Positions 1 through 64,000 of a stretch of 64,000 nucleotides of DNA are shown here, in pieces. The position numbers were made by a program, and so were the translations under genes. The stretch comes from Naegleria gruberi (Eukaryota), in the NCBI GenBank assembly GCA_000004985.1, contig GG738851.1, one strand, 5' to 3'. The stretch's first letter is position 1. Each line of letters begins with the position of its first letter. The notes below the pieces were generated by a model, which saw only the letters and a list, made by a program, of their open reading frames with translations, was not told the DNA's origin and made no database searches.

Positions 1-1123
1 ATAATTTACTATTCGTCATGAATTGATCGAATTTAAATCCATTCCACTCGCCTATTTTAACATCTGTTGCACAAACTTCCACATTGGTTCCATCAACAAC
101 AGCCTGATTAAATCGAATACTCTTACCACTACTTAGAGTGGTAGAATTTGAAGTTGGAGCTCCACTTGCAAAAAATTCATCACCCAAATCCAAACCACAG
201 TTTTGTGCTGTAATTTCCAAAAAGATGAATCCATGAGGAACACCCTCCAATTTCAAATAGAATTTCTGTGTTTGATTTTTTAACAATTGAGAGAGTGGCA
301 CCGAGACACTTCCCATAAAATCATTCGATTGAAACAAGTCAAAATCCCAAACATTTACAATCAGCTCATCCTTAATGGCTCCCACAAATAGCTCATCACT
401 TCCGTTCTGTTCAACATTCCTCACACTGAAAAAGAAACTCTCATCCCACATTGGATTGAGTGTTTTTTTGAGACATTTCGATTTCTTTGTTTCCTCCAAA
501 TATCCCTTGAGGGCTGCTTGATGATCATGATCTTCCTGTTCCAAATATCGGTGGTGAAATACACAAAATGGATCGGATCTGCCATTCCTATCACAGGGAA
601 TTAAATCTTCACAAGATTTTAACGTAACAATTATATATGGATGAACATTTGCATTATTGGACAATAATGTTGATAGTGAAGAAGATTTTCCTTCCAAATT
701 TTGATTACTATAAACATCTCTACTCGATAAACGGCCAGATGGTGGTGCCTTTTTAAATCTGCCACCTGTCAAATAACTTGTACTTCCAGTGATGGTCTTT
801 CTATTATTTATAAGAATGACAGCATTTCTTCTGGGAGAAATTGGCGAGTTACTGCCAGAATTTGCTGACCCAACAGAAGAATTGTTATTTGCTGACGAAG
901 GGGATGGAGAATTATTGGATGATGGTGATAAATTATTGGCAGCTGGTGAATAATTCGAAAGTCTTCTCTTTTCGAAATGGTGATGAGTATTAGAAAGAGA
1001 TGGAGGTGAATGATTTGAATCCAGATAGGAATCTGTAGGTGGTGGAGAACCAAATACTGGTCCAGCTGAACCTGATCGGGATCGACTTTTGGGAGCAAAA
1101 ATTGATTTGACCTGTTGAAACAT
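1..1123 (-). CDS. C2 domain-containing protein. Start ATG at 1123..1121 on the minus strand; the C-terminal part of the gene runs off the window start.
   Basis: Uninterrupted minus-strand frame from ATG (plus 'cat' 1121-1123) to position 1; it is absent from the ORF track only because no stop lies inside the window. N-terminus is Ser/Pro/Asn-rich (MFQQVKSIFAPKSRSRSGSAGP...). Then comes a C2 calcium/lipid-binding signature: ...YIIVTLKSCEDLIPCDRNGRSDPFCVF...NVWDFDLFQSNDFMGSVSVPLSQL.... Confidence 0.7.
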   Translation of the reverse strand, partial: MFQQVKSIFAPKSRSRSGSAGPVFGSPPPTDSYLDSNHSPPSLSNTHHHFEKRRLSNYSPAANNLSPSSNNSPSPSSANNNSSVGSANSGSNSPISPRRNAVILINNRKTITGSTSYLTGGRFKKAPPSGRLSSRDVYSNQNLEGKSSSLSTLLSNNANVHPYIIVTLKSCEDLIPCDRNGRSDPFCVFHHRYLEQEDHDHQAALKGYLEETKKSKCLKKTLNPMWDESFFFSVRNVEQNGSDELFVGAIKDELIVNVWDFDLFQSNDFMGSVSVPLSQLLKNQTQKFYLKLEGVPHGFIFLEITAQNCGLDLGDEFFASGAPTSNSTTLSSGKSIRFNQAVVDGTNVEVCATDVKIGEWNGFKFDQFMTNSKL

Positions 1124-2514
1124 TTTTTTTTAATGGTTGAGTGTTATTAATATGTTTTCCTATTTGTTGAGTTCCTTATTATTGTTGGATAGTCAATGCT
1201 AAAATAGTGCAGAGATTTGGGAGCACTTGTCAGAAGTGACTCACCACCAAAGAAAACAATTGTTGCCTTACCTTTGTTATTGAGCAAACGTTTTAATCAA
1301 AAAATATCATTAAATTAAATGCACAGATGTAAAATAATATTTGGAGCTGGAAAAAAAAAGGTTCATTATTTTGCAACCACAAGAAGTGTTGGCGAGAGAA
1401 GCGAAGAAGCAAACGTGGTTGAGCGTTAGGCAGTATGGAAGACAATGTTCTTGCATTATCTATTAACACTTGTTTTTCATGATGACGAAAATAGCTCTCA
1501 ACCTTCAATCATCTGATCTTAAATGAGGACCGAGATCTATCCCATGCTAAAACTGATCACTCAAGTGTAATGGCAACAAACTTTTGCTCTTTAACATTTC
1601 CGTAATGTTTGATAACCCAAGTTGTGAAGAATAAATATTGTTAAATTGTGTAATTAAATTCAATACATTTTTATGTACGTTTATTTACACAGAAATCTCG
1701 GACAGCAATTCAATGCTGTTACTGCGTGAGCAGCTTGTGTTGCATTATTCCAAAGTTCTTATTCACATTAAAAAGATGGTTTCAAAAAGTTTTCTAATTT
1801 CTCTATTAATCCATAATACCACAAGAAGTGACCATCTTGCCTGGGAGCATTACCAATCCAATTCTTCGTTCATCATATTCACCTTCATCGGTTTCTGGTC
1901 TTTTCCTATATTCTGTTGTCTGAATTATTAATTGTTAATTTTCTTTCCGAATAACAAACCACTACTTACATCTCTCAATATTAAATTCGAAGAAAAGTCA
2001 ACACAAATAAATCTTCCAACAAAATATCTTCCATCATTGAGTCCAACCTTGAGAATACAATTTGACCATCCGGCAATTGTTGCCTTGTTAGTGGTCATGT
2101 TGGTGCTGTTATTCTTGGTGAGTGAGAGCATGATGACGCTTTTGTATTTTTTAAAAAATCATCAACACGATGGCTAGGTTAATTATCTCTTAATTAGAGA
2201 CAAATGACCAACTTTAAGGTGTTATACTGGTCCATCGATGAATCATTGTTATGTCAATTTTACAATAAGGTTTTATTTTGAACAATTTCTTAATGTTGAA
2301 AATTGAAGTACAGAGAGTACATTAACATGCATTGTATGGTCATTTGAAAGATGCTGTCTCAGATTCGTTTTTAATAGATCGTTCTCATCCGGTCGAGTTT
2401 TAAATAATCGTTGAAATAAAACATTCGTTGCTGATTCTTAGTGTCATTAAGGATAAAGTAATACGTCAACTTCCGGCCTTAACGGTAATAAACTTAATAA
2501 AACAAAAAAAACGA

Positions 2515-4686
2515 ATGAAATTGTTGAGTGGGATCCTATCAAAAAATAACTCTTCTCACAATAGCAGATCAAATAATACATCGGTTACAGGTAGCCTTAA
2601 CTCAAATACACAATCAAGCTCATCGAGTGGAAGTAATTATAGTTGCATTTCGGGATCTATTTCCTCCAATACATCATCGAGTTGCAGTGTGCTCTCTTCA
2701 GTTGCCTCACTTTCATCATCAAGCATTTCAAAGACTAGGAAGGAACAACAATTATCATCATCGGCTGAATATTGCAATACGAGTATTTTAATCCAATCAC
2801 CTCCACTCTCTGCCAGAAAGACAAGCAATAAGTCCCAACCACAAAGCAACAACATTACAGCTACCACTCTTTCACCAACTCCTTCACAATCTTGCTCTTT
2901 CAGCTCTCCTAAAAAACAATCCAACAATTCTAGCAACAAGGAACCAAAGGATAATCATCCACCTACTGTGAACCAATCAACCTCCATAAATACGCCAGAG
3001 AGAAGTGACCCTCATCACCAACGTCAAGCAAGTGAGGATTTTCTGAATAGTCTTTCGTTTGCCCTACCTCAAATAGAATACGAAGAAGTCATGAAACAAG
3101 TTCAACAAAGGACAGTCATGATGTCAAACCAAAATGATAACATTACTGCAGAGAATATAGATGTAATGTCATCGGATGGTTACGACTTTGAATATTATAA
3201 TAAGGAAGAAGAAGAGAAGAAATTGAAAAAGAAACAATTGGCTGCCTCATCTTCAAAAAAGAAAGCCGAATCTAAACCACAACCATCAAGCACACCATCA
3301 ACTCCTGCATCAAACTCATTCAAATCACCAATTAAGAGTTCAACTCAACCAACAATTTCTCAGACTCCAACAAAGTCAAGTTCTTCTTCTGTAAAATCGA
3401 AACCAATTACACCTGCTGTAAATCAATCAACAGAGGCTCTTACAACTCTTTCTACGAGTAAGAGTAGACTTTCCCTTAAACCATCCACCATCAGAAACAA
3501 GATTAAACAGAAAGATTCCCCAAAACAGCAAAAAACCAGCCAAAGTAAATCTAAACCAATCATTTCTGAACCCCCAAAAGTGAATCCCAATAGGAAAGAA
3601 AGGAAAAACTCTGAGAAGAGTACAACTTCCTCAAAAAGTGGAAATAGTTCAATTGTAAATAATGCACCAAAAGTAAAGGATGAAGATGTCATTGCTGTAA
3701 TTGTGGATGATGATGACGAGGATATGAATGATTTGGAGCATGATTTGAGCAGTGCTCATGAACTCCATTCAACTGAAATGGTGGATGAAGATGAAGAGGA
3801 AGATGATGTAGACGAAGAGTCTTGCAATACCATGACCTCTCCTCGTACTCCTTGCTCTAAGAAGAGGAAGGCATTTGAAGAATTTGAAGATTCCCTAGCC
3901 TCTTCAAAAAAGAAGAAGGAAGACTCAATCATCTTGGATAGTGTCATTAAAAAAGTAATGGATATTTCAATACCAGATACACCAGCAATGGAAGAAGACA
4001 GTCCATCATGTGATAGCTCACTTTCCATTTCTCCTTCACTATCTTATAATTCTCAGTCAACTTGTGGAGAGCACTCAGAGTATTGCATTTCTCCACTTGA
4101 CTCAATAGCATTTGATGCCAAATTGTACAGCTCTCAATCCAATGTAGATATCAAAGAAGTCAATCAAAAAATAACCACTTTAACAAAAGTCATTGAGCAA
4201 AGAAATGCACAAATTTTACAACGAGATGAATATATTGCCAATCTCTCCAAGGAGAATAAGGAAATGAAAAAGTTCAAATCAATGATTCATAAACTAGATG
4301 ATGTTGGATTTGTGTTCTACATGAAGGCATCTGAATTGGTTTGTGAGGGATTGATGGCACGAGATCTCGACACAAAGGAATCACAAGAAATTATTCATGA
4401 TTCTCTCCAAAAGGGAATAAGGTACATGAGAGCCTCGGCCGAATTTGGAAATGTCGATGCCATGTTCGAATATGCAGAACTAATTCTAAGATATTCAAAA
4501 TCAAAGAAACATGAAGCAAAAGAATTCTTGCAAAAAGCAAGTGAAAAAGGACACAAGAAAGCAGGAGTGTTTTTGAAGAGTTTGGAAATGAAAGAAGAAA
4601 CCCAAAGATATGAAAAAAGTGTTGAACATGATCATTTGCTTCTCTATGGGCAAGAAACAACAAAAACCAAGTCAAAGAGAAAATAA
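2515..4686 (+). CDS. Ser-rich low-complexity protein with an acidic and coiled-coil middle region and two C-terminal Sel1-like (TPR-related) repeats
   Basis: ORF track 2428..4686 (TTG); first ATG at 2515. Long Ser/Thr/Asn tracts and an acidic block (VDDDDEDMND...DEDEEEDDVDEE). C-terminus ...GLMARDLDTKESQEIIHDSLQKGIRYMRASAEFGNVDAMFEYAELIL...EAKEFLQKASEKGHKKAGVFL resembles Sel1 repeats. Confidence 0.6.
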   Translation: MKLLSGILSKNNSSHNSRSNNTSVTGSLNSNTQSSSSSGSNYSCISGSISSNTSSSCSVLSSVASLSSSSISKTRKEQQLSSSAEYCNTSILIQSPPLSARKTSNKSQPQSNNITATTLSPTPSQSCSFSSPKKQSNNSSNKEPKDNHPPTVNQSTSINTPERSDPHHQRQASEDFLNSLSFALPQIEYEEVMKQVQQRTVMMSNQNDNITAENIDVMSSDGYDFEYYNKEEEEKKLKKKQLAASSSKKKAESKPQPSSTPSTPASNSFKSPIKSSTQPTISQTPTKSSSSSVKSKPITPAVNQSTEALTTLSTSKSRLSLKPSTIRNKIKQKDSPKQQKTSQSKSKPIISEPPKVNPNRKERKNSEKSTTSSKSGNSSIVNNAPKVKDEDVIAVIVDDDDEDMNDLEHDLSSAHELHSTEMVDEDEEEDDVDEESCNTMTSPRTPCSKKRKAFEEFEDSLASSKKKKEDSIILDSVIKKVMDISIPDTPAMEEDSPSCDSSLSISPSLSYNSQSTCGEHSEYCISPLDSIAFDAKLYSSQSNVDIKEVNQKITTLTKVIEQRNAQILQRDEYIANLSKENKEMKKFKSMIHKLDDVGFVFYMKASELVCEGLMARDLDTKESQEIIHDSLQKGIRYMRASAEFGNVDAMFEYAELILRYSKSKKHEAKEFLQKASEKGHKKAGVFLKSLEMKEETQRYEKSVEHDHLLLYGQETTKTKSKRK

Positions 4687-5365
4687 AACTGACTGTTCGA
4701 AATAATTATCAATCTTTGCAAGTAGCACAAATCAATTTCATAGTTGACAACAGGTGATGGTTGTATGAGAAGAAATGAGAACTTGATCCTTTAAGTAACT
4801 CAGGCCTTATCCTTTTATGTAGGAGACAAGTATGCCATCTAGAGCTCTCAATTTCAACCTTTCAAAATGTATTGGATAGCTTTGTGACAATGAAAAAAAT
4901 CAGTTTCATCATTCAGAAATTGTGATAAATGTAAATAAAATGTTTGAATTAAAGTGTTGTTGTGAGGAATATTTTTTGAAAATTGAAGATAACAAGCGTT
5001 AGATGCAAGTTTTGGCCATATTCAATCATTTGGGCGCCAAAATAATTCTCGTGAGGGTTCTTGCAGGTTGTCGTCAGCAGAATTTATTTTTGTCACCATC
5101 AAAAAAAAATTTATCGCTCTCACTTTTGTTGTCTGCGCGTTTGGAAAGTTGTTTTTTCTCAGCAGACTTCTTGGTATTCTTTGTAGTAATTTTTATCTAA
5201 CCAAGCATTCTATACAAGAGTATATTATTGTGGTTATTATTACTGGTAGTTCAGAAGTATTTTGTTCATCTTTAAATTGAAGCAAAATATTGAAAAAAAA
5301 CTTCCGGAAACTTTCGACAACAATAACTGGATAAATTATTGAATAGTAGTAGTATTACTAGTATC

Positions 5366-8300
5366 ATGATGTCAAATAACAAGCAAGGAGGAGTTTTAAA
5401 TATCATCTTTTCAATTATTGTATTGTTTGTATTGTGTGGAGTTTTGGCAATTTCTGCTTGCTATGCTATTACACCAGCTGTAGCAGAGCAAATAGTGAAA
5501 AACCAACAACAACAACAACTAAACAACAATAATGAAGATAAGTCTCCCCAAGAATTTACATATATAAAGAACCTGATACATTCGCAAGGTATGTAAAGCA
5601 TTACGAAGAATTCATCTAACCGTACCATTAAAATGTATACACACAATATAATGTTAACAAATCACGTTCTCTAACAAACAACATTTATTTGGAAATTTAA
5701 AGTAGCCGATAGAAATGAATTTTCTAATATTTTAATTGTAAGTATGAGAAATACTAAAGAGTAAATTTTGTTCTAACACACTTGCTTTTTAATAGAATGA
5801 TCAGGACTTTATTGGAAATCAAAGAAGGACGTACCTTCAACAATTTAGAGACAAACTTGTAAATACGCACAAAGGAAAGCTCCATTTTGATATAAAACTT
5901 GATGATGAGGAAGAAGATGACGAAGAGGAAGAAGAAAGTGGAGCTAGTCAGTCTTCCAATCGTCTAAACTATCAACTCTATAATGTTGATGAGGCAGATA
6001 TAATTGACCTCGAACAACAAAAACATGCCCATACTGATGAAGATAATGGAGATGATACAACACAGCTTGATTCCGTATCACTGGTAAGGAGAAATAATAT
6101 TGATGGAACTTCTGGAAGTTCCAGTGGTGATGGCTCAAGCACAACATCAAACCAATCATCAAAGGGCAATGCTGGGATGCCAACTTCAAATACTAATAAC
6201 GCTGAGATTACAAATACAAGAGTCAAGTTACTATTTGATCCACCATCATTAGACTTTGAAGAAAGGTATGTGTTATTATTGAAAAATTTATTTCAACTTT
6301 ATTTATAGACCACTTTGCAATCCTATTGCAAAAACATTTACAATCACTAAAGAGGATGGAGAAGAAGAAGAAGCTCTTCAAATAACATCAGTATCTACAG
6401 AGTCTCTTTTATTCCATCCATCTATTAGTAAGAAAGAAAATAACAAGATAACAATTAATGTTATTTTTCTCCCTAGAATTTTGAAAAGATCTGAAGGAAT
6501 TATTACTATTAATACGAACTTTGGAGTTTTTTCTTTTAAGGCATTTGGTGGAGGTATTGAAAATGCCTATAACATCAAACCAATTCTTGGACACAAATTA
6601 CCTGTTGGTGCTGATTATAGAAAACCTATTTTTATGCATAATCCACATCAAAATGAATCATTATTAATCAAGGAAATTTACACTAGTGAAGACTTTTTAT
6701 TATTGAGTTTACCAGATCAAAATTCAAATGACAAAACTTATAATAAGAAGAATCCACTTTTATCATTATGGAAAATTGAACCTCACCAAACAAAGTCTAT
6801 TATTTTATTGAATTTCCATGCTAATCAACCTAAAAAACATACAGGATTTGTTCATGTTAATACTAATCGTGGACAATTTATTATTCCTGTTGAATTTATT
6901 GTTTCAAAGAGTGGAGTACATCGTATTGTTGATGAAATTGATTTTGGAACTTTCATCTCTGCCAATGAGAAGAGAACTCGTGACATTGTACTCCTTAACT
7001 CATCTCCAAATCCAGTTTTAGTATCTGAAGCATCTATTGCACAAACTGATGCTCAATTAAAGTTAGAATTTACAAAGAATACCCTTCTTCAAGAAGGATC
7101 AATTTCAAGTGTTGCAAAGGTTACTTATACATCTCAGATACAAGGAGAATTTACTGGAAAAATTATTTTCAAGACCAATGATACTACATCAAAGGAAAAT
7201 GCTGGTATTATTGAAGTTCCATACCGTTCTCGTATTATTCATGGAACTTTAGATTATAGAATGAATAGTACAGCTTTTTATTGTGGTGATGGTAAAGAAA
7301 AGGTTAATGAAATGGTATTAATGAATGGATTTGATGTTCCAATCAAGTTCACTTCTGCTGATGTGTTTGATAAGAGATTTACTATTGAAGATTTTACTAC
7401 TGGTTCTATTTTAGAAAAGAATAGCAAGAAGAGAGTACTTTCTATTCGGTTTAATCCAAGTGACAGTTTTTTGATTCACAAGACTAATCTTATCCTCCAT
7501 ACAAATATTACCAGATTGTACATTCCACTTTATAGCTATCATGGCAATTTAGATCATATTCCAATTAATGCTGAGAAGAATATTCTCAACATTGAAGCTG
7601 CCAATGATGGTATTAATATGGGTATTCTTGGTTTGAGCAGTAGAAAGATTCACTACTTTACTGTTTCCAATATGAATCCTGTACCAATCAAAATATTTGA
7701 CTGGAAGGTAACTGGTATGACAAACAAAAAATCAAGCATTTCCATTTCATATGTCAAGATTTACCAACCTGAGGATGATTTGGGCTCTTTAACTCTTATC
7801 AAACCAACAAAATTAAGTGAAAGTATTAATAGCAAGCATGCTGATGGAAACAAGGATTCTTTCATTTTTGCCATTCTTCCAAACCAAAAGATAATTATGA
7901 GATTGGATATTTACACTCCAACTTCAGATGAAGAACAAAATGGTTTTATTGAGTTTGTGACTCAATACAAATCCTTGACCATTCCTCTCAAGTTTATTTG
8001 TATGGAAGGTAGTTTATCCATTACTAATCAATTACCTTTTGATGTTACTTTCCCTGGTAAAATTCAAAAGAAAAATATCTATGCAACTAATACTTTTGGA
8101 AGAACTATTACCATCTCTGAAATCAAGTCATCTGATGAAAGATTCATTCCAGTCATTACTCATAAAACAATTGAGGCAAACCAAAAGATGAACATTGGTT
8201 ATGTAACCTTGGATGCTTCCAAAGTTCCAAAAGAGAAGAATTACATGATGGATGATGGAAAATCTGCAACTAGTACCTCTAGTTACAATAAGAAGTCCTC

Positions 8301-11109
8301 TACCATTTCATCTGAAGAGTTTACCAAGTATAGATGGAGAAATTCTCTATTTGAAGATATTAAGAACGCTGGGGATACTAACATTCTTGGAACAGTTTCA
8401 TTACAAACAGATATTGGAATTAATTATAATATTAATATTTCTACTTCATTGGAATATCCAAAACTTTCCCCAGTACGCCAAATCAACTTTAAACTTACTC
8501 ATATTGGTACAAGTGCGTCACAATACTTGACTGTTGAGAATCCATCTGATCATTTCATTTCTCTTCAATTAATTTTAGGAAATGGATCTCTTGCCAAGTT
8601 TCTTCAAAGAAATGCAAAAGGAAATGTACCAAAAATTGATGGTCAAGGTGACAAATCATATACAGAATTTAGACTTCCAAAAGATGGTATGAATTCTGCC
8701 AATATTCCACCTCATAGACATGCCAATTTAGGTCCAATTATTTTTACTCCAAAATCTGATGCTGCTCCTTCAGTCGCTTATTTATACATTAGAAATAACT
8801 TGACCATTTTTGATATTGTCAAACTTACAGGCAATGGTGGTTCTTCTAAACTCATTTTCAGTGAAAATGGAAACGATCTTGCCTCTCTCAAATTTGAAAT
8901 TAAGGAGTCACAATTGGGAACATGGGACAATTATACAAATAGATTTGTTCAAAATAATTATAGTAGCAATAATGGAAGTGAGGATACCCAAAAGACTGAA
9001 CTAATTTTCCACAAAAAGTTCATATTGCAAAACAAGGGTAATATGCCGGTCACTATTTTAGGTAGTAGTATTGACAATATGGGTTGTAATGCTTATGGTG
9101 TCAAATTACACAAATGTGGCAAATTTGAGTTACAACCTGGACAAACAACTGGTTACAAGATTTCATACAAACCAGATTTTACTACTGCTGTGGTTGATCT
9201 TTTCATAAGAATTGACACAGATCAAGGAAAGTTGTCCTATCCAATTAGATTGACACTTCCTTATAATGTATTGCCATACTTTTATGAAACTCAACCTATC
9301 AGTACTGGCCATAGATTGTTCAGAGTTGCTGCTACATTTATTGTTCTTACATTGGCTCTTTATATTATTTTCAGAGCATGTCGTGAACTCAAGACACTCG
9401 ATTCTGCAGATAATGAATTACCAACTTCAATTACTGATTTCCTCAAACCAAACTTTAGCATTAGCTCATTCCCATTTATTACCTTCCCTTCAATGGATGC
9501 AGAGAAGCATAATCAAAATAAGAATGATGAAGAAAAAGTTTTAAATGCTGAAGAGGAAAACAAGAAGAAGAAGGCCTCCGAAAAGGCTGAAAAGAAGAAG
9601 AAGCCAAAGACTAATCAATCTCCAAGTATTCCAAAATCTGACAAGTCAAAGACCAAGCCAAAACAAACAAAGGCTGCATCCAATCTACAGAATAATACAA
9701 ATGAAGAGGAAGAAAATGCTGACAAGACCATTGTTGAGATTGAATCTACAGGTGACAAGACAAGTGTTGCAGAATCAATAGTGGTAGATCATCCTTCTAC
9801 TCCAAAACAAGGCAGTGCCATTTCAGCACCAACCAGTGTTTTAAAAGAGGAGAAGGAAGAAAAACCTGCTCATAACAATACTATCGTCAGCACAAATAAT
9901 GTTACATTTGAAAATGATGCCAATTCTTCCAATTCACTACTAGAAAAGAATGAAAAGAAGTCAATTTACAAAAAGATTGGCTCAGAGAAAAAGCCACATT
10001 TTGAAAAGAAGACTAATTCCTCATCTAATAAGAAAAAGTTCAATGAAACAGAGGCTAATATCGTTATTAAACCAAAGGCATTTTCAGCAATTCCTACCAA
10101 TATAACCAATAGTAATGAAAAGCCAAAGTTTTATGCTGTCAAGGCTGGTAATGGTGGTGCTGTTGCTGATGCAAACAATACGACTGCCAATGTAACTAAT
10201 AATGGTATTATTGATTTATCTGTCCTCAGCCCTAGCTCTAGAAGTAGAACTCCAAACTCGAACGAAATGGCTAGATTTGGCGGAAGAGAAAATCATCAAA
10301 CACTTTCTACCACTGAACTCTTGAACAATGTTATTGAAACTCCATCCATGAACGATAATGTCAAGACTCGTGAACGTTCCTCATCCGATTCAGCAACCTA
10401 TAAGAATTTATTGGATAATACTACTCCAAATAGTTCTCAATTGTTATTGGACGAAAAGAGTTCCTGTTCAACAGATTTGGGAAGTACTGGAAACTTGAGT
10501 GGACTTTTAAGTGATAGTATGGCACCATCCCCTTCATCAAATTCTCTTATTGAAAATGATGTTTTATCCTTGTTGAGAAGTGCCTCAGTTTCTCCTCCTC
10601 CAATCGGTCAAACAGCAACATCTTCTTCACCAGTTAACAATACAAATCAACATAAGGAACAAGTAGGTGTTATTGGAGGTAATAATAATACTAGAAGAGA
10701 TTTTGGTTTTGGACAAGCAAGTCAACCTTATTGGTACTTTGGGGCAACTCCAGCAGCTAGTAGTAATTCATTCTTTGGACAAGGAAATAACTTTTCTTCT
10801 AATAGTTTGCCTTTTGCTCCAAATCCACAATTCAATGCATTTAATGCTCCACCTGTTGTCAATAGATTGGCTGCTACGTTCCAACATCGTCCAACTAATT
10901 ACTTTTCATTGTTTGATTCTAGACCTAACAGTCTATTCTCTACTGACACTAACAGTTCATTCTTTAGCAATTTGAACCAAAGATCTAACAATAGTAGTCC
11001 ATCAAACAGTGATAGTACAACTGGTACACCAGATGTTACCTCTTCACTATTTTCATATGTGTTACCTGCCGAAGACGCAGGAGATGAACAACAACAACAT
11101 CTCAAATAA
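5366..11109 (+). CDS. TMEM131-like large single-pass membrane protein (PapD-like luminal N-terminus, one TM helix, Ser/Asn-rich cytoplasmic tail). At least 3 exons: 5366..5588 (?), 5796..6265, 6309..11109.
   Basis: ORF track 6481..11109 is only the last exon. In-frame coding continues upstream: intron 6266..6308 (GTATGT...TATAG) joins ...KLLFDPPSLDFEE|R|PLCNPIAKTFTITKED.... The 5796..6265 exon is open and acidic (DDEEEDDEEEEE). ORF 5339..5596 (first ATG 5366) encodes a signal-anchor-like helix (GVLNIIFSIIVLFVLCGVLAISA) and ends exactly at a GTATGT donor (5589), but its phase (1) does not match the acceptor at 5795/5796. The single TM (FRVAATFIVLTLALYIIFRACREL) sits about 940 aa into the last exon. 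Confidence 0.55.
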
Positions 11110-12542
11110 AATTCATTCTTCTATTCATTCTTCAACAACTATTGGTTATATCACTGGTCAATTAAACATACTGTACATCAGGGAGATTAAAACCAAGAAA
11201 AAAGATAATCCCATTAGTACTCGATTCGTTTGTAGCGGTGCGGAATTTCGGCTTTTGTTTCGAAAATAATAGAATCCATTCTAAGTATGTTCCAAGATAT
11301 GGTATCTTGTAAAAGACAACCGATAACAAAGTTTGTTTGGAAGTAAAATACTTCTCCCTCCACTAGTATTACTTCAAGAGAGCTAAATGATTTTTTCAAG
11401 GTCACAAAGTTTGTTGCATTGAGATGTCTCTTAGAGACTATTTGAGTTACCTCTTAAGCTTTACTAATGAGTCGCTTTATTTGGTTTGATTCTGAAATGT
11501 TGTAAACAGAGAGATTAAGAAATTATTCAGTAATTCTCTTTCCATAATTAGAACTCATAGCAACCACTAAAATCTTTTGTGTTCAGTAGAGAGACTTTCA
11601 AGAATGTCCAACCTTAATATTGGTGTCCAGTCTGAAAATAATAAGGGAGATTACAACCATAATGAATGTTGCAAGAGATAATTTTAATCTTGTATGTAAA
11701 CGGGTATAAGGCACACAAAAAAGGATTGACCTAGGATGCAAACGATTTTTACAGCTTTTGGTTGGTCATCTAAAGTTGGTTCTAAAAAGCGTCTCTTCTT
11801 AATTGGCACCATTTTGACCATTATTCCCCCATTATCAATTTCCACATCTATGGCAGGCTGTTACAATAAGGACAAGGATGTATGATATGTTCGAACCGCT
11901 TGGTTATGAACTGTTCGTTGTATGAAGTCAAGAAATGCAATATTCTCCCAAACTTACTAGTATTTTACAAATTTTGGTCTTACAGTTGTTTTTCTTACCA
12001 ATCTTTAGACTTCTCCAAATAGAAGCTCAACCCAAGGTCAGACCATGAAAAGAGAGTTATTGAAAACGCTTGGTAACATGAACAAGCGAGTAGAACAATT
12101 AGAAAAGTGGAGGCTTCCAAATTAATTTGTAGTTTGCCCTCCCCTCCGCCACAAAGATTCACTTGCATCGCTGAAATTGGCACCAGTCCAAGCCAAGCTT
12201 GTATGGTCTCGAAAAATTGTCGTTTTAATTCATTTCAAAAAAACAAAAGCAAAGACAATTTGCCCATTAATCCAACTACCTAAAATCCTTTTTTTCCAAA
12301 GCAGAAACAACAAGAAAAAGGGTGCCAACAAACAAAGCGAATTGGTGAGAGAGAATCTGAAATTTTGCACCAGTCATCCACTAGATAAGTAAGTATAATT
12401 ATCATAACAAACGACGAATCCATAACTTGTGCATTTATATTGGCATTCAACTGTGGTCAACTAGTATCTTGTTAATACACAAATTAATCAAAAAATCTGA
12501 ACAATTGATTCGAAAAACATACTCAAAAAACATCACACTATT

Positions 12543-13936
12543 ATGAACACAAACAAGGTGGTTCAAAAAACAAAACAAGCAGCCACACATTCCCCTCCTA
12601 TTATTACTCAACACAACCAACAAGAAATGATCAAGACTTCTTTTCACAATCATCTGCCCTCTGTAACTCCTCACAGTTATGATATTTCTCAATCACCTCC
12701 ACCTCCATCATCAGCATCAATACATGCTTCAGGGATGCACCTTGCTTCTCTTTCTCGCTATGATACATCTTCCGTGCCAGCATCATCATCATTCGACAGA
12801 ACCACTCAACAATACAATTATCATCATGCTGCACAACAACAACAGTCATATGACATGACCATGCAACAACAATATCAGAGGGAACATGTAAATTTGCATC
12901 AGCACAGATATCATCCTTATCAGCAGCGAAACCCCATTAGTCCACCTTCTCCACCACGTAATGCACACAGAGGCGGATTGGAACTCCATAATTGTAATAC
13001 TGATGCTAGTGGCAGTAGTAATGGTGGTACTAGTAGTGGTACAGCACCAATGCATGTGTATTCGAATCCTCCTTCACATTATCATCACCATGTAAATAAT
13101 CAGAATTTTCGAGCATCTCCAACAAGTAATAAGAAAAGTCCAATTTCGAGTGAACAGTATGATACATGTTATGGTCAATCACATGATGTACACTCAACAG
13201 CTCAACAACCACTTGTATCAAACAATAGAAAGAAAATTCCAAACCGATCTTCATATGAAACACATGTATTTATGAATGCTCCTTCCATAATAGCAACTTC
13301 AAATTCAACAACACAACCAACACCTCAAAAGAGAAAGAATGTCATTTCCAAACAAGAAATGATTAAAGTGTTACATCTTCCTCAAACACAGGCTAGTTCA
13401 ATACTTGGATGTAGTTTGTCAACACTTAAAAGAAGATTTTATGAACTGAAAGAAGAATTAGGTAAGTTTTGATTGAATGAAAGTAATCTTATACGATTTG
13501 TTGTATTATGATGAATGCATGCATGACATGGACATCTTGATCAATTTACTTAATTATCAACACATCTATTTGATATTCTTGCTTATTGCTATATGTGATC
13601 AACACATCTATTTGATATTCTTGATTCCTTAATAATTATATGGAATACTTAATGTTCATGCATCAATTATACAACAACATTTAAATTCAATGCGCACGCA
13701 TACATACACATTTAGAAATGGAAAAATGGCCCCAATTCTATCATGAAATAAGACACTTGGCAATATTTTCCAAAGTCTACCCAATGTCCCTCTACTTTAT
13801 GCTCAATCATGAAGGATGTGACGACATGCATAAACCACTCACTAGAAAACACTTGATAAATTCACATGAAACGTATGAACAGTCTTACCAGGAGAATACC
13901 AACCACTTTTTGCAATATTGTAAGACCCACATATAA
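12543..13936 (+). CDS. Putative RWP-RK-like DNA-binding protein. Two exons: 12543..13461 and 13716..13936. N-terminus is Gln/His/Ser-rich.
   Basis: ORF 12543..13472 ends ...KQEMIKVLHLPQTQASSILGCSLSTLKRRFYELKEEL, which resembles the first half of an RWP-RK domain. A GTAAGT donor at 13462 (phase 1) and a TTTAG acceptor at 13714-15 join in frame to ORF 13718..13936 (EMEKWPQFYHEIRHL..., a KWP variant of the RWP motif). Intron is 254 nt. Alternative model: single exon ending at stop 13470-72. Confidence 0.4.
13557..13623. repeat. Direct tandem duplication: 26-bp unit atcaacacatctatttgatattcttg at 13557..13582 and 13598..13623, inside the putative intron of the RWP-RK-like gene
   Basis: Two identical 26-mers separated by 15 nt, read directly from the sequence. 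Confidence 0.7.
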
Positions 13937-14133
13937 GTGAAGCCAGATTAGGGCCTTCCTTTAAGAACTGACCAATAAGGCAATGAATTCCATAGACCAA
14001 ACTCACAAATTGGGCCGAGAACAATATGAATCTTTGATTTCCATTCTAACTTCAAGTAGGACCATCAATAGATTCTTTGTGAGGTCATGCACCAATCAGT
14101 AAGCAATACACCCTTAAATGGAACAAATTGATT

Positions 14134-17100
14134 TTATTTAAGCATGTAATAAAATCTAGAACCAACTTGATGAATATATCTCAATTGAGGAATTACTACC
14201 ATTAAGAAAATTCCAACCACTGGAATGATAATGGTCAAGTAGCACATCACCTCAAGAGAAGTAGTGGCCAACAATGTAATGAAAATCTGAGAGGCAGCAC
14301 ATGCAACGCACAAAATACTCGTTCTCATGAGCCAATTCTTGTAATAACTACTTCGCATTATGAGCGCAAACAAGTAGAGAAACAATGTTAATACTTCTCC
14401 AATATAGAGTGGTCCAAAAGTGTAGCCAATACCCTCGAATGAAAATCTAGTGTCTGGATGGTTATTCTCCTTTCCAACATTTTCTTCATTCGCAGTATCT
14501 TGATGATCCAAAAAGGCGGAGAATGCAACCAAAAACCAAACAAGCAAGAAACTCATTGCAGCTCCGTATGCAAGCAAGAAGGGAAAGTTTCGTATAGAGA
14601 TGACCCTTAATTGTCTCTTCATGGCTTCAGTTAAATCGTATGAAATGTATTTTCTGAACAAGTAGACAATACTATCCCAAATTGCAATGACGAATAATAA
14701 TCCTGAAATTATTGCTGCAACAAAATAAATAAAACATGGAATTGCAAAAACTCCAAACCATCCACTCACTTCAAATTGAATCATTAAAAAATCTAAAAGT
14801 GTCAAAATCATGACTGGCACGATGAACATTATTCCAATCAAATGGTAAAAGAATGAATGTGAGGTCAATTTCATTTGCAAACGTTTCATGTAAAAGAGTG
14901 TCTTGTCAGCTCCCGTGAGGCCGATTGAATTTTCCTCATAGAATTCTCTTGCAGGAGAGGGAGGATTGATCCAACTCTTAATCCATGCGAGGCAAAGTTG
15001 GAATTCATCCTCATTTTGTCGGGAGGGGAGTAGAGCTTCTGTATCTGTATTTCTTGGTGAGGTCATGTTATCAGGGTTGGAATGAGATGAACTCAACAAC
15101 TTGTTAATTCTCCTGTACAGAACAAAACTGGTAATCCAAACAGCAGTCCAAGTTGGTAAATAAATTACTAGAGACCAGACCCAAAATATCAAAGATGGTG
15201 TATAGTACATTGTTGAGGAAGAAGCAATAACTGGAATGGTAGTAAATATGTACATGAATAAGAAGGTGGTGGCTACAATGGTGCTAAGCATTTCTGGAAA
15301 GGTATTTCTTAGGAGGAATTTAATATTTTCCTTCTTTTCTGGTTTGTCATTCTCAACTATTTTCAGATTCACCAGTCTTTCGTATTCAAATTGTTGAATC
15401 TTTTTCATTTCAATGAATGTATCCTTGAAGAAGCGATACTTTTTAGAGTGAATGTTCAAATCTTTCAATTCTGGATCTTGTAATGATTTTCCATTTCTCT
15501 TCTTTTTACGTGTATTGGTAATTCTATTAGAAGAGAGGAGGTTGGATGGATCCTCTTCTTCCTCCAAACCATCATCATCGAAAATGTTTCTAATATCAAC
15601 CTTGGTTGACATTCTCTTTTGTTTCTTTCTTCTCTTCTTGGCACTATCAATAATATCTTGATTGATAGTGTGAGGAGATGGAATAACCTCAAATTCATCC
15701 TCTACATCTTGATTTTCAGCCAAAGGAGTGGTGGGTACAGCCTCACCAGGTGGTGTAACGGTATTTTGAGGTGCTTCCAATAATTGATTCTCTCCCTCTT
15801 CAGCAATATTGAAATCATCAGGTGGAGAATCTGTACTTTCCTTAATATCGTGACCGAGGAGAGTGTTCGATATTTTGTTTTGTGAAATGTGATGTTCCAA
15901 TTTTTCTGTCAGCGTGTCTGTGGTAGCAGTAATTTTTCTATCGATGGAATTCATAGTGGCCTTTACTGTATTTCTTACAGCACCAGCCCTCTTAGAAATA
16001 GCAGAGGTAAGTTTGGAGCTGAATTGATTGAGATGCTCCAGAGAAAATTGCTTATTGTTAGCCTGAACGACAGCGTCCATAAAAGTATCCTTATCTGGAA
16101 GTAAATAGTCACATAATACTTGAAGCTTCTTACGAATTTCCTCACGTCTTTGTGGTGAAGTGTAGTATGAGGATATCAACTTGTTCAGATCATTCTTATC
16201 AAAAGCTCTAAAGCTCACTGAAAATCTACTCAGATGGAGAAAGAGCATAATAGTTGCCAAGCTCCACATGTCATTATTACAAGAGGCAATGTGCCACTTT
16301 TTACATACTAGACTGATGTTTGCATTTCCTTGGTGAATCCAAATGTGTCTTCTCTTGGCATGATTTACCATAAACCTCTCACATCTATTCTTTAACTTGA
16401 TTTGCTCTTTAATCTTTTGCTTTTCCTTCTTTTTCTGTTCCTTTGAATAGTTGAGAACTTTTTTGGCTCCTTGTTTCACTGTATTGGCAGTAGAATCCTC
16501 CAATAAAATAGAAGAGTCATCCTTAGATTGACCAGAATCTGAGAAATTTTTAGAGAGAAGCAAGGAAATTGAGGGAACTGAAATACTTCTCTTTAGATTT
16601 TTAATTCTCTCAGTTGCACTCCCTACAATCCTATCAGTGTCCACAAACTTTTTATGTCCTAATCCAGCACTCAACCAATCAGAGGTTAATCCGTCATCCT
16701 CTTCAATTTCAAATTCTGAATAATACTTTTTACTATTCCTATTTTCACTTGAATTTTTTCTTTTAGGTATTGTCGGAGTTGTCAAGCTGCCACTCTTAGA
16801 CCCTTCCATCACTAAATCCTCCAATGAATGTGGAGCATTTCGTAACTTATTCCTAGCAGTATTGAGTGCAACCTCTGGATCCTCATCAAACTCCTCATCA
16901 TCCGATTCGGAATCCTCTTGTTCCTCCTTTTCATTTAATTGGTCACACAAGAATGAAAATATATGTGTCAATAATTTAACACTAAGATTATTGATATGTG
17001 GCATGTGTTCTGACAGATCCTTACTACTATCTTGTCTAATTTTGTTCAATTTTTTAACTCCAATCATTGGTATTTGAATGTGTGAAGATTCATAAACAGA

Positions 17101-17514
17101 GGAGGTTCCTATTGATGATGGGTGCTCCTCAATAATAATTTCCTCCGAGTGCATTTGTTGTTGCTGATGATTAATCCTTCCATTCGTTTGATTAGGATAA
17201 ATGAGTGTTGGTCTTGATCGAGCAGTAATTGGTGAAGAGAAAGGAATAGCATACGGATTATAATTACCAACCAATTCCTTCTCATCCATTGGTGTATCAA
17301 CCCAACCAATCTCCACTTGTTCATTCACTCCTCTAGAAGCACCACTAGAATTATTCAAACTGTTCGTACTACTTCCATTCCCTGTAAAGTTATTGTTAGA
17401 TAATTGAAGATGAGGAGGATATTTCTTTTTAATATTGAGAGTAAGTATTTGATCCTCTCCAACACCACTACCACCACTATTATTACTAGTTGTTGTATGA
17501 TGATTTTGTTCCAT
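14134..17514 (-). CDS. Large (1126 aa) protein with a low-complexity N-terminal half, a split F-box-like motif, and a C-terminal polytopic membrane domain (>=8 predicted TM helices)
   Basis: Single long ORF in the track; ATG at 17514. F-box-like N-part LSVKLLTHIFSFLCDQ and, about 230 aa later, the C-part NISLVCKKWHIASCNNDMW. C-terminal 400 aa contain repeated hydrophobic helices (MLSTIVATTFLFMYIFTTIPVIA..., IGIMFIVPVMILTLLDFLMIQF..., FGVFAIPCFIYFVAAIISGLLFVIAIW..., LLAYGAAMSFLLVWFLVAFSAF...). Confidence 0.6.
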   Translation of the reverse strand: MEQNHHTTTSNNSGGSGVGEDQILTLNIKKKYPPHLQLSNNNFTGNGSSTNSLNNSSGASRGVNEQVEIGWVDTPMDEKELVGNYNPYAIPFSSPITARSRPTLIYPNQTNGRINHQQQQMHSEEIIIEEHPSSIGTSSVYESSHIQIPMIGVKKLNKIRQDSSKDLSEHMPHINNLSVKLLTHIFSFLCDQLNEKEEQEDSESDDEEFDEDPEVALNTARNKLRNAPHSLEDLVMEGSKSGSLTTPTIPKRKNSSENRNSKKYYSEFEIEEDDGLTSDWLSAGLGHKKFVDTDRIVGSATERIKNLKRSISVPSISLLLSKNFSDSGQSKDDSSILLEDSTANTVKQGAKKVLNYSKEQKKKEKQKIKEQIKLKNRCERFMVNHAKRRHIWIHQGNANISLVCKKWHIASCNNDMWSLATIMLFLHLSRFSVSFRAFDKNDLNKLISSYYTSPQRREEIRKKLQVLCDYLLPDKDTFMDAVVQANNKQFSLEHLNQFSSKLTSAISKRAGAVRNTVKATMNSIDRKITATTDTLTEKLEHHISQNKISNTLLGHDIKESTDSPPDDFNIAEEGENQLLEAPQNTVTPPGEAVPTTPLAENQDVEDEFEVIPSPHTINQDIIDSAKKRRKKQKRMSTKVDIRNIFDDDGLEEEEDPSNLLSSNRITNTRKKKRNGKSLQDPELKDLNIHSKKYRFFKDTFIEMKKIQQFEYERLVNLKIVENDKPEKKENIKFLLRNTFPEMLSTIVATTFLFMYIFTTIPVIASSSTMYYTPSLIFWVWSLVIYLPTWTAVWITSFVLYRRINKLLSSSHSNPDNMTSPRNTDTEALLPSRQNEDEFQLCLAWIKSWINPPSPAREFYEENSIGLTGADKTLFYMKRLQMKLTSHSFFYHLIGIMFIVPVMILTLLDFLMIQFEVSGWFGVFAIPCFIYFVAAIISGLLFVIAIWDSIVYLFRKYISYDLTEAMKRQLRVISIRNFPFLLAYGAAMSFLLVWFLVAFSAFLDHQDTANEENVGKENNHPDTRFSFEGIGYTFGPLYIGEVLTLFLYLFALIMRSSYYKNWLMRTSILCVACAASQIFITLLATTSLEVMCYLTIIIPVVGIFLMVVIPQLRYIHQVGSRFYYMLK

Positions 17515-17941
17515 TTCAAAAGATCATCAAAACACTCTGATCCGAAACTTGTACAAATATCGAATTTCCTGTTCGCTTTGTTTTAATAATTATATTAATT
17601 TAAAAACAATTTTACAATCAAGTCTTTGTGGGTAATGATGAATGGGATAATTTTTTAAGTGATAAATCCAGTTAAAGGGTGATGAAGATTTTCTTAACGG
17701 TAACAATTGTTGTGAAATTTGAATCATTTTCGAAGGTTCTGGAAGAGAATATTCATTGAGAACAGATATCTAATGGGTGTTTGGGAAATATTCTCGAGTT
17801 GTACAAGATGAATTTGCTCAATGAATATCAATTTATTCTGGTTGGAAAGTTCTTGCTTGATTGAGTGTTACATTATTTCAGTTGAATATTGTTCATTTTC
17901 AAAATTTACTACTAAAAGTCCTAATAATACCATTCAAAAAA

Positions 17942-18778
17942 ATGAGTTCATTTGATTTACTGCTTTTAGATGAATCTGAAATTGAAACGAAAGTTCTATC
18001 AAAGAAGGCTTTGAAAAAACTGCAACGGAAAGGAAATCAATTAAATCATTCATCAAACTCGGAAAATGAATTGAAGAAATTGCACGAAAATGATGGAGTT
18101 TGGTTCACCATTATTGAGTTTTTGAGTATGAATGAAATCATGCTCACTATTGTGGTACTTTCAAGAAGAGATTCGAATATTGTAGATTCGCAATGGTGCC
18201 AATCTACTCTCCTCACGAGAGGTATGGAACTATTTCACACACTCTCATCAAAGGATTGGAATTCTACTTTAAACTCCCTTGATCACAAACAATACTTTGG
18301 TAACTTGAGAAAATATGAAAAAAAAGCCAAACGAAAGAAACAACCCATTGAAGATAATGATGAAACTAATTTGGAAAGGAAGAAAATATTCAAACGATTG
18401 TATCTGAAATTGAGAGAGGAACATAATAATCGAATGTTGACACTTCACAATTCCAATCAAGCCATCAGATCTGAAATCCAAGCTGAATTTCAAAATTTGA
18501 GAAGTGTGTGGTCCTCTTTGATAACAAATCGATTCGAATGTTTTCATGATGAATTCAAAATTGAAGATTCAATAAGTGATGAGGAGAAACAAAAAATTAC
18601 ATATGATTTAGGATCTTACTATCGATTCACATGCAAAAAGTGTGGAATAGTTGCCATTTCTAACTATATGCCCGTATTTGGTGGGACCAGATTCATTACT
18701 CCTAGAGGCTTCGGTTTTAGAAGACAATGGAGGCCTGATAATCAAGAATTCAAATTATTGAACATTTTCAATGTTTGA
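17942..18778 (+). CDS. Hypothetical protein with an F-box-like N-terminal motif
   Basis: ORF track 17861..18778; first ATG 17942 (MSSFDLLLLDESE...). DGVWFTIIEFLSMNEIMLTIVVLSRRDSNIVDSQWCQ fits the F-box pattern (LPxEIL..I.S.L......L..VCK.W). Confidence 0.5.
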   Translation: MSSFDLLLLDESEIETKVLSKKALKKLQRKGNQLNHSSNSENELKKLHENDGVWFTIIEFLSMNEIMLTIVVLSRRDSNIVDSQWCQSTLLTRGMELFHTLSSKDWNSTLNSLDHKQYFGNLRKYEKKAKRKKQPIEDNDETNLERKKIFKRLYLKLREEHNNRMLTLHNSNQAIRSEIQAEFQNLRSVWSSLITNRFECFHDEFKIEDSISDEEKQKITYDLGSYYRFTCKKCGIVAISNYMPVFGGTRFITPRGFGFRRQWRPDNQEFKLLNIFNV

Positions 18779-18795
18779 TGTTGATGATGATGTAG

Positions 18796-19314
18796 TTGAT
18801 GATGGTGCCATTTTTTTTATCAGCTCTCGCATTACATTGTCTGACAACATTTTTTCTTTCAATAAAAATGTGTAATAATAGTATTTGTATTTGTAATATT
18901 AAACAAAGCATAAATATTCATAAACAAATCTTACAAGAAAAAATAAATAAAATCATTAAACAAAATAACAAAACTAATAAGCGGAAGAAATATAATAAAA
19001 TTAAATTAGAAAAGGATATTAATTTTAAAATTGGTAGTCTTAATAATTTTAATGATGAAATTATAATGGGAAAGAATGATGATGAAGAGAATAATGAAGA
19101 GAATAATAATGAAGAATCGGATGAATTGGATGATTTTGAAGAATTAAATAAATTAGATGAAAAAGAAGACTCTAAATTAAATATTAATATTAATGATAAT
19201 AATTATTTTAATTGTATTAAAAATAATATTCCAAATTGTAAATATGAAGATAATAAGGTGTCCAAAGAAAATGTGACAAAAAGCCAAGAAAAAGAAAATA
19301 ACCTTTTGAATTGA
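18796..19314 (+). CDS. Possible Asn/Lys/Glu-rich low-complexity protein (172 aa); could be non-coding AT-rich sequence
   Basis: A 172-codon open frame through DNA that is >80% AT is statistically unusual for non-coding sequence. It has no recognisable domain. Confidence 0.2.
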   Translation: MMMVPFFLSALALHCLTTFFLSIKMCNNSICICNIKQSINIHKQILQEKINKIIKQNNKTNKRKKYNKIKLEKDINFKIGSLNNFNDEIIMGKNDDEENNEENNNEESDELDDFEELNKLDEKEDSKLNININDNNYFNCIKNNIPNCKYEDNKVSKENVTKSQEKENNLLN

Positions 19315-19343
19315 AATTAGTTACCGTTACAAATAATAAAAAA

Positions 19344-19916
19344 ATGTTTGTTTTGAAATCAGCCATAAAACCTCATCATTCGTTACTGTTAAATAATTGT
19401 GCCATTTTGCTTGGGATCGTTCTTGTATTGATAATAATGACAAGTGTTTCAGTGATCTGTTCTTCTAACAATCCGAACCATATCCCGAATCAGCAAGAAA
19501 ATACTTCATCAAATCAACAAGAAGAACCAACAACCAAAGACAATTTTTGGAGCCTTTCATTGAAGAACAAACTATTAAAGTATGCCAACACTGTCCAATC
19601 TGGCTTTCAAAAAGTACTCTCATCATCACTAGTAGAAAAGATCAAGGGAAAATCAAAAAAGCTTTCCGAACATTCGAAGAATTTACTCAAGACATTGAAA
19701 AACAAATCAAAACAAGCCCTTCATAGGAGCAAAGACATTGTCAAGGAACAATTTACCAAGTTGAAACAATCTACACCTGCCCAAAAGATTAAGAAACTTT
19801 CAAAGAAGGCTCTGAGAAAGCTTTTAGATCATTTAGATTTAATTCCACCTTCCGAAAAGAATTCCCATCCAAACGATGAAGAAGAGGAAGATAGAGTAAT
19901 TACAGTTCTCAAGTAG
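19344..19916 (+). CDS. Small Lys-rich protein with an N-terminal signal-anchor/TM helix (LLLNNCAILLGIVLVLIIMTSVSVICSS)
   Basis: ORF track 19311..19916; ATG at 19344. Lys-rich helical C-terminal half (KIKGKSKKLSEHSKNLLKTLKNKSKQALHRSKDIVKEQFTKLKQ...). Confidence 0.35.
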   Translation: MFVLKSAIKPHHSLLLNNCAILLGIVLVLIIMTSVSVICSSNNPNHIPNQQENTSSNQQEEPTTKDNFWSLSLKNKLLKYANTVQSGFQKVLSSSLVEKIKGKSKKLSEHSKNLLKTLKNKSKQALHRSKDIVKEQFTKLKQSTPAQKIKKLSKKALRKLLDHLDLIPPSEKNSHPNDEEEEDRVITVLK

Positions 19917-20239
19917 TTGTGTCGATGACTCGAATCTATGAATTTCAATACTCGAACAGAAAACATTCAATTTATTGCAACAGTCAAAGCATTTTAAAAT
20001 TAAGGCAAGATTTGAGAAGTTTCAATCAACACTGTGATACCGTACGTGAACAGCTACAATGACCCAGTAAATAGGAAGCTCTAAAGTTATTTAATTCCTA
20101 CCAACAAAAGGGCGAAAAACTTTCCAAGTCAATTCTCAACCTTCCACAAGAAGATTCTCTGTTTCCAAACTCAATAAAACAGAACAACAACAATAATAAT
20201 TCAGGCAGGTGGAACGTGACTAATATTATCATTATTACC

Positions 20240-22413
20240 ATGTCCCATTATCATCATCATCACGGAAGACATGATGGATCTATGTATCATAGTCAGTATC
20301 ATCAAATTCCTAATCAAGAAAACATTGCACCACAAAGTAATAATAATAACCAACAACAACTTCATCCAATTCTAGAACAACAACAACCAGTAGTAGTGGT
20401 CGATAATTATCACAGCCATCCACCTCATAGTCATTCCCACATTCCTCTCGTTTCCGTCCCAACCTATTGCTCTCATAATGGTCATTCAATGAATAATGAG
20501 GCAATCTATCACTATCATCCACATCATCAGACTCACGATTTAATTAATCATCACAATACAAATAATAGTAACAACACAACAAACAATTTAAATTTGAATT
20601 TGAATAATAATACAAATAATTTAAATAATAATATACTAATAGATGAATCATCTCCTCACATTGTTAATAATAATATTCCTTCCTTTAATTGTTCATCATG
20701 TCCAACAACGACAAGCTCAAACTTGGCGTTTCATCATCACTCTCATATGAATAATAATAATTCAACTAGCAATAATAATACAGTTAGTAGTAATAGTAAT
20801 AATAAGAAACGTAAATTATCAATGACTGATATTGAATCAGCCAATTCTTCATGTACGACAACGAGTAACACAACTTCAATGATTACAACTTCATCCTCCT
20901 ATGAATTGGAAAGTATTCCTACGAGATTATTTATGGGAGAATGCATTCGAGTAAAGATAAGGGAAATTCCTGGTATTATGGATCAGTTCAGACAAATGTT
21001 TGAACAACATGAAGTGAGTTTACAGAATTTGACAGTTTGCTTTCAGAAAGAGGGACTTTTTAATTTTCAGTTACCTTGCTTTTTGGAGGGAAATGATTGC
21101 ATTGTGTTTTCTGTACCTAAGAGAGAGGTCTTTCTTCCATATTTTCAAAATTGGGAAGGCTCAATGACTTTACATCATTGTGCTGTAACAATTTCAGCTA
21201 GGAGTCCAGTTCCAAATGGTGGAGATTGTATCATGATATTAATGCACCAGAGTTGTTGCTCAATTGTGTGTTTGGAGACTAGTGACATGTTAAATTTTGT
21301 TTCGAAATGTTTTAGTGAACCTAAGAGATTGAAACACTTGTTATTGACTGTGAAGGAGAGGTATACAGATGAATTTGGAGCCATGTTACACACTGAGGAT
21401 GAGTGTCCACTAACAGAACCAATGAGGAGTAATTTGAAAATAGTTAAAGAGCTCGGAAAGGGATCAAATGGATTTGTCTATCTTGTGGAAAAGAGAAAAT
21501 CTGCTACAACAGATTTATGGAAAAATTCAAAGAAACTTGCATTGAAACAATCCTTCTCGTCGAATCCGACTCGAGTTCAGGATTATATTGCAGTGGTATG
21601 TTGAAGTATTGAATCAACGACATGTTGATTTTCTTTTTTACTATAATTGAAAAACAGCACAAAGCAATGAAGGATCTATCGAGAGGTGAAACAGAATCCA
21701 ATGTGATTCAAATTTATGAAATTCAAAGTGTTACAGTTGAAGAGTCCAATACTCATATTTCTGAAATTCTAATGGAAAAATGTGAATATGATTTGGGAAG
21801 ATATTGCAGAAGATATTTCAAGTCTTGCCTTACAGTGGAAACTCTGAAATCTCTAATTCACATTTTGAATCAAACAGTGAATGGAATACGCATGATTCAC
21901 AATTCTGGATATTGTCATTTAGATATCAAAGAGGGAAATATCATGTTGAATAGGGAAAAAATTGTCAAGATTATTGATTTTGATTTTTCTATTGCCAAGA
22001 ATGTGCCAATTTCATCAAAGAGAGGCACCCCACTCTATCTGTCACCAGAGATGGTCCATATTAAGGAAGTCTCTAAACCTATTGACAAGTCTGATATTTG
22101 GAGTTTGGGTGTTGTACTTTTAAATGTTATGAGAGTAATTCAAGGTTTGAAAAAATTTGAGGTTGCATCTATTGCTTCAAAGGATTTACTTGTAGAAGAT
22201 GATGATTCTATACTCATTTTGGGAAATGCCAAAGATCAACAATCAATAGATACGATAATCACAAAAGTTTTTGATACTTCTAAACAATCTATAGATTCAC
22301 AAGTATCAATATTGATGAAAGTATTGGAAAATTTAGCAAGAGGAATGCTGCAAGTTGATTATGATAAGCGTTATTCTATTGAGGACTTGTGGAGTGCTCT
22401 TCTAAAAAATTAA
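20240..22413 (+). CDS. Atypical Ser/Thr protein kinase with a His/Asn/Gln-rich N-terminal region. Two exons: 20240..21595 and 21658..22413.
   Basis: ORFs 20216..21604 and 21622..22413 are joined by a 62-nt intron (GTATGT at 21596, AG at 21656-57; phase 0/0). Kinase motifs: GKGSNGFV (Gly loop), ALK (VAIK-type), HLDIKEGNIML (catalytic loop, non-canonical), DFDFS (DFG variant), TPLYLSPE (APE), DIWSLG. Confidence 0.75.
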
Positions 22414-22468
22414 TTGGACTCTAGGCCATTAAAAACATGCAGCAAAATGCGGGTTGTCTAACCATCAT

Positions 22469-24181
22469 TTATTCTCGAGGTGTGACTGGTGTTTGGAATA
22501 TTGAACAGGAAATCGACTTTTTCATTTCTTCGCATCTGTTGAAATGATCCTTGACCGCTTTGCTTATTCTTTTCAAGTGGCCAAGTTTGGAAATACCAAT
22601 CTTTTTGTAATCTTCGGTAGTAAAGTCTTGAATTTGTCCTAGAGTTTCAAGTTTCTTCTTTTTAAACTTCTTCCAACATTCTTTCATGTCAATCTTGGAA
22701 AGCAGTGATTCTATTGAGGAATTTTCTGGGCAGAATGCTTCCGCATCATGCTTTTCAATCACTTTCTGTAGGAGCAAGTCTCTGTAATCATCTGTGCGTT
22801 TGAATTGAGGGAAAATTTCGTTTTTAAATTGGAGAGAAATGGTAATGTAGAGTTGATCAAGACACTCTGAAAATTTTTCATACATTGATTGCGCTGTCTT
22901 TTCATTAAATTCTTGTGAAATGAGCTCCTTGTAGAGCTGGGAAAATTTATCCCTTATTGTGTGATCAACATTGATGCAATGAGTGCTGTCTATGGAGATG
23001 AACTGAATGTGAACGAGTTGGAATTCTTTCATTTTCAAAAATTCACAAGATAGACTTGTTGCATTGGTAGCAGAGATAAGATTAGTAACTCTAGGTGATT
23101 CAACAGGTGTTCCATCAGTGTTGCTCTCTGTTGGATTGGAACTCTGTTTGCATTGTGCTGCGTTAATTTTCTTAAAGGTCCTAACTACTTCCAGATAGAG
23201 AAGCAATTCTTCATTACATCTCTTCTTCATGAATTCTCTGACCAATTTTCTACCATCCATATCATCAATGAGGGTTTCGATATTGTTAAAGTTATTGATT
23301 ATTTTAGTGGTTTCATCAAAGTCTGAGGTTGAACTCTTTGTCGGCTCCTCAATCAACTCGTCGAATGCTTGGCTTTCAAGTTCTGGAGCAGAATGACTCT
23401 TTGATTTGAGAGAACTGACCGATTTTGATCTTGTGTACTTGCTACCAAGGTAGAAATCATCATCAGCAAACGTTGATCCTTTCGAAACAAACAAATCCAG
23501 TTTGTTTTTCAAAAGTCCAGTGGCTCCATTACTCAATCGTTTCAAACTCTTTGGCGTTGAGAATACACTCGAGAATGTACCATCATTCGTTTCAGTTGGT
23601 GATGGAGCAGATCTAATACTTATTCCAGACACGTTAGTCATAAATTCTGACTCATTGTCTTGCTCTTTCTTAGGGGAAGATTTTACAAAAATATAATTGA
23701 CCTCGCTTGTGTCAGTATTCTTCTTTACATTGGTTGTGATAGCTGGTGATGCTGGAGAGCCACAAGGAGTGCTTCCTTTCGATGAGGGATTTGATCTTAA
23801 TGCATCTCCAACAATGAGAGCTGCCTGATCTAAATAATTTTCCCAAGCATCCAAGTTTATAGAAGCTCTTGCAGATAATGATTGGGAATATCGTTTGGAA
23901 AATCGTCTTGATCTATCTTGTTCCCTTGTTTGAGTTGACTCTTGAGGAAGAAAGGTATTATCATTAGTGGAATCTTGACCTGGAGTTGCATTGTCGAAAT
24001 TCAATGAATTGACACTGTACTGATTATTTACAATATTACTAGTATTGCTTTTGTTTTTGATGAATGTTCCAATGGATGAAGCGACAGACTGGTCTGCTTC
24101 TGAAAAATTGCTTCTCAGAGGCATGTTAAGAGGTCTTTCGAATAGGTTGTATGATGACGATTCAGAATAGAACAATGGCAT
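22469..24181 (-). CDS. RGS (regulator of G-protein signalling) domain protein with a Ser/Thr/Asn-rich N-terminal half
   Basis: Single ORF in the track. RGS signature: ...MDGRKLVREFMKKRCNEELLLYLEVVRTFKKI...EFLKMKEFQLVHIQFISIDSTHCINVDHTIRDKF...TAQSMYEKFSECLDQLYITISLQFKNEIFPQFKRTDDYRDLL. Confidence 0.65.
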   Translation of the reverse strand: MPLFYSESSSYNLFERPLNMPLRSNFSEADQSVASSIGTFIKNKSNTSNIVNNQYSVNSLNFDNATPGQDSTNDNTFLPQESTQTREQDRSRRFSKRYSQSLSARASINLDAWENYLDQAALIVGDALRSNPSSKGSTPCGSPASPAITTNVKKNTDTSEVNYIFVKSSPKKEQDNESEFMTNVSGISIRSAPSPTETNDGTFSSVFSTPKSLKRLSNGATGLLKNKLDLFVSKGSTFADDDFYLGSKYTRSKSVSSLKSKSHSAPELESQAFDELIEEPTKSSTSDFDETTKIINNFNNIETLIDDMDGRKLVREFMKKRCNEELLLYLEVVRTFKKINAAQCKQSSNPTESNTDGTPVESPRVTNLISATNATSLSCEFLKMKEFQLVHIQFISIDSTHCINVDHTIRDKFSQLYKELISQEFNEKTAQSMYEKFSECLDQLYITISLQFKNEIFPQFKRTDDYRDLLLQKVIEKHDAEAFCPENSSIESLLSKIDMKECWKKFKKKKLETLGQIQDFTTEDYKKIGISKLGHLKRISKAVKDHFNRCEEMKKSISCSIFQTPVTPRE

Positions 24182-24910
24182 ACCTTTTTTTTCAGTATGT
24201 TATATTGGTTGAGGATGATTCGAACAAATTTCAACACAATATTGACAGTTCAAAGAATCCTCAAGTTGTATGCAGTCAATTCAATCCACAAAAGTTTTTA
24301 TATTCCCAATACGGAAATTCAATTGCTTCAAAAAACTTGTTATAATCTTCACTAATAGACACTCTATTACCAAACAATGAATTCGATATCGTGACTTGAC
24401 AACCAGTTTAAAACTCTTCAATATACTGACTGTCGTAATTGGGAATAAAAGCACGATCGCGATGAACGTAGCAGCAGACAATGCCTCAATACAACGTTGC
24501 GCCTTTTTTTTTGATTTGAAAATACTGTAGATGGAAGTATTTTGGCGGAGATTGGCAATGTAAATACTGAAGATATCAGTGGAAATCAAAATTTTGTTAT
24601 ATGGAAAGAGGAAAGGTTGACTTGGATTGGGAATGGCATATCCGAAAGGTTGTTGAAAGAGAAATGCATTATTGAGATTTATGGTTGTATACATTCGTTT
24701 GTCAATACATTACAATTCGCAAAGATGAACTCTGTCTTGGCTATTATTTAATTATGAAAAGCAAGAAGGCAATACTATTTGCATTTCATTGTATTGATTG
24801 AATTCAGTTGGTCGGTTATTTAATATAGAGAACTGTTCTACCCTTAAATCTTTATCTCTTTCATCAAATATGAGTTTATCATCCAATCTTTGCAATTAGA
24901 TAAATAAAAA
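24182..24910. promoter_or_regulatory. Putative bidirectional promoter region between divergently transcribed genes (RGS gene on minus, Kelch gene on plus)
   Basis: A 729-nt AT-rich spacer between two divergent start codons, with no convincing ORF. Confidence 0.3.
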
Positions 24911-25984
24911 ATGAGTTGTAATAAGCATAATATTGAGGACAACACAAATTCTCCTTCAAATTTAGTTTGGCAATCTATTACAAATACCTGCTCCGATACA
25001 GAGAATTTACCATCGGGAGGGGGTATTGCTCATTGTTGTGTCGATCATGAGAGAGTGGCTTTTTTCGGAGGGTTGGGATTGAGGCGATATAATGAATTAT
25101 ATATTTTCAATGTCAATACAAATGAATGGAAAAAAGCCTCTCTTGAAAATGCACCATCAAAGAGGTGTAAAAGTTCAATGTGTTGCTACATAACTGGAAA
25201 CAAGCATAAATTGATAATATTTGGAGGATGGACGAGTGAGGGAAAGACAAATGATATGCATGAGTATTGTATTGAGGATGACAAGTGGAAAGAAGTAAAA
25301 TATGCAAATAATTCAGTTCCTCCTGCAAGAAGTGCTCATCACTGTGCAATCATTGGAAAACATATGATTATTTATGCAGGAATTGGAGCTAAAAAGTTCG
25401 GTGACATGTACAGATTTCATTTGGAAAAGGTATGATTAATTAATATTCGATAATCATAACATGTTTGAATTGTGGTTTTAACCAGAGAGAATGGGAAGAA
25501 GTAATTCAAGTGAATGCTCCACTGCCAAGAAGTTCCTATGGAGGTTTAATAGTATTTAACAAGAATCAAAATCTATTGACCTCATGTGGTTTAGGATGTG
25601 GAAGATACAATGACACTCTATTATTTGATATTCCATCAAGAACTTGGAAGCCCTTAACTTATAAAGGAACTATTCCAACAAAGAGAGGTAGACACTCATG
25701 TGTTCTTGATGATTCCAACAATTGTGTCTATTTGTGGGGAGGATTTAGTAAGTTGTTATTATTGCAAAATTATAGTATTAAACTTGGCAGCTGGAACTGA
25801 GAGATCCAATGAATGTTTTCGTTTCAATCTCCCAACGTATGAATGGTCAATGATAAAGCAAACTAACCCTCCAAACAAACGAGAGAACCAATGCCTTTTC
25901 ATCCTAAACCAAAAACTCTATCTTTATGGTGGCTGGAATGGCTCTGATTTTTATCATGATATGTTCTGTGCAAATCTAGTATAA
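24911..25984 (+). CDS. Kelch-repeat (beta-propeller) protein. Three exons: 24911..25429, 25486..25747, 25791..25984.
   Basis: Three ORF-track segments joined by introns: GTATGA at 25430 / CCAG at 25484-85, and GTAAGT at 25748 / GCAG at 25789-90. Phases are consistent. Repeated Kelch motifs (FGGLGLRRYNELYIFN..W, IIFGGWTSEGKTNDMHEY...W, YLWGGF..., LYLYGGWNGSDFYHDMF). Confidence 0.7.
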
Positions 25985-26409
25985 AGATCAAGTCTACAGT
26001 TTATTGAATGGATTGTGAAAGTTTGGACTTTTTTTCAAATTTTATACCAAAAGGTTCACAAGACCTTAAAAAACCACAACAAGTACCAATAAGGCTACAT
26101 AACAGAGTTTCTCTCGAACGTTTTTGGCGCGGTTTTTTTCTTACGCTTGTTGGTTTTTCTTCTTCAAAAAAGTAACTCGACAGGTGGTGTTCCTTCATCA
26201 ACGAAAGCCTTAAAGCAAAGTTTCAACTTTTATCACACAACACGGATAGGAAGTTCAACATCAAGAATATTGGAAAACCACCATTTTGTTTTCAAAGCTT
26301 AGGTGCCTTCCATTGTGAATATTACAAAATAGACTTGTTGTTTTTATAGTAATTTTAAACAATTATTATTACCACTTATTTCAACATCATCCGAGCCTAG
26401 TAGAACACA

Positions 26410-29400
26410 ATGAACAACTCAGAGAGAAGGAGCATTGAAATGATGAATTATAATCTTGGCCCTCGTACTGGACCAACGATGCCTCCACCCTCTCCCAATT
26501 CTGTCAGAGCATTAAGGAGAGGTTCTCTGGATCCATCTCTAGCAGGACGACTTCCAAAATCTGCCTCAAGAAACAGTATTCAAGACCCAGAAGCATCACT
26601 CTTCGATAAGGATGACAATCAATCCTCCTTGTCGAAAAGCACCAAGTCAAACCCTTCCGATCCAGTAACAAATTCATCAGTAATGCAAAAATTTGAACAT
26701 GCCATCTTTACTTTTATTTACTCACTAAGGCCCGAAGTTCCAATGCATGGAGCCTTATCATTTTTCATTCATATTTTGATTATATTTCAATCTCTTAGTA
26801 TAGGATCACCGATAGATTTAAATTGGGGATTGTATGGTACTTGGATTGTTAGTATAATAGCCATTTGTCGGAGTTATGGATTTCAGTTTATGAATTATGA
26901 AGCATTTATTGCCTTAGCAATTATTGTCTTCCTCACGCAAATAGCAGTATGCATTGTCATTTATATGACATTTAAGGCCCAACAAGTCGGAAGTAGATAC
27001 TGGGATAAGATCAAAACAGCTGCAAGGGTAATGTTTGCAATAATCTTTTTCATGGCCATACCAACAACCTATGGTTTAATGTTGGGGTTTTGGGAGTGTG
27101 ACTATTCCGCAACTGTGCCCTTAAATGAAACTCCCACCTATGTTCTTGTCAACTTTCCAACAGTAGGATGTTGGTCTGGATTGAATGGCGCATTTGCAGT
27201 CTTGTCAGTAATCTTTCTCATTATTCAAACTGTCTTGGTTGCCTGTTCGATAGCAATCTTTATTAACATTAACATCAAGACAAGGGATTTATTTGTGTTA
27301 GACAACCCTTACATTATAATAATCATTATGGCATCTAATCAAATTTATCTAATTGTTTCCCAAGTCATTCCTGCTTCAATAATTTTCGTTAGACCTATTA
27401 TTTATTTGGCCTTTGCAGTATTGTTTCTTGCCGTGCTATTTTGGATGCAACCTTTCATTCGAAGAGGAACTAATGTTGTTTATGGTGGAGTGGGATTTGC
27501 AAGATTAGCTATTGGAGGTGTATCAATCGCCACAGCTCTGGTAAATCAAACAAATGAATGGGGACTCGGTCTTGGACTAGTTGGTGCTCTTGTGGGAGGA
27601 AGTGCTGTTCTTTTTTCTATTGGTTTAGTGGTGACCGACATTTACACAAGGTACATGCAGCATAAAGGAAGAAAAATTCTTCAAGAATGTGTCCAAAAGA
27701 GATCATTTAATACCTTGACAGATTCCGACCATTATTTTGTCAATATATTTGTCAGATATGCAATGAAAGGAAAAGAAGCTGATATAGACCTTGCAGATTC
27801 ATTTACCAAGTTAGCCATGTCACAAAGATTAGAAATTAATGCCACAAGTATGATAACTTGCGCATTATTCATCAAGTTTATTCTCACTACTAGTTCAGTA
27901 ACTCTTGCCTTAACATTGGTACAAAAATCTCAAAAGAAAGGTGATAACTTTTTTTTGAGATTCATAATCTTTCTCAGAGTGAGAGAAGTCGAAAAGGCTT
28001 CATCAATGGGGAGAAACAATTTTCAATTGGATCACATTATGTCGAGTGTAAAAAAAAAGTTGGAACTTTCAAGGGAGCTACAAGTTCTCTTTTGGAAAAA
28101 TGTCACCATGGAACAAACAAATGACGAAAAGCTTTATAACATTGTCAAAGAAATACAAGAATTGAGTGAAGAATGTTCCATTATTTTCAGCAATTTGCTA
28201 TCAAATTATGCTACTGATGTGGTATGTTGTTATTTTGTGTGATTTTTATAAGTGTCTTCAGACTGTACTGCGAGCATATGCTGCCTTCCTTGAAGATTTC
28301 CTTTTTGATAACATGGCAGCTGCTGAACTTTTGGAGGAGGCTAGTATTATAGAAGAGGAAAACTTTAAAAAGGCTTCTCGAAATTTGGCTAGTAAAAGAC
28401 CTAGTATCACTGGAAGTATTGGTCCTAAGAGGTCAATTTATGAATCTGATCTGAAAATTTCCCTTAGTAGAGGAGGATCACAAGAAGATCTGAATGCTAT
28501 GAATTTTGAATCTGTTAGTAATGAAGATAGAGAAGGTGCACAACAAAATGTTTTTAGGAGCGCTGTCAATAAGAAGGAGGAGCACCAATTTCTTTATATT
28601 TTCATTGCATCTCTTGGATTTGTTGGAATCACCTTTATAATAGTGGTGTTAGTATTGGGTTTAGTCATTTCTCAAACCAGCAGCAAGAATATTACTCTCG
28701 TTGAGAAATCTTGCTCAATATCTTCGTGTAAGTTTGTGTTTTTATTGTAAATTCTAATGATATTAGTACCTTATCTTGTGTTGTCCGATATTAGAAGAAT
28801 TCAGTCAATGATGAGAACATCATCCAACAAAACATATGATTCCTTCATGACCAACCATAAAGAAAGATTAACTGAAGCACTTGATAAGCTTGAGGTTGTA
28901 GAAACATTCCTTAAGGATTCCATTTTCACTGAAACAATGATGGAACACTTTGTCAAGCTCAGCTCAAATATTTTAGTACCAATCATGCAAATTAACTATT
29001 CCGAGCCCCTTCTGTACTCTTCCAAGAATGCTTCTGTTGCTGATTTAGTATCAGTATTTCAGTCAACATCTCAAAAGTACTTCGACCATGGAATAGATCA
29101 TTACAATGTTACCCGTGACAGTTTTGATTTCCTTCTAATTTGTAAGTTTTACTGAACTATTGTTTATAACAAACTCAAGGGAATAACCGACTTGATTTTA
29201 CTCAATCGTTTGAGAAATTTTGCTCTAAATTGATAGCAGATTCTGAGAGTCAAATTTATTCCTTCAGAATTGTCTTCATTGTTGTTATATCTTCATTGGC
29301 TTTTGTTTTTGCGTTATATGTAGTTGTGTATATTATTGTAATTGTTAGGCATTCAACTATTCTTGACAAGACATTGAATATTTTCAAAAAGATTCCAAAA

Positions 29401-31927
29401 GAAGAGAGTTTGAAAGCAATCCATAAACTTGAAACCAACAGCAATAAGATTATAACCCCTAAAGAACATTTTGTCACTCCAAAGAAGGTCATGTTAGTAA
29501 TGGTAGTTTTGAGTTTATTTTTAACCTGTTTAGGAGCTGCTTTGATTGTGTATGAAAGTGTATCCTTTATTGAGGATGGTATGTTTGTTATGCAGAAAGT
29601 CAAGACAGGAAATACCTTCCTGCAAACCCTACAAAGAACAAAGTTCAAGATCTTGGAATTACTGATGACTGATTACGCAGAACTTGGAGTCTCTAGGGAT
29701 CAATTTCATGGTGAAATTAAGCAACATATATCTGATTTGTTTGTTTCATGGAATTCCTTCAGATATGGTGATGAATCTAATGGGTTTCATCCAATTACTG
29801 GTCTTTTAACAGAAGTGGATAAATCAGTTTCAGAACAAAAGAATTGTACAGCAAACGATTTTGCTTGTTATTCGCTTGATGATTTGGTTTTAATATTCCA
29901 AAATGCAGAAAAAGTTAACGACAACATTTATCAACAGATTTACTCCATACAATCTCTTTTGGATCAGTATTCTGTTATTTTCAATGCAGCAATAGCTACA
30001 GATTCAAAGACAGACGGTGTTATTGCGAGCTATGTCAGCTATTTCACAACCAAAACGAATATTTTAACTTCTGTTTTCGCTCCCGTATCCTCCATTCTGC
30101 TACTATTCTTTGTTTACATCATTTACAGTGCGATGAACGGATTTTCAAACGAAGTGCATCAAATCAGAACAATGCTCAATCACTTACCCTGGGAAATTCT
30201 CGATTCCAACTCTGTTTTACATGCCTATGTCATTAATTATTCACTCTCCGTTGGAAACGATAGAGACTCAAAGAAATCTAATGATAATGCCTCAAAAGAA
30301 AAAGCTATTCTTGAGGCAGCTGTAGAGGGAGCAGTCATTTGTTCAACTTATGGTAATATTAATATTTTCAACGAGTCTGCACAAAGAATGTTTGGCTACA
30401 GAGCAGATGAGGTCATTGGTACTCAGCTCTCTGATCTTTTCTCATCAGAAACTAGATCAAAGGTTGACTCTGTAGTTTCTAATGCAATTTCATCAACCTC
30501 TTCCAAGGGTGAGACCATTCCTCTTATTGGACTTAGAAAAAACAAGACACAATTCGCAGCAGTGATTAATATTTCAGTAGCCATTCTTGGTGATGACAAG
30601 AAGGTCATCACTTGTTTTATTAAGGATCAAACAAATGAAAAAAAGAGAGATATTGAACTCGCTGAAGAAAAGAAAAAGTCTGAAGCTCTTTTACTAAATA
30701 TTTTACCAGAAAGTGTCGCTCATCGTTTACAGTCGGGTGAAACGTTCATTGCAGACAAGATTGAGGATTGCACTTGCTTGTTTAGTGACATTGTTGATTT
30801 CAATCTCGTAGCTGCTCAAATGAGTGCCACCGATGTGGTTCAAATGTTGAACATGATTATCAATGGTTATGATTCCCTTATTCCAAGATATAATTTGGAA
30901 AAGATTAAAACTATTGGTGAAAAATATTTTTGTGTTGGTGGCCTTCCAACCCATGGTCAACCATCAACTGACCATGTTGAAGAGGTACTTGGCTTTGCCA
31001 TGGACATTTTCAGCATTATGCACCACTACAATATGGAATTTGGAAGAAAGTTGAATGTAAAAGTTGGTATTCATTCTGGAGGTTTAGTTGCAGGTGTAAT
31101 TGGCACACTCAAATTCGCGTATGATGTAAGTTGTTATTGTGTCTGTAATTGTTCTTAATGAAATTAAGGTTTGGGGAGATGTTATCAATGTTGCAAGTAG
31201 AATGGAGTCCACTTGCCATCCAGGAAGAATTCAAGTAACCAAGGAGACATTTTCAAGACTCAATCATAAATATGAATTCGAGGAAAGGCGAGATGTTTTT
31301 GCTAAAGGTAAAGGATTGATGACAACATATCTTCTCAACAAGATTTATCACCAAGATCCGCTTTCTCTTGAAGTTACTATTGATAGATCAGATATTGAAA
31401 TGGCTGTAAATCAAGCAAATCAAGGAGGTCCTAAGTTCACTGATTTGATTTCGAACGCAAGTCAAGATATTCATTCAGAGACTGACTCTCACCCTCAACA
31501 GGAAATGGCAATAGAAGATGGGCGTTTAGCTGTTGCACCAATTGCAGGCTCAAGAAGAGTAAGATCCCAAAGTGTTAACAGCAATTACAGTAATTTTAGT
31601 TATAACAGTGTTAGTGAACAAAACAATGACAGTCTCAGACCACCAACTTTGCTTACTGGTTCACCAAACCAAGCTTCTCCTCAATCTACGTTAATGTCCT
31701 CACCAAGAATAGATGTTTTACGTTTCAAAAACAATCCTAATAGATACAGTGTCAGTGCTTCGATCACTAGTTTCTTCAGTAACCAGGCAGCTCTCGATCC
31801 AGCGGTGCAACATCACGACCAGTTGGAAACTGCAAGTCATCACTCAATCCACTCACATCACTCTCACTTCTCTCCTCGAAGGAAACTGTTACCAGTCCCT
31901 GAACATGATGAAATATGTGAGCATTAA
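26410..31927 (+). CDS. Polytopic membrane protein with a PAS domain and a single class III nucleotidyl cyclase catalytic domain (adenylyl-cyclase-type specificity residues), about 1769 aa. Five exons: 26410..28221, 28253..28727, 28767..29141, 29237..31125, 31169..31927.
   Basis: Five ORF-track ORFs are linked by canonical introns (GTATGT 28222 / TAAG 28251-52; GTAAGT 28728 / TTAG 28765-66; GTAAGT 29142 / ATAG 29235-36; GTAAGT 31126 / TAAG 31167-68); all phases agree. About 10 TM helices in exon 1, 3-4 more TM helices, then a roughly 190-aa loop and a last TM. PAS: ILEAAVEGAVICSTYGNINIFNESAQRMFGYRADEVIGTQLSDLF. Cyclase: LLNILPESVAHRL...CLFSDIVDFN...EKIKTIGEKYFCVGG...GIHSGGLVAGVIGTLKFAYDV|VWGDVINVASRMES. 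Confidence 0.8.
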
Positions 31928-32126
31928 GATATAAAATCTCCGATTTTTCAGCATTGCTCTATAATTTATTGTCTGAAACTCTCCACTATTCTCTCAGAAT
32001 CGTTTCACCAGTTTCCCTCCTTTTTTCAATCTTAAAAACGTTAACTCATCACGGAGTCGCCCTTATGGATATCCAGAAAATTTCAAAGAAGGATGTGAAA
32101 TCTTGTAAAAATTTCATTTAAAAAAA

Positions 32127-34148
32127 ATGCTGTACAACCAACCAGTTATTCTTCACTTGATTGACCTTTATATTCCTCCGCTAAATATCGAGCACGATCA
32201 TCATCAGATGGTCGGAAATTATCATCAACATGTTGAGGAAAATTTAGAAAGATCATCCAGCCTCTTCTTACTCCTTCAAAAACGAATGCACAACAAACAA
32301 GAAAAACGAACAAAATTTCTGAATAGTTATCTTGATGTTTACTACTCGGTAGAATTTCAACCGTGTGCCATTCTAGAGGAAATCGAGGATAGGAGAATTA
32401 CTAGCGATAGAGAATTGATGATGCGAGCAGTGAAAGCAGACGGACTTGCTCTTCAATACTACACTGGAACATTTCAGTGCAATAGTTGTGAGAGTGTTGT
32501 GGATGATGAATTGGTGGCAGAAGCTGTAAAATCCAATGGAATGTCGATTCGGTTTATGTTGGCAGATGACCCACAACGTTTAATTTCAAAAGAAATTTTG
32601 AGAAAGGCCATAGAGGAGGATGGTTTGATAGCTTCGTTTGGTAATGTTTGGTCTTCTCTTTCAGATGAAGAAAAAATCTTGGCTGCTTCCACTAATGGAA
32701 ATATATTGGTTTCTGACCAACTTTATGGAATACTTGCTCCAAAACAAGTTGCCACAGTTGGTCTGATTGACTCTCCTTATGATTTCTGTAGAGAATTTCA
32801 GACAGAAGATAAGGAAGTTATTGAGTATGTGATTAAATGCTATGGAGCTGCCCTTGAAGAAATTGATGATGAGTTACTTTGTGAACCTTTATCATTGGAT
32901 GTTTTGAAAGAGGGATTTTCACAATATCCAGAAGCTCTACCACATTTATTTTGGAACCTGAGAAGGAGTATGGATGAAATATTTGAGATTGTAAGGGAAG
33001 GATTGAAGAGCTATAACGATGTGCTTGATGAGGACATTGGACAAGGATTTTTCACAAAAGAACAATTCACTGAATTGTTGAAATATTCTGGTTATATTAT
33101 TTATGATTACTTTTATACGACTGATAGGGAAATGGCACTAGTTGCTGTCACAAATTGTGGAGAAGTTTTAGGTGTACTACCTGAATTTGCTAACGACAAG
33201 GAAATAGTTTTGGCTGCTGTTCAACAAGATGCCTACTCGATATTATATGGAACAGAGGCATTGATTTATAATAGAGACTTTATTTTGGAGTGTGTGAAAA
33301 TAAGTGGTGAGGTTTTGGATTATATAGATATGGATTTCGATGAGGATTATGAAATTATTCTTGAAGCTGTACAGAATTATGGAGATGCAATAGGAATTAC
33401 ATCCCAAGAGTTGAGAAGGAATAAGGAGATTATCACTGCTGCCCTTTCAAATAATGGATTATCATTAGGTTATCTGGATGAAGATTTACAAGATGACAAA
33501 TCAATAGTATTACTTGCTGTTTCTAATAATGGTCTTGCTCTCGAATACGCCTCGGATAGGCTACAGAATGATAAGGAAGTTGTAATGGTTGCTGTTTCAA
33601 ATATGCCAATCTCTTTGCAGTATGCTAGTGAAGCTCTTCGCTCTGACATGGAGGTTATTCTTCGTGTTGTGAGTTTGGATTATCATGCTCTGGAACTTGC
33701 TTCAGAACAAGCAAGAAACAATAGAGATATCGTTATGGAATGTGTAAAGATATGTGGTCTTTGCCTTTTGAATGCCTCAGATGAACTGAAAAATGATAGA
33801 GAAATTGTTTTGCAAGCTGTGTCGCAAAATGGATTAGCTCTCAAATATGCCACTACACTCGATGAAGAAATAGCAATTACAGCTTTACAAAACAATTCCA
33901 CAGTTTTTAACAAGCTGCCCAATCATTTAAAAAGAATAAGGAAAATTGCTAAATTAGCTAAGGATGAATCTGACACGTATTGGGAGGCTTGGATTGATTA
34001 CTGGGGAAAGAGAAGTGAAGTATTCGATATAGAGAGACCTAAGAGAAAAAGACTAATTTATGGAGATTGTGAGGAAGAAGACAATGAAGAAGAGAATGAT
34101 ATTCAAGACATAGAAGAAAGAGAAAGGAAAAAGTTAAAAGATGAATAA
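32127..34148 (+). CDS. DUF4116-type repeat protein (tandem ~35-aa helical repeats of consensus d.eivl.AV.qNG.aL.yas..Lk.D.e.vl.A)
   Basis: Single ORF. At least 8 tandem repeats, e.g. DKEIVLAAVQQDAYSILYGTEAL, NKEIITAALSNNGLSLGYLDEDLQDD, KSIVLLAVSNNGLALEYASDRLQNDKEVVMVAVSNMPISLQYASEALRSDMEVILRVVSLDYHALELASEQARNNRDIVMECVKICGLCLLNASDELKNDREIVLQAVSQNGLALKYAT. C-terminus is acidic. Confidence 0.65.
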   Translation: MLYNQPVILHLIDLYIPPLNIEHDHHQMVGNYHQHVEENLERSSSLFLLLQKRMHNKQEKRTKFLNSYLDVYYSVEFQPCAILEEIEDRRITSDRELMMRAVKADGLALQYYTGTFQCNSCESVVDDELVAEAVKSNGMSIRFMLADDPQRLISKEILRKAIEEDGLIASFGNVWSSLSDEEKILAASTNGNILVSDQLYGILAPKQVATVGLIDSPYDFCREFQTEDKEVIEYVIKCYGAALEEIDDELLCEPLSLDVLKEGFSQYPEALPHLFWNLRRSMDEIFEIVREGLKSYNDVLDEDIGQGFFTKEQFTELLKYSGYIIYDYFYTTDREMALVAVTNCGEVLGVLPEFANDKEIVLAAVQQDAYSILYGTEALIYNRDFILECVKISGEVLDYIDMDFDEDYEIILEAVQNYGDAIGITSQELRRNKEIITAALSNNGLSLGYLDEDLQDDKSIVLLAVSNNGLALEYASDRLQNDKEVVMVAVSNMPISLQYASEALRSDMEVILRVVSLDYHALELASEQARNNRDIVMECVKICGLCLLNASDELKNDREIVLQAVSQNGLALKYATTLDEEIAITALQNNSTVFNKLPNHLKRIRKIAKLAKDESDTYWEAWIDYWGKRSEVFDIERPKRKRLIYGDCEEEDNEEENDIQDIEERERKKLKDE

Positions 34149-34235
34149 ATTCATTTTGTAAACAATAAAAATTATTGCTGAATTATAAAATAATTTACAA
34201 AAATTAATAGAAATTAAATATTTAATAATACCAAT

Positions 34236-35616
34236 TTAAAGACGATTGAAGACAGCTTCAAATGCTGCAAAGCCACTAGCATGTGGCAAAGCTTCAACAG
34301 CAACGTAAACAAAGGTTGGTTGTTCATATCTGAATTCAACTCTCTTTCCACCTCTGAATTCATAATTGTTTCTGTCTGGTCTAGTAGTCTTGGTAGAAGC
34401 ATACATCAAAATGTCACCATATTCAGTCTTGGCATCAACATTGAGGACTTTACCAGCAACTGACTTGTCAACATAGAGAGCAAAGTAAATGAAGCTTCCT
34501 TGTGGAACAAAACCGAATTGGGATTCCTTTTGGAGCAAAATAACTGGCTTGTCAAATCCAGATCTTTGAGCAGCAAAGTTTGGATGAACAACAACAGAGT
34601 AATGGGAGTCTTCTCTCTTGGCGAATGGACCGCTTGGCTTGAATTCAATACCTGTTGTTTGTTGGAAGTGAATAAAATAATTTTTAAATTATTTGATGAT
34701 GATCAATAACATGAATTGCCGAAGAGTGATGTGAAGTGTGTTGATGATTCGTTTGTGTGTGAAATTTGTTGTATTGTCATGTGAAATAAAGATGTGAAAT
34801 TATTATTAAATAAATAAATGATCAAAACAACTTACCAATCCAGTATTTACCACCGTTAACAAACTTTGGATCTTGCTTGTTAATAACGAGGGCAGAGTCA
34901 CCATTAGAAGTAGAAATACCAGACCATTGAGCCTTTCCTTCAATTGGTCTAGAGTTGGTGTTAGAAACAAAGACATTGTAAGTAGATTCATCACCAGTCT
35001 TTCTAGTGTGATGATTGGTAACCAAAACCATCAATGAGTCCAAACGAGAATCAGCTTCACCGAGATCATATTCAAGGAAGTGATACAAGGCTGGGACTTG
35101 AGAGTTTGGTTGGAAAGCACCGAATTGTGGAATAGAATCTTCCAATTGGATCAAATTCAAAGAGTGCTTGACATGGGAGACAAAGAAAGCAGAACATGGA
35201 CTAGTAACAGCAGTAGACAAGGCATAGTAGAGTTGATCAACATTATTCAATTGTCTTTGTTCAATATCCAAGAAAGCAGAGCTACTAATGTTAACATTGA
35301 GAGCCCATTGGTTGTTAGAAGCGCTTGGTTGAGGCTTGGTAGAAGCATACAAAGTAACAATAGCATCACAACCATAGGTGGTAACAAAAGTGGTAACACC
35401 CTTGTGATTATTTCTCAAGTTAATATCAAGATATTCTGGAGTATTAGCAACCAAGTGAACAGTTGTGTAGACACCATTCTTCAATGATGTTGATTGTTGG
35501 GCAGAGACGACGCAAGCAGCCAAGAGCATCATCAAGACTGCGGCAAAGGCGAACAATTTAGCCATTTTTTTTTTAAATTCAAAAAAAAATAAAAACCTTT
35601 TGCGGTGAAAAAACAT
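34236..35616 (-). CDS. Secreted protein (signal peptide MAKLFAFAAVLMMLLAACVVSAQQ) with two beta-sandwich-like halves and strong translational codon bias. Two exons: 34836..35616 and 34236..34651.
   Basis: ORFs 34822..35616(-) and 34236..34538(-) are joined by a 184-nt intron (GTAAGT at plus 34835..34830; AG at plus 34653..34652), phase 1. Codon choice is heavily GGT/CCA/TTC/AAG/ACC/GCT, suggesting high expression. Motifs DAIVTLYASTKPQPS and GDILMYASTKTTRPD recur in each half. Confidence 0.7.
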
Positions 35617-36124
35617 TCAGAACTTATTGAGCGGAGTTCTGAATTTTCAACAACATAGAGATGAGTCATCATATCTTCAACGATTTGATTTTAATTATGA
35701 AAATTGCAATGGAAAGTAATTGGTGAATATTTGATAATTGTGTGATGAGGAGAGTGGTTAGGAAGGAGTATGTGGAGATGGTGAAAAAATGTGAAATAAT
35801 GAGTGATTATATTGGGCATTCATTGAATTTAGACATTTTAGTATGTTGTTCATAATTTTTGGGCTACTTTTTTGGATATTAATTGTAATGAGAGAGATGA
35901 TAAGAAGAAGGTTCTTTGAAAATCTAGTGTATATGAAATTGTAACTCTGTAGTCTTTAATTCACAGTTGGCAGCTCTATAACAAGTCAACCCAACATTAA
36001 TAAACAACTTAATGATAGATGGGAGTAAATAAGGAGTTTGAGGAGTCAACCTATCCAATCCAGCCTCTTTCAATGTTTTACAATTTTGCCCAAAGTTTAA
36101 TTTCAATATTCCAAATATAAAAAA
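35617..36124. promoter_or_regulatory. Putative bidirectional promoter region between divergent genes (secreted protein on minus, aminotransferase on plus)
   Basis: A 508-nt spacer between divergent ATGs. Confidence 0.3.
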
Positions 36125-37555
36125 ATGAGTCAACAACTAACAAGCAACAACTCATCATCAACAGAATCAAATATTTTGGATGGAAGAAGAGAAAGATTGA
36201 TTGTTTCTAACCGATTGATTGAAACCGACATGCCAATGATCAACAAAATTGGACAAATTATTTATGAAGAAAATTCAGTGGTTGTGAATAATACTGCCTC
36301 TTCCGATCAGCAGCAAATGGTTACAAGTTTGTGCCAAGGAATGGTCTATTATAAGCCTCCTCAACAAGTGATGGAATCTCTGATTAGTAATCAATTGGAG
36401 AAGAGTTATAATCCGAGTGATCCCTTCTCTTTCATTCATAATTATTGTGAGCATGATTTTGGAAGGAAACTAGTCAGAGATAAATTGAAAGAAAAGTTGA
36501 AAAAGATGAATGGAATTGATGGAGTGGAAGTGGTTTTAACGAGTGGATGTAATCAGGCCTTCACAAGTGTTGTCCTATCGTTGTGTGATGTTGGAGATGA
36601 GTGTATGGTATTTGGACCATACTATTTCAATCATTATATGGCCTTGCAAATGTTTGGAGTAAGACCAATTGTTTTTGATTGTAGAGAGGAGGATGGTTAT
36701 CAACCTGGAAGTGGAGATGATATGGAACGTTTCACAGAGTTCTTTAAAAAAACAGTTCAGAATCCATCCAACAAATTGAGAATGGTTGTTGTCAATACTC
36801 CATGCAATCCAACTGGCGCTGTCTATACTAAAAACCAATTGGAAGTGATTAGTCAATTATGTAAAGAATATGGCATTTGGTTGATAATGGATGAAACTTA
36901 TGAATGGTTTATTTATAATGATATGCAATCATCGAATGCAATTCATTTTAGTCCACAAGGAGATCATATCATTCACTTGTACAGTTTTTCAAAATGTTTT
37001 GCCATGCCAGGTTGGAGAATTGGCTATTTGACATATCCAGCCACCAATACCACTCTTGGACTCCATCTCAATAAGATCCAAGACACAATTGTAATTTCCT
37101 CCCCACTCCCATCCCAACAACTTGCTCTCAGTGTTACTGAGATGGATGAAGAGTTTGGAAAGATTTGGGCCATGGATAGAATTAACACTCTCAAGGAAAA
37201 TAGAAGAGTCATTTGGAATGCTATTCATGATTTGTGCAATCTGGAGAAAATTCCAGAAGGTGCTATTTACTTTTGGGCAACTCTACCAAATTTTGCAAAT
37301 CATTCGGATAATCAGTTGAGTATTGAAAAGGAATTCCAAGTGATTGAGTGGATGGTAAGAAAGCACAAGGTTGCCGTATTGCCAGGATCATGTTTTGGAA
37401 GAGTTGGAGGATTCAGAATTAGTTATGCCAATGTTTCTGAGAATGCCTGTAAATTAGCCGCCAATAGATTAAGAACAGCCCTTCAAGAACTGAAAGATGG
37501 TCAATTTGAGAAGGATGATCTTTCATTATATGTGAAAACATTCAAGACTCTATAA
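36125..37555 (+). CDS. Class I/II (fold type I) pyridoxal-phosphate-dependent aminotransferase (aspartate/aromatic/kynurenine aminotransferase-like)
   Basis: Single 476-aa ORF. PLP-lysine motif SFSKCFAMPGWRIGYL. Also NTPCNPTGAVYTKNQLEVISQLCKEYGIWLIMDETYEWF and a C-terminal small domain. N-terminal ~55 aa are low complexity. Confidence 0.85.
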   Translation: MSQQLTSNNSSSTESNILDGRRERLIVSNRLIETDMPMINKIGQIIYEENSVVVNNTASSDQQQMVTSLCQGMVYYKPPQQVMESLISNQLEKSYNPSDPFSFIHNYCEHDFGRKLVRDKLKEKLKKMNGIDGVEVVLTSGCNQAFTSVVLSLCDVGDECMVFGPYYFNHYMALQMFGVRPIVFDCREEDGYQPGSGDDMERFTEFFKKTVQNPSNKLRMVVVNTPCNPTGAVYTKNQLEVISQLCKEYGIWLIMDETYEWFIYNDMQSSNAIHFSPQGDHIIHLYSFSKCFAMPGWRIGYLTYPATNTTLGLHLNKIQDTIVISSPLPSQQLALSVTEMDEEFGKIWAMDRINTLKENRRVIWNAIHDLCNLEKIPEGAIYFWATLPNFANHSDNQLSIEKEFQVIEWMVRKHKVAVLPGSCFGRVGGFRISYANVSENACKLAANRLRTALQELKDGQFEKDDLSLYVKTFKTL

Positions 37556-37680
37556 TTTAGCTACATTAAATTTTCATCAATCACTTCTTGTGGCCACTTT
37601 CTTTGTCATTGAGAACTTGTTCACCTTCTTATTGAAAAAGTAGAAGCATCCCTTTATTATCGAATACTGTAAATGATATC

Positions 37681-38441
37681 ATGTGGGGCTTTCAAAAAAC
37701 AATGTCTCAACAACAGTGCCTTACTACAAGTCAAGATAACAATAATAGTTCATCATCATCGGCAACAATAACATCGAATCAAATTTCATCCAATATAGTG
37801 ATCACAACACCAGATCAAATCATCATTGATACTTCTAAGGTTACTTCCTCACAATTACTACCGTCATCATCCAAATCTACACAGCAACAACAGCAGAAAT
37901 CTAAAACCAACAAGTATAAATCAATTAAAAGAGGATCCAACTTTAATTCATTTGGAATTTGCTTCAGTAGCAAAGAATTTACAAATAGGATCCATCTATA
38001 CCCTATTCATGTGTGGATTCATAGCTGTGATAATGAAGCCAGCGAAGGAACCTATTTGGACTACAGTGATTCCTGGTGCTTATTGTCTCTTCCTTTCCTT
38101 TCTCTGCTATGTTTGGTGTTTTGTTAGTGAATTCAATAAGGAAACGAAGGAAACTGTGGACAATGTATTGAATCCGAAATATTGGACCGAGAGAGTCTGT
38201 TTTTTCCTATCAAGAATGAATAGGAATGAATTTCAGTGTGCCTTTTGTTTTGTGTAAGTATCAATGTCTGGATTTTCAAAAAGGAATGCATTATTTACAT
38301 TTACTTAATTCTCTAACAACATTGGCTTTCTTTTGTGTGCAGACGGCTTTGGCTGGATTTAACTTACTCTTTGCATGTGTATTTTTTCTTGTAGCAGCCA
38401 TCAGAAGAGAGAAAGCGACTCGAATAACTGGCCTTGTTTGA
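37681..38441 (+). CDS. Small multi-pass membrane protein; 5' structure ambiguous (frame discontinuity). Terminal intron 38252..38342.
   Basis: ORF 37681..38127 (Ser/Asn/Gln-rich) and ORF 37826..38257 (TM helices IYTLFMCGFIAVIM, VIPGAYCLFLSFLCYVWCFV) overlap in different frames. No GT-AG intron of the right phase is found between them. The last exon (38343..38441, TALAGFNLLFACVFFLVAAIRREK...) is joined by GTGTAAGT at 38252 and a GCAG acceptor at 38341-42, phase 0. Confidence 0.4.
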
Positions 38442-38672
38442 GCATTTTCTTGTTATTATAGCGTCTACTTAATATATTGTAATACTTGGCTCTCTCCGAC
38501 AATTCTCCGCATGGCTGTTGAGAACTTCTTAAAAAATTCAATTTTGAGTTTGGTGTTGGTTGTTGAGGTGTTCTGGCGCCAAAACAAACATAAGAAAAAT
38601 GCTCATATTGTATTATTACCTTCCGCACGGTCATAGAATCGTAACAGAACGAGCAAACATCATTATCAAAAT

Positions 38673-41216
38673 ATGGCTTCATCAAATCATGGTATCCAAG
38701 AAGGAGTTGGAATGTTATGCAGAAGAGAATTGGTGGATAATTATCAAATCCTACTAGAACAGGCTCAAGCAAACATTAATGCAGGTAGTTGCTCTCTGGA
38801 TGGTTTTTGTAGTCATCACAGTATGGAGAGTAATCATCACGAAACAGAGGAATACACTCTCGGAATGGTTCATAATAAGGAGTCGGAAAGAGTATTCTTA
38901 AATGACTATTTTATGAATACCATTAAAAGAGGAGTAAAGAGGTATGATTTTGAGAAGGATCCTATTCAGATTCAGTACAATGTTTTGCATACACCTTCTC
39001 ATGTTAAGGTATTGAAGAATATAGTATCAAAACCTCATCCTGTAGTGTCATGCTATTGTACGGCATATAGCGAACATTATCCACTGATAATAATTCCAGA
39101 TCATATTTGGATGATGATTTCTCAATCCTTGGTTAGACATTTGCATCTTCATCCTGAAATTTTGCAGCAAGTTGATATTAAAAAGAAGGAAATGAGAGTG
39201 GAAATGCCTACACATTACAACGAAGAAACACAATCAACAAATTGGAGTGCAGTAATTGAAGATATTCATCAACAAATTGTTCAAACATGTACAACAAGCG
39301 AAAAGTTGGATTTGGATGGATTTTTGGATCATAACTTTTCCACATCAACTTCAGTGGAAAAGGTTGCATCAAAGATTTTACTCATGGAGGCCTTTAAGGA
39401 TTACTTTACATATACCAATGATTTTATGTGTGGAATTCCTTGTGTGACAATATTGGGAACTCTGCAAGACTGGACATTGATGAGACAGAAAGTCAATAGA
39501 TTGGATGATTTTGGTATGGGATGGTGGAGAAAGGTATTGGCTCTCATAATTGATAGAATAATTGAAACAGCCCAAAAGGATACACTGACAGACGAATTGA
39601 AATTGTTCTGGAATGGAGTGGCAAGGTTTGACAGTAGTAGTGGAGAGAATTTTATTACTGGTTGGATCAACTATTTTTTCCCATACGATAAGGATGGAAA
39701 TATTTCAAACCAAATGCAATCATTTATGGAGATGGAAGAGAGATTCCCTAATGTTGATAAATATGTGGACGATTTTGAGGATCATGGTTTTGAGGATTGT
39801 GAATTTGAAGAAGAAGAAGGCGAGAATTCTCCTCAATCTTCAATAGAACTAGCCGCTTTAAAGATGCAGAAAACATTCAGATGGAAACCATCTTTTAATG
39901 AGGATTGCTTTCCTTGCCCTCTAGCAATTGCAAAGGTCAATGTTGAAAATCATCCATCCTTAAAAGAGTTGTACTATGTTTCCGGATTTATGGGAATTGA
40001 TTTTGATCATGAAATTGGAGGTTTAAAACCTGTTATATCTTGGGCTATAGCAGAGAAGAGAAGTGAGGCTGTTAGAGAAAATCTAATGAAGGGCCAATTC
40101 AAACATGCAATGTGGGCAATAGACTGTGGTTATACTAGTTGGAGAGCTTCCATATCTCTCTCATCTACACAAACTAAGCCAATAGGCTCAATCAATATTG
40201 GATTTACCAGTGATGGAGAGCAGGAGAATGTTTTTGAAAGTAAGGAAAGAATGATTGAGATATTCACCGCTTTGAAAGAATCACTTGTGAGGCAATTCAT
40301 TGAGGAGGAAGTTAATTTGGGATCAAACGATAATTTGAAATTCTTGGAAGGAGAGCATGTTCTCTTGATGTCTCCTGCTGAAGTCAACCAAGAGCTGCTT
40401 CTTCAATGCGCCAAATCTGCTGGTTTGAAACCAATATGTTGGGTGGAAGATCCATGTCATAATATTCCTCAAGCATTTTCCCATTTGGTGAAAACTAACG
40501 AATGTGTACTGACTATTGATTGGCCAACTGGAGAACCATTCTTTGCCATGTCCAAGAAGGAGCATTGGAATGAGTTCGATCTTTTTGCATCAAGTGTTGA
40601 AGGCAAGAAGGAAACTCAGGGACTTGGTGGCGGTTTCAGTTTTACTGACATGCTGTACACCTATTTTTATGATCAACACCCTGAAATTGCAGAGGAAAAT
40701 TCTCACTTTTTAATGATGGAATGTGAGAGAGCCAAAAAGGTTCTCTCAACTGAAGACAAGGTTGACATCTTGATTAATGGAAAGTCTATTGAGGTGATAA
40801 CAAGACAAACTTTCGAACAGGTGTGCTCACCTATTTTCAATTCATTCCAACAACAATTGAATGCTTTCCTTTCTAGGCCTTTCAATAATACCAATGAGAC
40901 TTTGAAAGATCGTGTCAATTATTTGGTGCTGTCTGGTGGATGTTGTAGAATTCCTCTCGTTCAACAAATCATTCATACATGCCTTCCAAAATCTGTACAG
41001 ACACTCAGTAATCCAGAGGATACTTGCTATCTTTCCTCAGCAGGAGGTGCTCAAACATTCAGAAGCAGTCATTACAATAATATTCAATTTGAGGAATTCT
41101 TTAGAGATCCTCATTCTGAAATCTTCTCTGACAATGAATCGTCACTCTATCCACACAAAGATCCACAAGAAAGTGATATTGCAATTGCTGAAGGTGACGA
41201 TCACGACAATGAATAA
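38673..41216 (+). CDS. Divergent Hsp70-superfamily protein: about 380-aa N-terminal extension followed by an Hsp70-like nucleotide-binding domain. No substrate-binding domain is recognisable.
   Basis: Single 847-aa ORF. C-terminal half aligns motif-by-motif with the Hsp70 NBD. VLLMSPAEVNQELLLQCAKSAGLKPICWVEDPCHNIPQAF matches VTVPAYFNDSQRQATKDAG.IAGLNVLRIINEPTAAA. LGGGFSFTDML matches HLGGEDFDNRM. MMECERAKKVLSTEDKVDILINGKSIEVITRQTFEQVCSPIF matches ACERAKRTLSS...ITRARFEEL. YLVLSGGCCRIPLVQQII matches IVLVGGSTRIPKIQKLL. NPEDTCYLSSAGGAQ matches NPDEAVAYGAAVQAA. Confidence 0.75.
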   Translation: MASSNHGIQEGVGMLCRRELVDNYQILLEQAQANINAGSCSLDGFCSHHSMESNHHETEEYTLGMVHNKESERVFLNDYFMNTIKRGVKRYDFEKDPIQIQYNVLHTPSHVKVLKNIVSKPHPVVSCYCTAYSEHYPLIIIPDHIWMMISQSLVRHLHLHPEILQQVDIKKKEMRVEMPTHYNEETQSTNWSAVIEDIHQQIVQTCTTSEKLDLDGFLDHNFSTSTSVEKVASKILLMEAFKDYFTYTNDFMCGIPCVTILGTLQDWTLMRQKVNRLDDFGMGWWRKVLALIIDRIIETAQKDTLTDELKLFWNGVARFDSSSGENFITGWINYFFPYDKDGNISNQMQSFMEMEERFPNVDKYVDDFEDHGFEDCEFEEEEGENSPQSSIELAALKMQKTFRWKPSFNEDCFPCPLAIAKVNVENHPSLKELYYVSGFMGIDFDHEIGGLKPVISWAIAEKRSEAVRENLMKGQFKHAMWAIDCGYTSWRASISLSSTQTKPIGSINIGFTSDGEQENVFESKERMIEIFTALKESLVRQFIEEEVNLGSNDNLKFLEGEHVLLMSPAEVNQELLLQCAKSAGLKPICWVEDPCHNIPQAFSHLVKTNECVLTIDWPTGEPFFAMSKKEHWNEFDLFASSVEGKKETQGLGGGFSFTDMLYTYFYDQHPEIAEENSHFLMMECERAKKVLSTEDKVDILINGKSIEVITRQTFEQVCSPIFNSFQQQLNAFLSRPFNNTNETLKDRVNYLVLSGGCCRIPLVQQIIHTCLPKSVQTLSNPEDTCYLSSAGGAQTFRSSHYNNIQFEEFFRDPHSEIFSDNESSLYPHKDPQESDIAIAEGDDHDNE

Positions 41217-41301
41217 TAAAATAATCAAACCAATATTTACTAAAAAGAATTCTTTTTGTCAAATTAGAAGCTAAAATTAGAAACCTTCACGTTTTAATAA
41301 A

Positions 41302-43413
41302 ATGCAACAACAACCAACGACACAGCAACAACAACAACAGAAACCCAGTGGTGGTACAACCACAACGCCTACATCGGCGGGTACAACAACAACAAATCTG
41401 GCACAGGCAACATCAACTGGATCATCCTCTTCATCATCATCAAGAAGAGTGATGGTCAAGTCGTTGGGTAGATTTATTCAATTAAAAGAAAAACATATTG
41501 GTTCGGGAGCCTATGCTGATGTTTACGAGGGTTATAATCAAGATACAAAGGAAAAGGTTGCTATCAAAGTTATACAGAGAAACAAACTTCATGATCGTTT
41601 AATTCAAAATTTAGAATCTGAAATTACGGTTATGAAACGTATCAAGTCTGACTATGTGATCAAACTCTACGAAGTACATAGAAGTAAGAGAAATTATTAT
41701 TTGATTTTAGAATTGTGTAGTGGAGGTGAATTGGCCAAGTTTTTAAAGAAGGGTAAACTTCCAAAGGAAGTTATGAATCCTTTTGGTGGTATCAAGGAAT
41801 CTATTGTAAAGAAGTTTATTCTACACTTGTCAAAGGGTTTGAAACATATGCATGAGCAAAATTTGATTCACAGAGATTTGAAACCAGCCAATTTATTATT
41901 TAGTAGACCTTTCCAAATTATTAATAAGGACAAGCAAGATTTGACCTATAAGGATGTAGATTTTGGCTTTTTGAAAATTGCTGATTTTGGTTTTGCTCGT
42001 GAAATTGGTCCAAATGATTTGGCACAAACTCTCTGTGGTACTCCTCTTTATATGGCGTAAGTTTGATGATGAAATATTGCTTCTTTACAACAATTTTTTA
42101 CAATTTATTTCGAAAAAATCAAATTTATTACGGCCGTTTGAAATAACAGTCCAGAAATCTTATCAGGTCAAAAGTATAATATCAAGGCTGATTTGTGGTC
42201 TCTGGGTGCTATTATTTATGAAATGCTGTTTGCTAGACCACCTTACATGGCCTCCAATCAATTTGACTTGTTGAATCAAATCAAGAAGGGTCCACCAAGT
42301 TATCCAGCTACCAATTCATCCTTCTCTCAAGGAGTTATTGATTTATTGAAGGGACTCTTGCAATGTGAACCTGAATATCGTATGAACTTTGTACAATTCT
42401 ACAATCATTACTATCTCATAGCTCTTAGAGAGGAATTTGGAGACTGTGAAGAATTGAACACCAACATCTTGCCACCAACAGTTGTTGAGCCAACACCACA
42501 AGAACCTGTAATTAATCCAAATGTAGTGGAACCACCAGTGGTTGATATTGTACCAGTAGTAGTTCAAGAACAAACACCGCCACCGATTGTACAACCAATT
42601 GTACCAGTTGTAGAGGCTGTTAAAGAATTCCCAATTACAGCGCAAGTCAAACCTGAGGACATTCTTGAAGAAGTACCATTGGAAAAGATTGTTGCTGACA
42701 AGCTCTTCATTTCCAATCCAAGTGAAGATGGTACCTCAAAGCCATCACAACCATTGGGCGGAGGAAATGTTGTCATTATCATGGATCAACGTATTCCTTC
42801 TGATGAGGCTTTTAAAAAGACCAAGGAATATAGTTTGGATTCAGTTATTGGAACAAACCCAACTGTAATCTTTGACTTTTCAAATCTTTCCTGTGGTGAG
42901 GAATGTCGTGCATTATTGGGCCAAATTGAAAAGAAGGCCAAGCTCGCTTGGTTCATTTCAGAAACAGGGTTGGTCATGGAAAAGAACTTGAAGTATAGTG
43001 AAGCCTATGCATTGTATGTTAGAGCTTGCATTCTCATTAGAGATTGTTTGACAATATTGAAGGAAAATGTTGAAAATAATGACAGATCTCAAACATTTAC
43101 CATCTTACTTCGTGATTGGTTAACTGATTTCTTCACACATGGTGAAGCAGTTCAAAATAAGATTATTACAAAGGAAGTTGATGTAAATAATATAATTTAT
43201 CAAATGGCTATCGAGCTTGCCAAGGAAGCAGCCCACAAGGAATATCTTGGTTCCATGGAATGTATTGGGCTTTATGTGAGAGCTAAACATTTCCTCACCT
43301 ATTTGATGGAAGAAAGCTTCTCTGATAAGAAGAAATTCAATGATTTTGTTGAGAATTTTAATTCTAGAATTAGTTACTTGGAGGAACAATACACTAAAGC
43401 AAACAACTTGTAA
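41302..43413 (+). CDS. ULK/Atg1-family Ser/Thr protein kinase with a Pro/Val-rich linker and a C-terminal MIT-like helical domain (ULK3-like architecture). Two exons: 41302..42056 and 42150..43413.
   Basis: ORFs 41302..42060 and 42193..43413 are joined by a 93-nt intron (GTAAGT at 42057; ACAG at 42148-49; phase 2), giving ...GTPLYMA|PEILSGQKYNIKADLWSLGAIIYEML.... Kinase motifs GSGAYADVYEG, VAIKVI, HRDLKPANLL, DFGFAR. C-terminus ...EAYALYVRACILIRDCL...IIYQMAIELAKEAAHKEYLGSMECIGLYVRAKHFLTYL is MIT-like. Confidence 0.8.
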
Positions 43414-43540
43414 ATTACAAAAATAAATCCAAACATTTAAAACAAATTGATTTTTTTAGAGATTATTCCAGAATCGCCATTTGCTGGTATGAAAGTTGAG
43501 CGTTATGGTAATTGGTAGGCCAAAATGGGTTTTCCAAAAT

Positions 43541-45503
43541 CTAATGCTTCACGTTTGAGTGACTAAGAATATTCTCAATATTATGAACCCTCTTGTCAAG
43601 TCCAGATAATTCATGGGTAATCTTGTCAAGCTTGAAATCAATAGAGCTCTTCATTTCTTTTAATTCTCTAAGAATGGTATTCAACACGATTTGTTGTTGC
43701 ATGTTTGAAGTGGGGAATAAATCGCTTGGTGAATGTCCAATATTTGGAGTGATTGGAGTTTGGAGATTTGGATCTTCAGGTGGCATTTCCAATTCTCTAA
43801 GGAATTTACTGAACACCATATTCTTGTAGTGTTGGTTGGCTTGTAAGGCGCTGAAAAAGAACCCGTTTGGAATTTCCTTCTCACCTGAAAGGACTCTCAG
43901 CATTAAAATACTATCTACAGAAGGATTTCCATGTCCAATGTCCAATCCAATAATTCGTTGTTCTTTGGGTAAGTCAATGATTTGATATTTGCTTGTTTGA
44001 GTCTTGTAATTGTATTGTACATATTCAATGTGAGGATTCGATCTATTGGCAGCCACAATATGAATAGTAGGACTCTGAAGCCTGTCATGTACACAGTAAC
44101 ACAAGTCTGCTGCATGAGTTTTCAATATGATATTTTCAGAATGAATTGTTACAGAATTTTCCTCAATCTTGAGGTATGCAATTCTTGGACTCGAGATTGT
44201 TCCATTATTATTAGTGGTGGGACTAACTTGGAAGAGATTATGTTCTTGTTCTAATTTTTGTTGGAGTTCTGAAAATACCAAAGGATTGGAAGATGTTGTT
44301 TTTGGTTTGATGAGAATTATATCATCCTCTTTTTGTTCTGTTTTCAAATCCTCTTCCATCTCCCTTGATTGCTTTGGAATCATGTTCGAAATTAAAGAGC
44401 TAGCATCCTGCACAATTATCCATCCTTCAGCTTCTATGGTATTCTCAATGGAAAATAGAGACGTCACAGAACCTCCACAAAGTAATAAATTTGAAATTGG
44501 TGTGATTTTCCCTTTGGAAAAGGCAATTTTATACACCAAAACCCCATCTTCCCACGCTCTTAATATTATCCAATAATTTTAAAATGTTTTCAAATTAAAA
44601 TACATACACACATAATAGCTCTCTAATTAAACTCGTTTGCATTACTTTTCTTCCATCTCTTGAACATTCAAGTACTACCTTATGAGTATCCTTGTGAATT
44701 CTCTCCCATTTGATAATCTTGAATCCAGAATTGGTACTAATAATAAAATAGTAGAAATTGATATTACTCTCAGTATTTCCCTCTCGAACTTTAACATCAT
44801 TGATAGCGTACTTGTGTGCATTCTTTCCATCTGTATTATCTGCTGGCTTCAAATCAATGGAATAGACCACTCTACCTGCTTCAATGATCAGCAATACACT
44901 CCTACAAGTAGCATAGTAAAAATTAGTATTCGTACTCTTGTAAAATCTATGAATGCAATGCAATCCATTCAAATATTCAGGACGAATTCCAGAAACATGC
45001 ACTTGCTCCTTAGTATTTACATTAGAAAAATAGAGAGTCACATTTTCCTCTCCCATCGGAATGGTTGTTCCCTCCTCCCTAACAAATAAACTATTTTCCA
45101 AATAATTAATTTTACTTCTACTGAATTTAAATTGTTTTTCCAATCCATTATCCACAAAATGATTTGTTATTTTGAATATATTATTTCCCTCTATCATTGC
45201 CATCATTGATGGTGCTGTTGTATTATTATTATTATTTTGCAACAATTTGTTTTGATCATCACGATTATTATTATTATTATTTTGCAATAAATTACTATTT
45301 GATCTTCTATTGGATGTAATTAATGAAAAGGTTCCCATTGAAATTCCTTCCGAATTATTGTGCTGCTGATGGTGATGATCAGCTTCCTCTCTACCAAAAC
45401 TATTCAAACGAATTTGCTTATTTGTGGTGGTTCCGATTAATTGTTGTTGTCGTTTATCATTATTATTGTTGGGTGATACATTCGTGGTTGTATTTATTTG
45501 CAT
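43541..45503 (-). CDS. Hypothetical protein (~637 aa), no confident domain assignment. Two exons: 44608..45503 and 43541..44558.
   Basis: Minus ORFs 44595..45503 and 43541..44539 lie in different frames. A 49-nt intron (GTATGT at plus 44607..44602; TTAAG acceptor at plus 44560..44559; phase 2) joins ...SLIRELLC|V|AWEDGVLVYKIAFSKGK... with no stop. N-terminal Asn/Gln-rich tract. C-terminal coiled-coil-like region (ILRELKEMKSSIDFKLDKITHELSGLDKRVHNIENIL). Confidence 0.55.
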
Positions 45504-45637
45504 TTTTTAAGAATTTAAAATTTAAAATTAATATTATGTTTACAATATACTATTAAGAAGCATGTGTTTATAAATTCATCCAAGGCTTTAAAATTTGGCG
45601 CCAAAATGTTGAAACTCTAAAAACACCCTTAAAAAAA

Positions 45638-48600
45638 ATGTCTTCATCCCTAATTGACCAATTAAAGAGTACGTAATTTTGCTTGATTATTTTCATAACA
45701 AGGCTGCTTTGTTTTAACGATTCCTATTAGAAACTTGTTTCGAGTTGAAGAATGTTTGGAAGAATCCAACCATGCTGGCTATCAACCAAGCAGAGCAACA
45801 TGTTAAAGGCTTGGAAGAGATGATCGATCACGCTCCAGAGTTTCAAAAGGCTTCTCCAAGTGAATTACTCAAAACTGTAGGATATGAATTGTGGAATTTG
45901 TGTGTTGAGCAGAGTAAGAAAAAGTTGGGAAATTCAAAATATGAGAGTAGTATGAAATTTCAACTTGTGAGAGGTTTGTTACTTTTGATTATTAATGGGC
46001 TTATTCAATAATATGTTATGATAATGCTATTCGAATATTGAATATGTGTATTATTCGGATGATGATGAAAAGTGAGAAGAGTTGCTTGCTATGTGATTGA
46101 AAAATCAATCAAGCCTTCACTTCAAACATTGAAAACTACTCATGATATGATTAGACTCTACACAAAGACTGCTAGGGATTATATTGTATTGAGTAAATCC
46201 AATGATGTAAATATTAAGAATAGTCAAGTGGATGAGGAAGGAGATGTTCAATTCGTAGATGCTAATAGTCAACAACAAGTGGGAAATACTCAACAGAATG
46301 AGCATGTAGATGATCAGTTTTCCCTTGATTGTTTCAATAGAGCAGCTAATCAAGCAGAATTATTCCTCAAGTTGTTAGGTCAGGAAGGAGATTCGAATGA
46401 TCTTGACAAGTCGACCGAGACTGCCCTCAGTAATATTCTCACTCTGTACGTAGATCGTGCTGAAAGTCACTTTCAAATTGGAGATAGTGCTGCTGCCTAT
46501 TCTAATATTCAAGCAGCCAAGCGTTTGGTAGAGAAGCTTCCTCATGAAATTCAAAGAATTTCAATGATTGAGTACAATTATGCTGTAGATCTCAACTCTA
46601 AGGAGAGGTATGAAGATGCTATCAGATGGCTTAAGGATTCTTTCGAGCTCTATGAGTTGGATGAAAATAAGAACTTGCAAAAACAATCAAGAACCCTTCG
46701 ATTACTCTCCAATGCCTACTTGGAATCTAAAATGTTTGACCAGGGATTGAACTGTGTTCAAATTGCAAATAACATGTTCAAGACACCACAGGGAATATTT
46801 CTAGAGGTGAGATTGTTTGCCAAGTTGAATAGAGAAGAGGAGGTTGAGAGAACTATTCAAGAATTGCTAAGAAATCCAGAGACTCCTCTTAATCTATCTG
46901 TTTCAGCTTTAAAGGATATTGTAGAACAAGGATTGTAAGTATCTACATTTTCACATTTCTCTAATTGCCAACAGTAACAAGGTGGCTTTCAAATGTTACA
47001 AAAAGTTACTGGAAGCTGCCAATGGCTCTGAACAGGAACCAAGAGTATTGGTCCGTTATTTTGACTTTCTTGCCAACCACTGTTCTGGAGATTTGAATCA
47101 AGATGACATGTTGAAAATTATAGACCGTATGATACATTTATCACAATCTTCATCTTCCAATATTACAATTATTAAGGAAAGTTTGAAAGAGTTAGAATGT
47201 ATATTGTGGAATATTGCATGGAAGCACTACCAAAAGAAGGAGTATCCTCAAGCCATTGTATTCTATAACCATTCTTTGAAAATACTTCCTATGGATGAGA
47301 TGATTGACAGGGCTAAGGTACTGCGGTCCATTGCCAGGTGCTACCTGGACGATAAACAGCTAACAGAAGCCTGTAAAGCTGCAGAGAATGCAGAACAATT
47401 GGATCCAAAATCTCTTCACAGTCACTATCTCATGTATCAAATTAGTATCAAGGAGAATAATATTTCCCATGCCAAAAACTATCTGAAGAAGATGATGCAC
47501 GATGAAGAGTTCAAAAACTCCTTCCTTGCCATCTCTGCTCATGATGCCTATAAGGAAAATATCTATGATGTTGCAATAGTAGCCCTCGAGGCCTTGATGG
47601 AAGAGGAGCAATCTTCAAATACAATGTCCCTTGAGATTAGTCAGATATTAAGAACATTGACCTATTTGAGTACCTTGATCAAAGACAAACAAAAAGTGTT
47701 AAAGTATCTCCAATTGACCAAGGACTTTCTCAACAAGGAGAATGTGAGTTTCTTTCGTGAGGAAGATATGGAAGCAGAGATTGAATGGTTCCACAGAGTA
47801 GCATGGAATCATGGTGGTGAAAGTGTCAATGAGGCAGACTATGAATCATCCTTCCAGTTCTACTCACTTGCCTCAGTATTCTACAATTACAGAACAGCCA
47901 ACTTGGAAACCTTCTCCACTCAAAAGTATTGCTACCTCATGAAAATTCACTGTGTCATTGAGGAGGTAAAGAGCTCTGAAGAATATGTCAATGGTGAGGA
48001 GCTTAGTTTGAAGAATAGGGAAAAGTTGCAATTGATGCTTGATGAAATCCAGAATTGCAAAAAGTTGTTAAGTAAGATTAGTGAGAAGGAATCTGGTGGA
48101 TTGGAAAAGAAACCTGACAAGGTCTACACCTTGCTATATTTGGCTGAGCTTCAAATTCTGGTCATGTTAAAGTGTGACGAAGTTTTGATTATGGATGTTG
48201 TTAGTGTAAGTACCATCTCCTTTTGTGTGATTATTCTGATTGAAAATAGTCAACTTCAAAATTGGATGGTATTATCGGTCCAAATATTTTCGAAGCTATG
48301 TCCTCAATTTGTCTAAGCAATGAAAAGCAAGTCTATTATCAATCTGCCAAGCATAGTTTGCAAACTGCCTTGAGAAAGGCAATGCACAACTCCTCACCTA
48401 ATTATAACAAAGTTGGTAAGTAGCAATATTATAGAAAAATGAATTCAAACTTATTTCTGCTCTAGTCCACTTATTCACTAGTCTAATCCAAATATGCAGA
48501 ACAAGAGAGGAGAGTATGTCCTTTTTCGAAGAATTGTTCAAGCTATTGAATCAAATCAAGCCAAATGATCACTTTTTGAAAAGCGAACAAAAGCACTTTG

Positions 48601-48853
48601 TTTGGCTGTGTACCGAGTCGTGGAATAATGGTGTCTATTATTACAAGTAAGTACTACTTGGTTTCTGAATTATATTAAATATTAATATGAAAAACAAAGG
48701 TTATTGAAAAATGATAAATCTCAAGATTGGATGAAAATGTCAGTCAAACTCTGTTGTTATCTCGACTCTCAAGAAGAACTCTCAAAGACTATTACTGAAA
48801 GATATGGTTTAGCATTTGATAACTTTCAAACATCTTCATTTAGAAGAAATTAA
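45638..48853 (+). CDS. TPR-like helical-repeat protein, ~955 aa, with weak resemblance to the SPO22/ZIP4/TEX11 family. Seven exons: 45638..45668, 45731..45973, 46073..46934, 46975..48205, 48250..48415, 48466..48646, 48700..48853.
   Basis: Three ORF-track ORFs plus downstream open exons are linked by GT-AG introns: GTACGT 45669, GTTTGT 45974, GTAAGT 46935, GTAAGT 48206, GTAAGT 48416, GTAAGT 48647. All phases are consistent. Helical repeats, e.g. KESLKELECILWNIAWKHYQKKEYPQAIVFYNHSLKILPMDEMIDRAKVLRSIARCYLDDKQLTEACKAAENAEQLDP. Exon 1 and the exon-2 donor (GTTTGT) are the least certain. Confidence 0.5.
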
Positions 48854-48885
48854 CAAACTGTAAATATTGAAGAGTGGGCTATATT

Positions 48886-49682
48886 TTAAACATTGGTAGC
48901 AATCAAATCTTGATGTCTAGTAGAGAATAATAAATGATATTCTGAATCCTCTTTGAGTTTTTGTTCACGACGTACCTTTGAAAGTCGCCAAATAATGAAT
49001 GCATCTGGAATGATTCCAACAAACACTCCAACCAATCCAAAGTAAGCAAAACTCAAACCAACATTAGATCCATGCAATCCAAATAAAATACACAAATAAA
49101 TATGTACAATTAAAGCAAAGAAACTCCAAGTAAGATAGTGTGAGAATTTCTGATTCTTCTTTGCCTTTCTTCTGATCATAAATATGAAGAATAAATAAAC
49201 CTGATGATGATGATTATATTCCGAATTTTTCCATTAATTATTGTTGTTTGTGTTGATCAAAATAAAATCCATCATATTGCAGTGATGATCAATTCATGGA
49301 ATGTAATTATTATTGTTTAATATAAATAAATAATTGTTGTTGTAGTACATACAATAGCAAGAGGTATTAAAATCAACAAATATAATAATTGTGTAACAAA
49401 GGCATCACTACTCTGCGATGCACAATAAGTCTCTGTATACAATGGCGAACACAACAACTCTGTCATTGACTTCATATGAGAACCGGTCCACAAGCACCAA
49501 ATAAAAACCATCACTGAATCCAAAACAAATCGGAGTATGTAATAATTTGATCCTCCACTTTGTGGTGTTTCCAACCACAACTTTTTAAAGATGCTCGACT
49601 TTTTGTTCATTGTATTATTGGTAGTCGACAGAGAGTTGAAATTTTCCAAGTCGACAGAGTTTCTTTGACTATTTTCTGCCAT
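48886..49682 (-). CDS. Small 4-TM membrane protein (~214 aa), unknown family. Two exons: 49353..49682 and 48886..49200.
   Basis: Minus ORFs 49317..49682 and 48886..49179 are joined by a 152-nt intron (GTATGT at plus 49352..49347; CAG acceptor at plus 49203..49201; phase 0): ...LLILIPLAI|VYLFFIFMIRRKAKKNQKF.... Confidence 0.55.
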
Positions 49683-50115
49683 TTTTGTTGTTGCAATTTT
49701 TTTTAAAATTAATTTTTTAATTTTATTATTGCAAATTGGAAGCCAAGTCGAATCTTACTGCTTTCCTCCAGCTAAATTGAGGAGAAGCAACAACCATCAC
49801 TCTTCCATATACTTCAACCTTATTTTCGAACACAAAATACTAAAAAAAATTAACTCATGAACAACTGTTTGGAACCAGGTGCTTAGAGGAATATTTTAAA
49901 AAGTGAAACTGTGGAGGAAAGAGTGAATTAGCAGTTTTAATTTGGGTTGCATGCAAAGGAATGGAGTGGATTATTTGGGAAGTTTTGAGGAGATAATCAT
50001 CCGCAAACTCCTGTGGTGTCAAGAATCAGATCAATTTTTGAAATGAGAAAAGTATTTCTTCGGAACTTTAAAAAAAATAAGAAGAAACTATTTTCGTATT
50101 GTGGGAAGAATCAGC

Positions 50116-51849
50116 ATGATTTTCTCATCGTCATTACTGCAAGGAAAAATCTTGATTTTTTCATTGATTTTCATAATACAATTATTCGAAAGTGTTTCTT
50201 TTGTATTCGGCAAGGTTTCGGATAACATTGAAATTATTGATGATGGATATACAAGTTTGTATCCACCTGTGGATTTATCTAGTGATATAATTTCGTTTAT
50301 ATGTGCAATACTGTCAGCTGCCATGTCCATTCTAGTCTTTGTCATGATTTTAAAAAAACATTCCTCGATCTTTGGTTATTGGAAACGAGCCGAAAGTGAG
50401 AAATTAGATAAGAAAGAAAGAGAAAGACAAGTAATTGCCAAGGAAAAGAGACATCTCATGAGAAGAGTCTTACTTTCTCTCTTAGTTTCGGATATAGTTT
50501 GTTCCTTTAGTAGAATTTCGTATATTTTGTTTTGGTGGTTGTGTACATTAATTACTCCAGAAACAATGTATTTGAAATCACTAATCCCAATCAATGCAAA
50601 TCAAACAACTTCAATATTCCATGATTCGTTTGACCTTTCCAATATCTATTCGAATCTACAAAATTCCACAACTCTCAAATATAAGGCCAATTACAATCTG
50701 AAACCAGTTCCACTCACCATCCAAAAATTCCTTGCAGATCTCTACTATTCCTTCTCAATTTCAACAGCTGCCTGGTGTGTAATCATTGCCTACGTTGTCT
50801 ATTCGATTACAAGTCATTCGAAATGGATTGAGGAAGATTTTAATTTGATTCGTGAACAGTTACAAACAGATTCTCATACCATTACACGAAATACAGCTCA
50901 ATTATTTTATGGAAATAATGCGAGTGCTGACAGTGATGAAGAAATTGTTCCAAAATTTAAGCCAATTGGAGATTTGATGGAAAGTAGTGGAAATTCAGAA
51001 ATTGATTCATTTTCGTTTAATACAATGCCAAATCATGATGGAAATATTGAAAATCAATCGTTAATTTATGAAATTCCAATCAAGAGCTCGAAAAGTGCTG
51101 ATGAAATTTTGTACTTTTCTGCCAAGAGAAGAATTCTTTCGAGGAGAAATGTTTATGAATTAATGTTTCATTTGATTGCTTGGGGATTTTCGATATTTAC
51201 ATTCCTTTTTGTGTTTATTTTCAGGACTATTAATATTCATGCCAAAGATTTGGTTAGTGACAAGTTTGAAAATTGGTTCTTGTTCTCGGTTTATATTTCA
51301 TGGGCTCTTTACTTTTCTGCAATGGTTTTTGTCAATATTTTGATATTATTCTTGATTTGGAATTATTTGAGAAGATTTTACAGAACTGAGCACATTATGA
51401 CATTACCAAAGAAGGAAACCAAGAAACAGCAACGTTCCATGTTGGTCAACCTATCACTCTTAATGCTTCCTTATGCATTTTGTGGATTATTTGAGTTGTC
51501 TTTCTGGTATTATAATGCAATTCAAATTGCAACTGAAGAAGAGGAAGCATACTATTACACTGTAATATTTTACAATTTCTTCTTTAATGTAATAGTGCCG
51601 TTGAAGGGATTTTTCATTGCACTCATCTTATTATTGAGCTCGACTGCCATTAGAAAGAAGGTCAAATCAATTGTGTTATGTCAATTGTGTTTCAGAGCTT
51701 CTACGAGTACCTCTCAATCCAAGAGATTTAACACAACATTTATTGAAAGCTTGTTAATTCCAGAAGACACCCCAGCGGATGAAACAAATCACTTGGAAGA
51801 TGTTAATAATAATCCTTCTTCTGGAATATTGGAAATTGAACAAGATTAG
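50116..51849 (+). CDS. Seven-transmembrane receptor-like protein with an N-terminal signal peptide and a long loop between TM3 and TM4
   Basis: ORF track 50101..51849 (GTG); ATG at 50116 (MIFSSSLLQGKILIFSLIFIIQLFESVSFVFG is a signal peptide). Seven hydrophobic helices, e.g. IISFICAILSAAMSILVFVMIL, VLLSLLVSDIVCSFSRISYILFWW, YYSFSISTAAWCVIIAYVVYSIT, LMFHLIAWGFSIFTFLFVFIF, FLFSVYISWALYFSAMVFVNILILFLIW, LVNLSLLMLPYAFCGLFELSFWYY, YTVIFYNFFFNVIVPLKGFFIALILLL. Confidence 0.55.
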   Translation: MIFSSSLLQGKILIFSLIFIIQLFESVSFVFGKVSDNIEIIDDGYTSLYPPVDLSSDIISFICAILSAAMSILVFVMILKKHSSIFGYWKRAESEKLDKKERERQVIAKEKRHLMRRVLLSLLVSDIVCSFSRISYILFWWLCTLITPETMYLKSLIPINANQTTSIFHDSFDLSNIYSNLQNSTTLKYKANYNLKPVPLTIQKFLADLYYSFSISTAAWCVIIAYVVYSITSHSKWIEEDFNLIREQLQTDSHTITRNTAQLFYGNNASADSDEEIVPKFKPIGDLMESSGNSEIDSFSFNTMPNHDGNIENQSLIYEIPIKSSKSADEILYFSAKRRILSRRNVYELMFHLIAWGFSIFTFLFVFIFRTINIHAKDLVSDKFENWFLFSVYISWALYFSAMVFVNILILFLIWNYLRRFYRTEHIMTLPKKETKKQQRSMLVNLSLLMLPYAFCGLFELSFWYYNAIQIATEEEEAYYYTVIFYNFFFNVIVPLKGFFIALILLLSSTAIRKKVKSIVLCQLCFRASTSTSQSKRFNTTFIESLLIPEDTPADETNHLEDVNNNPSSGILEIEQD

Positions 51850-52008
51850 AATTCAACTATGAGATTTGAATATCATTTTTGAACATTAATTTCTTAGAAT
51901 AGTATTATTGGAATATATTTTTAGAAAATTGGCCATTTCACGACTCTTTATTTACAAAATTGTTACAAAATTGAGCCAATTCTCATCAAGAGATTCACAT
52001 CATCAAAA

Positions 52009-53188
52009 TTATTCCTTCTTCTTATGTTCCTTCTTCTTTTCTGGAACATACTTGTCAATCTTAATTGGAGAACAAACGGTTGTCTTCTTATCACAAACAG
52101 TTCTTTCACCATACTTGACACATTTCTTGGTACCACCAACAAATTGATACTTGGCACAGACCTTATAACCTGGTGACTTTTTAACACACTTCTTCCAGTG
52201 CTTCTTCTTAATACATCTACTCTTTACGTGCTTATATTGAGTACAATAGTTGACTGCCTTATATTCAGCACAGAATTTACGTTCCTTATACTTTTCACAA
52301 ACTCTGACCTTCTTTCTAGCATCACAGAATTGATTTGGAACCCATTGAGTACAGAAACGAGCCTTCTTTTGAGCAGCACAGAACTTTCTATCAATGAATT
52401 TAACACACTTTTTAGTGTAACCCTTCTTGAGACTGAATTTGACCTTATTGTATCTGATACACTTCTTGGTCTTGGTATATTTGGCACAAATCTTGTGACA
52501 TTTTTGTTTACAGAAAGCATGATAATAAGTATCAGTCCATCCCTTGTAATGTTTTCCTGCAACTTTCTTCCATCCCTTTTGACATTTACAGACTTGCTTG
52601 TAAGCGGCACAGTAAGCATCGAGTTTATATTCAGCACATCTCTTCTTGTAATGATAGCCAACCTTTGGAACCTTGATATACTTGGCACAGACATGTGACT
52701 TGTCATATTTGGTACAGACAAAGTTATAGGCATATTGTTTACAGGAATTATTCTTTCCCTTATGAATACAAGCATCTTTCCAAGCACTCTTAACACAATA
52801 CTTTTCAGTTTTATGTTTAGCACAAACTTGCTTATAACCTTTGAAAAATGTTACAAAAATTTTGTAAAATTTCAAACTCTAACTTACCATGACCCAAACA
52901 CAACTTTCTATCCTTGGAATATTTATCACACTTGCTGAATTTCTTATATTTCAAACATTTTCCTTTACCAACCAACTTCCAATCACAACATTCCTTCTTG
53001 GTACCAACCCATTCATAATCAGAACACTTTCCCTTGACAGTCTTGTAGTGAGTACACTTTTGGAAGCAATACTTTTGATGATCAGCATAACTGTCAACTT
53101 GTTGAGGTTTGGATTCACCTGCAGTGACTGCTGCAATGAGCATGAAGAGCAATGCGCTTGCAATTAGAACAGATTTGAAACTATTCAT
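52009..53188 (-). CDS. Secreted Cys/Lys/Tyr-rich repeat protein (~376 aa, signal peptide MNSFKSVLIASALLFMLIAAVTAGES). Two exons: 52888..53188 and 52009..52838.
   Basis: Minus ORFs 52832..53242 and 52009..52875 are joined by a 49-nt intron (GTAAGT at plus 52887..52882; CAAAG acceptor at plus 52840..52839; phase 1): ...KDRKLCLGH|G|YKQVCAKHKTEKYC.... About 45 Cys in degenerate repeats such as KKCVKFIDRKFCAAQKKARFCTQWVPNQFCDARKKVRVCEKYKERKFCAEYKAVNYCTQYKHVKSRC. Codon use is heavily AAG/TTC/TAC/TGT (high-expression type). The overlapping ORFs 52198..52698(+) and 52224..52823(-) are frame artefacts of this gene. Confidence 0.7.
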
Positions 53189-53330
53189 TTTTTTTCTTAT
53201 TGTTTCTTCATAATGGGAATTGGTTTGAGATTTAAATATCACTCTTGCAACTTTCCTTAAATAAAGTTTGTTCCATAAATGGAAAGAAAAGAAACAAATA
53301 TTTAAAAATGTTACAAAATAAATTCAGTAT

Positions 53331-53871
53331 TTATTCATTAGATGAGGAGAACCTATTTAAGGCCTTCTCAAAATGATCTGCGCTGAGGGTTCTATCCTCC
53401 AATTGAACTGCACAAATAGTAAACCTTTCCATTGGTTCTTGACTTTGTAAAGTTTCTTTCACTACGAAAAATTTACCATCATTACTGCTTTCGTCAAGGT
53501 AATAGTAGTGATTCTTGAAAATAGACAAGTGAATCATGTCTAGAACATGAGGACATTCCTCTGTATCGAATTGTACAAGCTTGTCATAAATCAATTGAGC
53601 ATTTTCCAAAGTGTCACAGCAAAAGAAAAATGCATCTGTTGCGCATTGACTTGGTGCAAAAGTACAAAGCTTTTCCAATAGTTGACTATCATCCTTGGTC
53701 AAATATTTAGCCATTTCATTGTAAAGTACATTGAGTAATTCATGTTCTGCCACTTCAATCATTCTGTGAGTTGAAAATCCAAAATTCAATTTTCCAAAAA
53801 CAGGATGCCTAACAGTATAGTGAAATTGATGTAACAAGTCGTAGGTGGTTTCTTTAAGAAGATAATCTCTC
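53331..53871 (-). CDS. C-terminal fragment (~180 aa) of a hypothetical protein whose N-terminus is lost in the assembly gap
   Basis: The minus ORF in the track (53331..56690) is real only from 53871 down to the stop at 53331; the rest is translated N's. ...RDYLLKETTYDLLHQFHYTVRHPVFGKLNFGFSTHRMIEVAEHELLNVLYNEMAKYL...; no domain recognised. Confidence 0.4.
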
Positions 53872-56357
53872 NNNNNNNNNNNNNNNNNNNNNNNNNNNNN
53901 NNNNNNNNNNNNNNNNNNNNNNNNNNNNNNNNNNNNNNNNNNNNNNNNNNNNNNNNNNNNNNNNNNNNNNNNNNNNNNNNNNNNNNNNNNNNNNNNNNNN
54001 NNNNNNNNNNNNNNNNNNNNNNNNNNNNNNNNNNNNNNNNNNNNNNNNNNNNNNNNNNNNNNNNNNNNNNNNNNNNNNNNNNNNNNNNNNNNNNNNNNNN
54101 NNNNNNNNNNNNNNNNNNNNNNNNNNNNNNNNNNNNNNNNNNNNNNNNNNNNNNNNNNNNNNNNNNNNNNNNNNNNNNNNNNNNNNNNNNNNNNNNNNNN
54201 NNNNNNNNNNNNNNNNNNNNNNNNNNNNNNNNNNNNNNNNNNNNNNNNNNNNNNNNNNNNNNNNNNNNNNNNNNNNNNNNNNNNNNNNNNNNNNNNNNNN
54301 NNNNNNNNNNNNNNNNNNNNNNNNNNNNNNNNNNNNNNNNNNNNNNNNNNNNNNNNNNNNNNNNNNNNNNNNNNNNNNNNNNNNNNNNNNNNNNNNNNNN
54401 NNNNNNNNNNNNNNNNNNNNNNNNNNNNNNNNNNNNNNNNNNNNNNNNNNNNNNNNNNNNNNNNNNNNNNNNNNNNNNNNNNNNNNNNNNNNNNNNNNNN
54501 NNNNNNNNNNNNNNNNNNNNNNNNNNNNNNNNNNNNNNNNNNNNNNNNNNNNNNNNNNNNNNNNNNNNNNNNNNNNNNNNNNNNNNNNNNNNNNNNNNNN
54601 NNNNNNNNNNNNNNNNNNNNNNNNNNNNNNNNNNNNNNNNNNNNNNNNNNNNNNNNNNNNNNNNNNNNNNNNNNNNNNNNNNNNNNNNNNNNNNNNNNNN
54701 NNNNNNNNNNNNNNNNNNNNNNNNNNNNNNNNNNNNNNNNNNNNNNNNNNNNNNNNNNNNNNNNNNNNNNNNNNNNNNNNNNNNNNNNNNNNNNNNNNNN
54801 NNNNNNNNNNNNNNNNNNNNNNNNNNNNNNNNNNNNNNNNNNNNNNNNNNNNNNNNNNNNNNNNNNNNNNNNNNNNNNNNNNNNNNNNNNNNNNNNNNNN
54901 NNNNNNNNNNNNNNNNNNNNNNNNNNNNNNNNNNNNNNNNNNNNNNNNNNNNNNNNNNNNNNNNNNNNNNNNNNNNNNNNNNNNNNNNNNNNNNNNNNNN
55001 NNNNNNNNNNNNNNNNNNNNNNNNNNNNNNNNNNNNNNNNNNNNNNNNNNNNNNNNNNNNNNNNNNNNNNNNNNNNNNNNNNNNNNNNNNNNNNNNNNNN
55101 NNNNNNNNNNNNNNNNNNNNNNNNNNNNNNNNNNNNNNNNNNNNNNNNNNNNNNNNNNNNNNNNNNNNNNNNNNNNNNNNNNNNNNNNNNNNNNNNNNNN
55201 NNNNNNNNNNNNNNNNNNNNNNNNNNNNNNNNNNNNNNNNNNNNNNNNNNNNNNNNNNNNNNNNNNNNNNNNNNNNNNNNNNNNNNNNNNNNNNNNNNNN
55301 NNNNNNNNNNNNNNNNNNNNNNNNNNNNNNNNNNNNNNNNNNNNNNNNNNNNNNNNNNNNNNNNNNNNNNNNNNNNNNNNNNNNNNNNNNNNNNNNNNNN
55401 NNNNNNNNNNNNNNNNNNNNNNNNNNNNNNNNNNNNNNNNNNNNNNNNNNNNNNNNNNNNNNNNNNNNNNNNNNNNNNNNNNNNNNNNNNNNNNNNNNNN
55501 NNNNNNNNNNNNNNNNNNNNNNNNNNNNNNNNNNNNNNNNNNNNNNNNNNNNNNNNNNNNNNNNNNNNNNNNNNNNNNNNNNNNNNNNNNNNNNNNNNNN
55601 NNNNNNNNNNNNNNNNNNNNNNNNNNNNNNNNNNNNNNNNNNNNNNNNNNNNNNNNNNNNNNNNNNNNNNNNNNNNNNNNNNNNNNNNNNNNNNNNNNNN
55701 NNNNNNNNNNNNNNNNNNNNNNNNNNNNNNNNNNNNNNNNNNNNNNNNNNNNNNNNNNNNNNNNNNNNNNNNNNNNNNNNNNNNNNNNNNNNNNNNNNNN
55801 NNNNNNNNNNNNNNNNNNNNNNNNNNNNNNNNNNNNNNNNNNNNNNNNNNNNNNNNNNNNNNNNNNNNNNNNNNNNNNNNNNNNNNNNNNNNNNNNNNNN
55901 NNNNNNNNNNNNNNNNNNNNNNNNNNNNNNNNNNNNNNNNNNNNNNNNNNNNNNNNNNNNNNNNNNNNNNNNNNNNNNNNNNNNNNNNNNNNNNNNNNNN
56001 NNNNNNNNNNNNNNNNNNNNNNNNNNNNNNNNNNNNNNNNNNNNNNNNNNNNNNNNNNNNNNNNNNNNNNNNNNNNNNNNNNNNNNNNNNNNNNNNNNNN
56101 NNNNNNNNNNNNNNNNNNNNNNNNNNNNNNNNNNNNNNNNNNNNNNNNNNNNNNNNNNNNNNNNNNNNNNNNNNNNNNNNNNNNNNNNNNNNNNNNNNNN
56201 NNNNNNNNNNNNNNNNNNNNNNNNNNNNNNNNNNNNNNNNNNNNNNNNNNNNNNNNNNNNNNNNNNNNNNNNNNNNNNNNNNNNNNNNNNNNNNNNNNNN
56301 NNNNNNNNNNNNNNNNNNNNNNNNNNNNNNNNNNNNNNNNNNNNNNNNNNNNNNNNN
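53872..56357. other. Assembly gap: 2486 consecutive N
   Basis: Run of n characters from 53872 to 56357; the ORFs reported across it (for example 53786..56401) are artefacts. Confidence 1.
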
Positions 56358-57194
56358 ATTATTGAGGAAGCTGTCAAGTGCCATACACAATATGATGACA
56401 CAGAAAATACTACCCTCTACAATTATAATGCTATTTACAGCCATTGGGAACAGGTTTGTAAAAGACCTTGTAGAACATTTGACAGTGTCTATCTCAACGA
56501 GAAAGTCAAGTCTCTTTTCCTTCAAGACTTGGAAAGATTTCTCTCCAACAAGAAGTTTTATATGGAAAATCAATTGAGCTACAAGAGAGGATATTGTCTT
56601 TATGGAAAACCAGGTTCTGGTAAGACATCTTTGGTTCTGGCTACAGCTGCACACATCAAGTGTCCAGTTTATATTTTGAATCTCAATCAATCAGAAATGA
56701 ACGATACAGCATTAATAGATGCCTTTTCTTCAATACCCTCTCGAAGTATCATTACTTTGGAAGATGTAGATTCTGCATTTAATGAAAATAGAAAAGCAAC
56801 AGGAGAAGTACGTAATGGACTTTCATTTTCAGGACTTCTCAATGCCTTGGATGGTGTTTGTTCTTATTCTGAAACTCCAAAGCTTGTTTTCATGACTACT
56901 AATCACATTGAACGATTAGATGCTGCCCTAATTCGTCCTGGAAGAGTTGACTATAAGGTAAAATTTGACAATGCCACACCAGATCAAATTCAACAAATCT
57001 CTTTCAAGTTTTTCAAAAATCAAGAATTGGCTCAATCTCTCAGTAAGGAGGTGGATTTACAAAAGCTCACCATTTCTGAAATTCAAACTTTCCTAATGAG
57101 ATTTATCAATACAGAGACTCATTCAACAATTCTTAAACAAGTGTCAAGCTATGTTTTGGAAATTGAATCCCTCAAAAAGGAGCAAAATGGTTGA
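56358..57194 (+). CDS. BCS1-like AAA+ ATPase, 3' fragment (mitochondrial chaperone BCS1 family); 5' end lost in the gap
   Basis: The frame is open from the first base after the gap. ...FLSNKKFYMENQLSYKRGYCLYGKPGSGKTSLVLATAAHIKCPVYILNL (Walker A)...ITLEDVDSAF (Walker B)...SGLLNALDGV...LVFMTTNHIERLDAALIRPGRVDYKVKF, typical of the BCS1 AAA domain. Stop at 57192-94. Confidence 0.8.
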   Translation: MIEEAVKCHTQYDDTENTTLYNYNAIYSHWEQVCKRPCRTFDSVYLNEKVKSLFLQDLERFLSNKKFYMENQLSYKRGYCLYGKPGSGKTSLVLATAAHIKCPVYILNLNQSEMNDTALIDAFSSIPSRSIITLEDVDSAFNENRKATGEVRNGLSFSGLLNALDGVCSYSETPKLVFMTTNHIERLDAALIRPGRVDYKVKFDNATPDQIQQISFKFFKNQELAQSLSKEVDLQKLTISEIQTFLMRFINTETHSTILKQVSSYVLEIESLKKEQNG

Positions 57195-57720
57195 AGTAAT
57201 TCTGACGCGAAGAAGAACAAATTAATAACGAATAAATCAAATGGTAATACTTCGCACTCAAAAATTGGAGATTATGAAAGATTTCTTATTTGGTGATAAT
57301 TATGAGTGAACAATGATTTTCAAAGGCTTGTTCAAAAAATGTGAAATAATTTGATGAACATGAGTATTTAATTGGGTTCCTCAATCATCCACTTAAAAAC
57401 CATCATGCTCCCGTTCGCTTCCTCTTCATCTCATTCAAAGAGAAGTAAGAAGAAGCGAATAAGTACATCATCTAATGTTCAAAGTGGTAGTAGCAGTGGT
57501 TTATCTAATATCACCATCAAGAGAGTTGGATTTTTTCCACTTAGTATTCATAGAGTTGTGGAATTTTCACCTATTATGGAAGAAATTGTGAATTGTTTGA
57601 TTGTAATGGAGTTACCACTTCATCACAAGTTTGCTCTGCGCGTGGAGGTCCTGCTTAGAACTCTAAAATGTGGGTAAAATTTATGTTGATTTTCCAAGAA
57701 ATGCATTCATAAAAGTTGGT

Positions 57721-57900
57721 GGCTTAGTCAGCTCCAACTTTCACTTCTTAGGTGTGAAAGTTATGTGTAAACTAAAGTTAGGGGGCTCTACTTTTATTAA
57801 CTTTTATACAGTGGACAGTAAAAGTTGGGTGCTGTCTTTAAATTAGTTAAGGGTTATCTTTTAAGGCTCACTTTTCACTTCTTTTTTCAATCAATATTGA
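57721..57900. repeat. Short degenerate repeat block (imperfect iterations of aaagtta/aagttgg and two copies of c.ac.tttcacttctt)
   Basis: ggtgtgaaagttatgtgtaaactaaagttaggggg...gtaaaagttgggtg...aattagttaagggtt; tccaactttcacttcttagg and ggctcacttttcacttcttttttc. Not coding; it lies between the BCS1-like gene and tRNA-Gln. Confidence 0.3.
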
Positions 57901-58733
57901 CTCACACAAGAACAACGTTGAAATTCATATAAATAAACTTTATTGTATAATACTAATTCATTGTAATAATTATACTTTAACTGGTAAATATATTAACCAT
58001 GCTGAATGATGTCACATTGTAAATATACCAGAGTTACTATAATTAAATTATAATTAATCTAATTAAGTAAAAAGCATCAATAGTATTGCTAATAGATTTG
58101 AAATTAGATTGTTAATTATGAATAGATTTTCCACATCAATAACAAAAAGTATGATTAATGGTTAATATTAGTAAAAAGTAGGTTAGTTCAAAAGAATGGA
58201 ATGACATTTCAACATTCTAGTGAAGGAAAGGAAGATATGACATCTGTATGATCTCAATCATTCAATATACTTACTCTGATCATCTTTGTATCCTTCCGTC
58301 ACTTTGAAACGGAGACTACAATAGTCGCAAGCTTAATCTATTGAATGTCCCTCATCATATCTAGATGTTGTTACTACTATGGGCATCTTCCATTGAAATG
58401 TCTAATCCCCCAATCTCTTCACTTCCATTTAATTCTTCCTCACTCTCCTCCGAATCATCACTCTCCGAAAATACAATCTTTTCTTCTTGGTTATCCTCTT
58501 TCATAACACAACCATTCTTATTCTTCCACCATCTTTTCCTTCAAGTTTGGAGATTGATTCTCTGAGTTGAGCAATAATGAGCCCGAGATCCTTCTTCTCA
58601 ACTTCATCATTTCTCATCAGAAATTAATTTTTCAAGCTTTTCAAGAGTTGAATCTTTTTCTTCAGCCAATTTTTTACTGGTGGCCAGTTGTTCACCAATT
58701 TCCTCCTTTGCTCTTCTTGTTTGCTTCTAGTAG

Positions 58734-58804
58734 CGGCGTATGATGCAGAGGTAGCATGTTGGACTCTGAATCCAAATACGCAGGTTCGATTCCTGCTACG
58801 CTGG
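58734..58804 (+). tRNA. tRNA-Gln (anticodon CUG)
   Basis: Cloverleaf folded by hand. Acceptor CGGCGTA pairs with TACGCTG (one G-U). D-arm ATGC-AGAGGTA-GCAT. Anticodon stem TTGGA/TCCAA with loop CTCTGAA (anticodon CTG). 4-nt variable loop. T-arm GCAGG-TTCGATT-CCTGC. Box A/B-like internal promoter elements. T5 terminator 7 nt downstream. Confidence 0.8.
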
Positions 58805-58810
58805 TTTAAC

Positions 58811-58820
58811 TTTTTATTTT
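58811..58820 (+). terminator. Pol III T-run terminator (tttttatttt) downstream of tRNA-Gln
   Basis: T5 then T4 immediately 3' of the tRNA. Confidence 0.5.
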
Positions 58821-59298
58821 AGACTTCCATCTTTTAAATCTTTGCATATAGTTGTTTATCTATCAAAATCTCAAATATCACCTTCTATCTCTAAATATCC
58901 ATTGAGAATGAGCTGTTCTAAAGAATCCAAAATATTGTTAGATTATTTTTTTCTTGCATCGAAGCAACAAGTCTATTTTGCCGACTCATTGATAATTTTT
59001 TTGGATCGCTGAGTTTCAATGATAGCATTTCTAAGGTTGGAGACAGGTTTGTGATTGGTACGGTTGCACAAGACCCATCCATTATATATGGATTTGAAGT
59101 ACTATATTTCAGATCTTTCATTGTGGCAGCATTTTTCCACAGTGAATCTGTAGTTTCACCCTTGAGCACCTTATTTATCATGGCTCGTGCCATAATCTAT
59201 TCAGATTCTCATAGGTTATATAAATTATTTGGAGTTCATTAAAAAAAAATGTCTCCTAAAATCTCAACCTATAATGATGATCACTCACACGTCCACTG

Positions 59299-60435
59299 TT
59301 GGACGCATTTAATGATGATGTGTTACGATTAATTTTATCATTTCTTCATCAAGCCGATTTATTACAATTGGAAATTGTTTCTAAAGGATTGAGAATTTGT
59401 CAGCTTTGTTCCGAAGATCAATATTGGAAGGAATTTTGTTTGGATCATGTTCGGATGATGAAGAAGGAATGTCAAGAATTTAATAATCTATTTTATAAAG
59501 GGAGTGGTGGATCGAGAGAAATTCGACATTTATTGCAAAAGTATGAGCAATTCCTGATATTGGAATGTGATTTTAAAAAACATTTTGTAGAAGTGTGGAG
59601 AATGATTGAAAATCTTGTTGAACAAGATCATGCGAGAGTTATTAGACGAATTGATCAATTGGAACAAGTGAAGAGCAAACAACCATTTATTGATCTGTCT
59701 GAAATTAGAAAGTATACACTGAAAGATTATTCAAAAAAGGATTTACCAAGTTATAAAATTACACAAATTGGTAGGTATTAGTCGAAATTTATTAGAAAGG
59801 AATTATGATGATTATTTTCAATAATAATTAGGTGATGGAGCTATTGGAAAAACGTGTCTCTTTATCAGAATGGCCTTAAACACCTTTCCAGAGGACTATG
59901 TTCCAACAGTATTCGATAATTATAGTGCCAATTTTATTTGTCAAGACATGACATTCAATCTCTCCCTTTTTGATACATCTGGTGCAGATGGTATGTTTTC
60001 ATGATTCAGATTTTTCGTCATATTTTGGATTTTATCACCATTTAAAGAGTATGTACAAGGATCATACATGGTCCTGATGTATTATAGAGATACAAGTTTA
60101 TTCCTTTTGAGTTTAGTTGTCTTTCTGTTCGGTCATTGGAGAATATTATTGACAAGTGGATTTCTTTAATTAGAGGTCAAAATCCTAGTACACCAATAGC
60201 TCTCGTATGTACAAAAATCGATGTGAGGAATAATAGCAAAGAGTGTAAACGTCAACTAAGAACTAGACTTACCAAACCATTAACATATGAAATTGGTGAA
60301 TCATTAGCAAAGAAATTAGGATGTATTGCTTATTTCGAAACAAGTGCATTGACCAGTGAAGGAATGGATTATTTTCCGAAGGATATCATCAAGGCATATC
60401 TTAAAAAGAGAAGGAAGGATTGCATATTACAGTAA
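59299..60435 (+). CDS. F-box domain fused to an atypical Rho-family small GTPase (catalytic Gln absent, C-terminal CAAX box CILQ). Three exons: 59299..59770, 59832..59990, 60048..60435, with a -1 frame discontinuity near 60097. The 5' start is unresolved.
   Basis: ORF 59299..59781 encodes an F-box (FNDDVLRLILSFLHQADLLQLEIVSKGLRICQLCSEDQYWKEFC). The donor G|GTAGGT (59771) and acceptor AG (59830-31) give ...SYKITQIG|DGAIGKTCLFIRMALNTFPEDYVPTVFDNYSANF..., recreating the Rho P-loop (K.VVVGDGAVGKTCL) across the intron. Second intron GTATGT 59991 / AAAG 60046-47. ORF 60136..60435 supplies ...FENIIDKW...PIALVCTKIDVRNN...YFETSALT...KKRRKDCILQ*. Switch II reads DTSGADG, not DTAGQE. Confidence 0.6.
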
Positions 60436-60569
60436 TAGTTTCTTTTATATTGGTAATGTAATATTTATTAACTAGGAACCAATTCACGCTCAATGTTGAT
60501 GAGATTTTCAACGTTTTTAGAGACTTGTATTAAGGCACGAATAAGGGGTGTTTGTTAAGACAATGTGAA

Positions 60570-60642
60570 GCTGGCGTAGCTCAGTCGGTAGAGCGTTGGT
60601 CTAATAAGCCATTGGTCGCCGGTTCGATCCCGTCCGTCAGCA
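60570..60642 (+). tRNA. tRNA-Ile (anticodon AAU); stems carry two mismatches, so possibly a slightly degenerate copy
   Basis: Acceptor GCTGGCG pairs with CGTCAGC (one G-U), followed by discriminator A. D-arm GCTC-AGTCGGTA-GAGC (box A). Anticodon stem TTGGT/GCCAT (one T-T mismatch) with loop CTAATAA (anticodon AAT). T-arm GCCGG-TTCGATC-CCGTC (box B; one C-T mismatch). TTTT at 60647..60650. The track's minus-strand ORF 60555..60791 is just this tRNA read as protein. Confidence 0.7.
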
Positions 60643-60646
60643 GATG

Positions 60647-60650
60647 TTTT
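60647..60650 (+). terminator. Pol III T4 terminator downstream of tRNA-Ile
   Basis: tttt 5 nt after the tRNA 3' end. Confidence 0.4.
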
Positions 60651-61225
60651 AGGTTTGGATAACAACTTCATAACAAATATTATAAATAAAGAGCAAAGTT
60701 CCCAAAATGAATAAATATTGAAGTTGCCCAGTAGATGCATGAACACAACTCTGCGCCATTGTCTTTTGAGACTGAGGAGAAAACAGTTCATTCTATATTG
60801 TGAATGTTATCCTACACGAAAGGAAAGGATTATTATTGAAGAATTATTCAAATAAAAGTTTCTTATAAAAATATGCAAAAGAATTCATCTCATCAGGATA
60901 TGGTGAGCGAGGACTTCTTGTAAATCCTTTCTCCCCATTCCCAACTACTTTACCAGTAGTAAGATCTCCTCAGGGAGATCACTTGACTTGGTGGTCTGTT
61001 GTTCCATTTAATGGTAACTATTTGCAATTCTCAATATAATTAACTATGAACCATAGTGTTGGAATGGAGAAAAGAGAAAATATATTTGTTATTGTGGTTT
61101 TATTGGTTTCTAAATTATTCAAAATGTTTCAATAGCGAAATTAAGACTTCAAAACTGATGGTTTTAAAAATATATGTTGGTAAATTTAAGTAAAAATTTA
61201 ATTTTACTTGCTGTCCATGTTCTTT

Positions 61226-63457
61226 TTACCAAGATAAAAAGATAGCAATCTTGGCTCTTGATGTTCCAATTATACCTTGATTTTGTAAACCGTACTCTGA
61301 GGAAAAGTAGAGAATTGGTCCCTTCTTTCTTTCCACTCGATCCTTCTCACTTGTATTATTAGCTAGAGGTGGTAAAGTATAGGCAAATACATAGTTATTT
61401 CCTGAAAAGATTTGGGGCAGTGGCGGCAGAATGACTTCACCAATCAATCTCTTTTCCTCCTTTTGAAATGCCTTCTTTTCTTTGAGAAGGATTTTAATTT
61501 GATCGAACATGATAGCATAGCAAACATCTGGATTGGCATCTGGACCAGTAATATCACTATTCAGTAATTATTAAATTCCATAAATTATTCCAAAAATTGA
61601 AAAGTATTCCAAATAAATCTTGAGTCATTAAAGTTAATAGAGATACATACTATTCGAAAATCTCGTTAAATTTAGGGTTCTTACTCTTAATAACCTTAGT
61701 TTTACACTTGTCGTCGTTAAACCATAGAGAAATATACACATCCGATAAGAATGGAATATCTTCCACACTTTCCAATTTTACAATTAGTTTCTTTGGTGGA
61801 AGAGGTTGAAATTCATTGCTCGATCTAAATTTCCATCCCAGCTTTGGTTTGTAATGAATTCCTCCCACGATTTGTCTCCCAAAATTGTTCTTTCTATTAT
61901 TTACAATTGTATTAAATCTACACAATTCCTTTGCATTATCTTCTCCATATGTCAAATCCAAAATACTCAATGTCATTTTGTTTGAGAAGGGCACTCTCTT
62001 GATGATTTTAGTTTCTCCCTTTCTCTTTTGAATTTGTTGCTTGAGGAAGAATTCAGGTGATGTGAATTCAACAAAGAAAATTACATAGTGGAATCTTTCA
62101 TCGGTGAGGGTTTGATACTTGTCCTGTTTTCCTTTTTTCAAATTTAACAATGCAATTTCCTCCTGAACTGTTGCCTTCTTTGATGAAGTCGTCGATTGTT
62201 CATCTCCTGATCCATCATTTGATGTGTTATCAGTTGGTTTTTCCTCTGCATCCTTTGTTCGTGTATCTAGGAATGAAATACTTTCGAATGCAGAAATTTC
62301 ATCCAATTTTAATCCTTTCTTCTTCAGGGTCTTTTCATGCTTGGGAATGGAAGCAATACTGTGAAATGTTCTTGGTCCATTACTTTGATCGGAGGCAAAA
62401 TAACAAATTGGAGCTCCAAAACTAGAATATGCCACTGCATACATTGTGTATGGCACATCCACTTCAATGGTTTCCTCCTTTGTTGTGTGTGATTTTGCTG
62501 ACTCTTTCACTTCTCTAGAAATTGAATCCTCTCTCGCTAATTCATCATAGAAACCTGTCATGTTTTCATCATCATTATCATCATTATAATTTTAAAGAGA
62601 AATATTCGATAAATATTATAATCCGATTATTGTGTTAATATTCAATTATTAATTTGTCAAACGGATCATCACTTACCATAATCATCATTATCGAAAAACT
62701 TTTGTTTCGTCTTCATTCTATGATTATTAGCCGAATCTTCTTCTTGTGCTGTTCTAGTATGTCTCAGCACTGACCAAGCTCTTTCATTTTCCATCTCCTT
62801 TTCAACAGCTGTCTTTTCATATCTCAGTTTTACTGCTAGTTTTGTGCATTTCGAAATATCAAAATCCTTGTTCAGAGTCAAAGTCTGTCCTTTCCCATTC
62901 GTTGAAACTATTCTCGAAATGGCCATTGGCACTTCATCTTCCTCCTGTTCATCAAGTTGAGTTGATGAAGTCGATTGTTTCTTACTCTTTTCCAAACTTT
63001 CTTTTTTAATATTTACACCATACAATTGTTTAACCTGTTGTTCTGGATCTTCATCCGATTCTTCATCCGAATCAATATCATCATCATTATCATCATGTTT
63101 TACTTGAGTAAAATCATTCTGAGTCAATAATCCACTGAAAAAACTCTTCACTCCATCAAAAAGAGAACCTGTTGTTGTTGTAGCACCACCAGAAAAATCA
63201 TTCATATTTCCATTAGCAGCACCACCACCACCACCAGAATTTGATGATGAATAATTAATTTCTGATTGATTGGCTGACCAAGGTTGATTCGGAGGAGGAG
63301 GAAAAGATAATATTTGATTATTAGGATCGTATGGATTGTATTGATGAGAGGGATGAGAATGATGATGATTGAAAGATTGAGCATGTTGTTGTTGAGGTGG
63401 TTGATTGTTCCCGCCGCCGCTTCCTTGTGGATCGTAGAAGAAGGTGTTGTGTTGCAT
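61226..63457 (-). CDS. C2 domain protein (~671 aa) with a Gln/Asn/Gly/Pro-rich, acidic N-terminal region. Three exons: 62677..63457, 61651..62554, 61226..61556.
   Basis: Three minus ORFs in the track are joined by two introns. Intron 1: GTAAGT at plus 62676..62671 directly after ...DNDDYG; ACAG acceptor at plus 62558..62555; phase 1, giving ...DYG|G|FYDELARED.... Intron 2: GTATGT at plus 61650..61645; AATAG acceptor at plus 61561..61557; phase 2. The C2 signature spans the last two exons: ...IVKLESVEDIPFLSDVYISLWFNDDKCKTKVIKSKNPKFNEIFE|YDITGPDANPDVCYAIMFDQ.... Confidence 0.7.
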
Positions 63458-64000
63458 TTTTTTTTCTCTTAGAGTTTCGTCAGCTATCTTGTGTGATCAA
63501 GAGTGGTGTGAGGGTTAGAGATAGTATGTTTTACAATGTTGATGGTTTAGGTTGGCTGTAGTTGAGTATGTGAACTGCTTGGTTTTTTGTTCATGTCTAT
63601 TAATGTGTCTTGGTTTCGATTAAGATACACGAAAGGTCATGTGGGTAAATGGAAATATCATTTGGATAACGGAAAATTTTTTTTTTATTAAAAAAATTCA
63701 GAAAAAATTATTGTTTGATGAAGTGAAAGGTAATCCTCTTTTGCTTTGTCACTTCAAGTAAACTGTGTCTAGAAGCTATCCTCCTGCTGCCCATCCTCTA
63801 TCCGAGTTTATATCTATTTTTCATCATCGTTGATATTAATAATAGTAGAAATTAGATAGTAGAAGCAATCGTACAAATGCACATTGTGGAACAACAGCAA
63901 CAATTAATTCATTGTGATGAGAATTTTGCATCGCACTTAGAATATTCGATAAGCAACAAGGTATCTGTGAGGAAGGCCAAATTTGAACACGAGGAAGGAT

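What the first reader, a model, noticed from the sequence alone, without database searches (positions are those of the whole stretch)
38673..41216. Hsp70-like nucleotide-binding domain on a ~380-aa N-terminal extension, without a substrate-binding domain
The C-terminal ~470 aa align motif-by-motif with the Hsp70 NBD: the phosphate-2/connect region (VLLMSPAEVNQELLLQCAKSAGLKPICWVEDPCHNIPQAF), the HLGGEDFD-like LGGGFSFTD, the ERAKR motif (MMECERAKKVLS), and the adenosine-binding VLSGGCCRIPLVQQII (compare LVGGSTRIPKIQ). Key residues are diverged, and the protein stops right after the NBD. The first 380 aa (MASSNHGIQEGVGMLCRRELVDNYQILLEQ...GIPCVTILGTLQDWTLMRQKVNRLDDFGMGWW...) show no resemblance to Hsp70. 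This looks like an NBD-only member of the Hsp70/actin-like ATPase superfamily (as with HSPA12/STCH-type proteins) with a novel N-terminal domain. Whether it binds ATP is unclear.
Basis: partly seen in the sequence, partly recalled or inferred. Interest (0 to 1): 0.5.

Follow-up and report, generated by a model that had tools for sequence, protein, structure and literature searches.

The report
DUF4419 fused to stripped-down Hsp70 ATPase domain

Summary
The 847-aa ORF at 38673..41216 (+) is real. It is identical to N. gruberi "predicted protein" NAEGRDRAFT_63746 (XP_002681138.1, UniProt D2V4I9).

The Hsp70-like observation holds:
- Pfam HSP70 passes its cut-off (E=4.5e-9), though only for residues 680-784.
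- hhalign covers the whole NBD (probability 99.5%, HSPA1A 2-383).
- An AlphaFold model (pLDDT 83) best matches DnaK/Hsp70 NBDs.
- No linker or substrate-binding domain follows.

The interpretation needs three corrections:
1. The N-terminal part is not novel. Residues 122-459 match Pfam DUF4419 full length (E=1.3e-71), a family seen here in Bacteroidota and in giant and insect viruses.
2. The NBD covers about 326 aa (478-803), not 470. It lacks subdomain IB and has no conserved Lys71 equivalent. Its phosphate-2 loop is remodelled (DLGGGTFD to DWPTGEPF). Asp10, Asp199 and the adenosine-pocket residues are kept.
3. The organism is a heterolobosean, not an amoebozoan.

The fusion was found in three places only. 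These are N. gruberi, a microsyntenic metagenomic orthologue with a complete NBD, and an N. lovaniensis copy that has lost about 220 aa, including lobe I.

The most likely reading is a non-chaperone protein whose NBD still binds nucleotide or acts as a scaffold. Its function is untested.

The parts
38673..41216 (+). Complete single-exon gene of 847 codons plus stop. It is N. gruberi NAEGRDRAFT_63746 / XP_002681138.1 / UniProt D2V4I9.
   Evidence: ORF list. Database protein P0001 is 100% identical over 100% of the length.
38673..39035 (+). N-terminal leader, residues 1-121. Residues 1-62 are poorly conserved and modelled with low confidence. Residues ~63-121 are conserved within the Naegleria subfamily.
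   Evidence: AlphaFold pLDDT is below 50 for 1-22, 37-67 and 78-98. Three-way alignment. tblastn to L010 begins at residue 63. No signal-peptide-like N-terminus is visible by eye, unlike the bacterial homologues.
39036..40049 (+). DUF4419 domain (Pfam PF14388), residues 122-459. All strictly invariant family residues are kept: H135, P137, P142, D143, W146, Q151, W191, C253, G254, D266, W267, G330, W331, F336, P337, Y338.
   Evidence: Pfam E=1.3e-71 over profile positions 1-303 of 303. Conservation in a 103-sequence alignment. It is 48-50% identical to the other two family members.
40050..40103 (+). Short linker between the domains, residues 460-477.
   Evidence: It lies between the end of the Pfam DUF4419 match and the start of the hhalign NBD alignment at residue 477. 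It is partly conserved in L010.
40104..41081 (+). Reduced Hsp70-type nucleotide-binding domain, residues ~478-803, containing subdomains IA, IIA and IIB only.
   Evidence: hhalign probability 99.0-99.5% against HSPA1A 2-386. AlphaFold model pLDDT 83.4, pTM 0.83. Foldseek top hits are DnaK/Hsp70/BiP NBDs at E~1e-15.
40113..40142 (+). Phosphate-1 motif WAIDCGYTSW, residues 481-490. It corresponds to GIDLGTTYS in Hsp70. Asp10 = D484, Gly12 = G486 and Thr14 = T488 are kept; Thr13 is replaced by Tyr.
   Evidence: Residue mapping. The metagenomic orthologue has WAIDCGSTSW, and this block (residues 470-510) is 44% identical between the two.
40197..40241 (+). Loop of 15 residues (509-523) that stands where subdomain IB sits in Hsp70 (about HSPA1A 40-115, including catalytic Lys71).
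   Evidence: hhalign gaps. In the model, strands 480-508 are followed by this loop and then one long helix, 524-549. The orthologue shares the deletion and has no Lys at the aligned position.
40509..40541 (+). Remodelled phosphate-2 loop LTIDWPTGEPF, residues 613-623. The Hsp70 equivalent is LIFDLGGGTFD. Asp199 = D616 is kept; GGGT becomes PTGE and Asp206 becomes Phe.
   Evidence: Residue mapping. The orthologue has LTVDWGSSDPF, which gives a shared D-W-x-[ST]-[GS]-[ED]-P-F pattern.
40629..40907 (+). Subdomain IIB, residues 653-745. It holds the best-conserved Hsp70 similarity, including ECERAKKVLS (Glu268 = E685, Lys271 = K688, Arg272 to K689, Ser275 = S692).
   Evidence: The Pfam HSP70 match covers 680-784. 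PDB alignments. Residue mapping. The N. lovaniensis copy retains only this part plus the following IIA segment.
40923..40964 (+). Adenosine-binding motif LVLSGGCCRIPLVQ, residues 751-764. Gly338-Gly339 = G755-G756 and Arg342 = R759.
   Evidence: G755, G756, I760, P761, V763 and Q764 are invariant in all three family members.
41082..41213 (+). Acidic C-terminal tail, residues 804-847 (14 D/E, 2 K/R). It contains no Hsp70 interdomain linker and no substrate-binding domain.
   Evidence: Sequence composition. Model pLDDT is below 50 beyond residue ~803. Pfam reports no further domain.

Best explanation
The gene encodes a Naegleria-lineage fusion protein with no signal peptide visible by eye, so it is probably cytosolic (inferred). 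An intact DUF4419 domain is followed by a cut-down Hsp70-type nucleotide-binding domain (IA + IIA + IIB, no IB) and an acidic tail.

**Shown**
- The identity and boundaries of both domains.
- The loss of subdomain IB, with no conserved Lys71 equivalent.
- The loss of the GGGT phosphate-2 loop and of Asp206.
- The retention of Asp10, Asp199, Thr14, the Gly-Gly adenosine motif and the IIB adenosine-contact residues.
- The absence of a linker and substrate-binding domain.
- The restriction of the fusion to Naegleria-like genomes.

**Inferred**
- It is not a chaperone of the Hsp70 type. It has no client-binding domain, and its partner domain is attached to the opposite end from the Hsp70 linker, so the Hsp70 allosteric cycle cannot operate.
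- The NBD most likely still binds adenine nucleotide but hydrolyses it slowly or not at all by the Hsp70 mechanism.
- The NBD would then serve as a nucleotide-sensing or purely structural and interaction module attached to DUF4419.
- DUF4419 carries the primary, still unknown activity.
For: - **Domain identities:** Pfam DUF4419 E=1.3e-71 and HSP70 E=4.5e-9. hhalign probability 99.5%, E=2e-22 over HSPA1A 2-383. AlphaFold pLDDT 83. Foldseek top 50 hits are all Hsp70/DnaK/BiP NBDs.
- **IB loss:** hhalign gaps and the model's secondary structure. The orthologue L010 shares the loss.
- **Active-site map:**
- **Selective constraint on the whole NBD:**
  - The microsyntenic orthologue L010 keeps the full NBD at 34% identity.
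  - Identity is highest in the phosphate-1 block (44%), IIB (38%) and the adenosine motif (45%). It is 20-28% elsewhere.
- **DUF4419 as the primary module:**
  - It is more conserved than the NBD: 48-50% against 30-34%.
  - All family-invariant residues are kept.
  - It exists as a stand-alone protein in more than 100 bacterial and viral relatives. Many of the bacterial ones appear to carry signal peptides, and none of those inspected has an Hsp70 neighbour.
- **NBD integrity is dispensable in one lineage:** N. lovaniensis P0002 is an intact 593-aa ORF that lacks residues 437-656, which cover lobe I and the phosphate-2 sheet.
Against: - No biochemical or expression data exist for this protein or for any DUF4419 protein.
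- Other actin-fold ATPases hydrolyse ATP without a Lys71 equivalent. Both full-length orthologues have an acidic residue at the Thr204 position and Asp at the Glu175 position. A remodelled but active catalytic site is therefore not excluded.
- Alignment in the IB-deletion region is uncertain. Two hhalign runs place the gaps differently.
- The AlphaFold NBD model used an alignment made of canonical Hsp70s, so its Hsp70-like shape is partly inherited.
- Interdomain contacts could not be modelled.
- The N. lovaniensis copy may be a decaying gene rather than evidence about function.
Confidence: 0.55

Rival explanations
1. The NBD is an active ATPase or phosphotransferase with a remodelled catalytic site. 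The IB-less NBD would hydrolyse or transfer phosphate from ATP using D484, D593, D616 and the new acidic residue E621, driving or modifying whatever DUF4419 binds. This would be a new kind of Hsp70-derived motor or kinase.
For: - The metal-coordinating Asp10 and Asp199 equivalents, Thr14, the Gly-Gly motif and the adenosine-pocket residues are kept in both full-length orthologues.
- The phosphate-2 loop is changed but conserved as D-W-x-[ST]-[GS]-[ED]-P-F between orthologues, rather than randomised.
- The nucleotide-site blocks are the best-conserved parts of the NBD.
- Established knowledge: other ASKHA enzymes such as sugar kinases use carboxylates, not a Lys71, in catalysis.
Against: - No conserved Lys71 equivalent, with subdomain IB absent. 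Asp206 is replaced by Phe. Two of the three phosphate-2 glycines are lost in N. gruberi.
- Established knowledge: Lys71 is essential for Hsc70 hydrolysis. The K71A and K71E mutant structures 1kay and 1kaz appear among the hits.
- The N. lovaniensis copy has dispensed with half of the domain.
- No substrate is known.
Confidence: 0.2
2. The NBD is a non-nucleotide-binding relic. It would be an evolutionary remnant retained only as a folding or interaction scaffold, for example a IIB surface that recruits Hsp70 co-chaperones or nucleotide-exchange factors, or a domain on its way to being lost.
For: - The N. lovaniensis copy keeps only IIB plus the C-terminal part of IIA.
- No copy was found among N. 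fowleri proteins in the searches.
- The NBD evolves faster than DUF4419.
- Catalytic residues are degraded.
Against: - The full NBD is kept over ~300 residues in the syntenic orthologue despite only 34% identity.
- The nucleotide-contact residues D484, G486, T488, D616, E685, K688, S692, G755 and G756 are all identical between the two. A pure scaffold would not need that.
Confidence: 0.2
3. The fusion is an annotation or assembly artefact, with two adjacent genes (a DUF4419 gene and an Hsp70-like gene) wrongly read as one.
For: In the metagenomic contig L010 the gene caller split the region into two genes, P0152 and a 424-aa product.
Against: - In N. gruberi the 2,541-nt reading frame is continuous, with no stop (chance ~1e-28).
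- In N. lovaniensis both parts again lie in one continuous 1,782-nt ORF.
- The L010 split lies inside DUF4419 (near residue 310), not at the domain junction. A single missing A in an AAAA run explains it.
- The junction region is conserved between N. gruberi and L010.
Confidence: 0.02

Closest known systems
Canonical Hsp70/DnaK nucleotide-binding domain (Pfam PF00012; e.g. human HSPA1A residues 1-385)
   Same: - Actin-like two-lobe fold.
- Phosphate-1 'IDxG.T' strand with the Asp10 equivalent, and the Asp199 equivalent.
- IIB helix motif CE[RK]AK..LS with Glu268, Lys271 and Ser275.
- Adenosine motif GG..[RN]IP.VQ.
- The best sequence and fold matches are eukaryotic cytosolic Hsp70 NBDs.
   Different: - Subdomain IB (~60-70 residues) is absent, and there is no conserved Lys71 equivalent.
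- Substitutions: Thr13 to Tyr, Glu175 to Asp, GGGT phosphate-2 loop to PTGE, Asp206 to Phe, Glu231 and Asp234 lost.
- No hydrophobic interdomain linker, no substrate-binding domain and no EEVD tail.
- The domain is at the C-terminus of the protein behind another domain, instead of at the N-terminus.
NBD-only or atypical Hsp70 relatives: HSPA13/STCH, HSPA12A/B, bacterial YegD (description from my own knowledge; only YegD's NCBIfam model PRK11678 was compared here)
   Same: Hsp70-type ATPase domain without a canonical peptide-binding domain.
   Different: - From my own knowledge, STCH and YegD have a complete four-subdomain NBD and are essentially NBD-only. HSPA12 has insertions rather than a IB deletion. 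None is fused to DUF4419.
- No specific sequence kinship was seen. The YegD-type model PRK11678 scored only E=0.094.
- The exhaustive search gave nothing better than E~1e-9 outside Naegleria.
DUF4419 family (Pfam PF14388): about 400-540-aa proteins of Bacteroidota, plus giant-virus, entomopoxvirus and LbFV proteins
   Same: Full-length domain match with all invariant residues. The predicted fold matches viral DUF4419 models at E down to 1e-14.
   Different: - The relatives inspected are single-domain, and many of the bacterial ones appear to carry a signal peptide and a ~150-aa C-terminal extension.
- Only the Naegleria-type proteins carry an Hsp70 NBD.
- The Naegleria proteins differ at several positions that are near-invariant in the bacterial group: R136 to Y, C150 to S, K334 to Y.
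- No function, no solved structure and no detectable structural relative.

Membership tests
Hsp70 family (Pfam PF00012) | Significant match to the family profile above the curated threshold | tested here: met
   PF00012 E=4.5e-9, 35.5 bits against a cut-off of 20.6. Only profile positions 256-363 of 599 are matched. hhalign covers the whole NBD at probability 99.5%.
Hsp70 family (Pfam PF00012) | Complete four-subdomain NBD (IA, IB, IIA, IIB) | tested here: not met
   A 15-residue loop (509-523) replaces IB. This shows in the hhalign gaps and in the AlphaFold secondary structure. The orthologue L010 shares the feature.
Hsp70 family (Pfam PF00012) | Catalytic residues Lys71, Glu175, Asp10, Asp199, Thr204, Asp206 and the GGG phosphate-2 loop | tested here: not met
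   Asp10 (D484) and Asp199 (D616) are kept. There is no conserved Lys71 equivalent. Glu175 becomes Asp, Thr204 becomes Glu, Asp206 becomes Phe, and G201/G202 become Pro/Thr.
Hsp70 family (Pfam PF00012) | Adenosine-binding residues (Glu268, Lys271, Arg272, Ser275, Gly338-Gly339, Arg342) | tested here: met
   E685, K688, K689 (conservative change), S692, G755, G756 and R759. All but 689 and 759 are identical in L010.
Hsp70 family (Pfam PF00012) | Interdomain linker plus C-terminal substrate-binding domain and lid | tested here: not met
   Only a 44-residue acidic tail follows the NBD. Pfam reports no further domain.
Hsp70 family (Pfam PF00012) | ATP binding and hydrolysis; chaperone activity | not testable with these tools
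   This needs biochemistry.
Actin-like ATPase (ASKHA) superfamily | Two RNase-H-like lobes with phosphate-1 DxG, phosphate-2 DxG and adenosine GG motifs | tested here: met
   - The model has both beta-sheet lobes at pLDDT 83.
- Phosphate-1 is D484-C-G486.
- Phosphate-2 is D616-W-P in N. gruberi and D-W-G in L010, so the Gly is lost in N. gruberi only.
- The adenosine motif is G755-G756.
DUF4419 (Pfam PF14388) | Full-length profile match and retention of family-invariant residues | tested here: met
   E=1.3e-71 over profile positions 1-303 of 303. All strictly invariant columns and 38 of 60 near-invariant columns are kept.
HSPA12 / HSPA13 (STCH)-type atypical Hsp70s | Specific orthology, i.e. 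closer to these than to other Hsp70s | not tested
   No reference sequences for these were compared directly. The exhaustive search shows no relative closer than ~30% identity over IIB, so specific membership is unlikely.

The most novel reading that the evidence does not exclude
The fusion could be a functional 'Rosetta stone'. DUF4419 would be a ligand-binding, client-binding or catalytic module, and its activity would be gated by the nucleotide state of a minimal, IB-less Hsp70 NBD with reversed domain order and a rebuilt, carboxylate-rich phosphate-2 loop. That would be a new type of Hsp70-derived nucleotide switch, or even a phosphotransferase. It would also link the widespread orphan family DUF4419, including its giant-virus and entomopoxvirus members, to the Hsp70 system.
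Probability: 0.12. Interest if true: 0.6.

Novelty: new variant of a known kind. Interest (0 to 1): 0.3.

Why it matters
The practical importance is modest.

- **A minimal Hsp70 NBD.** The protein is a natural example of an Hsp70 NBD stripped of subdomain IB, Lys71 and the substrate-binding domain, yet kept under constraint in at least two genomes. It could show what the minimal Hsp70 NBD can still do, such as bind nucleotide or bind co-chaperones.
- **A lead for DUF4419.** This is the only domain fusion found here for DUF4419, an orphan family seen in Bacteroidota, giant viruses and insect viruses. It offers one of the few testable leads to that family's function.
- **Limits.** The fusion was found only in Naegleria-like genomes. 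It is partly lost in N. lovaniensis, was not found in N. fowleri, and public Pfam annotation already shows it. A specialist would find it curious, not surprising.

Tried and rejected
1. **Third word-index homology search.** The query was residues 470-816 at E<=10. It returned nothing, not even the protein itself. I treat this as a tool quirk, and the search was wasted.
2. **AFDB fold search of the DUF4419 model.** The library was unavailable.
3. **DUF4419 against solved structures.**
   - The DUF4419 profile against PDB sequences gave nothing.
   - No structural clue to function came from either.
4. **Family libraries and literature.**
   - PHROGs gave no hit for the whole protein. NCBIfam gave only sub-threshold HscA/DnaK matches to it and nothing for two bacterial DUF4419 proteins.
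   - The literature holds only two passing mentions of DUF4419.
   - No paper mentions the protein's accessions.
   - No paper on Naegleria Hsp70 variants was found.
5. **Bacterial gene neighbourhoods.** Two DUF4419 proteins were checked. They had no Hsp70 neighbour and no recurrent partner.
6. **Extra domains in long DUF4419 proteins.** None was found.
7. **Synteny between N. gruberi and the N. lovaniensis locus.** None within about 6 kb. Orthology versus paralogy of P0002 stays open.
8. **Paralogues in the window.** None.
9. **Heat-shock elements upstream.** The window count is at chance level (43 against 41 expected), and none lies in 38260-38672.
10. **Metagenome scan for more family members.** It gave one stand-alone DUF4419 gene on a virus-like contig and no further fusion.
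11. **Gene-fusion artefact.** Rejected; see the rival explanations.
12. **dN/dS.** Not attempted, because at 34-50% amino-acid identity synonymous sites are saturated.
Full report
**What is there**

The window is eukaryotic DNA with about 35% G+C. An uninterrupted ORF runs from 38673 to 41216 on the + strand and encodes 847 aa. At this base composition a stop-free run of that length has a chance probability of about 1e-28.

The product is 100% identical over its full length to Naegleria gruberi 'predicted protein' NAEGRDRAFT_63746 (EFC48394.1, XP_002681138.1, UniProt D2V4I9). The organism is therefore a heterolobosean amoeboflagellate, not an amoebozoan. No paper in the searchable library mentions the protein.

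**Domain content**

Pfam finds two domains:
- DUF4419 (PF14388): E=1.3e-71, residues 122-459, covering the whole 303-position profile.
- HSP70 (PF00012): E=4.5e-9, 35.5 bits against a gathering score of 20.6. It covers only residues 680-784, which correspond to profile positions 256-363.

The 'novel N-terminal domain' is thus a known Pfam family of unknown function. The public precomputed annotation of this protein already lists both families.

**Is the whole C-terminal part an Hsp70 NBD?**

- phmmer against PDB sequences aligns residues 654-796 with residues 230-378 of human HSPA1A (E~3e-6).
- A profile-profile comparison extends the match to the whole domain.
  - With the N. gruberi sequence alone, residues 477-807 align with HSPA1A 3-386 at probability 99.0% and E=2.4e-18.
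  - With a two-sequence family profile the values are probability 99.5% and E=2.1e-22.
  - The Hsp70 profile was built from hits to this protein, so these E-values are somewhat flattering. The Pfam and PDB results are independent of that.
- An AlphaFold2 model of residues 470-816 has mean pLDDT 83.4 and pTM 0.83.
- The 50 best Foldseek matches in the PDB are all DnaK, Hsp70 or BiP NBDs at E~1e-15 and TM~0.6. The input alignment consisted of Hsp70s, which partly pre-determines the shape.

The NBD is only about 326 residues long (478-803). After the three N-terminal strands of subdomain IA (480-508), a 15-residue loop (509-523) leads straight into a long helix (524-549). That helix corresponds to the helix at HSPA1A ~116-135. 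Subdomain IB (about HSPA1A 40-115) is therefore missing. The two hhalign runs distribute the gaps differently, but neither yields a conserved Lys71 equivalent.

Residue map, HSPA1A to N. gruberi / orthologue L010:

| HSPA1A | N. gruberi | L010 |
|---|---|---|
| Asp10 | D484 | D |
| Gly12 | G486 | G |
| Thr13 | Y | S |
| Thr14 | T488 | T |
| Glu175 | D593 | D |
| Asp199 | D616 | D |
| Gly201-Gly202-Gly203-Thr204 | P-T-G-E | G-S-S-D |
| Asp206 | F | F |
| Glu231 | F | V |
| Asp234 | T | T |
| Glu268 | E685 | E |
| Lys271 | K688 | K |
| Arg272 | K | I |
| Ser275 | S692 | S |
| Gly338-Gly339 | G755-G756 | G-G |
| Ser340-Thr341 | C-C | T-S |
| Arg342 | R759 | N |

The adenosine pocket and the two metal-site aspartates survive. 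The Hsp70-specific hydrolytic apparatus does not. From established knowledge, that apparatus comprises Lys71, the gamma-phosphate loop and Asp206, and Lys71 is essential for Hsc70 hydrolysis. The K71A and K71E mutant structures 1kay and 1kaz appear among the fold hits.

After the NBD come 44 acidic, low-confidence residues and the stop codon. There is no linker and no substrate-binding domain.

**Relatives and distribution**

- *NBD side.* An exhaustive phmmer search with residues 460-847 against 1.84 billion representative proteins gave only 73 hits at E<=1e-3.
  - Only two hits reach E<=1e-10: the protein itself and N. lovaniensis P0002 at 8e-11. The next best hit is at 9e-10.
  - All 71 non-Naegleria hits are bona fide PF00012 proteins, and none contains DUF4419.
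- *DUF4419 side.* A profile search gave 101 proteins. Most are Bacteroidota proteins of about 540 aa, and those inspected have N-termini that look like signal peptides. Only the Naegleria proteins carry PF00012.
  - Ten long representatives have no other domain.
  - Two bacterial neighbourhoods show no Hsp70 gene and no recurrent partner.
  - The predicted DUF4419 fold matches viral DUF4419 models from entomopoxviruses, LbFV, Orpheovirus, Yasminevirus, Marseillevirus, Pithovirus, Fadolivirus and Catovirus. Some of these are labelled 'inhibitor of apoptosis' by their depositors, which is an untested name.
  - The literature has only two passing mentions of DUF4419.
- *Metagenome scan.* It added one stand-alone DUF4419 gene on a virus-like contig and no fusion.

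**The three family members**

1. **N. gruberi**: complete, 847 aa.
2. **Metagenomic contig L010** (ERZ27315067, 6.7 kb, 38.6% G+C).
   - tblastn shows DUF4419 at 48% identity, followed by the rest of DUF4419 and a complete NBD at 34% identity. The match runs up to the contig end at the adenosine motif.
   - The gene caller split the region because of a 1-nt frame change in an AAAA run near position 5430, inside DUF4419. This is probably an assembly error.
   - L010 is microsyntenic with the window. The immediately upstream gene (window 37874-38441) is conserved in the same orientation. The aminotransferase gene is nearby but inverted. L010 is therefore an orthologue from another Naegleria-like organism.
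   - It shares the IB deletion and the remodelled phosphate-2 loop, giving the pattern D-W-x-[ST]-[GS]-[ED]-P-F.
   - Identity between the two is highest in the phosphate-1 block (44%), IIB (38%) and the adenosine motif (45%). It is 20-28% elsewhere. This suggests constraint on the nucleotide site, although these blocks are also the structural core.
3. **N. lovaniensis P0002**: 593 aa, one continuous ORF.
   - DUF4419 is 50% identical.
   - Residues 437-656 of the N. gruberi protein have no counterpart. The missing part covers the last DUF4419 strands, lobe I and the phosphate-2 sheet. Only IIB plus the C-terminal part of IIA remains, at 30% identity.
   - Its flanks are not syntenic with the window.

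No N. fowleri homologue appeared in any search. This is absence of evidence only.

**Interpretation**

*Shown:*
- The protein is a genuine, conserved fusion of DUF4419 with a reduced Hsp70 NBD.
- The fusion was found only in Naegleria-like genomes, and no SBD is present.

*Inferred:*
- It cannot work as an Hsp70 chaperone. It has no client-binding domain and no linker. The partner domain joins the NBD at strand beta-1 instead of leaving from the C-terminal helix, so Hsp70 allostery has no structural basis.
- DUF4419 is the better-conserved part. It keeps every family-invariant residue. It also functions alone elsewhere, including in bacterial proteins whose N-termini look like signal peptides, where ATP would be absent if they are exported. 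DUF4419 is therefore probably the primary functional module.
- The NBD most likely still binds adenine nucleotide but is a poor or inactive hydrolase by the Hsp70 mechanism. It would then act as a nucleotide-sensing or scaffolding appendage. My confidence in this is about 0.55.

*Rivals:*
- A rebuilt, active catalytic site, suggested by the acidic residue at the Thr204 position in both orthologues: about 0.2.
- A non-binding relic or interaction scaffold, suggested by the N. lovaniensis truncation: about 0.2.
- An annotation artefact: effectively excluded, because the two domains lie in one continuous ORF in N. gruberi and N. lovaniensis, and the frame break in L010 lies inside DUF4419 rather than at the junction.

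There is no heat-shock element upstream, and the neighbouring genes are unrelated in function. Context therefore gives no functional hint.

**Verdict**

I classify it as a new variant of a known kind. It is an IB-less Hsp70 NBD with reversed domain order, fused to DUF4419, lineage-restricted and partly decaying. Interest is modest at 0.3. Its main value is as the only fusion-based lead to the function of DUF4419 and as a natural minimal Hsp70 NBD.

Noticed in passing
window 53872-56357: A run of N about 2.5 kb long, which is an assembly gap in the scaffold.
   Followed up: no
window 41302-43413 (+): The gene 85 bp downstream is an ATG1/ULK-like Ser/Thr kinase (Pkinase plus MIT / ATG1-like MIT2 domains). 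The kinase domain is split between two ORFs, which implies one short intron around 42061-42192.
   Followed up: partly
window 37681-38441 (+): The upstream neighbour is a Ser/Gln-rich protein with no Pfam hit. It appears to contain a GTAAGT...CAG intron at about 38255-38341. It is conserved next to the fusion gene in the metagenomic orthologous contig L010.
   Followed up: partly
L010 1-6719 compared with window 14134-16716 and 36203-36607: The metagenomic Naegleria-like contig places a homologue of a gene lying about 22 kb away in N. gruberi (window 14134-16716) between the aminotransferase and the upstream neighbour. The aminotransferase is inverted. This is a local rearrangement between the two genomes.
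   Followed up: no
L010 ~5425-5440: A 1-nt frame change in an AAAA run splits the orthologue into two called genes. One extra A restores a reading that is colinear with N. gruberi ('DDLKTIWNSVARYD'). It is probably an assembly or sequencing error, but a real frameshift is not excluded.
   Followed up: partly
L011 242-1357 and 2261-3088: A 3.3-kb metagenomic contig (34% G+C) carries a stand-alone 371-aa DUF4419 gene. Beside it is an ORF whose N-terminus looked GIY-YIG-like to me by eye. The contig may come from a giant virus.
   Followed up: no
L001 6001-7782 (N. lovaniensis PYSW02000037.1): The N. lovaniensis family member is an intact ORF. It lacks the equivalent of N. gruberi residues 437-656 and sits in a different gene neighbourhood (RasGAP, myosin-TH1 kinase, RecQ-like helicase). 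It is either a relocated, internally deleted orthologue or a paralogue.
   Followed up: partly
DUF4419 relatives P0003, P0004 and P0076-P0150: The bacterial DUF4419 proteins are mostly about 540 aa. Those inspected have N-termini that look like Bacteroidota signal peptides. They carry a ~150-aa C-terminal extension with no Pfam match. These features suggest an extracytoplasmic role for the stand-alone domain.
   Followed up: partly
window 36125-37555 (+): A class I/II aminotransferase gene (Pfam Aminotran_1_2, E=3e-46) lies two genes upstream.
   Followed up: no

Follow-up and report, generated by a model that had tools for sequence, protein, structure and literature searches.

An F-box-Rac locus of Naegleria gruberi with two frame-disrupting lesions, most likely a recently inactivated pseudogene

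The locus described here lies between a tRNA-Gln(CTG) gene (58734-58804) and a tRNA-Ile(AAT) gene (60570-60642), in a stretch of 64,000 nucleotides of contig GG738851.1 (hereafter the window). We regard it as a member of a Naegleria-specific F-box-Rac family and, most likely, as a recently inactivated pseudogene of N. gruberi NEG-M. It has no in-frame start codon, and its reading frame is not continuous after splicing. The full protein cannot be encoded by the locus as assembled: 38 nt have been inserted after codon 11, and 1 nt is missing from beta4 of the G domain. When 38 nt are removed and one base is restored, a complete ORF of 343 aa is obtained from the ATG at 59249. The F-box-Rho architecture and the locus itself have both been published already. 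What is new here are the two defined lesions and a probable end of intron 2 at position 60047. The features of the locus are as follows.

59249..59281, + strand: probable original start with codons 1-11 (MSPKISTYNDD), in a different frame from what follows, ending in AATGATGAT (N-D-D)
59282..59319, + strand: frame-breaking 38-nt insertion, made of 29 unique nt and the second AATGATGAT copy
59314..59442, + strand: F-box-like motif FNDDVLRLILSFLHQADLLQLEIVSKGLRICQLCSEDQYW, sub-threshold with Pfam F-box-like and F-box, supported by the family profile and by the F-box label in Herman et al.
59443..59749, + strand: family-specific linker of about 100 aa with the DFKxxLxE motif, kept in Naegleria paralogues and all-helical in the AF2 model
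59750..59770, + strand: end of exon 1, with G-domain beta1 (YKITQI) and the first base of the P-loop Gly codon; a paralogue reads ...YKIIQIG/gtaagt at the equivalent place
59771..59831, + strand: intron 1, 61 nt, phase 1, GTAGGT...TTAG; it restores GDGAIGKT and has the same position and phase in the paralogue contig L003
59832..59990, + strand: exon 2, with P-loop GDGAIGKT, switch I YVPTVFDNYSAN and DTSGA (Ala codon 59984-86 in place of Gln61)
59991..60047, + strand: intron 2, 57 nt, phase 1, GTATGT...AAAG; the paralogue intron has the same position and phase
60048..60435, + strand: exon 3, with degenerate switch II, beta4 to alpha5, Rho insert, TKID, SAL, KKRRK, CILQ (60421-32) and the TAA stop (60433-35), broken by the 1-nt deletion
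60112..60115, + strand: site of the 1-nt deletion, GAGTTT-AGTTGT; the paralogue has GAGTTTCAGTTGT (Ser-Phe-Ser-Cys)

Gene structure and family membership

The unspliced ORF of exon 1 (59299-59781) translates as ...KDLPSYKITQIGRY followed by a stop, and its last residues are KITQIGRY, in keeping with the KITQIG ending described in an earlier note on this DNA. The same note had proposed that a splice from G/GTAGGT to the AG at 59830-31 assembles the G1 motif across the intron. This holds: the splice from 59770/59771 to TTAG/G (59831/59832) is in phase 1 and gives YKITQIGDGAIGKTCL, and removal of intron 1 yields YKITQIGDGAIGKTCLF, with the P-loop GDGAIGKT put together from both exons. At the second intron, G/GTATGT (59990/59991) is joined to AAAG/A (60047/60048) to give DTSGAD-EYVQGSYMVLMYYRDTS (DTSGAD-EYVQGSYMVL). 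The codon split by intron 2 is g+ag, that is, Glu; the note's reading of this junction as 'DTSGADG-EYVQ' was right about the Ala in place of Gln61 but counted a Gly twice. The other introns of the window start with GTAAGT or GTATGT and measure about 45-130 nt, and introns 1 and 2 are typical of the window in donor style and length. The window as a whole has a G+C content of 33.2%, with long, intron-poor ORFs. RefSeq proteins of N. gruberi NEG-M match six neighbouring ORFs with full-length identity, examples being the aspartate aminotransferase XP_002681137 (36125-37555) and NAEGRDRAFT_78544 (14134-17514); the source is therefore a heterolobosean rather than a dictyostelid.

An alternative acceptor for intron 2, at 60059/60060, is the one used in the published model of Herman et al. 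The Pfam Ras score is 105.7 bits with the acceptor at 60047/60048 versus 101.6 bits with that at 60060. The former retains EYVQ, which is the counterpart of a DVDQ micro-exon in a paralogue and which therefore favours the upstream site. Intron 2 thus probably ends at 60047 rather than 60059.

The family to which the locus belongs came to light through exhaustive HMMER only. A word-indexed search with the whole protein returned generic Rho/Rac proteins (at most 46% identity), none of which covered the N-terminal half, and the profile version of that search found two proteins. The F-box-Rac family, missed in this way, was revealed by exhaustive HMMER with the N-terminal 163 aa, which matched 26 proteins, several of them over residues 9-163. 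All those that we inspected are from Naegleria or Naegleria-like organisms and are composed of F-box, linker and Rho domain or of Kelch, F-box and Rho domain. Family members end in CxxQ, and some have an N-terminal Kelch propeller. In N. gruberi, they include the 'rho family small GTPase' XP_002680373 (339 aa), which has F-box, linker and Rho domain in one chain, XP_002672610 (700 aa; Kelch, F-box and Rho) and XP_002678060 (F-box, linker and Rho), the nearest paralogue of the locus. N. fowleri has two 'F-box domain-containing proteins', XP_044568862 and XP_044569419 (731 and 734 aa). In N. lovaniensis, XP_044553212 (376 aa) ends in CILQ, as at the locus, and XP_044555926 and XP_044543062 belong to the same F-box-Rho family.

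We aligned the conceptual protein with nine relatives, namely eight family members and a canonical N. fowleri Rac. It shares 28-39% identity with them and retains every invariant column; the closest paralogue is about 37-38% identical. The homology to the Naegleria F-box-Rac family thus extends over the full length, as indicated by this alignment (A1) and by the HMMER matches to residues 9-163. The exons are free of in-frame stops. When family proteins were compared with the window by tblastn, they matched exon 1, exon 2 and the region from 60112 onward, each in the expected frame. The same search detected no Kelch exons upstream of the locus within the window. The Kelch matches at 24977-25797 belong to another gene and are not an upstream part of this one.

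The features shared with the Naegleria F-box-Rac proteins are an F-box with LNDDIxRxILSFL, a helical linker with (D/N)FKxxLxE, a Rho domain, a CxxQ end and the order of these domains. Unlike them, the locus lacks an in-frame start and has the 1-nt deletion, a longer switch II and Ala in place of Gln61.

The close counterpart of XP_002678060 is found on L003, an ENA metagenome contig from sample ERZ929261. It reads ...YKIIQIG/gtaagt...aaaag/GTGATCAAGCTGTGGGAAAG, with a phase-1 intron in the same P-loop Gly codon. Its second intron, also in phase 1, comes after DTAIHE, at the position of intron 2 of the locus. A 10-nt micro-exon, ATGTGGATCA (DVDQ), and a third intron follow, both of which are absent at the locus. 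Since the intron positions and phases are identical, and since the relatives carry both parts in one polypeptide, there is strong evidence from the sequences that the F-box and Rho parts belong to a single gene and that the proposed splices are correct, as the earlier note had argued. The opposite reading, that an F-box protein ends at the 59779-81 stop and is followed by an unrelated Rho gene or gene fragment, appears hardly tenable. The unspliced ORF does stop at 59781, and the one-gene structure is known here from sequence alone. However, the Rho exons by themselves lack beta1 and the first P-loop Gly, which only exon 1 supplies, an intron interrupts that Gly codon in a paralogue too, and both annotated paralogues and proteins of the orthologous family have the two parts in one chain.

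Two lesions and the status of this copy

As the earlier note had remarked, there is no in-frame ATG ahead of the F-box: the triplets TAA TGA TGA stand at 59270-59278, and the ATG at 59249 is in another frame. Neither with nor without an intron could any ATG be brought into the F-box frame. Two copies of the 9-mer AATGATGAT, at 59273-81 and 59311-19, lie 38 nt apart. The first reads N-D-D in the frame of ATG 59249 and the second reads N-D-D in the F-box frame, N-D-D being a conserved motif of the F-box-Rac family. Over both strands of the window there are 10 copies of this 9-mer, versus 3.3 expected. The 29 nt between the two repeats are unique in the window and contain 52% G+C, versus 30% for exon 1. 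Excision of 59282-59319 joins ATG 59249 in frame to ...VLRLILSFL, and the product, MSPKISTYNDDVLRLILSFL, resembles the N-termini of paralogues such as MSLSMLNDDIYRLVLSFL. This ATG has the context aaaaaaaaATG, A-rich like the verified starts in the window. The 38-nt segment does not qualify as an intron, as no register of the repeat offers GT..AG boundaries. Going by these sequence features, the missing start is apparently explained by a 38-nt insertion between two AATGATGAT repeats. Alternatively, the 5' lesion could be a single-base error within 59282-59298 on top of an older in-frame insertion.

The second lesion is in the G domain. Past about 60112, a Rho-like reading is found only in another frame (FSCLSVRSLENIIDKW...TKID...ETSAL...KKRRKDCILQ, with the TAA stop at 60433-35), and the two open frames overlap at 60088-60167 only. 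DNA alignment with L003 places GTTATTCCTTTTGAGTTT-AGTTGT of the locus opposite GTTATTCCTTTTGAGTTTCAGTTGT, with one base missing between 60114 and 60115, and the 24 nt flanking this site are identical in the two sequences. All family tblastn HSPs restart at 60112. The earlier note had located a frame correction near 60097; the frame break is real, and the alignment with L003 moves it to the 1-nt deletion at 60114/60115. A break near 60097 gives a Pfam Ras score of 97.7 bits, versus 105.7 bits for one at 60112-15, and conflicts with the paralogue DNA alignment.

We enumerated all GT..AG pairs that might restore the frame by splicing. The only available donors are non-consensus (GTTTTC, GTACAA, GTCCTG and others), and all of them remove beta4 and/or alpha3. 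Two rescues with a single intron use the donor GTTTTC. One of them, which alone among the single-intron rescues keeps FSCLS, loses much of switch II together with a portion of beta4 and lowers the Pfam Ras score to 79.9 bits; the other removes what is left of beta4 as well. All 39 rescues by a 'third intron' have non-consensus donors and lose beta4 and/or alpha3. We rejected every one of these splice-based solutions.

It is possible, if doubtful, that the gene is intact and functional, the frame breaks being assembly or base-calling errors or marks of a defective allele at a heterozygous locus; its product would then be a farnesylated, GTPase-impaired F-box-Rac protein. No family-invariant residue has been lost and no internal stop is present, the 'putative pseudogene?' column is blank for this locus in Herman et al., and the 1-nt lesion adjoins a T run. 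In addition, a scaffold gap (N run 53872-56357) ends about 2.9 kb upstream, and the quality of the assembly may be lower near it. However, two independent differences disrupt the frame within about 850 nt. The 38-nt insertion is not explicable as a base-calling error, nor does a homopolymer miscount account for the missing base, provided that the ancestral codon was the TTC of the paralogue. Large protein collections contain no identical or near-identical protein, whether spliced or unspliced.

In a collection of 5.8 billion clusters, which includes the RefSeq proteome and Logan/ENA assemblies, no protein is identical to any part of the locus. We also looked for an independent sequence of the locus in several ways and obtained none. 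A search with the upstream antisense ORF returned no record, and a degenerate-codon scan of JGI metagenome contigs found no independent sequence of the locus. The N. gruberi-like ENA metagenome contig L001 aligns no further than window position 60669 and cannot be extended beyond about 60610, inside the tRNA-Ile gene.

Because the 38-nt insertion cannot be a base-calling error, a real and recent inactivation is favoured. The conservation of the invariant residues and the lack of internal stops imply that it is very recent, or else that the lesions are artefacts. A third possibility is a shorter product starting at an internal Met-Met (MMKKECQ..., at about 59455), which would consist of the Rac domain and a helical N-terminal extension only, without the F-box. 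This is very unlikely. The ATG at about 59455 is the first in-frame one of exon 1, but the region upstream of it is conserved with paralogues as an F-box and was hence once coding, and the 60114/60115 deletion would still truncate the G domain after beta4.

Domains of the reconstructed protein

With both lesions repaired, the 343-aa protein would begin with a short leader, followed by the F-box and about 100 aa of helical linker; the Rac-like G domain would come next, with a polybasic stretch and CILQ at the end. Of the two domains named in the earlier note, Pfam bore out the GTPase (Ras, PF00071, E=1.2e-29 for the whole conceptual protein) and left the F-box below the cut-offs. For the G domain alone, the Ras match has E=2.4e-30 and 105.7 bits, over profile positions 1-158 of 162. 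Both E-values are far from anything that chance would give. The top database matches of the whole protein are Rac/Rho proteins with 38-46% identity. The G motifs are GDGAIGKT across intron 1, YVPTVFDNY in switch I, DTSG, TKID (G4) and SAL (G5), and the hallmarks listed in the earlier note, including TVFDNYSAN and the C-terminal CAAX box CILQ, are all found in the spliced Rho part. The segment DVRNNSKECKRQLRTRLTKP aligns with the insert region of Rac, and the C-terminus, KKRRKDCILQ, combines a polybasic stretch with the CAAX box.

Switch II departs from this pattern. In place of the canonical DTAGQEDYDRLRPLSY, the locus has DTSGADEYVQGSYMVLMYY, with Ala at position 61 (codon GCA, 59984-86) and two or three extra residues, while Gly12 of the G domain is retained. 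In the paralogues the Gln61 position is occupied by Q, P, H, S or V, and one of them has Ile for Gly60; part of the F-box-Rac family is therefore atypical independently of pseudogenisation. By analogy, hydrolysis, whether intrinsic or stimulated by a GAP, is predicted to be poor from the Ala at position 61 and from a switch II that is longer and degenerate. Reduced GTPase activity may fairly be inferred, as the catalytic Gln is truly lost and as Q61 mutants of Ras and Rho, Rnd proteins and RhoH provide parallels. The P-loop, a textbook switch I (YVPTVFDNYSAN), G4 and G5 are kept, and judging from these motifs the domain should bind nucleotide and Rho effectors or regulators.

In the CaaX rule, Gln at the last position favours farnesyltransferase. 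On that basis, KKRRK and CILQ predict farnesylation and membrane attachment.

As for the F-box, the N-terminus of the locus from 59299 matches F-box-like (E=5e-4) and F-box (E=0.014), its sole N-terminal Pfam matches, both below the gathering cut-offs. When the six open codons upstream (from 59281) are included, F-box-like (PF12937) reaches 22.7 bits (E=8e-5) and F-box (PF00646) 18.0 bits, the respective cut-offs being 24.3 and 20.5 bits. Among 14 homologous N-terminal regions, nine have an F-box or F-box-like match at E<0.01, with a best E-value of 3e-6, and a profile of the family N-termini matches human FBXO3 (E=2.8e-6) and, more weakly, FBXW7 and FBXL5. In an AF2 model based on the family alignment, the N-terminal region is all-helical, with a mean pLDDT of 67.6 and the three expected helices near its start, at residues 12-19, 24-37 and 44-72. 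AlphaFold with the single N-terminal sequence gave a pLDDT of 45.6, and that model was unusable. Since Foldseek found no match with E<1 to the N-terminal AF2 model in the PDB, the F-box assignment draws on sequence profiles. On these, the F-box call appears weak for the locus itself and supported at the level of the family. The linker of about 100 aa carries a conserved DFKxxLxE motif that is kept across the Naegleria paralogues. Neither a FYVE nor a BTB domain was matched by Pfam in the conceptual protein, which ends at the CAAX box straight after the G domain.

Precedents and meaning for the family

The earlier note took the combination of F-box and Rho domain to be undescribed, which does not stand. 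Herman et al. (2021, BMC Biol 19:142, PMC8296547, Additional file 4) reported that when Rab, Rho, Ran and Galpha GTPases of Naegleria carry an additional domain, it is most often an F-box, and wrote that these fusions point 'to GTPase-dependent ubiquitination'. The F-box-Rac/Rho proteins are covered by Additional files 4 and 10 of that paper. Its Table S8, N. gruberi sheet, contains this very locus, with the entries Rac, SLTRPLLDAFNDDVLRLILSFL...KKRRKDCILQ and a stop, ACER01000078.1 (marked with two asterisks) and F-box, and with a blank pseudogene column (PMC8296547). The model listed there is newly created, lacks a Met, has the same frame fix (LFLLS/FSCLS) and uses the 60060 acceptor, and at least 11 N. 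gruberi Rac rows of the table are flagged F-box (PMC8296547). An older precedent is TbFRP, a FYVE-F-box-Ras-like GTPase of Euglenozoa, whose F-box was proposed to tie the GTPase to ubiquitin-dependent turnover; no orthologue was found in N. gruberi in that study (PMC3593210). Like the locus, TbFRP comes from a discobid protist and has its F-box ahead of a small-GTPase domain (PMC3593210). [quoted passage not shown]

Two other systems invite comparison. RhoBTB proteins, present in metazoa, in Dictyostelium (RacA) and also in Naegleria, likewise combine an atypical Rho domain with a cullin-RING adaptor, possibly as self-regulating substrate receptors. In RhoBTB, however, the Rho domain is N-terminal and followed by tandem BTB domains (Cul3), whereas at the locus the Rho domain comes after an F-box (Cul1/Skp1 type), a CAAX box is present, and there is no BTB. 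Rnd and RhoH resemble the locus in having a substitution at the Gln61 position of a recognisable Rho domain with CAAX, and Rnd proteins are farnesylated. Unlike the locus, which is fused to an F-box, keeps Gly12 and has been characterised only through its sequence, they are stand-alone small GTPases.

It is tempting to speculate on how intact members of the family might work. Their F-box would dock Skp1-Cul1-Rbx1, as its sequence suggests, and the proteins could be membrane-anchored SCF substrate receptors, or GTPases with a turnover controlled by SCF. By analogy with what has been discussed for RhoBTB and TbFRP, either the G domain would present partners to SCF or SCF would set the stability of the GTPase. 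For this locus the mechanism is moot because of the lesions, unless these prove to be artefacts, and with two frame-disrupting lesions an active, GTPase-dead SCF adaptor is unlikely here. We also consider it unlikely that the lesions are artefactual or confined to one allele and that the locus and its intact paralogues are farnesylated Rac-like proteins locked in one nucleotide state, the conserved switch I of which would bring Rho effectors or regulators to SCF (Skp1-Cul1) at membranes. If true, this would make them a Cul1-based counterpart of RhoBTB, an idea that is in print only as a suggestion.

The annotation of the locus should probably become that of a pseudogene with two defined lesions. 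Such a pseudogene would arise by birth-and-death turnover of the expanded F-box-Rac family, and its probable status fits the birth-and-death dynamics reported for divergent Rab-like GTPase subgroups of Naegleria (PMC8296547). Since the architecture and the locus have already been published, this copy adds little on the link between GTPases and SCF. As a group, nevertheless, the F-box-GTPase fusions of Naegleria suggest, from their sequences, that signalling by small GTPases and ubiquitination by SCF may be directly linked.

Immediate flanks and related metagenome DNA

The F-box-Rac locus, a probable pseudogene joining an F-box to a Rac/Rho-type G domain, is flanked by two tRNA genes lying on the same strand, and an antisense ORF is found directly upstream of it:

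58734-58804, +, tRNA-Gln(CTG) gene, on one side of the locus
58918-59193, -, ORF of 91 aa with an ATG start
60570-60642, +, tRNA-Ile(AAT) gene, on the other side of the locus

A search of the records for a protein identical to the product of the antisense ORF returned none. A close relative of N. gruberi is represented by DNA in a public metagenome (ENA ERZ929261, run ERR1078381, PRJEB11402), the source of the contigs L001, L002 and L003. The N. gruberi-like contig L001, one end of which falls within the tRNA-Ile gene, aligns with positions 60669-63415 at 96.6% identity with 29 gap openings; for the Logan contig L002, identity is 99.8%.

Other features of the window

24911-25800, Kelch-repeat gene (NAEGRDRAFT_63741 plus a downstream exon)
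52009-52875, -, ORF of 288 aa rich in Lys, Cys and Tyr, with a repetitive C-x-K-Y pattern
53872-56357, run of N (scaffold gap) of 2,486 nt

Through their Kelch halves, the Kelch-F-box-Rac paralogues give weak matches to the Kelch-repeat gene, and no F-box or Rho part is present in the vicinity of this gene. As other frames on both strands around the 288-aa ORF likewise hold long ORFs, a repeat gene with compositional bias is suggested there. The scaffold gap breaks up an apparent minus-strand gene.

Comparison with the nearest paralogue

L003 carries the counterpart of XP_002678060, the nearest paralogue of the F-box-Rac locus. In this paralogue, switch II includes a 10-nt micro-exon, ATGTGGATCA (L003 2998-3007), with a short intron on each side, whereas in the F-box-Rac locus the corresponding segment is joined to the next exon. 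DNA comparison also revealed 24 identical nucleotides around the 1-nt deletion that breaks the frame in exon 3 (window 60091-60120, L003 3085-3109), despite a protein identity of only ~37%. Gene conversion could account for this identical run, as could an unusually tight constraint on the stretch that codes for beta4.
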